A DNA stretch of 63,444 nucleotides, the filler included, from Platydemus manokwari (lineage: Eukaryota), in the NCBI GenBank assembly GCA_037951405.1. It is 6 parts of 6 records of this genome, joined end to end, with 100 filler letters (N's around TTAATTAATTAA, not from the genome) between each part and the next. Parts side by side here need not be neighbours in the genome. Positions count along the whole stretch, not along the records: positions 50,105 to 63,444 come from JBBMOY011754729.1; 5 more parts are not named here. One strand, written 5' to 3'. Shown here piece after piece: positions 1 to 63,444 of the stretch. The notes below the pieces were generated by a model that saw only the letters and a list, made by a program, of their open reading frames with translations, searched no databases and was not told the origin of the DNA. The position numbers and the translations under genes were made by a program. Within the stretch, counting starts at the first letter, position 1; every line of letters starts with the position of its first letter.

Positions 1-1008
1 AGAAACAAGTGATACTTTGATAGACGCTTAATAATATTTATTAAAATATTATAATTATTATAATGATAATAATTGATAATTATTAACTTATAATTATATA
101 TGTTTATTAAGCTTCATTTTTTCGATTAAAGAATGTTGTTTATAATAAATCAATGAATGATGATTTTGGGAAACTTTAAGTTAATTTTCTGAAAATAATA
201 TTTATGCAAAAAAAATCATCAGCAGACACTGTGAGCATTTTAAATTGAATCGGATTTTTTATAAAATTTAGTTTTGTATAAAATTTAATTTGGTATAAAA
301 ATTTATTCGTATAAATAATTATCTTTAAATATAATTGGATGTCGTGAATTTTCAGTTCGTTTTCAATGAGTGATTTTTAAAAATAGTCGCGGCTTACAGG
401 CACGATGTGGAATGATTCAAGAACATCACCAAATCTCAGTATCGTGTTATGGAGAAAGTAAGCACAACCCAATAGGATTACAGAAGGAGAAATTTGGAGA
501 TAGTGGCTCAATAGTTTATGGATATATGGTGAACCTTAGCAAATCAGTGAACCTACAATACATAAATATGGTCACAATCAAGAAAGAGATAAAAGTGAAA
601 AATATGCAAAAGATAAAAGCATAACAATTCTGCTACCTTAAAATCTCAGACCTAAATCCACAATTGACACAAAAAGGATGCTAGCCTCGGAACTAGCAAC
701 TAATATCAGAGAAGAAACATTCAATAACATTTATGCAAAATGAATACAATAAATTAAGGAACTCAAAAATAAATAACGACTATCCAGGAAAAGATGACCA
801 TTACTGCAAGGTGCAATAAAGCCGAGTGTTGGCCTGAGAAACAAGATTTCGAAATCCACTATCGAAAGAAACAAAAAGAAGTTTTGCCATTTGAAAATTG
901 CACAAAACCATGAACACAGGCACGTATTTTAACAAAATACGTAAAGAAAGCCCTTACGTTCTACTTTAAGAAAATAAACCTAGAAGAGACACATAGCACA
1001 ACAAAAAA

Positions 1009-1265
1009 TAATAATATTAAGAATAATAATATTATTCATAATAATAATAACAATAATGTAGTAATAATAATAATATTAATATTAATAATAATAACAATAA
1101 TGTAATAATAATACTAATAATAATAGCAATAATGTAATATTATTAATAATAATAATAACAATAATAATAACATTAATAATAATAATAATAATAATACATA
1201 GTAAAAAGATAGGTAAAAAAATAATAATAAACATAATAAACATAATTATAAAGAACAATAAAATC
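1009..1265. repeat. Degenerate (AAT)n low-complexity tract
   Basis: Imperfect AAT/AAC trinucleotide run. It explains the spurious Ile/Leu-rich ORF at 1082-1267. Confidence 0.85.
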
Positions 1266-4200
1266 ATTAATTATTCACACGAAACGTGTGAAAAAATCAG
1301 CGAAAAATGATCGGCATGAAGAGCCGTACACGTGGGTGGATACGATCAGCGAATATAAATAACGGCGCTGATCGTAACACCAACGCACAAAATAATCAAC
1401 AGTCATCATCGACAAAATAGGCAATAGTCAACAGACAATAATCATTTACACAAATCAGCACCAACAATAATCGACGCAAGAATTACTGATCACAATTCGC
1501 ATCACGGACAATCACGAATAATATTAGTCACAACGAAAGGTAACGGATCCAAAATTGACAGCGAAAAACTGAAAGTGAAGTAATATCGACTTTTATATAG
1601 TCCGAAATTAACGTCAATTATTACCCTACCGCAGTTTGGAATTATCGAAACATACGATCGGATAGACGAGGAATTTCTACAGCGGAATTGCATTCGAAGC
1701 GAATTATCAACATTGTGATACTCAGTGTCCTGTTGGAACTTCACACGACAACAGTAAAATTTAAGTTCTTGTATAACGATTTGCATTTTACATTCATTCA
1801 CTTACTAATTAATTTTACTTTAATTTTGAATTCTACCATCGTAATTATAATTATCAGTGCATAAGCTATTAATATTTCTTCTCCGTATCATTATTAACCT
1901 CCATCCAATACCGGATTTCTCTTTAATCGCTGAGGCGAGGTACGAGGCATTGACTTGAATTTTTGTTGTTTATCTTTTATATTAATTAATTGTTAGTTTC
2001 ATTTTCCTAAATAAATATTTTAAAACTCAGGATTTGTTTTTGATTATTATTAACCAGTTCAGCAATTTGAAATTTCATATCATTTTTTCAGGCCCAGAGA
2101 CCCAACGCATTCTCTGTGCTCCAATCTAACATATTAAAATCATTTTCCGACATCTTGGTCTTCAATACCGGGTGTTGAAGCCCCTTAGGACCGGTGACTT
2201 TAGATTTAATCGCGTCAAATTATTAAACAACATTCAAAAATCAAACCACCCAAAACAATATCAACAATTTCATCCAATACAGAGAGAATTTCTCTAAGCA
2301 TTGAATATATTCTATCGTTAAAATAATAAATTCAATGGCATTAGACTTAATCGCAGAGAATATCTACGAGTGATCCACACTGGCTATTTAAGGCAGTAGT
2401 CACAATCAACACAACACAATTGCCCACAGTTTTCACATTTGCAAAGACGCTGTTATACGATCGGAAAAGACAAGTCATTTCAAATTTCGATTCGACGCAC
2501 AATAGAAGATTATATGGGGCAAAGGAACAGTATTCCTGTATATACCCGATATTTTACTGGAAGACCATAATAAGATCCATTCGTGTAAAATACTCATTTG
2601 TATTATATATTGTACCATTTTATTTCTATTATTGAGTTTGTTTCTCAAAGATCTTGAAGGTATTGGTTTTGCTCCAAGAGTATGTTGTAGTTTATAAACC
2701 GTCATCTTAATCCAAGAGTTTTAAAGTTCGTTATAAGTATAGTTTGGTGCATAGTGTAGTTTTAAAATTCATTTGTAATTTTTATGTTATTATTGTTAAC
2801 CAGTTTTGTATTGATGTTAATTGTTAATAATTATTTATAATAGCGAATTTTAGTTATCATTCATATAGGGATTGTAAAATTGTTATTCATATTTTCATTG
2901 GCATTAACGTAGATAATAGTTTAAAATAGGATTGTAGTTGTTATACACTTTGAGACTGATGGTTAAGTTAATTAGAATTTATCACAACGGCCACACCTAT
3001 TGTCTTCACACAATAAGACTGTGCGAGGTGAAGGAACACCAACATAAGGTAAATTACACGTGGCCTTAATCAAGAGCTCATAGAGACTGATATAATGATA
3101 TATAATGGTATCAAATAAGATTAAGCTTAGTTAAATAATAAAATCAATAAGGCCCGAATGTATCATAATATACACACCATGGTAAAACATTTATGTATTG
3201 CAATGAAAGTTATTTAATATCAAAATATTCTTCAGCATATTAACTTCTAGAATGAAAACAATGAAACGCAAGATAATACCTATATTTTAATTATTTACAA
3301 CAAGAGTACACTCAAGAATTAATTCAATATCGTTCCTCACGATTCGTCGTAATGTGTTCTACGCTAAAAGAAATGAGAACACTTTACCGATTTACTTCTT
3401 TAACTAAATTACTAATGCGTGATTAGTATAGTAAAGTTTGGAGCTATTAGTGTACCAATTACGTTTTTCTCGCTTATTTTTCTAGATAATGTTGATTCTT
3501 CGAGTTTGAACGTTATTAACTATTTCCGCACTTTAGGTTTTATTCACTTGTTTTCGCTTTAGATCTTTCTTCATTCATGTACAATCATTTATTAATTAAA
3601 AAACATTCCCCGTATTTTTTTTTGAATAAAATAAGTTTTTGAATAAAATTGTTTATTTTTTTATTTTATTTTCAATACGGAAATATGTTGTACATTTTTA
3701 CATGAAAATTATACGTCTATTTACTTCATTTAAAATATTCAAATATAACATACTGTGATTATTCCATTAAATCGTATTAAACTAAATCATACAACTATAA
3801 TTATTAAATCACATTAAATCTTCTCTTTTCATTATTGATTTTTAAAACATATATTTTAAATATTATAGATTTTATGTAAATATGAACGCTTTATCCTTAA
3901 TTTTATGCAATTAACTGCAATTCACGTGACCATCCGATATCAATGAATAATACGATTTTCCTGTAATATGCAGACAAATACGTGTGAAACGATTCTTTTA
4001 CAGCAGCTGTGGTAAGATTGTTCTTATTAAGACCGAGTTTTAAAAGAACTATACCATTAGTTTGGTCTCTAGAGCCAGCCTATTATTTTTTCCTAAAATT
4101 ACCTATTTGACTATTTTTAGCACTATTTTAAGTTCAATTTCTCTCAAATTGCGATTCAGAGTAATATGGGACCTTCATATCAAATAATTTTTCTTTTATT

Positions 4201-5279
4201 GTCACGAATAATAAGATCAGGAAGGAAAGTACTTTCAAATTCTACAGGTCTAACATCCATATCTACATTAAAACCAAAATTTCGAAGAAATTCACCGATA
4301 ATATCAAATAGGATATTGTGTTAGCGAGTTTCTGTATAAAGAGCTGCTGGAAAATTATCGAATATATGTGAAACATTTTTAAAATTTATTGAAAAAAATG
4401 GATAAATATTATTTAAAAAATCAACAAATTCTGAAGAATGTATAATATGTTATAAGGATACATTCATGATTATTTTTTGTACATGTGATAAGAATTGTAG
4501 AATATTAATATTATTGGGAAAATAATATGGAACATCTAGTGCTCTAATCAGATAGTGAGGCAACAGCAGCCACTCCAAAACCCAGGAGCAAATCACCTAA
4601 AGAACCCAGTAAACCTGTGTTTAAAAAACCAAGAACACTCCCCCAGACAACAAAGACCCGGTACACCGATTTTTATTAAACCCATAAAGCCAAACCCAAA
4701 ATGGGTAACTTGGGCCACCCAAAGTTGGAGTGTAAATTTGGATGCCTGATTTCGGCAAAAATTCGGAATAAAATCTGGAAACTTCTAGAATTCGAATCCA
4801 GACAATTCACAATAATGATCCAGACAATTCCCATTAATTATTTTTATAATAATATGTGATGATAACTGATGATAACTTGATCATTTAATAACTTAACACT
4901 TTTAACTGTGTGTATCTTTGATCTGTACAGAATTTTCATGATATGTAATTATTTTTTATATGTAAAAATAAATGATTTTAAAATTCGGAATAAAAAAATA
5001 CAATCAGATATATATATATGTTATTTTTAAATCAAGACAGAGAGTGAAAAAAAATTTAATATTTAATTTTTAAATGTAAATTATTTAATAATAAAAATTT
5101 TAAGGTCAGACAATTTAATGAAAATTTTAAGGTTTAGAACTTTTAAAGATATAAACATTAAGGGTCTAAGGTAAAATAATGGTTAAAAATTTACAATAGT
5201 GATGGAAAATCCTAGGTACAAGGTCCCGAATCTCAGCATCTAGATAAGCTAATGGATTTCCATCACAATTCACTCTCAA

Positions 5280-5623
5280 AAATCTCGATATAGGGATATT
5301 CTAGAGAATAAATGAATTGAACGCTAAGAGAATCTGAAAGTAAAGGATCAATAATTTTACATTGAAATTTTAATCTAAACAAGTAATAATCATACTCTAA
5401 AGGATCTCCCTTTGGAGCCATATATATCTGATAACATTTATATTAAAATTTAAGGTGCAAGTTTCGGGTTCTCACGGTATCTGTGAGATAACCTTACCTA
5501 TTTGTTTTATATAAATTTCTTTGTGTGAGCTAATCGTTTGAATTAAATTTTTCTGTGAATTTGTTTTTTGCGATAAATAAAGTTTTTAATAAGTTTGAGT
5601 GTTGTTTATTCATAATCTTTTAC
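5280..5623 (+). mobile_element. Probable solo LTR remnant
   Basis: TATA-like run near 5420, AATAAA near 5575, then a GT-rich tract ending ...TTTTACA (LTR-like CA end). The 5' boundary is uncertain. Confidence 0.3.
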
Positions 5624-7198
5624 ATTAAATAAAGCAAGGGAACTCGCGCTGTTGAGTTGGTACAACAACTTTTAACATCACATACAGCCCAACAATTTTT
5701 ATTAATTCAAAATGTTATGCCAATATATATTATTTAAACAAATACATATACATACATATATTACTTCCGTCCGTCTTCGAAAAAGCCTGTGTCTAGGTAA
5801 TTCATGTATCTTGCTGGTTTTTTATTCCTAATAGCTCTCGTTTTTCGCCCGTGTTTTATAATATCTCCTTTTTGAGTCATCATTTCTGTTAGTTCATACT
5901 TTCGATACTCGTGTTGGGAAAGGGCCACAAATACCCCAAGTACCTCAAATGACAAAGCTTTAAATGCCCCAAGTACATCAAATAACGACCAGAGGATAAT
6001 ACTGGATATGAATGGAGATAACCCCGAGAAAATCGGCCAGAGCGAACCAAAAGAGATAGTCAAAACAGATCAAAGAAGATTCAAGAATAGAAACATCAAG
6101 ATGTTGAGAGCTACACAAGCGTGTAGACATGGACGAGGATTATGACCTCGAGTAGCTATGAATATTTCCATTTTGTGATTCTAAATTTGTCTATAATCTT
6201 TGTCTGGTATTATTGTATTTCTCAAATCTTTCCTTGAATATAAATGTATATCGTATTTGATGTATAATGTATTTTGTCAACAATTACAATTGTAAAATAA
6301 TGGAAATTTTTAATAGAAATAAATGTAAAATAAAGAAAAAAGAAATCGGACAACAAAAATAATAAATAGCACACCTGAAATAATAATAATAACGGAAATA
6401 AAAATTAACTTATGTAAAATTTAGAATTTGTTTAAGTGAGCTAATAATATATAGAATTTCCAAAATTAATTCGATGGAATTTCTGTAAATGTCTAAAAGT
6501 CTAAAATAATAGAATTTATTAAACAAATTATTAAAATAGTTAGAATAAAAAAATTTGGAAAAAAAATAATTTTAAATTTCTAAAGCGAATTTTCCACTTC
6601 CAAAATAGTATAAATAGGCACCAAAAATCATAAATCTTCGTGCATAAAAAATCTCAACGATAAAAGATTAATTACGAAACAGAAAAACTGCCGACGACTG
6701 TCTTAATCTCCAGGATAAAATTAATAAGCTCAGGAAAGCTCGCAAGTGTCAATTAAAGGAAAATTAGCAATTTTGGATTCTACGACAGAACGGAATAAAT
6801 TCTAAAGTGCGAAGATTGAAAAAGCTAAAATAAATATCTTTCAAAATCACTATTTATAAGGTCGTTTCGTTAAATTCGAATCGGCCACTCCCAAACCATA
6901 ATTTGCGAGAGTTAAAATTCTGTTTGTTTGGAAATAAATAAATTGAATTTGAAATGGTTTATTAATTGGATAAATTAATTGTCTATAATTGTTAATTATA
7001 ATTTATAGAAAACTTTGTATTTGTGATAGTTTTCTATACCGGAGTATTCTTATAAAATTTTCTTCGTTTTTGATTCATTATTTAATAATCCTTTTGAATT
7101 CACACAATAAATGATTGATATCATAATCAATAATTGTCTTGTAATAAGTAGTTGTCGTATAATAGACTGATATTCGAGAGGGTTAATTTGAATTTAAA

Positions 7199-8400
7199 TC
7201 AGATTATCTGTACCGAACTCACTTGTGTTGGAAGTACTAACTCATAAGACCAAAACCCAACATTTGTATCATTGTCCCTACCTCCATCATCATTTGCGAT
7301 ATTATCTCTACTTCCGATTTTCTTTACTTGATTATAATTTCGTTGAATAGTTTTATTCAACTTCTGAATATAAAACTTATATGTCAATGCATTTAACTTC
7401 TCTGAAATCTTGAATGGGCCTACAAATCTTTTACCGAAAGGTTTGTAAAAAGGATTTTCAACCATTCCTATATCACCAATTGATAATTCATGGGAATATT
7501 TCCCTCCCTTATAGTATTCTGCTTGCTTCACAATCTGATTCTTATTATAATTCTGTACTTTTTAAAAAATTTTCTTATGGTGATTCACAAACTCTTCCAT
7601 AGTTTTCCGTATATATAGCCTCGTCTCATTAATAAATAACCGTGGTTTTCTACCGGAAAGAACTTCGAATGGCGAATACTTCACTGATTTGTGAGATGAC
7701 ATCCGTAATCCATATTCAACATGTGTTATTCCATCATCCCAGCATGAGTGATTCTTCAATGATGCCGTAATCATGCTTTTCATTGTCTTAAAAGTTCTCT
7801 CAATTAGACCATTTGACTGTGGATAATATAGGGCAGAAAATGATCTCTTTATTTTCATACTGACGCATAATTCCGATATTAATGTGGATTGAAAATTTGT
7901 TCCGTTGTCAGTGTGGATACATTCAGGAGCTCCAAATTTGCTTATCCACTCTTTCCATAATGAAATAAGCGATACATATTTGGAAAAATAATCTATCATA
8001 CCTAGTATAAACCGGTTTCCTTGTTTCGTTTCAGGACATGGTCCTGCAATATCGATACCAACAATTTAATACGGCTTATTTGTAATTATCGATTGCAATT
8101 TAGCTTAATTTCTTCCATCAATTTCGTGAATATCTTTTCTCCAGCTTGGCCAATAAAATTCGTTTTCAACAACTTTGGTTATTTTCTCTATCCCAACATG
8201 TCCTAATTTTATGGATCATTTGAACGCAGGTCTTAATATCACATTGAGGTACTATATACAGATAAATTTCATTTTTCCTATAGTATAATGCATCACCTCT
8301 AACTCCCAAGTATTCCTTCTTTTTCCAAATATTTTTGTAACGAGGAATTTTTGATAAATCCATGACACTCCTGCTGAGAATTGCATGTATCACCACTTTC
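7199..8400 (-). mobile_element. Gypsy/Ty3 LTR retrotransposon pol remnant (integrase), frameshifted
   Basis: Zinc-finger region GHVGIEKITKVVENEFYWPSWRKDI. rve core IVGIDIAGP...IDYFSKY...IHTDNGTNF...YYPQSNGLIERTFKT...SPFEVLSGR. C-terminal GPF motif FVGPFKISEKLNALTY. Broken across ORFs 8166-8396, 7562-7999 and 7199-7531. Confidence 0.93.
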
Positions 8401-8429
8401 GATTCTTCATCTGATATAAAATTTTTTTA

Positions 8430-9412
8430 AATGAAGGTACAGGAAGACCAAGAACGAGCACTGTAGAAGAGAATGTCATTATTGTGTGTATGATTGAAAA
8501 AGATTGCCACTTAATTTGTCCATCCATTTCAAGAGTCACTGACATTAAAGAAACGAGTATTCGCCACGTATTGAAACAAGAACTTGGAAGGATGTCACTT
8601 TTTGGCAGATGAATTCTTCACATTTTGACGGATAATAAGAAGAGAATCAGAGTCACTTGCTGTTAAAAAATGTTGAGTGTTTGTTCGGCAAAAAGGGCTA
8701 ATGAAAAGATCATTGTGATCAATGAAAAATGGATTTAACTTCGAGACGTACCGCCCAAAAGAATGCAACCGTGTTTAAGTGGATGACACAGGTAATCTTC
8801 CATCTATTGCTAGGCGGACAATATATAATCGCAAAGTTCTGATTATTATTTCCAGCAACTATGCAAAATCATTCACATATTTCGAAATTCTTCACTACGG
8901 CGGATTAATCAACGCTGAGAGACACCTACAATTGCTGCAAGAATATGATTTTAAACTTTAAAACAAGACTACCTGCTTGAGAAATGGTCATTCAACATGA
9001 CAATGTCAGATCTCACGCAGCACATATAATTCGACTTTGGCTTGAAGAACATCAAAATAGCCGGCCTTCCCACCCGAAATAAACCTCATTGATCGCTTTA
9101 TCTTAGGCAACTACAAGTGCTACCAAGGTGGAAAAAAGTTTAGTAATTCAGGAGAGCTGAGCAATAATTTTTACCAATATTTGGATTCAACATCGGTGAC
9201 CAAGCTCACAAGCGAGTTTCAATATTTTATACGTCATCTCCAGAGTGACATTGAATCTGGTGGTGACCATATTTAGGCTCAGTTATGGTTTGCTAACACT
9301 TTTAGGATAATTGCAAATACGATTTTTACACATAAATGTTTAAATATTGTTTTTTTAGAGTTTGATAAGATTTCATCAACGTAGAAGAACAAAATTTTTT
9401 TGCTGGCCCCTA
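8430..9412 (+). mobile_element. Degenerate mariner transposon (5'-truncated, right TIR present)
   Basis: Translation gives GRPRTS..., R*ILHILT (WVPHEL-like), IVINEKWI (TGDEKW-like) and QHDNVRSH (HDNARPH-like). Ends in caaaatttttttgctggcccc followed by TA. Confidence 0.88.
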
Positions 9413-9689
9413 TATTATCAATTTGATATATTTGTTAAAATTTAATAGATAGATTAAAAGATTATGCACATGCCATACTCCAAACCGTGTACATTGTAAA
9501 ATACTTGATTTTTATCAAGAAAATAACTCATAAAAATAATAGTATTTTGAGCACACTTTAATATTATTATGCAGTCCCTCTTTAAAGACAGAAATGAATG
9601 AATATAAAAGAACTGAAAACTGAAATTTTTACTCTATTCTTAGGTTTCTACAAATTGTGCATATGTACTTTGAGCTTGGAGGTTCTATA

Positions 9690-9690
<1 letters not shown>

Positions 9691-9747
<57 letters not shown>

Positions 9748-9764
9748 TATTATTATTATTATTA
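9691..9764. repeat. (ATT)n microsatellite at contig end
   Basis: Near-perfect ATT repeat running into the spacer. Confidence 0.95.
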
Positions 9765-9864
9765 NNNNNNNNNNNNNNNNNNNNNNNNNNNNNNNNNNNN
9801 NNNNNNNNTTAATTAATTAANNNNNNNNNNNNNNNNNNNNNNNNNNNNNNNNNNNNNNNNNNNN
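9765..9864. other. Artificial contig spacer 44N-TTAATTAATTAA-44N
   Basis: Same 100-nt structure occurs five times. The 12-mer places stop codons in all six frames. Confidence 0.97.
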
Positions 9865-11399
9865 CTATGTTATGTAACAATAGCCTAATAATTATTTTTA
9901 TTTATACAATTATCCAAACAACATTTGGTGTAACTAAAATTAGTTTAAAAATTTATTAATTATCCGAAAAATTTAATAACCGTATTAAAATAAGCACGAA
10001 TCAAAAAAATGTTTTCATTCTAAACTATAACAGTTACAATCAATAATACCAATAGCTAAACAAATATCAGCAAAAATAATTGTTAGAATAGTCTTATCAT
10101 TTAACGAGTGAACATTACCTATCTTGCATAGCTGTAAAACAAATTTCGTACATTAAAGGTAGATTTTGTTGAGTTTCGGTATTTATTTCTTACTAAGTTA
10201 AAATTCTAATAAATATAAGTAATCATGTCAATGTTTTACTTTGAGTAAAGAAATCCGAAATTCCTAGGATGAATCCGAACTCAATTATATTTAAGATTAG
10301 TAAATGTAAATTGTAATTATTTATATTACAAATCACTCTCAATCTATGAGTGTTACATTACTTAGTGTGTTTAGCTGCAGTTGCCTCTTTTTTAGTAACT
10401 TTTATATTCAGTTCTAAATTTAGTAGCAAGTGAAATCAACCACTCGGGGCATAAAATGATAGCACACCAAGTTTCACACAAATCTTGAAAGACAAGAAAT
10501 TGTATTTCGAAAAATCTTCACAATATTATTTAGATATTTATTCGAACGAATTTTATAATAATTTCCTCACCTGTTTGCAGTGTGAATTTTATTTATTATT
10601 CAAGTCAATTATATGAAGATATTTTATGCTAATGAATAAATATTTTATCGTTGTTATAATTATGTACAAATATAGTCTGTCAATTTCACGAACTCAACAC
10701 TATCAAAGTCTACAAGGCTTCAAAAAAAGTTTCATCCTAAGTCCATCTGGAAAGTCAACATGGACGAATGAAATAAATCTGACATAAATCGATTATTGAG
10801 ACATTATTGATTTTCTTAATTTGAGCATCAATTGTGTGATTATTTACTATTTTGTAAATATGTCGATTTTATTTTGAAAAACTTATGTGTAAATTTTATT
10901 CTGAAAAATTCTCCAAAACAAATATTGTGCATAAATCTTGAAAATATTCTGTAGTTTAAAAGTGCCAATTTTTTTCTTTTTATCATCATTATTATTCTAT
11001 AAAGGACTATGGTCGAATAAAAAATTTTGTTTGAATGTTAGGTACTGAAGACAACTTCAATAATAATATTGAATCATGATGATAATCACATAAAAATACA
11101 ATTTCGACACGTTGAAAAGCTTGTTTTGAAGTTTTACACGTATACACTCCAACGCAACCGTACAGGCCATATGGGATCATAGTTACCAGTCAGTTAAAGA
11201 CAACATACATTAAAGTTTCAAATTCGAAAACTGATATATCTGCATAACCGCACATATATGGATGGACGAATCCTGATCACAAAATCGATAGATTCAGGTG
11301 ATATTTGAGATATAAAATATTAACTTAAAATGTAACACAAGGACAAAAAACTAAAATTTATTCAGTATAAACATAACATTCTTTAAGATGCGGTGGCAC

Positions 11400-12835
11400 A
11401 TGTCCTCACATCAATTTACAGTATGTACATTTTCGGTTATTCCGATTAGTATTCTTGCTCAGATTCTTTAGATTAAAATTGGTCGTTTTTCTATATCAAT
11501 AGTTAAACTATCAGATTTCGGTTGTTGCAGATATCTAGTTGTATGCTCTTGACCAAGATGAGGGTTTCAGTTTCCGTTAGTACGTATGGGCCTTGTATGT
11601 CATGAAGGCATCTTTAAGTAGAGTGCTGATGAGGAACCCTGAGATGAAGGTGATTTGTGGCTTGTCTAGACCGATGTTGGCAAGCACTTTGTTGTTTTTC
11701 GGGTCCCAAGATCCAAGTACTCCAATACGCAGTAAATCCAGTGATGTTTCATATCTGGTTTTTGTTCTAATTTCAACCGCTATTGTTTGTTATTTTTCAA
11801 AGTTCGGAAACCGATAGTAGGTTGTTTCTGGTCTGATATGTAAAAATCCAGACTTCTGGTGACAAGTGGAAGTTTTTCAGAAGCTTTTGCGAGAGATGAA
11901 TGGCCGAGAAACAGTGAGCCAATCTTCCTTGTTTTTTCATGGTACCCCACTTGTAATAGGAATGCATTGATTCCGAGTCGTGTAGAATGTCTGAGAGTTT
12001 ACCACGATTGCCGAAGTTGAAATGGTAAGTCTTGTCGTTGTCCACCGTAAGTTTCAGAAGAATTTTAGTGTGGTGGTTGTAGAATTCCATATCGATTTGG
12101 CTCTTCCTAAGTTTTCTGACTGTAAAGCGAGTTTTGGTTCACCATGTAGCTGCTGCTGATGGTTTTTCAGTTGGTCAGAGATCCAGAGAAGTGCTGTGCG
12201 AGATCATTTGATTCAGTCATTTGGTGCTTTACAATGTTGATTATGTGGTTTGACATGAATGTTCTAAATTCTTGGTCCGGGCTTGTGAGATAGCGGAAGA
12301 CACCGACGATGTTCTGCATGTAATATTCCATGAGGGATGTAGTGAGTCCGATCACGCCAAGTTTGGTAGGTGTATAGAAGAAGTTGTTGCTGGAGTTTGA
12401 TCCGTCTATTTTTAGTATTTTGCGAGATATTCGAAGCATTTTTTTGTCAAACGATTTTACTGATTCATTATTTTGGTTTGAGATCAGTTTACTTGAATCA
12501 AGTTTGATAGTTTCTACTCGTTGGATTCGGATGTGAAAAGGTAATCTCGAGTGCAGAAAAATATTGTAAGCCTGGAATTTTTGTGAAGGATGCAGTCTGG
12601 AGTCTGCGATCGCTTCAAAATCTATGATGATTGATTCCAGGATGTGATCGACCGGTGATCACTTGGGTAGACAGAAGGACACCTTTAGATATTTCTAGAG
12701 ATTGCCAGTATCCACGATTGGCACCGATTCTTCGAATATTGTTAGGTCGATTCGGTTCTTATTATTTTTGCAGAAGTAGCCACATTTGGAGGTTTTGATC
12801 TTGAATAGTATATTGTTAAAGATTGACTGGTATTT
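11400..12835 (-). mobile_element. 5'-truncated, internally deleted RLE-type (NeSL/R4-like) non-LTR retrotransposon
   Basis: Late RT region KIKTSKCGYF...KYLKV, thumb FFYTPTKLGVIGL, then KQGRLAHC and WIFTYQTRNNLL. RLE C-terminus IGVLGSWDPKNNKVLANIGL...AFMTYKAHTY* (stop 11577-11579). The CCHC and PD-D segment is missing near 11790. Confidence 0.88.
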
Positions 12836-13799
12836 GTATAATAGTAATAAATTCAAATTGTAAATGCACAATTTGTAAAAAGATATTGATTAATGGCGTA
12901 ATATCAGAAGGATTTTTTAACGCTAATAATTTCCAAAAAAATGGTTACCCTAAATCTCCAAATTATCTGGACTCCAAACAGATAAGAGGTTGTTGTTGCT
13001 AGACACTCGGGTAATTATAATAAAAATATTATTTAAAATATAAATGATAATATGCTAAAATTCAATAAACAGCATTAAAATAAGACCAAATAAAATATTT
13101 TGAAAATCAAAATGAATCTAAACACAATAGTTTGAATAACTCAAGGCGGTGATCGCTATTTTCGGAGGAAGGAGTTGTGTGTCAAGAAAACAGTAAAGGG
13201 CTTAGTTGCTCGGTTAAGCCTCTCGTGACAAAATTTAAGTGGGGAACTTTTTAAGTGAGAACCTATGTGATTTTAAGCGGCCGTGGGTCGAGAAAAAATA
13301 AAAAATTTACTTGTTGATTGCATCATAAAATATCTTCAGAAGAATTGGCATACAATAATTGTTTGCTTGTAAAAATTAGCTTCGTGTAAAAATGAACTTC
13401 TTGTAGAAATAACTGTATATCGTATATGTTGATAGTCGAAATTGTTCGAGTGCTGACTGTTTGCGCCAGTATATATACTGTTTGATGTCTTATTGTGAAT
13501 CATACATCTTGTTGCCAATTTGGGTAACATTCTATGCTTGGTAGTATATGTTGCTAATTTTAGCAAATGTAAAGCATAGGTTACTATTTTTAGCCTATGT
13601 GTCTATTTATGGCAACACGTGTGGTTAGTCTAGTTTAACGCGCACCGTTGTATCTATTTTTAGATTTGAATGTGATTTTACTCAATGACCTTAATGTCGA
13701 TCAATTTTGGTGCAGTAAAACAAATTTAGAAATGTTATGAATTATTTTCTTAAATTGGAAAATTTTTTTAATATTAATTTATTCTTATTTTTTAGTTAG

Positions 13800-16510
13800 T
13801 TTGGTTGGCTCAAAATGGCCTGGTTAGTTCCCCACACCTTCTCCATTAAGCAGAATCCTGAATCACACTCCAGGGAGAAAAACAAGCCTCGAGAGCGAAT
13901 CAAGAAATTTCTCAAATTTTCACAAAACCAAAATTAAGACCGCGAGTAACTAAACCAGACTGATGGGGTAGCGCTGAGGGCAAATCCTGTAAAATAACAA
14001 GAATGCCCTTAGTACAATGTAATCCTCTTCGGTTCCCCGGAAATAACATAGATGATAACATTATTAGAAACGTCAAAACAGAAATATTATACTACATCAA
14101 ATCCCATGTCACAGAAGCTATTATTCTTTATAACCTAGACATAGTAGATACCAGAATTTTTCAAGCTACTCCAAAGAGATGCAGGATCAAAATCACTCCA
14201 ATCAATATCAACAATCTTCATTGGACACTACTAGTCGGGTCCAAAAATGAAAGTTTTGAGCTTGTCGACCAATTAGGAGACCAAAGTCCGTGCTTGTGTA
14301 GAGCAACAGCAAAAGGTGCCATATTAATCAGCACAATCAAATATTGCGACAGTCACGCAGTTACCATAATCATCAATGCTAGACTAATAATGATGACTGC
14401 GGACCCCTCATATGCCAATATGCAGTAAGCATCGCCCAAAAGAGACCAATTGAACACATCCACGTTGAAAATATCAGATCACAAAAAAATTAGCAGCTTT
14501 AGTAAAATCAGTATAAATATCGTAGAAGGCCAGGTAGAAAACTCACATATTGAAGCATCCCAAGATGAGCACCTTCTGTTTTCTGAGAGAAAAATGGTCG
14601 TCCTCTGCAGAAAAGAAGTTCGATGCCCTAAAATTCCTAATTTTAGACCTGGCCATAAACAAAGCATTAGCTAGTAACAACATCGAGGAAATCAAAGAAA
14701 ATCTTTCTCTCAAATACTTTAACAACAGATAAATCACCTTCTGTTCTATACTCCTGAAGTGCAAAAATTGTGCAACTCATGAGTGCAACTATCAGAAACA
14801 ACAAAATAGCCTTATTAGACCCAGAAAGAAATTCACCAAATAATGAAAAAGTACTTGCAATACCTAACGAGGGTCCTAAGAATAACCTGCAAATCAAACT
14901 TATCTTAGCACACGATTTAGTCAATAATCTTAAAGAAAAACCAATCAACGAAACGTTTCAAATCATCCGTGAATATGTAATAAGCATGTCCACAATTAAA
15001 TTACCAGAGCGTCCTTTCTCAGGAAGATCACAGAATGATATCAGCCGAGGAAAAACCGATATCAAAATGAGAAACCTAGTTAACAACGCATCATCGGCGG
15101 CATTTGAAATCATAACAAGAGCCATCCATGCAAATGTGAGGCCCAAAAAATGTAAAATAGAGGAGCAATACTCCAAGAAACAAAATGAACATGAAATTTC
15201 TGATGAATGGCGGACATACTCCACAACAATGATCCACATACAGATGAAGAACGGACAGTATGACAAAATCGAGTCATGGCGACCTATCGCATTACTAGAT
15301 TTCTGCGATAAATTGTTAACAACGATTCTTTGTCTACAATTTCGAGAATGAGTAGAGACTAACAACCTAATACACCATCACAGAAGATATTAGGGTCAAC
15401 AATCGGTTGTGCAAAGTACAATTTCCTTCTACGAGTCTTATTGAAAGAACATACAAAAAGGCAGAAATGATATCCTTTTGGCATTTCCATCTGTATACGT
15501 GAAAGCCATGTTCACCATCCTAAAACGTATGGGTGTTAACAAAAATTTGCTTAAATTGATCAAATGCCCTTACAGAAGTTGCCGAAAAACATGCAATTGT
15601 GGGGTCAGACAAAGATGCCTAATCTCAATGTCAGTTTGCAATATTGCGATCAAACCCATACTTGTGCAAATGGGAAAATAAAATTGGGGGTTTACTGATA
15701 GCCAGTACCAAGATCTCCTGCGGCCTATGCAGACAGCCTCGCGCTGATAGGAAAAAAATAGTGAAAGCCTCCAATCAATAGTCAATGATGCATCAACACT
15801 TGCACCATTAATAGGCTTCCGGATATCTGCACAATACGAAAACCGGATCCATCCTGAGTAATGTCTACCTCGAAAAACAAAGGATACCGCTCATTGAACT
15901 GGAAGATCACTATCGATATTTAGGAGTTAACTTTTCCTTAAAGTTACACAACTTTATTGAGGCTCTGTTTATTGATATTGAAAAGAACATGGAACTAGGA
16001 AACACGAAGTTACCAGACAAGCGGCATACTACTCTTTGAACAAAGCGGTAAAGACAGAAATCGAGGCCAAAAACCATAGTGAAACATTCGACTGACTTAA
16101 CTCCCAGATTTCAGGAACACATAGAAGTAAGATGTGGTAGGGAAAAGTGAGAGAATCAATTAAATATGCATCAAAGAAACTACAAACCTCTGTGAGATTC
16201 AGAATTATCAATAACATCTTAATAGTTAGAATATTCTATCAAACGGGAATAATTACTCTTGATCAGCCCAAAAGAATAAAAGAAGATCCGAAACTATTAA
16301 GGAGATGTTTTTCCCAATCATATCAAATGATTTGGAATAACCAAATTCAAAGTTGGGGCTACAGTTGTCTCAACGAAACGACGAGCCATATGTGGAGAAA
16401 AATAGTCTTTCGCGGATACCTGACAAAAGCTGAATTTCAATTTATCCATAAGGCGAAGAAAGACATTCTTCCAACACTGAATAAGAAGTTCATGAATGGA
16501 ATGGCATGAT
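13800..16510 (+). mobile_element. Degenerate NeSL-clade non-LTR retrotransposon with Ulp1-like protease and RT remnants
   Basis: PININNLHWTLLV (C48/Ulp1 His motif) in ORF 14003-14428. RT motifs WRPIALLD, AFPSV, GVRQRCLIS..NIAIKPIL, AYADSLALI and YRYLGV. Later QSWGY and FQFIHKAKKDILP. Many stops and frameshifts; the 3' end is lost. Confidence 0.88.
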
Positions 16511-17415
16511 GAGATCTACTTAAACGTGAAACGGATAAAATGCGAAGTGTGATGTTATAGAGTCGATCATTTGAAAGAGTCTAATTTATAAAGTCAGTTT
16601 TACCTGACTATCTTATTAGCCATTGTTTTAAATAAATATTTTTTTTTGTGAAGTAAATAGTTGAGTATTTTATTCGCTTAATATTTCATTTCACCTCAAT
16701 ATTGTAGCTTGTTCAGTAAAGCATCATTTTATAATTATTTTATTTGAATAACGATTCCTATCGGTTATCAATGTATAAAAAGCGATAAATTGATTACGAG
16801 TCAAGAGTGTAAATTGAAGCAGTTAAAATTTGTAGCTCGAAACACTGTTATTGGCCTTTACCATCGACTTCAAATGAGCGATAGAAAGTCGGAGAGACAA
16901 AACAATTAAAAAGATTTGTTGAGGCAATGGACTAACAGAGAACTCCCAAACATGGATAGTGATATCAGATAAAATGTTTAAAGAGATTGGCAACGAAACA
17001 CACATTATATTTTATTCAATATAATTTATTTAAGTCTGTCGGCTTTATATTGATCTAATTTTATCGTAATTTCAGGTCACTAACCCATTTTATTTCAATC
17101 ATTGCTATTGTCATCGTTAACAATAACTTATACTTAATTATCAAAAATAATAATCTTTGGAGCCAGATTAAAGTTGTTATATCAAAAGTCTATTAAATTA
17201 CAACGGTCTGATTGGCATGCACTTCTTGCGTATACCTAGATTATAATTAGCCACGTATTCTAATTTTAACCAACTACTATCAGCTTTTATCAAAGCTTTC
17301 ATCAATTTCGGACAATGAGAAGAATTGTGATTGAAAATTATTTCCAATGAATGATATTTTCAGATTATCAATGATGGCCAATATTTCGAACAAATTTTTC
17401 AATATATGTTAAGAT

Positions 17416-18094
17416 CGGTATTCCGCGGAACCTTAGGGTTCCACCAGTACACTCCAGGGGTTTTGCAATTTCTAAATTTCTAAGTTAGAACAACGAACAA
17501 ATAAACAACATGTTAAATTCAATTTCGAAAATCTATTTTATTATTATTATTTGTATTATTTTATTAGTTAATTTTTAAAAATACTAAATATACTACATTT
17601 GAAAGATCACTTTGTCCTACAACTACTAGATTTGCTTATATATATACTTATTATATATTTATAATTCTGCTTTCAGATTTATAACCATAGATCGATTTGT
17701 GAAAAAACGCAAATGAATATATGCAGGATAAGCTTTTCAGCTCTGGCAACCATCAAACATAAGAAACGAGCATAATTGCTGTCTGTGAAAGATGAATTCT
17801 GTGTATGTCTGTCCAAAACAAGACCGGATCTTAAGGACTTGTGCAAGACATGTCAGGCTCCAATTTCCTAATGAGTTTTTGATAATAATAAATTTAGTTT
17901 ATTCAAATATGTACAATTTTGTTTTCATTTCATTAACAAAAATATGCAATACTCTGAACATAAATATTTCTATTACGTTTTAAAAATAAATGCTGTTTTC
18001 TGCATAAAACGATTAAATTATTGCACAGTGATTCCTCAAGCCAGAGGAATGTTTCCGTAGGGTTCCTCTCTAGCAAAAAAATTGAAAACCACTG
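17416..18094 (+). mobile_element. Non-autonomous hAT (Buster/Charlie-like) element
   Basis: Subterminal ttccgcggaaccttagggttcc and right end ttgaaaaccactg. Dimerization-domain remnant FSALATIKHKKRA*LLSVKDEFCVCLSKTRP...QAPIS. Imperfect 8-bp TSD gttaagat/gtatagat. Confidence 0.85.
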
Positions 18095-19535
18095 GTATAG
18101 ATGATCATCATCATTCATGACAATGATATGCCGACAAAATTCACTGACAAATTCATATTAACTGATCTGATAATCAATCAATTTAAGATTTCATTTACTG
18201 ACATTTAGAATAATAGTCATTTTTTCTCATCATCATTAGTTACTGTCGAGATTTCATTAAAATGAATATTTTTCGAAATCAATAATGTATAAAAAATGTG
18301 TTAATAAATTATATTATCACAAATTTGTTTTCTACATATCATTGTTAACTATCATAACAATAATATATTTTAGATATCATTTTGTTCCATATCCCAGTCT
18401 GGTATTGTATTTGGTATCTGAAAATAATAGATTTGATCATTAATTTTCATAGAAAGATGATTTGAACCAATTAATATAGATAAGCAAATCATTGATTAAA
18501 AGTGCTTCTTTTATTAAATCGTGATAACTAGATGATATTAATAAATAATTCATATTTTATAATATTTCATTGATTCGATTGTTGAACTTTATAATATGAA
18601 TAATAAGTTCAAGTTATTATTGATTTTGTACTCCAAAACAAAATTAATGCCTATAAAATGTAACTAATTGCGTTTTTATGGTTGAAATATGAAAGATTAT
18701 TAGTAGAGATCAGTAGTACAATTAATAGCACAATCAATAATGCACACAAATCATAAATAATTACGCCATAAAACGTGTCCAATAAAATTCAATTTACAAG
18801 CAATAACCGTGAACAAAAATTTGGAATAGAAAAAGGGATATTAATATAATTATATTTGTAATTATATATTTGTATATAATGACATATAATTATATATAAT
18901 GATATAAAATGCTACATAATAGTATATAATATTATATATTGATATATAATGATATGTATAATAATATATAATGTTATACAAGAAATATATCGTTTCCATA
19001 TTTTGATATTACAAACCTACTGTAAGAGTTTCATAAATTTTATTATAGCAAAGCATATCATAAAAATCTAAATATTCAAACAAACGATTCTTTGATAAAA
19101 TCATTATCTATTTGATTGTTCGATATTTGTATACAATGAAATATGTTTATACGAGACATACTTATGAGACAGATTTGACAATGTGATTCTTATATTAAAT
19201 ATTAATTTAAAATCTTCTCATTTATAGATCGTGTTTTCAGTTTTAAAATCCATAATCGATGATCAGGGACTCTCACATATGATATATTTTGTTACAATTT
19301 ATTCATTCTTATAATATAAATGTTCGATAAAATATCAATTTCCTGTAAGTCAATATATTGAGATAAAAGTAGATCTATGGGCAATAAGTTAGTAATATAA
19401 TTTTAATAAAAATTGGGTTGATGACATTCGGTAATTGGTTCGCTGTAGATAATATGCTTTATCGATAGCCATGATTGTGTGATAATTGGAGTATTTTATC
19501 ATTAAGTTCAGTAGTGATGTTTTGAAAGATTAATT

Positions 19536-19680
19536 GGTACTATACGGTTATCGCTGTACATATTTTTAATCTTTTTAAATTCATTATTGATATCTTTATC
19601 TTCATTGATTTCTGTAAGTTGTATAATATGAATCTCTTTGATTTGCCTCGAAACGAGGAAGAGGCAGTTGCATTTTTTCA
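19536..19680 (+). mobile_element. Probable Merlin (IS1595/ISXO2-like) DNA transposon 5' end, cut by the contig end
   Basis: GGTACTATACGG terminal-like sequence, then ATG at 19628 reading MNLFDLPRNEEEAVAFF, which resembles Merlin transposase N-termini (recalled, short). Confidence 0.5.
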
Positions 19681-19780
19681 NNNNNNNNNNNNNNNNNNNN
19701 NNNNNNNNNNNNNNNNNNNNNNNNTTAATTAATTAANNNNNNNNNNNNNNNNNNNNNNNNNNNNNNNNNNNNNNNNNNNN
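19681..19780. other. Artificial contig spacer
   Basis: 44N-TTAATTAATTAA-44N. Confidence 0.97.
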
Positions 19781-20166
19781 AACTTCAAGTGTCGGTTGTT
19801 CGAATTCGTTTACAGGCACAAGTAATTGCCAAAGAGATGAAGATTGAAGGATTTGTCCCGAGCTCTCAATGGACTGATAATTTCATGAAGCGCAAGAATA
19901 TTTGTGTTCGACGGCCTACCACGAAGCAACAATGAATGTGGACGAGTCTGATTCAAACATTGTAGAATTACTAGAAAATTTCACTTTTATTGACAATGAA
20001 AAGTGTGACGATTTTGAGGAGTGTGATGTTGAAAATTGAAATAAATAATCTTATTTTCGATTTGAATTGTTTTTTAGCTGTATAAGCTGCACATCATATT
20101 AGCTGAAATTCAAAAATGTTGCCGTTATGTACGTATTAGCTGCAGCTTATACTCGGGATTTTACAG
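19781..20166 (+). mobile_element. Internally deleted pogo-family DNA transposon (right part)
   Basis: CENP-B HTH remnant IRLQAQVIAKEMKIEGFVPSSQWTDNFMKRKNICVRRPT fused to an acidic C-terminus. Right TIR gcttatactcgggattttacag followed by TA. Confidence 0.85.
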
Positions 20167-22279
20167 TATAAAATATTTTTAATGACAATGTTCTTGATAA
20201 TATTTCAAGTAATTATAGAAACATATGATGTAATATATTACATCACACACAATATGCCTTAAAAGAATCATTAAGGCGAGGTCAATCAATCCTTTCATTT
20301 GCCATCACATTTTCTACACAAAACTTCTCAATAATTGTGCAAGAATAATTCAGGGTTTATTTCGATAATTTAATCATATTCTAATATTTGGTGTATTTTA
20401 AACCATAATCTCAATTTTAAAATTCTCATTTGGCTAAGAGAGAGTTAGATATCACACCTCATTTCCTGGATGAGTTGCACTTGAAATATTTAGTCAACTG
20501 GAAGATTGTCAGCAATTGCTAACAATGCTATGCATTCAATAAATTCATTTTCTCCTCTCCATTTAATATCAATCAGTAAGGGCCTTCCATTAACTTACCA
20601 GTAAACATTATTCATGATCTGCCATTGCTGGCACCAAAATGAGCGATTTTTTGAAATAATACGATTTATTTCGACTTAATTATTTCATTTATTTTCTAAA
20701 TTTTTCTAATCGAACATTATCGGTTATCATTTACGAGTTTGAGTGATGAGGTTAATGATAAACCATTATTATAACAGGCTGTAATGATTCTCATTAGTGG
20801 TTCAAAAAGCCTGATAAAAAGCCCGGAAATAATAACGATATTACGTCGAAATCCTGAATTGATTGCACATAGCTATCTTGGGAAACATCAATGATTCAGG
20901 CGGATTATTCGCTGTGATTATAGCTTTTAATCTCGATATTCATTTCCATTAGTTGAAGACTAATGTTGACGTGGATAAATATAAATCAATCTTACTCATG
21001 TTGAGATTAATTATGGCCGGAAGTTATAATTAGTTATAGTTTATATTTGCTCCCGCATGAATTAATTTAATTGTGTATTATTTTCCAGATCCAATAACAT
21101 AATTTATAACTAAAAACAAAGCAGAATCAGAAGTACAAGTTATCGCGACTGTCATATTGGGATTTATTAAAAATCCGATGTTAAATATAATAATATTTTA
21201 TTGCTATGGTGCACTATATTTAGAATATTTTATATATAGTAATAATGAAAATAATAATAATCATTATTAATTTAATCATATTAGCCATTACATTGATTAC
21301 AATGAAATAATAATAAAATAATAATGATAATGATAATAATAATTATACTTTTCCAAAAAATATTTATATTGATGGCTTACCATTTTATTAAAACATTAAA
21401 TTAGAGCACTTTAATTTTAAAATTTTTAAATTATAAAACATGCTTATCATCACATTAAAGCTAGATATTTATAGTCGAACTTTATTATCATCAACTTTAT
21501 TAATCAATAATCCATTCGCCACTTATTATTGATTATTAATTATGTAGCTCACATAATACCAATAAACAAATTTAAAATTTGACATTTTGAAATATCGCTC
21601 TATGATATCACTCTAATAAATGTGATAAAAATTGGTTTAATCAATTGATGAGAAATTATAGCTTATAATATATTAGTTACCCCGGTTTTATTGACTGGAA
21701 TCGATAGAGAAATAGCTTTAGAGTTTAATTATATACAAATGGATATCTAATCGGAAATTTATAAAATTATAAGCGAACATTCAGTTTCTACAGAAAATTT
21801 TCGTTTAATTGCACAATAAATTAAACTTCTGTTCTATTCGCAAATATAATTTTCCGAGGTCTAATGAATTGGCGATATTTAAGAACATTAATTGCCTCTG
21901 TTCCTTTTTAATTTCTGATGACAATATCAAAATAATTTTTGATTAATAGTTTTCGATTAACTGAGAAAACTCCCATCGGTCAGTATAACTTGACTGGAGT
22001 CTATTGGATTATATTTATTGCGATGACCTTAAAAATTTATTATGGAAACTTCATTTTTGAATTAATTTCGTGTTTTTGATTTTGATTTTGTTTTTAAATT
22101 TCATTAAATTTTTAATCGTCGAATATTATTAATAAAAATAATATTAATAATATGATCATTAATAATAAATATTTCATGTTCATAGCATTTTATGTTATTT
22201 ATTTTCAAACAATAAAACTAATAGTTGTAACAACCATGTTTATTGTGAATCTGAAATAAATCTTTAAAAAAATGGATTT

Positions 22280-22527
22280 GTTTGAAAATTCTCACACTTC
22301 CTCCATTTTTTAAAATCTTTGATTTTCTTTGTATTTTTTTTATTGATTTTGTATCGCATAAACGACATATCTACCCACATTAAAATCTCAGATTCTTCTA
22401 TCACATATATGTCTTCTCTATATTTTCTTTATACCTTCTTATATATTCTAAATATTCTCAACATCTTCTACTTCAATGATTTTTAGTCATTGATCTTTCA
22501 GAGTTATATCCAGATGTACGGTCGCCA
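22280..22527 (-). mobile_element. Possible LTR-retrotransposon PBS and leader remnant
   Basis: Minus-strand TGGCGACCGT (22527-22518, PBS-like) followed by purine-rich, K/E-coding-like decayed sequence. No LTR CA end is seen upstream. Confidence 0.3.
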
Positions 22528-23957
22528 TAACAGCTGCTACTATTTTAAAAACGAAATGAAAATTCATAACTCCAAATTATTATTTATTTTAATACAATTA
22601 TATAAACTAATTAATATAATTTTATACAAAAATTTAAATTAAATCTTAAAGAAAGTTAATTCATTTAAAAATTCTGACATTTATTTTCATAACTGATGTT
22701 ATATATGACAATTATTCCACACCAGAGTGATTGGCTTGGTTTTCAATAAATTCTCTTAAATAAGTTATTTATTAATACTATAATTACTATATTTAAACTT
22801 CAAGCATAACATGAAATAATTAATATATCATGGTTATGTTTAATTATAAACTTCAATAACATTAATAAATAATAAATTTGTTTTAATTTCTTGATAATAT
22901 TAAAATTATATTTTATATTTTTATACTTATTAATGTATTTTCACGTATCAAAATATCTTAATAATTTGCATTATCATAAAATCTCAAGTTATTAATTTAA
23001 CTTTATATAATTTTCGTTGTTTTTACAAACCGTTGTAACTTGCCGTTAGCTATAAATGGTTAAACATTAATAAAAATCAAAATTTCATTACATGAGAGAA
23101 TTTCTCTTTGCATAAATAAGCAAACCAGTGTAATTTGAGCCTGTAATTCAAATCCCCTGGGATATTTCGAAGTGGTGCAGGTTGTTTGACCTCACAATGC
23201 ACCCAAAGAACATGAAAAGTATGGCATTTTCAGGTATTGATCATTTAGGTTTCTTAAATTTCTTAATTTTTGCAGGGACTTGATACGATGATGTGTGCTA
23301 AAATGAATTTAATACTCAATAAAAATGTATAAATAAAACCATCATCCTAATAACCAAATATCGATAAGGAATGGCTTAAATCATTTTTAATCCATTCTTA
23401 GTCCGATGCCGTATTATATTTCATGTTTAGATTCATTTCAGATTAAGCCATTTATTGAAACAGTTTTTCGCTACATCACTGGTGCATTTGAAAATTAATT
23501 GGGAATTGTACATAAATAATTGATTTTAAGTAGCACTTAAAGTATAACATTGATATGTGTTTAATAAATAACGTATTGCTCTTTATGTCACATAATATCA
23601 AATTTTCATCGATATCCGAATAATTTTTTCGAGATATATTTAGGTAGCCATATAATTTTTTATCCTAAAATCGTGAATAATTAATTTTTTTGGGTTGCTT
23701 AGTATGTGGTTGAGATTGAATTTACCACTCCGATGAATATTCTGCTATGCAGTGTAGGAAACTACTTAATAATACAGTTGTTAGATATTCACACATTCTC
23801 GTAAGTAAATATTCAAATTTAACTCCGACATGTAGACCCTAAAGGTTGAATAAAATGAAAAAAATACCCTTTCATTTATGAAATATCAGATGAAATCCTG
23901 GATAAATGCTACGAGATTTCATGTCTAATTTGGTTGTGAATGCAATATAATCTATTC

Positions 23958-24068
23958 CAGAAGTGGCCAACTTTTGTGTAGGTAAGATCGACTTTTCCTT
24001 TGAATAACATCTCACGCGACCGACTAAAATTGGCTTCAAGATCGACCAGTCGACAGGTTGGCCACCCC
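23958..24068. mobile_element. 111-bp hAT MITE
   Basis: TIRs cagaagtggccaac / gttggccacccc and a perfect 8-bp TSD atctattc (23950-23957 and 24069-24076). Confidence 0.85.
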
Positions 24069-27000
24069 ATCTATTCCATTAAAATTTTGCCGGTGAAGAC
24101 TATAATTACTTCTGTAACTACTACTCAAAATTTTCAATAGCACTTATCCGAAGTTTTCTTGTTTTATCATTTTTGTCATTCGATTATGTCGATTTCATAT
24201 AGATAGAAGTGGGTATCATTTAACTCCAGGATTGATATAAAAAATTTCCACAACTTTGTTCGATAAATCTCAGAGGCCTTCTTGTTTCAACAAATAAAAT
24301 GGAAAAGCACATCATATTGAATATAATGACAAATTCTAGCTCGATGAGTCCACAAGTTTATAGAAACCTACGGAAACACAAATGATTTTATTGATCCTGG
24401 CCTACTATTGAAATTAGTTTACCTAGAGGTCAATTTGTGTTTGTCGCGATCGACTAACATTCACTAATATAAGAAAATTTTGAAATCCTGATGGTGTCCA
24501 TAATAATATAATGCCTAAAAATATATTGGAACACTATTGGAAAATGCTTGTTGGCAGTCATTACGAAATTTTATTATTAAAATACTCTCAACCGTGAGTG
24601 ATAGTGAAGTCGAGTAAAATAAGTATTTATTCGAATCCAAGAAAAAGTGAATTATAAAATGACTGATCTGAAGTTCTCTCCTATAATAATATATTAAAAG
24701 AACCTGGAAATGAATCGATCTATCAACCGATATGTCTTTTTATCGGATAGTTTCATTAAAAATGGAAACATCAACACTTGACGTCAGCAGTAGAAAAAAC
24801 ATCAATATTGGAAATATTATGAACAGAAAACAGATCAAATACATATAGTCAAAGAGAACACCGCGAGAAAATATTTTAAAAAAATGTGTTTTGGTTTTAT
24901 AATAAAAATTTAAAATAAAAATATCTGTGAATATTCCCGGGTACACGATGATTATCATCTTATCGATTATTATCACAACAAAGAATATTTCTGCTTTACC
25001 AACTTGGACAGAAATATATTAAAAATGAATAAATTAATTAATTAAAATAATTTAATCATACAATTCGATTTTTCAAGTGGAAAATTATTTTTCACTTGGT
25101 GCAATCATCAATTCTAGCTTAGCTAATTTCCTTACTCCTCAAGCAATCATTGTAAGATCAGCTGCCGGCGGTAAATAAATGTTTTTCGAATAAATATTAG
25201 CATTGAAATTTTTATTATTATTCTCAATTGAAATCGACTTCATCAACTTTCGTTTCACAATTTATATTTTCATTTTGATCAATATCTGTATACGACATAC
25301 CTTTTATTGAATTCGCAACCGATATTATTGTTGTTATTGATATTATTTTGTGAAATATACACACAAATATGATTTCAATAAGCGGTTTCGGTCAAATTAT
25401 TTTGTGAATGAAGCAGTAGGGCATTCAAGCGGAGCGTAAATTATCAAACAATGGATGTAAAGTCCGATTGAAAGCTGATTAGTAGAATGATACACAAAAC
25501 CTGACTATTAATAAACTCAATGGATCAATGGATCAATAAAGGAATCCTTTTGTTTCTGTTGAATTATATGATCGAAACCAGTATATAAAAGCTTATATTT
25601 TTTAATATAAAATCATTAAATGTTTTTGTTTATTGATTGGTCGATTTATAAAATTATTTACATTTCATTGGTAACATTTTCTAGAAAGAAAATTCAATTT
25701 TTATTCACAACAGTGATTGTAAAGAATCTATTAATTGGAAAGAAATGTTATCACAATGTTTTCAGTCCGCATAGATCTAACACCATAACATGTTTTAAAT
25801 ATTACAATTGCTGGCACTTTTGTGATAACATCTTGCAATCGTGCTTGCTGACGTCATAGCCTATATGATTTCATAAAAGAACATTCCGAATAAATCAATT
25901 AAGCAAATTAGCAACAGTACCTAAGTTTGTAACTTAAAAATGAAAATCGAATAATAAACAGCGAATTCACTTCATCTAGATCGAATATTGAAAAAATTTA
26001 TCTTGGAAAATGTCCAAGAAATAAAGATTAATCACCACAGAGAAATCATTAATTTTATCACTATCCAACATATTATTACACTCGTTGACGGTCAGCGAGA
26101 AATGAAAGAACGAAAAGCAAAATGCGGCATATTCCGATGTCAAAGTAAAGTATTCAAAGTATTATACAAGAAATAGTAATGAGATAATGTAAAAGTTCAC
26201 GCCGATATTCTATTGGTAAATTTTCCCAATATCTTTTTCTCATTTATGGAAAAATTATTATTTTCTAATTTTGTCTCTAGAACCAACAAAATGTATCGAT
26301 TAAGAAATAATTTTTGTTACTATGAACAAAATGACAACATTGCCGATGAGAAATTTTATCAGCAATTTGCAATGAATAAATCTTGATTTAATAACGATGC
26401 CTTGAATTGACCAAATCAATTGGAAATCGATAATAAAAAAATAGATAATGAATATTTAGAAAATAAATAATAAATAATAAATAAATTTGTTCCATTGGAA
26501 ATTTAATTAAATTTTTAATATTAATAATACAAATATTGATAATATGGAATAGCATATCGATTTGAATTATTACTGATGATACTGTTGCGATATTGATTTT
26601 GATTATTGTAATTGACGCCATTCGTATGAGTAACATTATGATTTTGATTTACCAGCAATTTAGAATCAGGCTTAGCTTATAAGCCGATTCAGTATATCAT
26701 GAGTATCCTCGTTTTAGTATGTTTGCACTCATGAAACCCGCGGTTGCGGCTTTGAACTGGTAGTTCTATATCCGAGGATTTTTCATAATTTTATAATATC
26801 AAGCAAAATATGAACTGTTTGTGATAAAATGGGATGAATTTTAAGATGTTGGTGTAAATTAATTCTTCTTAAAACAAGGAATTCAAGCAGTTCCCGTACT
26901 TTCCTGTTGTGTTACTTATAACCGGTGAGTCGTTTTAAAACTGATGATAGGAAAAAAGGAATGCGCAGGTTAAAAATGAATGATAATAATTCATCATTAA

Positions 27001-29389
27001 AATATGAGCCTAAGCAGATGTCGTAACTTGACAATGCGGATACACATCGATTATTAAATGAACAGATGTTGCAATCATACATAATTGGTATTTGATTTAT
27101 CTGAAATCAAAAATAACACCGAAATTATCAAAGCAGAAATCATTGTATAATAAAATTACGAAAATAATTATAACTAATATATAATTGATCTAACTAATTA
27201 AAGGAATTGTTTTGGACAATAACTTGAAATGTATTTGCTAACCCTCATCAAAATGAGCAGAACAGTTACGACACAAAATTATATTTTAATTGCTTCAATT
27301 CAAAAAAATTAATATTTTGTAAAAATCTGATTTTACAATTTTCCAAATTCCAATTTAATATCTTCGATTTTCTCAGAATGCTTGATAATTTCTGCATCGA
27401 ATTCTCGACATTTTTTGGTATAAACATTTGTATTTCTTCTCTACTTTATATAATTTCTATATCTTTCTATATCTTCTTAATATCTTGTCTATATCCTCAT
27501 TACGTCTTCTTAAAATTTTCTCTATAACATCTCCATGTATTTATAATAGACTTTTCATAAAAATTCTAAAACCTAGGTGTACCACATTTTTTCATATTTA
27601 TTCAATTTTCTTTAAATTTTTAGTTATTGAATTCTATTTATGGATTTATCTTCTCTAATTTCTCTATATTTTATATAATTGATCTACTCCTTTACTTCTA
27701 TAGATATGCTTAATTCATTGCTTTAATAAATTACTTCGAATCCATCGAAATTCTGTAAGTCTTTCATTCTCAGATCCGAAGATTTCTTGTGATAATTCTA
27801 CAATTTTAAATTACTTTTCTGAGAATGATCCTCTCAGAATTGAATAAAATTCAATGGTATTCATGTTAACTTCTAATATTTCATTGCCAATCGGACTGAA
27901 AATGAATAAGAAATATTCGACTGAAATATTTGCTTAACTACATTATTTAAACAAATTATTTAATTCTAAATATATTTATATTTCATTAAATTTACGTTTA
28001 AAATATTGTTTATCAAAACTTTACACGAGAAAACATATCGTTAATCGATTTCAAATCTTGATTTTGAAGTAAATCATCTATTTTGCTGTTGGCTAATTAT
28101 TTGTGACAATTCACACTAGATTCAAGAGATGAGATAATATTGCTCATTCAAGATTTCTTAAAGAGCTTAAATTTAGAAGTGTCAATAACACTTGATTGTT
28201 TTAATAATAATATGTATGGAATCGATTGCCGTAAATCAAGTGTTAACAAGTATTATTTTGTGCTGGATATATTCAATTGCTCATTCCATTAATCACGGTC
28301 AATAAAGTCCTTTGTTAGATATTAGTACCCAGATTATTCACTGAAATGTGTTAGAAGTGGTACTCATTTCAAACATTCCTAAATTTCTCATAAGACATAC
28401 CTTTTCTTGATAAAAAACTCAAAAATACTTTCGTATATGGTCGCAATTCTTCAACTAACTACAAAAATATGCGGGGTTATCATTCTTGTTTTCAGCTCTG
28501 TTTTATAGCGATCGACCCCCTCCAACCCCAGTGGTGTCATTTAATTGTTTTGGAGTGAAATTATGACAGACTAACATAATGTTTTAAAGTTTATCTTCAT
28601 TTGTATATTTAGGGTCTAACATTGATCATCAATTCGATTTCCCATCAATATCTCTAAACAAAGAAAAGAGCCTTAAAAGAGCTATTTGTTCTAGATAAAT
28701 ACATTGCCTGAGGTGAATCAATTGATTGTAGAAATTTTTGTCGCTTAAAACATTCCCAATTAAAATCTAACAAAAGACTTTTAAAATATATAACTTACTC
28801 TATTTTACCAAATCAATTATGACTGAAATAATTGCTCCTGATTGAGAATAGTTCATTCGGAGTCTGTTAGAATCTATTAAATTTCTTAGGAAGTTTCTTT
28901 GCGATTAATAATATATTTTCATTATAATTTATATCGACAGTAGCTAGCTGTGCATATTACATTAATGAGTTTTCAAAAAGAATTTCAGAAAGTCAACACA
29001 AAAAGTATATTTTTGTAAAAACACTCAACTAAATTATCTTTTTTAATATTATGGTATTTTATTTTATTTTCATAATTAGAATTTTTTAATAAATATATAA
29101 AGTTCTTATAACAATGATATTTAATGAGATTCCATGTGGTAAATATTGTTCTAGTCTATCACAATTATTATAAGATGCTTTATCTATTAGATTTATTAGG
29201 TATTGATTTATCTTTGTTTAGCTAAAAATTGTCTTTGAGTTTTTATACTATAATGATAATATTTCACCGGCAATTCACCAAACAAGTATTATAGATCTCA
29301 CCGCAATTATTTTTTTAAAATATTTAACTTAATACCGCGCCAAATTGAATATAAATATTGATTGATCAATATTTCAACTACTCCTAGTA

Positions 29390-29640
29390 AAAGGTCTGGG
29401 TTGTGACGGATGAACTAATATAGAACCAAATTGGAATAGCATAAGATGTCTGTTTCTAAGTGGTGATATGATAGTGATATGTTGATATTATGAAAGAAAA
29501 AGCACGGGTCCCAATACACAAATGACAAAATTCAGGATATTAACCAGATTGGTTTGATTCGAATTAAAATTTGTACCCTGACCTTCCTTTTCGAATTTTG
29601 TTCTAATAGATTTAAAATATTACTTATTTTGAATTATAGA
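29390..29640 (-). mobile_element. Highly decayed CR1/Jockey-like RT remnant
   Basis: Minus-strand pieces RKVRVQI and VLGPVLFL, resembling the GVPQGSVLGPxLF region. Confidence 0.45.
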
Positions 29641-30652
29641 GAACAACACTCAACATAATCTTATTATTTATTGGCTGTATGTGATAGAATTTTTAGTATT
29701 GACGGTAATTTTAATTATTATTATGATTAATAATAATTATTATTATTATTCATTATTAAAAATGACTGAAGAATTAACGAGGTTATTAAATGAGAGAGAT
29801 ACTATATTACGCATTAGACCCTATAACGGACCTTAACAACGTCTTGGAACAAGCTACGATTAATGGACCTTCGAAAATATGAGACAGAATTCGATAATAA
29901 AAGATAAAAGAAATTTACAATACCAATCATTATGTTATGGAAAATACACCCTCCAGTAAAACAATGAACATTTATGGAAATCTGATCACCGACACATGAT
30001 GATATTCCTTTCTACGTTTATATTAGTGCACTTTTGAATGTAAGAATTGCGTTTTAAATCTCTTTGTAAATTGTGTAGGCGATAAAATATTAGAAGAAAT
30101 TCTCCATGACTAGAGTTTAATGCCATACATATTTGTCCTTCATGTTAGAATTTATTATCGCGGAGAATTTATTATCTGCTATAAACTTCATTATGCAAAC
30201 AGTAATCTTATAAGATTCAATTAAATCAACTGGTATTTTATTCACTCCCTTTATTTATTCAGCAAGATGATAGGTAATAATTAGATTGTCAGTGTTATTG
30301 CGCGATAATATATTCCGGGTTATTACTTATTTCATTTTGTGAATTAATTATATATACAGGTTCTTCTTTAACGCGTTTCACTAACGTTATTATTTTAAAA
30401 ATTTCTGCATAATAATTAATTTAAATATCTAAAATATTATGTTATAAATATCATTTTTAACAAATTGATTTTACTAAAGCTTTCCAAGAATAGTTAAACT
30501 ATGAAAAATAAATAATTGTTAAATTGACGAAAAAAATTAAGATGGGTGTTATACTTATCGTCATGCAGACAATTAAACTTATCTTAAGAATCGGTATGAA
30601 ACGTCATGCAAACTTTGGTGTGGTGAATTCATTTTGACAAAACCCCAACATA

Positions 30653-30726
30653 CCAGGTGTGTCGGTAATTCCTTTCCGGTTTTTTCGCTAAACAAAAAAA
30701 AACAAAACACAAACAAAACAAAATTT
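30653..30726 (+). mobile_element. Mauritiana-subfamily mariner terminal inverted repeat at contig end
   Basis: TA followed by CCAGGTGTGTCGGTAATTCCTTTCCGGTTTTT, a Mos1/Mboumar-type TIR. Confidence 0.75.
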
Positions 30727-30826
30727 NNNNNNNNNNNNNNNNNNNNNNNNNNNNNNNNNNNNNNNNNNNNTTAATTAATTAANNNNNNNNNNNNNNNNNN
30801 NNNNNNNNNNNNNNNNNNNNNNNNNN
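30727..30826. other. Artificial contig spacer
   Basis: 44N-TTAATTAATTAA-44N. Confidence 0.97.
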
Positions 30827-32062
30827 CACACTCATCTCAAAAATAAATGCGCACCATTCAATAATTATTGATAAATATTTAGATCGATTTTTAAACCAAT
30901 TATATGAAATATAAAATTACCAATGAATAAGTTGAAGTAAATATTATTGATAGATTGATAAATGTATTTGTTTTTTTATTAACTACAAGAATTGAGGTTT
31001 TTCTTTTTTATCATTAGATGTGAAAAACAAATTTTGAATTTGTTTCATAATGAATATAATTGTTTTTATAAAATAAATGTTGGAGAACAAATTGTAAAAT
31101 AATTAGACCAATCTATGACGTTAGATGTAGGGTAGTTTCGGTTATTGATCCGAGTCACACTAATGGATATTTTAAAGCACTTGGTGAATTCAATATTGGA
31201 TTTGAGTGATGATTCAAAAAGCACTTGAACGGAGTCTCTTAGTAACTGTTGCTATGTGACTTCCACAGACAAGACACCTTAAAATTTTCCATTTTTCTCC
31301 TTGAAAACATCTAACAAATATCAACAACAGATATCAACAAATCGTTCCGCTTATTGTTAACCAATGTTTCAAAAACAAAATGACAATAATTTCCAATGAA
31401 TAACAACAGATCTAAATTCTCTGTGAGATTCTGAACGATGAAACACTGATTTCAGACAATCATCATTCCAGTATGACATCATGTAACTAATAATTGTAAA
31501 TTTGTGCAACATCAAAATAGCAGATCGACCAAATCAAACAACTGAAATCGGGAAAAGTCTAATGAATCATTTTAATGGCAAACGATATTGGTCAATCGCA
31601 ACAGAAATGCTTGTTTGCAAATAAAAGCTAATTTTTTTCCAAAAACGAATTAATAGACAAAACACCAGACGATTGAGATTGATCATGTTTTGAATGGTGT
31701 TGGAAAGATCAGAGATAGGTTCTCGGTGATGAGAAAAAACAAAATTAAAATAGAGGAAAATATAAAAAGAGAAAAAATTGTAAAGAACAGATCGTCTACA
31801 AAAACAAAGTTGATGGTAAAATGGTCGACAGAGGTTTAATGTGCTTATCGTGCGACAGTAGATTTGATTGGAGACCGATTATAAAATAAATACTGCATTA
31901 ATCGAGGTTCATTTTACAAGTGGTGAGTAAATAAATGAGAAAAAAAACCCATCTGATAAGCAAAACAATATAAATATTAGCAATATGTAAATTAGGTTTC
32001 CTTGGATTATATGGATCTTTTTAATGACTGTGGAGTCTAATTTATTGAGCAAGGATAATTAC

Positions 32063-34501
32063 CTTTGATGTTAGACTTTCTTCAGAGTTAGCAGGTCTAT
32101 CCCTGGCTATCAAAGTGACAGTTAGAGATTGATATTTCTCTGGTTTTCTGGAAAGGCAAATGTAAGTTGGTGTGTCAGTCATGAGGGTGAAGAGTTTGTT
32201 ATAATCATTTTCTAAAGTGGTATAACAACAATTCTGTCCACTATTGCCTCCATCATCAGCATCGTGTACTGTATATGGCAATTCCATACACGTACTCCCT
32301 TCGACGTAATTCTCAATGACGAATTCCACTCTGGATTTCACGTTGGGTCGAGGTTTGAATTGAGGCGGGTTATCGTTGACATCAGTGATTTTGATTATTA
32401 CATCAACTTCGGATTCCGAACTTCGTACAATTTGGCTGGAATACAAATTCTGATTTCGAGCAACGGCCTTGAATGTAATGGATTCAAATGCTTCACGGTC
32501 CAGTGATTTTCTCGTTCGCAATTCACCAGTAAAACGATCTATTTCGACTGCGTTTACATTTTCGCCTCTGGGCTCGATTGAATAATAGATGTCTTTATTC
32601 TTACGGTCAGTATCGGCATCTGTCGCCCGGAGAATACCGATTCGAGAACCAGCTGTCACATTTTCCGGTATATTGAACATGTAATGAGATTCAGGAAATT
32701 TCGGAGCGTTATCATTCAAATCCAGTACATTCACCGTAACAGTGGCACTACTTCTCAACGATTCCACACCATTGTCGACGGCAACGATCTTGAATCGGAA
32801 TGTGTTTCTCAATTCATAATCCAAAGATCGTTGGGTGACGATCTTTCCAGATATTCGATCACATAGGAAATCTAAACTGTCCGTCATATTAATAAAATCC
32901 TCCAGCTTGAATTCAAATGTTCCGTTTTTTCCAGAATCTTTGTCGGTCACAAGGATCGGTTTGTTGAAATTGACGCCCATATTTATTTGATTCTCATCGA
33001 CTGTACCGATATAAGATTGCTGGGAAAATATCGGGTAATTATCATTGATATCAGCAATTTGAATATTAAGTGATTCGTTCGTTGCCATAGGTCTATACGT
33101 ATCCACATCATTGCATTCGATTGTTACTCGGATCAGATCGCCATAACTAGATTCGCGATCAATCATAGTGATCGTTTTCAGATTCAATGGTCTATATCCG
33201 AGCAAAGAACTAAATTTGTTGGGTATGTCGAGATAAAACAAATCTGTATAATCCACCAATCTACATGTTACCGTATAGAGTTGTGAATCGAGATCTGTCA
33301 CACGAACTTCAACAATCAAAGAATGTACTTTTAAACCTTCCGTAATTGTAACGCTCTTACTCTCCGGTTGACCTAATGGTTTAAATTTTATTTTCGGACC
33401 ATTATCATTAACATTTTTCAGACGTATTTGCACTTGCGCTGTTGACGAACGTGGTGGAGTACCCTGATCGGTGGCAACCAAAGTGAACTTGTACAAATGA
33501 GGATCAGTCTCATAATCAAGAGCATTTATCAATCCGAGATAACCCTCGTTCTTTTGGGTCTCAAATATTTGAAATTTCTTCAACAATTCATCGGTTTTAT
33601 CGTTAATAGTCACTGAGACGAGCCCATTCCGACCACTGTCGGGATCAGAAATAGTGTATTTGATCAATTTGTCGTTACGTTTATTTTCTTCGATATCAGC
33701 ACTGTAAGATAGCTGATTAAATTTCGGATCATTATCATTGAGATCTTCGATTTCGATCTCGATCGTCACTGAACAACTGTTACCGGTTTCGAATTCTTTG
33801 AAATCGTATGCATATAATCGAAAAGTGTATCTATTCGTTCTTTCATAATCAATTTTCGAGTTAACAATTAGTTGAGGCTTTGGTGGAATATCGTTATTGG
33901 TGTAGAGTCGAAAATCGCTTGATTGATCATGTTGAAAGATATTGGAAATGGTGTATCGTTGAACGGAAAATTTCTCACTATCACTATCGAAAGCCATCGG
34001 CAAATCCAGAACCGTACCAACTTCAATATTTTCCCGAATCTTAACAAATGGACGTCGAACAGGTGGAAATTGTGGAGCTTGATCGTTTTGATCTTTGACC
34101 TTTATTAACAAGAAAAACTCGACAATCGTCGACAGATATGAATACTGGAACCCAATCAATTTGCAACACTCATTGACTTCACACAGTTTTTTCGCTCGCT
34201 TCGAGGATTTTTCCGTACAGATCGATTCTCGATCGACACCATTGTTGGGCTGCAACAATTGGTTCGAGTGTAACCTGAAAGGAAGCAACTCGCTATCGGA
34301 AAGAGGAAAGATGTCGATTTTTTTCAAATGCATTTCCGTGAATTTCATTTTATTTAATAATATTTCCGTTAGATTGGCTAATGGTTTCATTAGAATATCG
34401 TTTTCGGTAATGGTTATCGTTTCTAAAATGTCTGACATCACAACTCGATGACTAATTGAACCAATAAATATTGTGATCGTGATGAAAGAAACTGAAGAAA
34501 T
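32063..34501 (-). CDS. pcdh: Protocadherin (delta-type-like), large ectodomain exon with 7 cadherin repeats; partial gene
   Basis: Open 799-aa frame with Ca-binding linkers DQNDQAPQF, DLNDNDPKF, NVNDNGPKI, DINDNYPIF, DLNDNAPKF and DVNDNPPQF, plus DRE/DYE and DxDxG motifs and EC1 DRESIC. In-frame acceptor tttttag at 34502 adds a hydrophobic signal-like ISSVSFITITIFIGS. Donor AAG|GTAATT at 32063. Start codon and TM/cytoplasmic exons were not located. Confidence 0.93.
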
Positions 34502-36853
34502 CTAAAAATTAAAATATAATTGATTACGTCATTGGTTCATTCACAGACTGGCATAATAAATCGATTAGCATTATTAATCTCTTTGAGAGGTTTTTCCCAG
34601 AACAATAACAGACGAAATGAATAATTAATAATCGTAATAATAATAACAACAATAAATATAAAAATATTTCATTACATAGCTTATAATTGTGACTTCCATT
34701 CAATTCCTGGATCGTTAATGTGGAGAATATTTTCCTTTGTCTGACCAATTTCAAAATTTTCAATTGAACTCCATTCTTTCGCTTAATTATTATTATTAGC
34801 TGATTAAGCGTTATGTTTTATTTTTAGCCATTTTTACTTCTTTCATGCGCTGCTTAATCTAATGCATATCTACTTTTTAATTCCCTTTTTTGTTAATTTT
34901 TTGTTAATTTCTTTTTTATTTATAAAAATCGTATTAAAATCTGAATAAATTTAACAGGAAATCATGGTTTTTGATTCTCTTCAATCTCATTTCCGTTCAT
35001 ATGTCTTGTAACAATATCCAACCCCACGGTCCCAAGACCCCCTCTGGACTTTTCAAGGACAGATGTTCTAAGAGCAGATTCGCTGTATGAAATTCATTTT
35101 ATTGTTTTAAAGCGATAATAAAAACTCGAGATTTTGGCTTTATTTATACTGGTTTAAAGTAACTCAACCCCGTCAATTCCTGGAAAAATGGTCTTCTATT
35201 CTTCTTCCGTAAAGATCATCGACGAATAAATTCACGACCTAACATTGGCTGATAAAGACACTCAGAGAGCATATAAAGCACTAAAAGTTTTGGAACAGAT
35301 AGCTTTTATATAATAATCTATTTAATTAATTATTTCCTTTTAGTATTATAACATAATTTCCTGAAAATACCGATTTATTCATTTCAATCTCAGCATACCT
35401 CCACGTCTTAGAACATCTGAAAAAGGTGTCCACAATTTCAGTTTGTAAATGTCGTTGCAAATACATTCGAAACATCACTGAAACTTTTTCACAAATTCCG
35501 ATTTCTTCAACTTTTCCAACGTCCACCATTTTGTTTTCCGAAATATATTTCTTTTCTTGTCATACAAAAACATTCACTGACAACTTATTATTTATTTAAA
35601 TCTACAATTCATTTTTCTTTTCTATTCATCTGTCAGAATGTTTTTCGAAATCATCATTTCCTTTATTTTCATTTTCCAATATTAAACTTAATTCAGTAAT
35701 GGAATGAGTCGACTAATACATAAATAAATGGCTACAAAATCAAAATGGTGAACAAAGCATATTTCAATCAACATTTAACTTCTCTAATGTTAATAAAAAC
35801 CTTAAAACGAACTCACCATTTTTTCAAATCAAAATATCCCAAGGTTATGTTTAAAAAAATAATTCTTTCTTGAAATTATGATCCATGATATGTTGTCAAT
35901 TTATTGGTAATACATAATTAACCGTGATTAGTCGGTTCTCAGCCAATGAAATTCGTGTAAGAATAATTTCTATAATTAGCTCATTTTAGAGTGTGCTTGA
36001 AATAACAGTTGGTTATGTATTTGGTGCCGGTTTCAGAGTTTGCATTTAGAGAATTTGCAGTTGTTTGAATTATGATTACTTGAAATGTTATTTTGATAGT
36101 GATATTATAATAATAACTGCAATCGTTTTTTGAAATAGCATTTAATTCGTAGAAGTTGTCAGTAGTTAATTATTTTGCGAAGTGAATTAATGTCATTTGA
36201 TTAATAAAGCGATATTAATTAATTGATTAACACCGAAATAACTAATAAATAATAAAATATATTAATAATTTATAATATAAGGAAATAATAAGGAAATTAA
36301 TTAATTTGTAATTATAAATCGAAATTAATTTTATAATGAATTTCTTTTTTAATATTAATTAATTTTAAAATAATTAATTAATAATTTAATTAAATTTTAA
36401 TTAATTATTTTTTTATAAATGTTAATTAAATTTTAAATTAATTAAATAAACAATATATAATTAATTAATTTAGGCTTTATTAATTAAAAAATTATGAAAT
36501 AATTTATTAATTTAATTAAATACTTAATTAATTTGTTTTTCAAAGATCACATCATTGAATACGGAGATGAATCATCGAAATAAATTTCAGAGTTTGTTTA
36601 AATTATTGATAATTAATTCGTAACCGAATGATCATCAATCGTTAAATATAGATCCACTTTCAAGAGATGTTCAGTTAAATTCATCTCATTTACACGGTAT
36701 AAGATCAATAAATAATAAAAATGAGACCTTTGAGCAGGTTTTCATACATTTACTTAACAAGTATACGCTAATCGTTCATGTGATACGGCCATAACAATTG
36801 ATATGATATCCATTCGAATTAACAAAAACAATATCAAATTTATCACAATTCAC

Positions 36854-36884
36854 AGAGAAAGAGAGCGAGAGAGAGAGAGAGAAA
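36854..36884. repeat. (GA)n microsatellite
   Basis: Imperfect GA run. Confidence 0.8.
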
Positions 36885-39800
36885 GTGGTTTATTAACACG
36901 ATTTTTTGTGATTCACATCGTACTTTCGCATCACAATCGGCCAATCTCAAGGGAATGGAATATTTTCTTTGCATTCTGTAATTCTCCACCACACAATTTT
37001 AGCTTGATAAGATTTTTCTTTTATTTTTCAATCCGCACATCTAAAAACATCAACCTGTTCGACTGTCTGGTTAGGGAGGAAAAAACCCCAAAAGCGACAT
37101 ACTGGGAAAAAACTGACAGATAGATAGCTTGACACTTGATATGACAGAGCCTGTGGTAGGAGAAAGGTTGATAATAATTAACGTTATTAGTCGCACAGTT
37201 TAGTGAATATAGCATAATCTCGGCATTTGATAAATAGAGAAATAGTCTAATATATTCTCTGAAATTCCCAGAAGATCAGAACAGAATTATCCAAGGCAAC
37301 AAACGAAATTAATTTATTTAATAGTAATTAATGAATTATAGTTACAATTAATGAAAGGTTTATTTTTTTCTTTTATTTTGGTAACTAAAAATAAGAAAAA
37401 AAAAACGAAAAAAAATAATCAATAAATAAAACCCATATTATTCTCTCATAGATATTTTATTTTTATTCAATATCAAAACGATAGGTTTTTTCGCTGCTTC
37501 TATTTCAATTTTCCCAATATCTCTATTCTGAAAAATTAAGGATATTTGGTAATACATGACATGAAGAAATCGAAATGGGTTTGGTTAAAATGACAGATTG
37601 GATAATGTAAATAAAGACCCGCACACACACACGCACCGTGCTTTGGTGCCCACTGACTAACAGCGCCGCAGAAGCAACTTAAGTGGTTCTAAGAACCGAT
37701 AATTGTTTATGCAATAAAAATGCGCTTATTACTCAATCTAAGATATTTGTTTATATGTATTCAAACGTTCAACGACAATCACTGTAATCCTTCAAATCGG
37801 CTCCTACCAGCATAATCAGTACTTGATATTTTTTGTCCCGAATTGGAAAAATCACAGCACAGTAGATCTTGCTGCCAGTGTGTTTGGTTTCGATTTTCGC
37901 TATCAAAAAATAAAATAAAACCAGAAAACAAACAAACCACCAAAACCGATAACAAAAAAAACGTAAATAATCGAATTTGATAAAGTCAGAAACGTCGATC
38001 GTGACATTGGTGAGAGAAATCATTTTTCTCGTTGAGAGTTTCTCAGAAAAAAGATAAAGTTATTATTATTATCGGGGGAAAATATTCAGTTTGTTGGTGA
38101 TAAAACAAATAATAACGACCGAGAAAAGTTTCTCTAATCATCAACCGTGTTCTTCTATCGCTTAACACTTCAGGAAAAAAAACACCAAGCTCACGGGAGA
38201 GCTCTACATGATTTCGGTCCCCTTTAATATTACAAGTTGAGTTTTAGTTTCTATCTCTATAAGCAAAATAATCGAAACGTCTTAACTTAATAGAGTTCCA
38301 TATAATATATATGGTTTTCAAAAACACAGATTTTCTTTGTTTTACTGTTGGAGATTCAACATATTTTCGTTGACCACTTGTTGATTATTTAGAGTGCCTT
38401 TATTGATTTTGTGTTTGCATTGCACATATTGGAAATATTGTGTCTAATATTGACTGTTGATTCCTGATTTCTGTAGTGGAAAATTGACAATTTTCTAATG
38501 CTTTCTCTCTTGATTCCGTAAAACAATTTATTGACAATGAAAATTGTAGAAAAATATAAGTGAAAACCTAGGTTAGATATGGTTTATCGGTAGTTTCAAT
38601 CTTCCAGTAATCCATCTTCATTTTAAATTGAATAACATCCTTCAAACCCCTCTCATTATTTGTCTTCAAAATTGGTATTAATATTTTAAAACGACTCTTT
38701 TCAAACATGTAATTCTTTTTCACCACGTGCTAATCATTCTTAAATGAAGAGAGATTTAGAAATTGAGAGTTATCATACATGTTCGGTAGTAAAGATAAAT
38801 ATCAGCATGAGCCGGGGGGGGGGGTAATTTGATATCCAGATCGAAAAATCGATAAACTAAAGTGATCAAATCATTTCATATTGCATGTATAAACGAGTTC
38901 TAATCGATAATTCATAAATAAACAGGAATTACTTTAAATAATAAATAAACCCGAAGAATTGCTGGAATAATAAATTAATAAAAAATATATTCTTGTGGCA
39001 AGGCAATTTTAAATTGTAAAAGTCATTCGATTTTTAGGATATTAATCATTTGTGTTATTTCAAACATCTCAAATGGTAAAACAAGACAATCGCCAAGTAC
39101 GGTGATAAACAACATAGAATTGCGAGGTCTAGTATTTTATTAGAATTTGATAGCTCAGTGTAGCTGTAAATGATTAGATTAACTCGAGTCACAGTTGTCA
39201 TACCATCGTAGTCAGTGTACAGGCTATGTGGTACTGTAGTGACACCCATGAATAGATTCTGAGCCGACTTAGTAATTTTAGATCGATAAAATGCTAAGAT
39301 TGATTTCAAATTATCAAATTAATTCAGATAATCTATTGGATAAGATTAATATATTAGTTCATCTCAAATAAATCTTTGTAAGTTAATCTGCTCGTCTTCA
39401 ATTTAAAATTCATACTTTTAATATATCAAAATTAATCTGCTATTTTAAATTATTTTTATAGCTTCTTGATAAGTGATTAATTTATTATTTGAAATCGACC
39501 ATTCTTAAAAAAAATTTATTTAAAATGAAAATCTTAGCTAAAAATTAAATACAATTAATGTAATAAAACCTTTAGAAAAGCGACTGGATAATCACTAATA
39601 TATTTCTGTTTGAACTTAATATTTAGCAATGCTTGTAACAGGTCTGCACCACCCCCGGTTAGAAAATTAAATTTATTCTTATCATAATTCGATAAAATGA
39701 AATAAAGATTACTATAAACTGAGAGATAATCAAAGGAAATGATTCAAGATACACCATTTAATTAAATTAATAACTCTATGTTTTCACTTTTATTTTTTAT

Positions 39801-40801
39801 TATACTCACAACTAAGTGATTTATCTCTGTCGATGTTGTCAGCACAGTCAGTTGGTAATTCACCTACATTAAACAATAGACACCGCGTTATTTTTTTCTA
39901 TACTAGACTATCAAACGCGACTCAGGATTTACACACTCAGTCAGGTAAATTTAAATATAATATCATAGATGTGAAATGAGAAAATGTTATAATAGACAAC
40001 AACATTAACCATGTAATTTGATTTATTATCATTGTAGCTATAATTTTCATTTTGGCCTCTGCATTCCATATGGCAGATCCATGTTAGTGGATAGTGTGTG
40101 TAAGTGACTTAGCTGTAGGTTCTAATCCATCAATGAGTGATACAAGGTAGATTTGAGATCATGTCCTATTCCGACAAATATAAATGGCTATGTAACTAGT
40201 CTGTCAGTGAATTTATTTTTAAATTGTGACCTTATTGATCTCACACGACACTTACAAGTAATATTTTATAGTTTTTTTGAATTGATTTCAATTAACTCAT
40301 AATGCCTACAGATATAATTTGTAGCTTAAGGATATGTTTATGAATACAGTAATGCGAATATTTACCACATATACAGTGTGATTATTAAGAAAATTTCTAA
40401 CCAAATATCCCACATGTGCCAATTGTTCTTCTCTAACTTGGTAACGCATCATCATATGATAAGAGTGAATTTATCAATCCAAAAATAAATATGTATTGTC
40501 TAACAAATCGAGTCTAACGCCAATTTATTTATTATATTTATTTTATAAATCTAACCCAATATCTACATCGAATTGTATATATTTCACTTGCTCTCCTTAT
40601 GATATTTGTTTAAAATTTACAATCTTCCCACCGATCTCTTAAATGATCATATGATTTCTTCTATTTCTCGATATTTTTGAATTTTAATTATTTAATTCAT
40701 TTTTTCGTTGAACTGCCCGTTGAAGTAAACAAGTGATGATCAGTATGCTATCTGATCTGTACATTCTAAATTCTCTCCACATTATAGCAAACGGGATAAT
40801 C

Positions 40802-40803
<2 letters not shown>

Positions 40804-40874
<71 letters not shown>
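40804..40874. repeat. (AAT)n microsatellite at contig end
   Basis: Perfect AAT repeat running into the spacer. Confidence 0.95.
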
Positions 40875-40974
40875 NNNNNNNNNNNNNNNNNNNNNNNNNN
40901 NNNNNNNNNNNNNNNNNNTTAATTAATTAANNNNNNNNNNNNNNNNNNNNNNNNNNNNNNNNNNNNNNNNNNNN
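40875..40974. other. Artificial contig spacer
   Basis: 44N-TTAATTAATTAA-44N. Confidence 0.97.
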
Positions 40975-41441
40975 TTAGAATTTAATTAAATTAGAATATT
41001 TTCCTAATTCAGTAAAATAGTTTTTCTATTCAAAACCCTCGATTAACTTGTATTCGTCATTATAGATAAAATATATTCATATTAATAGCTGAAATTTTTT
41101 ATAACTCAGGATAATATTAATAAATTTATAACGCATCGATTGCTAGTAAATGGTGACAAAATAAATTGCCAAATTAAGCATACCATTACTTTGTGCGAAT
41201 TTCTAGTATTTTACTTAAGACAAACATGTTTTATTTTATTTAAATTGCCAGTACTTTTCATTCATCTTTGAATTTCAATTTTAATTTGAAAAATATTTTT
41301 TATCCAATCATAAAGGTTTTTATCGACCTCATAATTAATCAAATATTTCAAAGAATATTTGCCTTGTATTGCGAACCAATAAAAAGTAACCAGAGTATAT
41401 TTTAATCCTCATATATTTTCAAAGTATTTTTAAAGATTTTG

Positions 41442-42350
41442 ATGTTGCAATTTTATCTCAGTCGATCAAGTGTCAATCTAGCATTCTTTATTGTAAGATG
41501 CATTTTATTACTCATATTTGCTATTCTAAATGTGGCTGTGTTATTATTCCTCAGAAAGCATCGAATCGCCTCATCGAATGCTACATTTGTTATTAAAATT
41601 CAAACATATTTCGATTTAATTATGATTATCTTGGTACCAATTTACAATTTCTCTGTAAATCAATATGGTCAAATTTATCATTTCAAGATAATCTACTGCA
41701 TCTTTTTTGAAGAAAAAATTTTCTTCCGGTTTTGCACAATATGTAGTCTTAATTTCATGATTTTGTTATCTATAGATAGGCTTATATGTATTGTGCTACC
41801 AATGCGCTACAAATCCATATCAAGAAAGAAAATTTACATAGCCATTATCATAGTGATGATAGTAAGTTTTCTTTTAGAAACTAATAATCTCAGAATTCTG
41901 GGAATACATTTTCTCATCAGAAATGGTAGTGCAGATTTCGTTGGATGTTCTATAATTTATTCAGAAATCTACTTTTATGTAGAAGCCATACTTGGTGCAA
42001 TGATGCCATTTGTTATTTTAACAGCTTTAAATGTAACGTCTACTGTAATGTTGATGAGAGCAATTCGTAGACGTGTTCATCTATTTGGTACTACTCGGAA
42101 CTGTTTGCATAACAGCTTAACAATACGGTTTTCGCTGTCCAATATTATGTCAATTTTCTGTTATGGATTCATTTTACTGTTTATATCTACGTTTTCTATT
42201 ATTATTATCATTACAGAAAATAATCAGCTGTTCCTCTTTTATGACTACAACAATAAGTTTATATTTGTGTGTCTGACCCCAGTGAATCCAATCATATACA
42301 TGGTTCTGTTCAAGAAGTTTCGAAGGTTTATCATTTGTAAATTAGTTTAG
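41442..42350 (+). CDS. Intronless orphan rhodopsin-like 7TM GPCR (paralog 1)
   Basis: 302 aa from ATG 41442. Seven hydrophobic segments, TM1 Asn (ILNV), TM2 Asp (FDL), SIDRLICIVLPMRY (DRY-like), TM5 Pro and NPIIY (NPxxY). Confidence 0.92.
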   Translation: MLQFYLSRSSVNLAFFIVRCILLLIFAILNVAVLLFLRKHRIASSNATFVIKIQTYFDLIMIILVPIYNFSVNQYGQIYHFKIIYCIFFEEKIFFRFCTICSLNFMILLSIDRLICIVLPMRYKSISRKKIYIAIIIVMIVSFLLETNNLRILGIHFLIRNGSADFVGCSIIYSEIYFYVEAILGAMMPFVILTALNVTSTVMLMRAIRRRVHLFGTTRNCLHNSLTIRFSLSNIMSIFCYGFILLFISTFSIIIIITENNQLFLFYDYNNKFIFVCLTPVNPIIYMVLFKKFRRFIICKLV

Positions 42351-42832
42351 AAAACCATGTTAGATAACCACTCAAAATTCATTCTTAGTGTACACAAAGT
42401 GATATATTAAACATTAATTTGATAAATATTAAAGCAGAAATAAAAAGCTGTGAATTAACTATTTTATTATTATATTTATAAAGATAATTATTCTCATTGA
42501 ACTGTGTTTAAAATTTAAGCTATATTTTTGTAAGCGCGGCTGAACAAAGCCTGCCATATTTCAAATAGTTATGTGAATAAATCTATAAAATTGTGCTCAT
42601 ATTGTTTTCTAAAATACAATAATTGAAGCCCTTTCTTAAGGGAATCATTTTGAAATTAATAATTTATCATATTAATATTTATTTCAAAGAACCTGAATGA
42701 AGATAAATTTTATTATTAATTTTATATAATATTATTTATATTATACAGGTCATTTCTAAATATTTCTGTAATGTTAATATGGATACGGATAAATTTAATT
42801 TATAAAATTTGAAATAGAATTAATTTCAGTAC

Positions 42833-43012
42833 AGATGTTGGACTGGTTGTTGATAAATCTCTATCAGTATCAAACAATCGTAATTAATTTTATAAAGATA
42901 AATATAAATATTTAAATAACTTGAAATCGATTGGATTTCATTAAAGATGTTGGATTGGTTGTTGATAAATTCTTAATTAATTCAAGGTAAATATAAATAT
43001 TTAAATAACTTT
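42833..43012. repeat. Two-copy ~112-bp tandem duplication
   Basis: agatgttgga(c/t)tggttgttgataaat and taaatataaatatttaaataactt each occur twice (units start at 42833 and 42945). Confidence 0.8.
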
Positions 43013-43181
43013 GATAAGAACAATCAATTTTTTAGATTTTAAAAAATGACAAATAAACATTTAAAATATATTTTTCATTTTCAGTAAAATATATTATAAT
43101 TAATCGATTTTCATAATATACTTAAATTATTAATTAAATTAAAAATTAAATTAAATTAAAAATTATTCGATTATGAGCTTC

Positions 43182-43830
43182 AGATTGCTCCTCATGGTGC
43201 ATGTCTAAACAAAATTGTTGAGTGTCTCCGTTAAAAGGACATCATTGAAAGGTCAGCCAAATGTGTTCTCTATTACCAAATGGGAAATAACGTATCGATT
43301 TGATGATAACCAATGCGGAGAAGAAAAATAAATTTCTTATAGACATGAAATGTCCAATTAATACGTTGAAAAACTTTGAGGAATCGAAAAAAACAATATA
43401 ACTCACTATATTGATTTTAGAAACGAGATAGCCAAACTGAAACCAGACTTCAATATTGAGCTCTTAAGCTGCATTATAGGATCTCTTAATACAGTCCGGG
43501 TCTCAACTGAAGAAATTTTGGCAAAAATTAGAGTGCAAAAGACAAAAATCTGAAACCTGGTCAGAGAACGCGCAATAGGAAACATTGAACACTCAGCAAA
43601 AATATGGAATTTTCACTCAACTGATGTTCTGAGATATTTCATCTAATCAATAAAACATTCAAAACTGTTCCAATCCAAAGAGAGCCGAGATGGATGAAAG
43701 AAGAAAGCAACATTGTAACAGGCAATGTCTTTACTGGGCCTATGACGTCACAAATCAAAAGCTAATAGACCCAAGCAGGTCAAAATCCATCATAGAAAAA
43801 TTAACCAAAGCTTCATTTAAATAAATCTTA
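43182..43830 (+). mobile_element. 5'-truncated RLE non-LTR retrotransposon 3' end with long TSD
   Basis: Endonuclease motifs HGACLNKI, RIDLMI, LIDMKCP, IIGSL and SAKIWNFH, then a 3' UTR. Flanked by a 28-bp direct repeat aattaaaaattattcgattatgagcttc (43154-43181 and 43866-43893). Confidence 0.87.
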
Positions 43831-45337
43831 TGTCACATGATTTTGATAATAAACTTAAATTATTTAATTAAAAATTATTCGATTATGAGCTTCTCCACTT
43901 GGACATGAAATTTCTTCTATATGTATAAGGCTATCCGGAAATGCAGTATACCAGTGATGCGTCATTAATATAACCAAAACAATTAAATCAATCGTTTGTC
44001 TTGAATTGAGTTAGGTTAAGCTGTATACGCTCTACTGCAACATAATTTGTATAGAAATATGCAAAATTTATGTTTTTGGGTTTGCTATTAATTTGGAATT
44101 TTCTATGGGAGTTTCTTTTCATTATTTATTTTGGTTTTTATTAAAAAGCTTTTTGATAATAGGTTTTTTGCGCAGTTCGTTGTTTCTTCTTACAACAAAA
44201 GGTTTTCCAAAATGGTATTTTATTTACTTTTTACTTAACCTAAAGAAGACTTAAAAATTTTATCACGGCATCATCTGTAATAGTTTTTTTCGTAACACAT
44301 TAACTCAATGAAATGTTATAAATAAATAATACTTATTTATTTTTCATTTTCTCTTATGGTACTTCTGCGACTATGTTGGCATCTTTTTCCTACCATTGCA
44401 TCATATTACTAAAAATTTATTATTTTTAATAAAAGAAAATTTCAAAGTAATTTGTTGGAGTGATTTTAGAGATGATGATTATTTTCGCTAATTAGCTCAT
44501 TGATAAAATGAATTCTTAACAAGAAAGACGCATTAAATTTACAAAAGAACTTAAAGATTTATAAAAACTAAGATGTTGTGGCATAGAAGATGTTGAAGTA
44601 TAGCTCTAATAAATTTATTTTGTTTACATAGAAAGTAAAAACTTCTTGTTTACTGCCTTTGCAACAATGAATACACACTTCAATGTCTAATTCTAATGAT
44701 CCTTGTCAAAGAAATGATTTTGTTTAAGAATTTTCAAAAAATTATCATGTGTAAATAACAAAAAAACCAAACGTAAATTGTTAATTTCTGTAATTTTATT
44801 TTCGTTATTAAATTAAACGAAACACACTTTTGTAACTACTTTATATTTCATATATTTTTATAGAAACCTTTGAAATGGTTTCTTAATTACTATATTAATA
44901 TTCTTGTATTTCCAGAAATCGAAAGCGATGGTTTAACAATTTTAGACTTTAAATCTAAATGTGTATTTATTCTCATTGAACTGTATTGTATATGTTCGCT
45001 GTCTGTTAATAATAGTGGCTGAACAAAACTAGTCGTATTTTAAGTAGTTACTTAAATTAATAGTCTCCACTAAATTGTGTTCACATTGTTTCTAAATTAA
45101 CAATTGTTGCAGCCTATGTTAAGAGAATCATTTTGAAATTATTACTTAATAATATTAATATTAATCTCGCTGAAATTGAACAACCTTAAATGATCATGAC
45201 ATCAATAATGATAGTTATTGTTAATTTTTATTGTTAATATTTTGTGACATCAAAGAATTTCATTTAACAATTTGGACTGAATATGATTTCCCTAAACCAG
45301 TTGGATTAGTCGTTAGAATTTATATATTAATATAAAC

Positions 45338-46072
45338 CAGTGATTTCCAAAATCTTTGGGGGGTACCGCCCCCTTTTCAGAATAAATATCACTTAGTGTC
45401 CCCCAACTAACCCACACCAATTTTTTTAAACGTTTATTAGCAATTTATAAAAAGATTTTAATGTTACTAACTTTTTCATTAAATATATTAAAAGATACAC
45501 AAATAAAGTATAAACAATGCATTTTGAAAGTAAGAACATATTTATTACACATAGAATAGATTTTAATACAAAAACTCGAAATTATGTTAATGATAAGGAT
45601 GAACCTAGTGTGCTGCTACCAATTTTGTAACACTAGGCTCTACTTTCGTCAGAAGTAACCTTAAATCACCCCGATTGACTATCTGCAATCGGTTTCTGTT
45701 TTAGTTAACAAATTGGCTACCGCACTGAAACCACACTCTACCAGATATGATGAAAGAAATCCAATGAGGAACTTTTGAACTACAGCCCATACTTCAGGAT
45801 AAACTGTAGAGATTTCCTTTTTTGTAACCAGAATTTTTGATTACTGCTTTTGAATTTAAATTTAAATTTGCGCGATTACACATACTTTAATAAAAATCAG
45901 TGAAAACGTACAGTACGTTGTTTAAAGACAAATATAGCGTTTTGAGCAAACGAGATACATCAGAATTTTTAATAATCATTTTCTTACATTCTTATAGAAT
46001 TATCGCCCCCAAATGAGCTTGTATTACCACCGACTCTCTGGATCTTTGCAGCACCCACTTTGGGAATCACCG
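45338..46072 (-). mobile_element. Non-autonomous hAT (Buster/SCAND3-like) element
   Basis: TIRs cagtgatttccaaa / tttgggaatcaccg and a perfect 8-bp TSD atataaac. Minus-strand SSYLVECGFSAVANLLTK..RNRLQIVNRGDLRLLLTKVEP dimerization domain. Confidence 0.92.
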
Positions 46073-47000
46073 ATATAAACAATCGCAATACACGTTATTA
46101 ACATAAATATAAACATATAAATTTCCTTTAATAACACAAATCATTTATGAAATTAGAAAACTTATAACTACTCACTAATAAACATTAAAAATTCAAATTT
46201 TACTTCAGATAGAATATGATAGTTGAATGATTCTGATAATTCAATGAAATTATTCGGTTCACATCGATAATTCAATCAATATATAATTATTTATTAATAA
46301 AAATTAAAAACTATAATTTCATTTACTATAGAATAGAATGATAATGCCACAATAAGCATCTTCGAATATATATTAGTCATAAACATTTGATAAGTTTTTG
46401 CATTAATAGACTTTAATTTTCGATTATAACTGTTAATTGATAGTATGGGCGGAATTAACTGTGAGCTATTAGTTGATTAATGTTGAAGGCAAATTAGATA
46501 ACTAGTTTTGCTTAATTGAAATTATTTGAACTCAACTTCTGATTGAGATAGTGCAAAACTTTTCAATTCTATTTTAATATATAATATTTAAATAAATAAA
46601 TAAATATTTCAAAGAAGACACACAATGATTTGGAAAAACATATTCAAATAGAATTATCAATTTTAGACGTGTTGGATATACAATTTATACAATTATTATA
46701 CAAAAATGACTGTTCTTCGGAAATAAAACCATTAAAGAATGTCTTTCAAATGGCGGAGCTTCCATTAGTAAAATGAAAGAGAAGAGATGTGATTTTTTGG
46801 TTCATAGTAATTTTAGGCGGTTAGTATCACCTTGTGAAAACCATTTGGTCTGAGCTAAAGATGATCATCAAATTGCATTTGAAAATATTATTTGCAGTTA
46901 AAATTTTAAATGCCAATTATAAATTTTCCAATTATCAATATTTTTAAAGCCACATGAAATTTAATCTGAATTTATGACGCTCACTCGAACATGAAAATCC

Positions 47001-47905
47001 TACAGTTATGTAGAAAGACCTATGTGTATTAAGACATATCTTATTTGCAAAATAATTCAGTCTAAAATCCAGGGGGTCTTAATTGGTGTAGTTAGAAACT
47101 TGGATCACTGGATCAATCATTAATGCATGTGATTAGCTAGCTTTCTACCGATATTCAGCTGCTTGATGATGCTACACAAAAAAGTGATATTTCATCTAAC
47201 AAATTTGTCTGCAATTTTTTGATTTCCGTTAAATGGCTGAAAGGCGAAATTGCAATATTGAAAGATACCGGTTAAAAGTGGTTGAATTTGCTAAAATCAA
47301 TGAGAATAGAGCTGCAGAAGATGAATTTAGGCCACCATCTACTGAAATTATGATCAGAACATTGCGAAAACAAAAAGATCATTTCAAGAAGATGCCTAAA
47401 GTGAATCGATATTTGCGAAAACATGGAGTAAAGTGGCCAAGGGTTGAAGAGGAATTGAAAAATTTGTAGCAGCATTGTAGTCTCAACCAAGATGGTCATG
47501 CAGGAGGCTAAGAAAATTACACAAGCTCAAGATATCGCTGAATTTTAGGGAGGTCCAGTTTGTAGCTACAGATTTAGAAAACGTTATGGTTTGCCAATAA
47601 GAATAAGAACAAAGTTAATCCAACGAATGCCTTAATTCTATAAAGAAAAAGTCCTATCTTTTCACAAATTTGTCATCAATACCGGGTAACAGCTTACCTA
47701 TGAATTGTCACAGATAGGCAATATGAATGAAACGCCTCTGAATTTTGATTGTCCAGATAATCACACAATTAATGAGAAAGAAGCCAAGACAATTAGAATT
47801 CGTACAACTGGTCATGAAAAAAGTCATTTTACTTGTGTTTTGACCTGTATAGCTGATGACACCAAGTTGCCTGCACTATTAATTTTGAAACGTATAACCT
47901 TACTT
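47001..47905 (+). mobile_element. Degenerate pogo (POGK-like) transposon 5' half
   Basis: BrkDBD-like RLKVVEFAKINENRAA...KWPRVEEEL, a CENP-B HTH remnant, and the DDE start IGNMNETPLNFD...TTGHEKSHFTCVLTCIADDTKLP. Truncated at a mariner fragment. Confidence 0.9.
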
Positions 47906-47908
47906 AAG

Positions 47909-48153
47909 CTGAATGACCATTTCCCAAGTAGATAGTCTTGATTGAAAGTTTAAAATCATATTCTGCAGAAATAGTAAGTATGTCTCAGCCTTGATGATTC
48001 CACCATCGTGAAGAATTTTGAAATACGTGAGTGATTTCGCATAGTTGCTGGTAAAAATAATCATAGTTTTGCGATCAGATATTGTCCGCCTACCTATAGT
48101 TGTACGGTCGCTTGTGCTATCCATCCAAACACAGTTGCATTCCTTTGGTGGTA
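47909..48153 (-). mobile_element. Internal mariner fragment, same family as 8430-9412
   Basis: Clear nucleotide and protein similarity to 8740-8995 (RRTISDRKTMIIFTSNYAKSLTYFKILHDGG vs RRTIYNRKVLIIISSNYAKSFTYFEILHYGG). Confidence 0.9.
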
Positions 48154-48971
48154 CGTCTCGAAGACTACCATATAATTTTCATACATTTCTGAACTTTTTA
48201 CACTGCAGTATGGAGTATCCAAAAGTTGAACTTCTTGTAATGGCGCAATTTGTTTTACTGACAAAGTCTTAACTAGTGGTTTTAAATGAAAGTGAACAAT
48301 CTTATTGGACGGTTCTATAAAATTGTTTAGTATACTAAGGAATATTGTTGAAAAAGATTTCATGACCTCTTAGTTATTACCAAGGATTGTCGTTATTTGA
48401 CACATATCGGTATGGCCTAGCTTCATTGTTTCGGTTTATTGCCAATCTAAGTATTTTAAGAATTTTAATAAAATCCTTGTTTTACATCTTCTATTGTCTG
48501 TGAAATTTTGAAAATTTTGTCAAATTTTCTATTAAATAGTGCTTTTTAATAAAGATAAGCATATTTTCATCACGTTTTTTAAATAAATTAAATTTTATAG
48601 ATATTCTGTGTGCGAATATCGAATAAGTACAAATGCTTGAAAATCTCCGAAGTTTAGTTACCAAACAATCTGATTACCAATTATTCTAAACATTAAACAC
48701 AATATTTCCACAAATTAGAAAAATTTCGATTTATTCAATGTCAGATATGCATGCGGTATTTCATTGAAATTGCTATTTCATTTAATGAGAGCTTCAATTT
48801 AAAAATTGAATACAAAATATAAAATCTGTCCAATCACAGAGGTTGAATATTTTAAAATGTTTTTCTATCAAATTGACAGTAAATCACGAGGATAAACTAA
48901 CATGTTTTCTCTAAGGAACTGATTAGAATTAACAACTCTTCAAGTTTTTCAATCTATTTAGAAAAACATCA

Positions 48972-49886
48972 ATGCTGAAATTAAATCTGCAATACCCAGG
49001 TGACAGTCTACCATTCTTTATTGTGAGATGTATTTTATTACCAATATTTGCTATTTTAAATGTTGCTGTGTTGTTATTCCTCAGAAAGCATCGAATCGCA
49101 TCACCTAATGCTATTCTACTCATTAAAATTCAAACGTGTTTCGATTTAGTGATGATTTTCTTTCTACCGCTTTACAATTTCAGTTTAAATAAACCTGTGT
49201 TCAATAATGATTTTATGTTGTTTTGCTGCATATTTATTCAAGAAAAAACCTTTTTCCGGTTTTGCGCAATATGCAGTCTCAATTTCATGATTTTGTTATC
49301 TCTAGATAGATTTGTATGCATTGTGCTACCAATGCGATATAAATCAATATCAAGAAAGAAACTTTACATAGCCATTTTCGTGGTGATGATAGCAAGTTTG
49401 ATTTTAGAAATTAATAATATCAATACTTTGAAAATACATTATGGAAACATATTTATAAATAGAAGTGCAAATATCATTCGTTGTGGAATAGATTATACAG
49501 AAGTCTACATTCTCGTAGATGCCATATTTGGCTTAATAATACCATTTATTGTTTTAACAGCTTTCAATATGACATCTACTATTGTCTTATTGAGAGCTAT
49601 CCGAAATCGTGTTCATCTACTTGGCACCACTCAGAAATGTTTAAAGAACAACTTATCAATTCGATATTCATTGTCTAATTTCATCTCAACCTTCTGTTAT
49701 GGATTCATACTGCTATTAATAGCAATTTTCTCGATCATTTGCTTAATAAGCATGAATCAAAAGCTGCGCAATTATTATCACTTCAACAATAAATATGCAT
49801 TCGTATGTCTGACTCTAGTGAATCCAATCATATACATGATTATGTTCCAGAATTTTCGTAAATATTTTATTTACACGTTACAATAA
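48972..49886 (+). CDS. Intronless orphan rhodopsin-like 7TM GPCR (paralog 2)
   Basis: 304 aa, colinear with 41442-42350 (FFIVRCILL, FLRKHRIAS, SLDRFVCIVLPMRYKSISRKK, NPIIY). Confidence 0.92.
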   Translation: MLKLNLQYPGDSLPFFIVRCILLPIFAILNVAVLLFLRKHRIASPNAILLIKIQTCFDLVMIFFLPLYNFSLNKPVFNNDFMLFCCIFIQEKTFFRFCAICSLNFMILLSLDRFVCIVLPMRYKSISRKKLYIAIFVVMIASLILEINNINTLKIHYGNIFINRSANIIRCGIDYTEVYILVDAIFGLIIPFIVLTAFNMTSTIVLLRAIRNRVHLLGTTQKCLKNNLSIRYSLSNFISTFCYGFILLLIAIFSIICLISMNQKLRNYYHFNNKYAFVCLTLVNPIIYMIMFQNFRKYFIYTLQ

Positions 49887-50004
49887 AAACTTTCAATATC
49901 ATTTCAATCTGAATTATAAGAATATTTTGAATTATTTTTTGAACGCCAAAGGTATTTTATTCTCATTTAATATTTAACCTGTATTGTAACAATTAAAAAA
50001 AAGT

Positions 50005-50104
50005 NNNNNNNNNNNNNNNNNNNNNNNNNNNNNNNNNNNNNNNNNNNNTTAATTAATTAANNNNNNNNNNNNNNNNNNNNNNNNNNNNNNNNNNNNNNNN
50101 NNNN
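50005..50104. other. Artificial contig spacer
   Basis: 44N-TTAATTAATTAA-44N. Confidence 0.97.
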
Positions 50105-50122
50105 ATTACTATTATGATTATG

Positions 50123-50163
<41 letters not shown>

Positions 50164-50239
50164 CATTATCATAATCATAATTATTATTACATTAATTATT
50201 ATTTCTTATAATATCTTAAGACCTATCAAATCATATTAA

Positions 50240-50279
<40 letters not shown>

Positions 50280-50280
50280 A
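50105..50280. repeat. (ATT)n microsatellites at contig start
   Basis: Two ATT runs. Confidence 0.9.
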
Positions 50281-50343
50281 ATAATAATATTCACAAAATT
50301 AATTAAATCAAATCACAACTTAAACAAACCACATCAAATTAAT

Positions 50344-51450
50344 TTTTCATATTATTCAAAGGATATTATTGCATGAGGATACGCTCAAATTTCATAAATA
50401 ATACTGATCGAATATTGATTACTTGATCTATGAAAACATCTTATTGTTATTACATTCTTGTTTTAGCCCAAACGATTTAAAGCAGTGTCGTGAAGATAAA
50501 TATTTGGAACATTGTATTTGATGTTCTTAACAGCTCGCATTACAGCAACACGTGATTTTGGTTATCACGAACTTTATTAATGAATTTATCAAAAGCGATA
50601 TTGGAGTCACTTAATCTAACACTGACTTGGTGTGTGTAATTCGCTTATACGAAAATACGAGCGGTTTTCTCGCTCTTTGCTTAGCCATTTCATGGTAAAC
50701 AGTGGGTTATCAAGATATAAGTTGCACTATATGTTTCCAGCGAGAAGGGAATGTGAAGATGATGATAAAAATTCATCGATAATATCAAGTGGCTGGCTGT
50801 CAGATCTTGTGTTTATGGGTTATCTCCAGATCCTGTTTGCCATCAATCACTGAGTATGCTCGTTTGACAACACGCATCATTCATCGATGCATGAGAATGA
50901 TAAGCTACAATCTGAGGAGAAAATATACAATTTGATCTGGAATTCGCTATAGAGCCTAAACCAGCTCGCTGCTAATAGGTGTCGCACAAGATCGGCATTG
51001 AGTGAGCATTCCTCGACTCTTTCCAATTGATTTCCGGCGAGCTATTCTTTATCGAGAGCCTTAGAGCAGCCAATCTAGTTGGCGGTGGAAAACCCAGCTA
51101 CAATATCTTGCAATTGACAGACATACTCTGCTGGCCAATTGAGCAGACTGTCACAGCGGATGAGCCCTAATGCATCGGCATCGCGCCCTACTATTTAGAG
51201 AAATAGGAAGGCGCTGTGTGCCTTTTCTGAGGATGGGTGGTGCCGTTTCGTCCGCTGAGAGTTACAATCAAAAGCAGTTCCGTTCTCTAGCTAAGCCACT
51301 GTCGGTTTGGAATCCATTGTTCCACCAGCGGAAAACGCATCGAGATATCAGCTTCAGGTGGATATTGAATACTATTTTCTTACACACAAATGTAGAAAAT
51401 GTTCAATACTGACCTGAAAATTTTCCAGTACGGATATTATTCTGAAAATA
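50344..51450 (+). ncRNA. Candidate large structured non-coding RNA, 5' block (unknown family)
   Basis: GC-elevated, no credible ORF. Many nested helices with plus-strand G-U pairs, e.g. 51154-51163/51248-51257, 50963-50970/51036-51043, 51353-51418, 50665-50674/50739-50748 and 50628-50637/50870-50879. Folded by eye. Confidence 0.6.
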
Positions 51451-52329
51451 TTTATCCCCACATAATATCGATTTTTTTTGTTTGTTAAAATTTCGATGAC
51501 TGTTTTACTCTACTGCATATATGTATATATATATATGGTGCTGATATTCTCTTAATGGATTTTCTCCAATTATCGATTTCATCTTCTAAACCTAACCGAA
51601 TCAATTTCGCCAATGAACTTTGTTTCCACCTAAGAGACTTGCCACTATCTTTATTTGACTTGTAAACCAATAATTAAAACAAAATCAACTAATTCTACTC
51701 CTATATTAATAAACCACAGCACGGTGGAAACATTCAAAGTTCAACCGAAAACCAATTCATAGATATAAATTCATTTTTCTCGTTTTATAAAAATTTAATT
51801 TCTCCTCTGATTTAAACAAAACAACAGTTGTTTTAAATGCTTATTAAATAAAATGGAATTGCGCATGGATTGAATGTTGGGTGATGATTTTTTTTTTTAT
51901 TATTAAAAAAATATCAAATCCAATTGTAAGACATGACAATATGGTCAATTTAATTGGAATAGTTCGGGGTGAGGAAAGGGGAATGGGGAATGGGTTTGTT
52001 AGTAAGTTGATAAAAGAAATCCAGATGCAGTAGTAACGAAAAAAGAGGCATGATCTGATTTTAACGATAGCATCAAAGATGACAAAGGGAAATCACCAAA
52101 TCATTAGCGATAATTAACTCCATTTCATTCATTAATATCCAGGAGAAAAAATGTTACACAGATTCTGCAGAAAATAATGTTGATAAGTAGTTGAAATCAT
52201 TAGTTTAACCAATTTTGCAGTTCTAATTTAACAAATCAAGGCTTATTAATATTTTTTTGTTTTAATTTTATACACTGTAATATAATAGTGTGAAATCTTT
52301 CTTGTGGTTGGAAAAAAGTTGGGCTTGAA

Positions 52330-54180
52330 AAACACAGATTACGTAAGCAAACACAAAATCGACGCTGGTCGTAAACGATGAAGATATTCAAATGATCGTT
52401 TTCGTAATAAAAAACAAGAGATAAAGATCAGCAAGCGTTGATTTAGAATTGCACCGACCAATCCGTCCGTTGTGTCATCCAGGATCCCGGTTGGTGATTA
52501 TATTTTCGTACTTTGACAAAACAAAGCTGTTGCACACACACACGGCTTATAATTTCTAGCAGCTATGTCGATGATGGCTTTGAAAGAAACCTTGTCCAAA
52601 AATATCAATGAAAGCTGGTTTTTTGGTGAGATTGAATCTACAGAAATCATATCATGAGCATGGAAATTTTCCCCAACAAACAAAAGAATCAGTATGGGGA
52701 AAAATCGATTCTAAAAATATTTCCAATGCTCCCCCATTATTTGATACCACTTATGTATCATATATGCATTGTACTTTGACTGACCAACCGGAGATCCTCT
52801 GGGTTTCCGGGACTCCTATTATTTTCCCTACCCCATTCGCGTATATTATATTGAACAAATGATTTCTCCAACACCATGACATTCGGAATATTAGTCTGAA
52901 ATTCAATGAACTTTTCATAGTGATATCCAATGCCAATTGTTGGCATTCTTTATTTGTGCCATTTGCCAGAGTGATATTTACAATTGGAGGGGAAATCGTT
53001 GAGTAAAAATGGCAGAATAGTGATTGTGATATGAATTTACTTTCATTTTATAGGAAAATCGGATCAATGCTCCAATAGGATCTATAGGAAGTAGTCAACT
53101 GAAATGGAAATGGTACCCGGGATTGGGTCCCCCATTCTTGTTCAAATGACATTGATTGATTTCATTCCCAATCAGCGAGATTTATTCACGTGTTGCGTGG
53201 GCGAATCTCGCTTGTTGGTGATCAATGTCACGACATATTGACAGGATAGAACCCACTAGGGATCAAAATTGAAATTAATATAACAAAAATACCGAAAAAC
53301 AATACAATGAAGTATTTCATGTTAACTGCTGATAGCACGAATGAATCTGCAACGTGACTTGCTAATTATAGGATTTACATGATATGTGTGATATGATGGA
53401 GTAACACCATTGAATTCCTCAACAGATCATCTTGACGGTATTTTTATTTTCACGTTTTCTTCTTTCTCTTCTTCCTTTACAGACAATTTGAATTAAATTC
53501 TGTCACCGATGGCATGATTTGCTGAACACAGCACAAGTGGACTCATTCTTTTATATTCAGAATTTATTCAAAAATTATTTTGTTTATTCGAATACAGAGA
53601 TTAATATTAGAAAAATCGATATTCTCGTAGTCTTAAAATTTTTTAAAAAATTATAAAAAATTGAAAAAACTAAAGATTTTCTATCAGAGCAGCAATGAGA
53701 GATAGGAATGGATATTAATTTTTATTCCGACGATGTAAATCTGGTAATTATAGAAATTAGTTCTTGTAATATTCGGTTTCCATGGTGATAGAAATTTCTG
53801 TGGATCATTTGATAAGCGAAACGAACTTGCCTTGGTGGAAAATATTGATTGATTTGAAATATATTTATCAATGAAAATCCAAGACCTACGCCTGGCTTTT
53901 GTGAAAAACATTCCACCGGTGGAGTTTCAGACAATCATAATCTCAGATTTTTGAGAGAATTAAAGAATTTAATATTCTTCAATAAACATTACCGGTGAGA
54001 CTGAAAAATGGTAGAATTATCGAAGATGACTTTTGACTGTGAGATGTGTTTTGATTTATGGTAAAGGGATCATGCAATTAGATTGAGTTCTCCATCATTG
54101 ATTTTCGACAAACACGTATCCCATAAGCCATTTTCGTTGTCAATCAATTTTCTACCGATGTCAGCCAGACTCCAATGAAA
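52330..54180 (+). ncRNA. Candidate structured non-coding RNA, 3' block (possibly the same transcript)
   Basis: Long hairpin 53147-53230, branched stem 52656-52731, and hairpins 52788-52810 and 52929-52947. Wobbles again favour the plus strand. Confidence 0.5.
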
Positions 54181-54767
54181 TAGCTATTTATTGAACATAA
54201 AAATTTACCCTTTTCCTTAATAATTTTCATATAATACTAGGAATAATGCCAAAGTGACATCTAGGGGTTCAAGGGTACCATAGCAACGATTATAAAAAGC
54301 ATATTTTCCAAAATAAATAATGAGACTGAAAATTATTGATAAGGAATCAAAATTACAAACAACCCTCTCATAACGCTGCCAATTCATTCTATGGTTTGGT
54401 GAGATGATCGTGTTTAGAAAAGCCTGGACAATAAGTTGATCCCACAACGCTGTTAGAACAACTTGACTGTGCTAAAGAAGGGTTGACTACATATAGGAAT
54501 GAAAATATTATTGATTTCTATCAGATCCTATTTTCAATGAATATATTTTATTCCTCTTGATTGAATGACTTGAAAAACCCTTTTTACTTTAATTTCCCCA
54601 ACAAGATAATTTTCGTTGAAAATTTCAAACAAAACTCAATAGGTTTTCCATAAATGGTTTCTTCTCCAATTGAAAAAGACAACAAGCAATTCATCATAGA
54701 TTTATTAAATTTATTAAAGAAAGGTGAAATTACAATATACAATTTGAGACCCTCATTTGAGGAGCAA

Positions 54768-56189
54768 TCACAACATCTCTGATCGTTTTTGTGAATGAGA
54801 AAAGAAATTGTTTTGATTTTGCTGAGGATAGAGATGTGAATATTGTTTTGTATCTTGGCAGCTGAGCTGGTTCGGTATATCAATGTGGTGGAAAAAACCC
54901 TGTTGATACAGAGGATGGCTCTGGATAAGAGGCATTCCAATATTAGAGGGGTATTGGCTAATGCTAGGATTGTTCTGGTGATCATCAGCTGATCCGTCTG
55001 TACAGTGGCCAGGATATGACTGCAAAGGCATCGAAAATAAGCCCGCAGTTGCAGTGTGAGCTAATGACCAAATTTTTGGTTTCACCTCATTGATTTTGGA
55101 CGAAAAATTCGTTTTCGCTAACATTACACAGAATATGAATATAATGTCATAATATTATAGGAATTACCTGTGATATCATCATGATCAGATAGGGTATCTA
55201 GTTGGCAGTCTGTTTTCAAACCGTCATCGGAGTCGGCATCTTTGCATTTTGTATCCGTTTCTTGGTCGGAATTCGTTGCATCATCGCTGCGATTTTTTGG
55301 TGACCAAGTCATTTTATTCTCTTTTTTCAGTCGCCTCCTAGCATTGGCAAACCACGTCGAAACTTGAGTGAGAGTCATTTTCGTGATTATAGCTAACATT
55401 ATCTTTTCTCCTTTGGTCGGGTAAGGGTTCTTAATATGTTCTTGGAGCCAAGCTTTGAGTGTGCTTGTGCTTTCACGAGTAGCGTTTTTGCGACGAGCGC
55501 TGTTTAAATCGAGAGTAGGACTGAAAATATGGATAAAACATTTGAAATTTTGGAATTTTTTTTGCTGGACAAAACAAAGTTGTTGATTGGTAAAATTATT
55601 AATCCCCATCAATCAATAAATATCAATAAATCTAAAAATTACTTTCCAATGTATCCGTATGGATTTGCCCATGCAGAATTATCATAACTTGCATATGGGT
55701 TGTGATCACCTGCCATCATGTGAGCGGCCGATCGCCATGCAGTTCCAAAATCGCAACACAAATGGTTATTGTTACCAAATGTATGAGTCGATGAATAAAA
55801 CGGAATGTTTGTGTTTGGTGATATACTATCAGGTCCAAATGGAGGCGGTGGCGGTGGCGGTTGTTGTTCTGCGCTGGTTATTGACGAAACAGTACTGGCG
55901 TCCGTGGAATTGAGATTACTTTGGTTAGGAGATGTCGATGGGTGTAATGATGACAGTAATCTCGATTGGGCAGCCGCTGCATAAGCTGGATTATAGAGAT
56001 TTAGTAGAGACGATGGGTCGTTATTGGGATGAGACTGGAGATTGGAATAGTTAAATATCGGATTGATCTGATCTTGAATGCCACCAGGTAAAGAGATCTG
56101 AAGAATTGATATTCAAGTTTTTCAAAACAAAATCAAACCCATACCTGTCCGGGAATACTGTTGATCAGGCTTGAATACGCACTATTCAT
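54768..56189 (-). CDS. irx: Iroquois-class TALE homeobox transcription factor; 4 exons: 56189-56145, 56097-55643, 55520-55168, 55117-54768 (400 aa)
   Basis: Homeodomain [64 protein letters not shown], acidic linker and IRO box [12 protein letters not shown]. All three GT-AG introns (47, 122 and 50 nt) keep the frame. Confidence 0.95.
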
Positions 56190-56499
56190 GGTAAATAAGG
56201 TCTAGAAATCTTGGACAATTTATTGAGTTCTCAATTATCAATATTAAATCAACCACTGTTCTATCGATTCTGATTATGTTGTACTAATTTGTTATTTCTT
56301 GTTTACAACCTGGTTTACAAGCAAATACAATATTTGACCCGACTAACAAGCTAAATAGGAAGTGGAAATCGCATCCCAATTCGCTAGCTATCAAAACATG
56401 ACACATCACCAGCGCTCTTGTCTTCATTGGAATATTGTAACAATTCTCGTTACACACATACTGACACACTTATCTCAAATGGTTATTGTCGGATATATT

Positions 56500-56545
56500 T
56501 GAAGAACCAATCAAATCGTGCAATTTTTCAACCAATCATATTTCT
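56500..56545. promoter_or_regulatory. Paired CCAAT boxes in the putative Irx promoter
   Basis: aaccaatca occurs twice about 25 bp apart, roughly 320-350 bp upstream of the Irx ATG. Confidence 0.4.
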
Positions 56546-59348
56546 TCGCTGATTAAACAATTATTTTTAATTTTTCGAAGCAGATTATTGATTTTTCTCA
56601 CTGTACATTTATTTTGATTTATATTTTGATAATGATTTTAAATTGAAATCAAATTGATAAAAAACGGTCCAATAATATTATATAAAATAAATTCCAATCA
56701 TTGTGAAAGATGCAAAAAAGATTGGTACGTTATGTAATAAGGGATTAATTAACTTTATTCACTGGCACACTTAGCGACATACTTACCAGACGCCTGTTAT
56801 TACTTAAGGTTGAACGTGTGCTTGAATCCTTTTTAGAGATATGGATCAAAAATAACCATAATTAAACGGATTAGATAGTTATCGCTTTGAAAATTTTAAA
56901 AATCTATTAAATCACAATCGGAACGTTTCGAGATGAAATAATAAAAAAATTAATTATAATAAATTATAATTATAATTATCTATGAAGGAGAAATCCATTA
57001 GTTTTTGATTAAATTTATTTTTGAAATTATCTGACAAGATTGCTCACTAATTGTCAGTAATGTTAATATATGAATATATTAATGTGAAATTCATTGCTTA
57101 ATCGATATAAAAAACAAAAATAAATAATTAAATCGCTTAAAAAGTCGTATTGAAAGGTAATAGTTTAATCTAATAAGTCGAAATGTTTTATGGAATCATT
57201 CACGATAATCTTAATATTATGTTCTCACCAATCCATAACCAGTTCCAATATCATAGCAATAACTTCAAATCATGAGCTGATATACAGCAAATCTCTACTC
57301 TAATATTAAATACAACTGATAAGAAAGTCGATGTTTGAGATCTACTTTCTGAAATTGCAGTTTTAGAAGTAAAAATCAATGAATTTATTCATCGATAGAT
57401 TTATATTAATAATGGACGAAATATTTTTTCCAGTTACGCCATGACATATTTCGATTATTGAAAAGGATATTCGAAATTTTTTTCATTGATTTTATAGGAT
57501 CTTAATCGTGTAAAATATCGATATATCGATTTCTAAAAATCGTGGAATCGTTAATAGATTATTGATGGAAGGAATCGATTGATTGTAATGACCACCCCAC
57601 TCCGGTGATTAGCTACAGCAATCCTGATATTTTAATGAGTGTTAATAATAATAAAATATAATTTTTTAATATCTGATCCACTTAATAAATAATATGTTAA
57701 CGAATAAAGAAATATGATTAAAATCATCCACCACGAAGTCGTAATATTAACGATAATCCCGTAATATTAGTCTATAACGGACCAAATAATTCAGGTTTTT
57801 AATGATTTTTATTATCATACAATAATATAATGGTGGGTTTCGATTTGTTAATCATAATAACCCTCAATTTTGGACAACTGGATGACAATCATAAATAAGT
57901 ATCTCAAACATCATCATTTTCAGTCTACTGTCTCATTTCATCTTCACATTCATTCCATAAATACCGATGATTCTATCTCTAACCTGTCCTGTTAGAATGA
58001 TTGTCGATCACAAAACATGAGTTTGAAATGTAGCATTGATAAACCATAATCGCAGTCATGTTTTCAGTTGGTCATCATAATATGTCGGAACATGACAATA
58101 TTATATTTAGCTCTGGCTATGCTTTCAACGCCAACTATTTTCAAATCAGATAAACCATATCTACGATCTATCGACGAAACTACGCGTTTATACCAAAAAA
58201 AATAATTCACCTGTACACATATCTAATCGGTCAATAGTTTTTTGTATCTATGGTAAGTAGTGGTTCTGCATGTCAATCCGATACACGAAACTATTCTCAT
58301 ACACTCATAATTTTCTTGATCACGTTACCAAACCGTAATGGTGAAATATTGATAGGTTATATTTATTTATATTCATTAATTCAAATGGTAATGGGATTAG
58401 GATAATTGAATTAGTCAATGTCCGACCACCTTTGTTCATTACATCATGTGGGATACTGTGATCCGTGAAATATATAGCATAATTCTCGATATCTACTACT
58501 ATGCCATATGATAATTTACGCCGATGATTGTTGGCATATGATAATTAAAGTTGCTGTTAGTGATAATTGATAGTGGTATGCGAACTGATGAGGACCAGTG
58601 TCTTTGGAAAATTTTCGGTGGGGGGAGATAATGATCCTACTGCATCGGATGGAGAGAGAAAAAAAAAACCGATCAGTGGTGGCTGCTAAATATTTTTTCA
58701 CAGTTCGTGTGAATAAAAAGAGACCGAGTCTGGTTTTTTTTTCCTTCTTTTAGCAATAATGAATGATAGGGCAATTATGATATTTAGCTTTTTCTTCGGT
58801 TAATTAGCAGTGGCCGCATTGGGTAGATCAACTGTCGATGATGATTTCCTGAGAGAATACAAACTAGCAGATGAGCAATTCTGTCTGTTGGGAAATTATG
58901 TTGCAGGACTGTTAATTATCAGCTACTATCAGTCAGTAGAGCTCGCTACAACTTACCAACAAGGATTACCAAAAGGTGAGATAAGACGAATGTACAACTG
59001 GTGTTGACAGTAATTACTGATGGGCAGTCAGTACTCTCATATGATATGCTCAATATCATCTTTGAACTTATCTAATTATAATTTATTTAATTGCTCCCCG
59101 TTTTTTAAGGTTTGAGATTGAGAATATTTTTTCCGTTTCGAACCATATATTCAATGCTGATGTCGCAATGTTGATTCCATCAGCATATATCCATGATCGG
59201 ACGAAAACCAATCGATACCTTTCCGTGAAAAATACGCCAATGCTTGCCCACGTCTGTGATAAATTTGTAAATAAGTGGAGATATTTAGGACAGCTTCAAT
59301 AATATTTTGTATTTTGAGAAATTTTATGGAACGTTATATATTTGTTTA

Positions 59349-59548
59349 CCTTATTTTCCGGACTATAAGGCGCGCATCATAACTATGAAATTAAATATAA
59401 AATGTAGAGTAAGATTTAATGCTCTTCATCATCTAATATGTCACACTCGATTATATTAACATCATCACTATCTTTTTTGATAATATTCCAGCCTTGATAA
59501 ATCCGAAAAATCTGTTTTAAGGGGACCCTTATAGTCCGAAAAATAAGG
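59349..59548. mobile_element. 200-bp pogo-type MITE
   Basis: TIRs ccttattttccggactataagg / ccttatagtccgaaaaataagg, flanked by TA on both sides. Confidence 0.9.
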
Positions 59549-62500
59549 TAGATATTTACAATAATTTCGTGGGCTACCAATCAGAAATTTATTATGCAGA
59601 AAGTAAATATTTATTATTATATTCTTGATATATCAGATTTAATAAAAATCTTTTTCATGGTTTGAAAATGTTGTGGATAAATAATCATTTTCCTTTCGAT
59701 TATGTCATCAATTACGGATATCAGTCACAAATGCCTTTTTATCGTGATCAAGTTGGACGCATGTGATAATTTTCTGTTTCGATTTTTTTGGAAGGCTTTC
59801 CATGAAAAACGACAATCGATAAATATGCCATATTTCCATAGTGATGCACTTCAAATTAATTACCATTCATTAAAACAATTTTTCATTAGAATTATTCTCG
59901 GTGTTTTATATTGAGAGCGATAATCTGTACTTTCATTGAAATTATCAATGAATTTCTGCTTGATCCAGACAATGGAAAAGCAAAAAGAAGTGATATATTA
60001 TTCTCGGAAGTAACTTAATGGAAGAAATGAACGACAAAGAAAAGAAAAATACTTCCATCGATTGTTAGATTTCAACAGCTCAAAAAAGCCAATTTCCGCA
60101 TGCCATGAAGAAATGTGAGTGCCTGTGTGTGTGTGTGCGTCTATAATTACTGAAATCAGTGAAGTATACGGTAATAATTGTGGAGGCACCGATTTTGGCA
60201 GTTGGGATATAATTTTTGTGCTTCAAATTCTTCGTACGAGCGAACACTTGCTTGATGCACATTAAGTAGTGAATGTAATGAAAAATCTGTCTTCGTTAAT
60301 ATCAAGGGATACATCACAGAAAATTGGATTAGTAAAATAGATTGGCAATTAGCAGAGTGAACACATTTATTTCCGAGCGGTGTGGATTTCACCTTTCAAT
60401 ATCGGCTGTACTTACACGGTTAAAAATTGCTATCCAATTTAAAGGGTTGAAACAAATCATAATGATGATTATCATTAATAAATATCAGTACGGGAAAATC
60501 ATTCGTTTCAATGCGATCCATTTTGAAACAATTTAAAATCGTTTCTCGGGAATTTTTTACAGAATTAATAATGAGTCTGTGAATTTCTGTGGTGCTTGTG
60601 AGAAATGTTTGTCTATAAAAAATTTTTGTCAAAAAAACTCTCCGAGAAAATCGAGGACAAATATCCAGGTCATCATTTTCACATTATCAAATCTTTTAAC
60701 TGGGGACATATACTACTGAGAGACTTTATCAGCAGTAGAAAAGGAAATGTTTTCATTTAGATCAAAAGCTATAGATTTATGTTTAAAGTACTTTTATCAT
60801 GTCTTTAATCCAGTTTTCTACCAATCATCATCATTTACTTTCACCGATAAATTGACATATTTCGAAATTTTTTTTCGTTGCATGTTGTGAAATTGACAGA
60901 CAAAAATTTTGAAGCCCAATTGACGGAAATGAAAAGAATATCAGCCTTGACAATCATCGTGAAGTGACTGCTCATCTATCACTAGTTGCCTTGAGAGGAG
61001 GATAAACTCAGTACACAAGCAGTGTCTTGAAATCAAAGTTAATAATACAACTCGAACTTATCGGATGACATGTGTAAAAAATTTATGAGGTCAACTGTAG
61101 CTGACCACTTGAACGTATGTCATGTAGTCAATTTCATTGAGAGAGTTTTATCCGTTGAATTGTGATGTCTTATATGAAATTAATATATCTATATTCGCGT
61201 AAGACTGTATGCAGCCCTTTAGGCTTTGTCTCTAGAAATGTACTTCTATGTAGTCCGAAAGAAGATGTCAATGTTATTCTAGTTTCTTATAACTCTTTAA
61301 ATATGTGGTTTTAGTAAAGGACTTTCAGTTATGAGAAGTTCAATTACTAAGGGAAATTTATAATAAAATGTATGCTAAATTTATTTTAATATAAATCCTT
61401 GTAATGTACAAACTCGATTCCTTAAAGTTAATGTTCTTCATGCTTGGCTTTAAATTGTTCTTCCTTGAAGCTTACAATCAACGACTACCTCCTTTACTTT
61501 ACCGAATCCTATATTTACCGAAAAACACTGTTTTCTGACCGTCTATGTCCTTTAGCGAAAACGTATTAATATCCTTTGGTTTAAAGATATTGTACTATTG
61601 GTACTCTCTAAGGTGCAATATTATATGAGCTAAAGTTATATATTTTTAAATCGGAAGTAATGTTATATCTGAAAATAACCGTTAATATTTTATTAATAAT
61701 TGATCAATGTTTCGATAAATGGCTTAATAAATTCGCTACCAACACCCAAACTTAATAGGCTCTAATTTTCTTATCTGACTTGTTATTATATAAAAAGTTC
61801 TCACTGATAACAACAACTCATCTATTTAAATAATTATATATTATGTAGGTTAAGGTGTAACCCCAAATTATTAGTTAAATATTAATAAACGTGAACTATG
61901 TGCCTTCACCTATTATGGATTAACTAACATAGAAACTCTTTCTGGTTGTATAACAAACCTCTCAGTTACTGATCTCGTTGCTGCGATCCCCAAATACCAA
62001 CAACTACACCAGCTGATTCTTACCATCGATTACTGTTTTGTTTGAATGGCAAATTTCTCAATTTGACAACTTCTCGTATGGCAATTTATGCACGATATTA
62101 CCATGGAGATCAAATCAACATTTATGATGAAATATTTATTTGATATTGTAATTCATTGTTTTGATAAATATATTTGCACAATTTATTTTTCATCATTTCA
62201 TTAAAACCTTTTCCCATTATTAATCGACTTTCATTTTACGTTCCTGACTCTAATGTGATCTTTGTTTTTTGTTTTAATTTATAGATTTATTTATTTATTT
62301 GATGATTTTTTTTTTATTATTTTATTTTATTTATTTATTTATTATTAATACCTCTATCGATTATTTTATTCGTTTGAGATCATCAATCAATCAATTTATC
62401 AAATAATAAGACGAGTTTTGTTTTATTAAATTAATATTGGGGGAAAATTTTCAATATATCAGACAAACAAAAAATTAACGAAACACTCGAAAGGAATGAA

Positions 62501-63019
62501 TTTATTTCGAATCGAATTCTGAAATGACCATTCGGGGATGAAATATCACACTTATTAAAATTGTTAAAAGAATAGAAATCAAATTTCTCAATGGGAGTTA
62601 TTCGATATTTTTCAATTTCGACCTGATAAGCGACTCGAATATCATTTTGATCAACTTCTCTTGTTGAAATGTGTGGAAATCCGTATTGAGACAAAGTGGA
62701 AATCATCGAATTTTTGTCATCAGATGATAAAATCGAAAAACAAAGAAATCCTTCACATTATCAGTTGTAGAATCGAAATGGAATTTTATCCCAATAATTA
62801 TTGATCATTTTTGTTTTAATAGTTTATTTAAATATTTTTATATATCGTTTATTGTTTTATTATTTAATGAATTCATATTTTAATATTATTTTTCAATGCC
62901 GTTTTAATCAGCTCGATTAATAGTTGAAGTATTTCAGTTCAGCGAGGAATCCGCAGTTAATGTTATTCACAGCCTGCTTGTTATAGATTTCGTGATATTT
63001 ATGGACAAGTATTAAAACA

Positions 63020-63300
63020 AAAACGTATAATAATAGATATTATTAATTAATATTATTAATTATTATTATCATTATTATTAATATAATAATAATTATTATT
63101 ATTGTAGATATTATTAAAATAATTAATATTATAATTATTATTGATATAATTATAATTATTTTCACTACGAACATAAATATTGCTATCATTATTATTAATA
63201 TAATAATGATTGTTTTTGTTATGATTATTATTAATAATAATACTATTATTAGTATTATTGTTAATATAATGGTAATGATAATTAATTAATTAATTAATTT
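63020..63300. repeat. AT-rich low-complexity (ATT/AAT) tract
   Basis: Degenerate trinucleotide repeats. Confidence 0.8.
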
Positions 63301-63444
63301 TTCATATGTGTTACAAGGTTTATTCAATACAAATTTGTTGGATTATTGGATTGATTGTGACCTGCTGGGGTCTGAAAGCTTTGATTCTAGAAGTCATTTT
63401 TGCATTTTCATTCATTCATCTCGGCTTTTCGTTGGGTTGGAATT

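What the first reader, a model, noticed from the sequence alone, without database searches (positions are those of the whole stretch)
50344..51450. ~1.1 kb multi-domain structured RNA of unknown family, convergent with Irx
Seen: a non-coding, GC-elevated island that is almost fully tiled by compatible helices. The 5' domain is closed by cattcttgt 50453-50461/atgagaatg 50891-50899. It contains cagtgtcgt 50483-91/gcgatattg 50595-603, gataaat/atttatc, tggtgtgtgt 50628-37/acacgcatca 50870-79 and tgtcagat 50798-805/gtttgaca 50862-69. The 3' domain is closed by ctggaa 50937-42/ttccag 51423-28. It contains gctatagagc 50946-55/gttctctagc 51282-91, agctcgct/ggcgagct, gccaa-tctag-ttggc, tgacag/ctgtca with tctgct/agcaga, and cagcggatga/tcgtccgctg enclosing ggcat/gtgcc, gcgcc/ggcgc and ctattt/aaatag. 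Non-Watson-Crick pairs are nearly all G-U on the plus strand (A-C on minus), so the folded molecule would not be the Irx 3' UTR. Inference: a functional large ncRNA. I cannot match it to rRNA, snRNA, RNase P/MRP, SRP or group I/II introns.
Basis: partly seen in the sequence, partly recalled or inferred. Interest (0 to 1): 0.88.

Follow-up and report, generated by a model that had tools for sequence, protein, structure and literature searches.

The report
GC-rich folded island downstream of Irx
A GC-rich, non-coding stretch 3.3 kb beyond a developmental (Iroquois) gene has a few real hairpins and may be an unannotated structured RNA gene, but the proposed 1.1-kb two-domain fold is unsupported, and neither relatives nor transcript data could be found to prove it.

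Summary
The named helices exist, and 50961-51360 is the most GC-rich 400 nt of the piece (0.50, above the Irx exons), with no coding signal. Folding support is uneven. The 3' half has z -3.0 (+) against -1.6 (-); the 5' half has z -0.9; the whole has z -2.6 (+) and -3.0 (-). The signal rests mainly on one hairpin (51353-51418, z -5.8 on both strands) and one 104-nt domain (51154-51257, z -3.3). The G-U strand argument is not significant (15 vs 8, p=0.18). No Rfam, phage, plasmid or viral match was found. No orthologous DNA or RNA run was reachable, so covariation and expression are untested. Best reading (0.35): a plus-strand snRNA-type gene ending at a T8 tract, most like an expanded 7SK (partial (UGAUC)2 motif; 7SK itself about 0.1). 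Close rival (0.30): an Irx enhancer. Telomerase RNA fails its template test.

The parts
50361..50369 (+). Candidate 5' end (GGAUAUUAU). It can pair with 51462-51469 to close the whole molecule, like 7SK M1/SL0.
   Evidence: 8-bp helix, p=0.65; start site is inferred, not mapped
50390..50435 (+). Weak AU-rich hairpin with a (UGAUC)2 repeat (GAUC at 50406 and 50425), resembling the 7SK HEXIM site
   Evidence: Motif found. The GAUC/GAUC register is isoenergetic with the MFE but has p=0.26; z -1.9. The loose grammar occurs 5 times in the piece.
50483..50603 (+). Local branched domain of the 5' half (hairpins 50506-50527 and 50551-50569)
   Evidence: z -3.4 (+), -0.8 (-), with boundaries chosen post hoc. 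Closing helix p=0.37 in the full ensemble, 0.98 with span limited to 300.
50616..50682 (+). Segment resembling human telomerase RNA (CUAACACUGAC, then UUUUCUCGCU 49 nt later). Rejected as a template.
   Evidence: the human motifs are recalled from memory; no TTAGGG template of 8 nt or more
50788..51055 (+). Predicted central arm pairing the 5' half with the 3' half (50803-12/50984-93; 50825-32/50934-41; 50788-99/51035-46; 50776-82/51049-55)
   Evidence: p 0.67-0.98, but shuffles give as many confident long-range pairs
50961..51360 (.). GC peak (0.50 over 400 nt), the highest in the 13.3-kb piece; non-coding
51115..51153 (+). Hairpin UGACAG/CUGUCA with UCUGCU/AGCAGA. As DNA, its arms are TALE-type TGACAG sites.
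   Evidence: p 0.82-0.99; TGACAG 3 copies vs 0.5 expected
51154..51257 (+). Best-defined GC-rich domain, closed by CAGCGGAUGA/UCGUCCGCUG, with inner helix 51176-83/51238-45
   Evidence: p 0.94-0.99; z -3.3; strongest stem of the region, -21.5 kcal/mol
51353..51418 (.). 66-nt imperfect hairpin, pre-miRNA-like, equally stable on both strands
   Evidence: z -5.8 (+), -5.7 (-); no Rfam miRNA match
51472..51479 (+). T8 tract ending the longest T5-free stretch of the piece (50348-51471); candidate Pol III terminator
   Evidence: six internal T4 runs argue against simple Pol III read-through
54768..56097 (-). Iroquois (Irx) homeobox gene, last three exons 56097-55643, 55520-55168, 55117-54768 (homeodomain, IRO box). 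Context, convergent with the finding.
   Evidence: tblastn of P0121: 82-93% identity per exon, GT-AG borders; Homeobox_KN homologues

Best explanation
A stand-alone, single-copy structured RNA gene on the plus strand, of about 1.1 kb (about 50361 to the T8 tract at 51472), whose GC-rich core is 50960-51420. It would act as an snRNA-type protein scaffold. The closest working model is an expanded 7SK: a 5' hairpin with a UGAUC/UGAUC repeat binds a HEXIM-like arginine-rich protein, the 5' and 3' ends pair, the oligo-U end binds La/LARP7, and the complex holds P-TEFb inactive. Shown: GC peak, no coding signal, local hairpins, a modest folding excess, the motifs and the T8 tract. Inferred: transcription, strand, ends, long-range fold and every protein partner. 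Confidence 0.35 for a structured ncRNA gene here, of which about 0.1 is for 7SK itself.
For: GC 0.50 over 400 nt exceeds the Irx exons (best other window 0.45) in a piece of about 0.32 GC. No ORF or Pfam signal. Ensemble energy lower than 31 of 31 block shuffles. 3' half z -3.0/-3.7 on + against -1.6/-2.1 on -. Well-defined domain 51154-51257. Longest T5-free stretch, ended by T8. GGAU start, (UGAUC)2 hairpin 45-65 nt downstream and a 5'-3' helix, as in the published 7SK signature 'two GAUC in a hairpin, poly-T end' (PMC5389472). Flatworm 7SK was only tentatively identified, with a non-conserved 3' stem (PMC2770079). No other contig at 80% identity or more over 50300-51370 (weak).
Against: The 5' half has z -0.9. 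The whole-region z is not strand-specific. The folding excess rests largely on one strand-symmetric hairpin. No Rfam match, including 7SK and Arthropod_7SK, even on small sub-windows. The (GAUC)2 register has p=0.26, lacks the U at the stem junction, and the loose motif occurs 5 times in 13 kb. No SL4/M8-like hairpin before the U-tract (z -0.15). Six internal T4 runs, which terminate Pol III efficiently elsewhere (PMC8406779). No transcript or covariation data.
Confidence: 0.35

Rival explanations
1. A constrained cis-regulatory DNA element (3' enhancer of Irx). Transcription factors, among them TALE proteins at TGACAG sites, bind clustered and partly palindromic sites; selection on these keeps GC high, and inverted sites create incidental hairpins.
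For: It lies 3.3 kb downstream of a developmental homeobox gene; Irx genes are known for distal enhancers (own knowledge). TGACAG 3 vs 0.5 expected and CAATTG 3 vs 0.5 (not corrected for the higher GC or for the 16 motifs tried). Folding is not strand-specific. Region-wide local folding is ordinary.
Against: 400 nt at GC 0.50, above the exons, and a 104-nt branched domain at z -3.3 are more than site clusters usually give (inference). The 3' half leans to the plus strand.
Confidence: 0.3
2. Relic of a mobile element or other foreign insertion, or an untranslated exon of a neighbouring gene beyond the piece edge (50105). The GC and hairpins would be inherited rather than selected as a stand-alone RNA.
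For: Imperfect inverted repeats (11 bp 50495-505/51446-56; hairpin 51353-418) and a MITE-like element nearby (59347-59550). The piece ends 240 nt upstream, so a neighbour cannot be seen.
Against: No second copy at 80% identity or more in the run's contigs (weakened because the source contig itself was filtered out). No target-site duplication around the 11-bp repeat (sequence). No protein, phage, plasmid or viral similarity.
Confidence: 0.2
3. A pri-miRNA locus: only the 66-nt hairpin 51353-51418 (either strand) is functional and is cut by Drosha and Dicer; the rest is flanking primary transcript.
For: z -5.8, a long regular stem, and UGUG in the loop on the minus strand. A second pre-miRNA-like hairpin lies at 53166-53221.
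Against: No Rfam miRNA match. Short loop and short basal stem. It does not explain the GC peak upstream. Comparable hairpins occur every 3-4 kb in the piece.
Confidence: 0.08
4. The missing flatworm telomerase RNA, with a template at 50616-50626 and a vertebrate-like pseudoknot at 50659-50682.
For: 9 of 11 match to the human template, and UUUUCUCGCU at human-like spacing (motifs from memory, pattern built post hoc). It is the top-ranked pseudoknot of that type only under relaxed thresholds. Flatworm TR was not found in a 2020 search (PMC8480181).
Against: No template of 8 nt or more for TTAGGG on either strand; the candidate would write TTAGTG. P2b needs three G-U pairs and P3 is 5 bp about 270 nt away. 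No H/ACA domain seen at the 3' end. No Rfam telomerase match.
Confidence: 0.02

Closest known systems
7SK snRNA (Rfam RF00100, Arthropod_7SK RF01052)
   Same: GGA at the candidate 5' end, a UGAUC/UGAUC repeat in a 5' hairpin with an A-U pair below, 5'-3' end pairing, oligo-U end
   Different: About three times the human length; AU-rich, unstable 5' hairpin; C instead of U at the bulge junction; no SL4/M8 hairpin; six internal T4 runs; no covariance-model score
Animal telomerase RNA (template-pseudoknot + H/ACA; RF00024)
   Same: Short sequence echoes of the template and J2b/3-P3 at similar spacing
   Different: No valid TTAGGG template, pseudoknot marginal, no H/ACA domain
Conserved non-coding enhancers around Irx homeobox genes
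   Same: Position downstream of Irx; clustered TGACAG and palindromic sites; non-coding
   Different: Conservation and chromatin marks untested; unusually high GC and a folded core
pre-miRNA hairpins
   Same: 66-nt regular stem-loop, z -5.8
   Different: No family match; short loop and basal stem; embedded in a larger GC island

Membership tests
7SK snRNA | Two GAUC in a 5' hairpin framed by U (UuGAUC/uGAUC) | tested here: inconclusive
   UGAUC/UGAUC at 50405/50424; register p=0.26; junction base is C, not U; 5 loose matches in 13 kb
7SK snRNA | M1/SL0 pairing of 5' end with the 3' region | tested here: inconclusive
   50362-69/51462-69, AU-rich, p=0.65, but directly before the U-tract rather than before a 3' hairpin
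7SK snRNA | Conserved 3' hairpin SL4/M8 before oligo-U | tested here: not met
   Only a weak hairpin at 51430-51472, z -0.15
7SK snRNA | Pol III unit: PSE/TATA promoter, poly-T end, no internal terminators | tested here: inconclusive
   T8 at 51472 and no internal T5, but six T4 runs; no convincing TATA or PSE by eye; flatworm promoter consensus not available
7SK snRNA | Rfam covariance-model match | tested here: not met
   none at E<=10
7SK snRNA | Binding of HEXIM, LARP7, MePCE | not testable with these tools
   needs immunoprecipitation
Telomerase RNA | Single-stranded template of more than one telomere repeat (8 nt or more for TTAGGG) | tested here: not met
   Longest match within the finding is the 6-nt CCCTAA at 51165; the species' telomere repeat could not be checked
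Telomerase RNA | P2b/P3 pseudoknot with U-rich loop | tested here: inconclusive
   only under relaxed thresholds, as 1 of 66 candidates
Telomerase RNA | 3' box H/ACA domain | tested here: not met
   no ANANNA hinge between the two 3' hairpins (read from the sequence); no Rfam match
RNase P / RNase MRP RNA | CR-I and CR-V forming the P4 pseudoknot | tested here: not met
   no CR-I on either strand; one lone CR-V-like match at 50550 inside a hairpin; no Rfam match
tRNA / tRNA-Sec / rRNA / snRNA / snoRNA / SRP / group I-II intron / hammerhead | Rfam, ARAGORN or core-motif match | tested here: not met
Structured ncRNA in general | Compensatory covariation among orthologues | not testable with these tools
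   no orthologous DNA reachable
Structured ncRNA in general | Discrete transcript | not testable with these tools
   no RNA run holds the region
Irx enhancer | Open chromatin, conservation, reporter activity | not testable with these tools
   only motif counts were possible
Transposon / MITE | Multiple copies, terminal repeats with target-site duplication | tested here: inconclusive
   no copy at 80% or more, but the source contig was filtered out; no TSD seen

The most novel reading that the evidence does not exclude
A lineage-specific, roughly 1.1-kb structured RNA outside every Rfam family, with a branched-rod fold pairing its 5' half with its 3' half: either a wholly new class or the long-unidentified flatworm counterpart of 7SK in a greatly expanded form.
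Probability: 0.2. Interest if true: 0.8.

Novelty: new variant of a known kind. Interest (0 to 1): 0.4.

Why it matters
Flatworm 7SK and RNase MRP were only tentatively identified (PMC2770079), and flatworm telomerase RNA was not found (PMC8480181). A real large structured RNA here would give a testable candidate for pause-release control in a regeneration model, or a new RNA class. If it is an enhancer, it is an ordinary but useful Irx regulatory element. At present it is a lead that one BLAST against related genomes plus one total-RNA track would settle.

Tried and rejected
Rfam on the whole piece and four sub-windows: nothing near a gathering score. ARAGORN: none. Six-frame pieces in Pfam, plus the 82-aa ORF in the ESM Atlas and viral contigs: nothing. 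blastn against phages and plasmids: only one 34-nt hit at E=0.3. Stem-arm pattern in viral and prokaryotic genomes: 68 hits, all chance (interior identity at most 0.36, nhmmer blank). Synteny through Irx: the only close relative, P0121 (UniParc UPI00060D35F8, 88% in exon 2), has no contig on record. P0123-P0126 are distant proteins with two homeodomains; the loci of P0125 and P0126 (L121, L122) show no similarity. The window's own ORFs are not in the collection. Full-text paper search with six sequence words: none.

Full report
Context. The piece (50105-63444) is AT-rich animal DNA bounded by ATT microsatellites. It carries an Iroquois homeobox gene on the minus strand. tblastn with its only close relative, P0121, places three exons at 56097-55643, 55520-55168 and 55117-54768, at 82-93% identity and with GT-AG borders. 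P0121 is an unnamed UniParc entry with no contig, so the organism was not identified; a flatworm is an inference. The finding lies 3.3 kb beyond the Irx stop. Several minus-strand AATAAA signals sit within 600 nt of that stop, so the finding is unlikely to be Irx 3' UTR.

Observation. The six long helices checked letter by letter are present as written, and the inner ones were located by sequence. The region is non-coding: the longest stop-free stretch is 82 codons, and no Pfam, Atlas or viral match was found. The GC elevation is real only in the 3' part. The window 50961-51360 has GC 0.50, the highest of the piece and above the best Irx window (0.45), while the 5' half has 0.36.

Is the folding more than chance? 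Partly. The 3' half scores z -3.0 on plus and -1.6 on minus, and a fixed 500-nt tile gives -3.7/-2.1. The 5' half scores -0.9. The whole 1.12 kb scores -2.6 (+) and -3.0 (-) against global shuffles, and -1.9/-1.5 against 100-nt block shuffles. Its ensemble energy beats 31 of 31 block shuffles. The excess is concentrated in a 66-nt hairpin (51353-51418, z -5.8 on both strands) and a 104-nt domain (51154-51257, z -3.3). Without the hairpin the 3' half falls to z -1.15. A 120-nt scan shows the region as a whole is not exceptional (mean z -0.5 vs -0.2), and three other places in the piece reach z below -4. Counts of strong stems and of compatible nested stems reach only about the 90th percentile of shuffles, so 'tiled by helices' is close to what any such sequence gives.

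When enforced, it is 21 kcal/mol above the MFE, and its long-range closing helices have probability about 0. Only the local elements survive: 51069-83, 51115-53 and 51154-257 at p 0.76-0.99, and 51353-418. The ensemble instead predicts a branched rod in which the 5' half pairs with the 3' half: 50362/51469, 50622/51351, 50742/51287, 50776/51055, 50803/50993 and 50825/50941. Shuffles yield as many confident long-range pairs, so this fold is also only a hypothesis. The G-U argument for the plus strand is partly circular. Counted strand-symmetrically it gives 15 G-T vs 8 A-C (p=0.18): a lean, not a result.

What it is not. Rfam gave nothing meaningful on the piece or on four sub-windows, and ARAGORN gave nothing. 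Core motifs of RNase P/MRP, hammerheads, group I/II introns and snR30 are absent. Phage, plasmid, viral and prokaryotic collections gave only chance hits. Laying the only run's contigs showed no other copy at 80% identity or more over 50300-51370, but the source contig itself was filtered out, so single-copy status is only weakly supported. That run is not on record as RNA.

Two family leads were pursued. Telomerase RNA: flatworm TR was not found in a 2020 search (PMC8480181), and 50616-50674 echoes the human template and J2b/3-P3 (motifs from memory, pattern post hoc). But no TTAGGG template of 8 nt or more exists on either strand, the pseudoknot is marginal and no H/ACA domain is seen. Rejected, about 0.02. 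7SK: the stretch 50348-51471 is the longest without T5 and ends in T8. A GGAU at 50361 is followed by a UGAUC/UGAUC hairpin (50405-50428), and the ends can pair. This resembles the published signature (PMC5389472), and the schistosome candidate also lacked a conserved 3' stem (PMC2770079). Against it: the hairpin is weak (p 0.26), the junction base is C rather than U, the loose motif occurs five times in 13 kb, SL4 is missing, six T4 runs lie inside, and the Rfam models do not score. It therefore fails membership as tested; 'works like 7SK' stays a hypothesis of about 0.1.

Verdict. A real, GC-rich, non-coding island with a few robust local structures. A plus-strand structured RNA gene is narrowly the best reading (0.35). 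An Irx enhancer is nearly as likely (0.30; TGACAG and CAATTG each 3 vs 0.5 expected, uncorrected). Then come a mobile-element relic or an untranslated exon of an unseen neighbour (0.20) and a miRNA hairpin (0.08). Neither expression nor covariation could be tested, because no orthologous DNA or RNA data were reachable. Interest 0.4; the novel reading has probability about 0.2 and would deserve 0.8.

Noticed in passing
window 53166-53221 (+): Pre-miRNA-like hairpin, -29.5 kcal/mol, z -5.2, much better paired on plus through G-U pairs (-22.9 on minus); no Rfam match. Candidate lineage-specific miRNA or palindromic relic.
   Followed up: partly
window 59347-59550: 37-nt inverted repeats at 81% complementarity, 130 nt apart (fold): a MITE-like element upstream of Irx.
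   Followed up: partly
window 58430-58929 and 59020-59200: Further hairpin-rich stretches: 120-nt z about -4 on plus. The 500-nt z of -5.1 from 14 shuffles shrank to -1.95 with 100 shuffles.
   Followed up: partly
window 51586-51597: CTAAACCTAACC just downstream of the T8 tract contains a 9-nt TTAGG-type and a 10-nt TTTAGG-type template-like repeat; probably chance in AT-rich DNA.
   Followed up: no
window 55168-55117: Irx has a very short intron of 50 nt between the homeodomain exon and the IRO-box exon; the next intron upstream is 122 nt.
   Followed up: yes
P0123-P0126, L121-L122: Database Irx proteins with two homeodomains (two from 'UNVERIFIED_CONTAM' Acipenser contigs) look like fused gene models and outrank true homologues in the search.
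   Followed up: partly
window 50759-50853 (+): A perfect box C (ATGATGA) with a CTGA about 90 nt later, but no terminal stem and no Rfam snoRNA score.
   Followed up: partly
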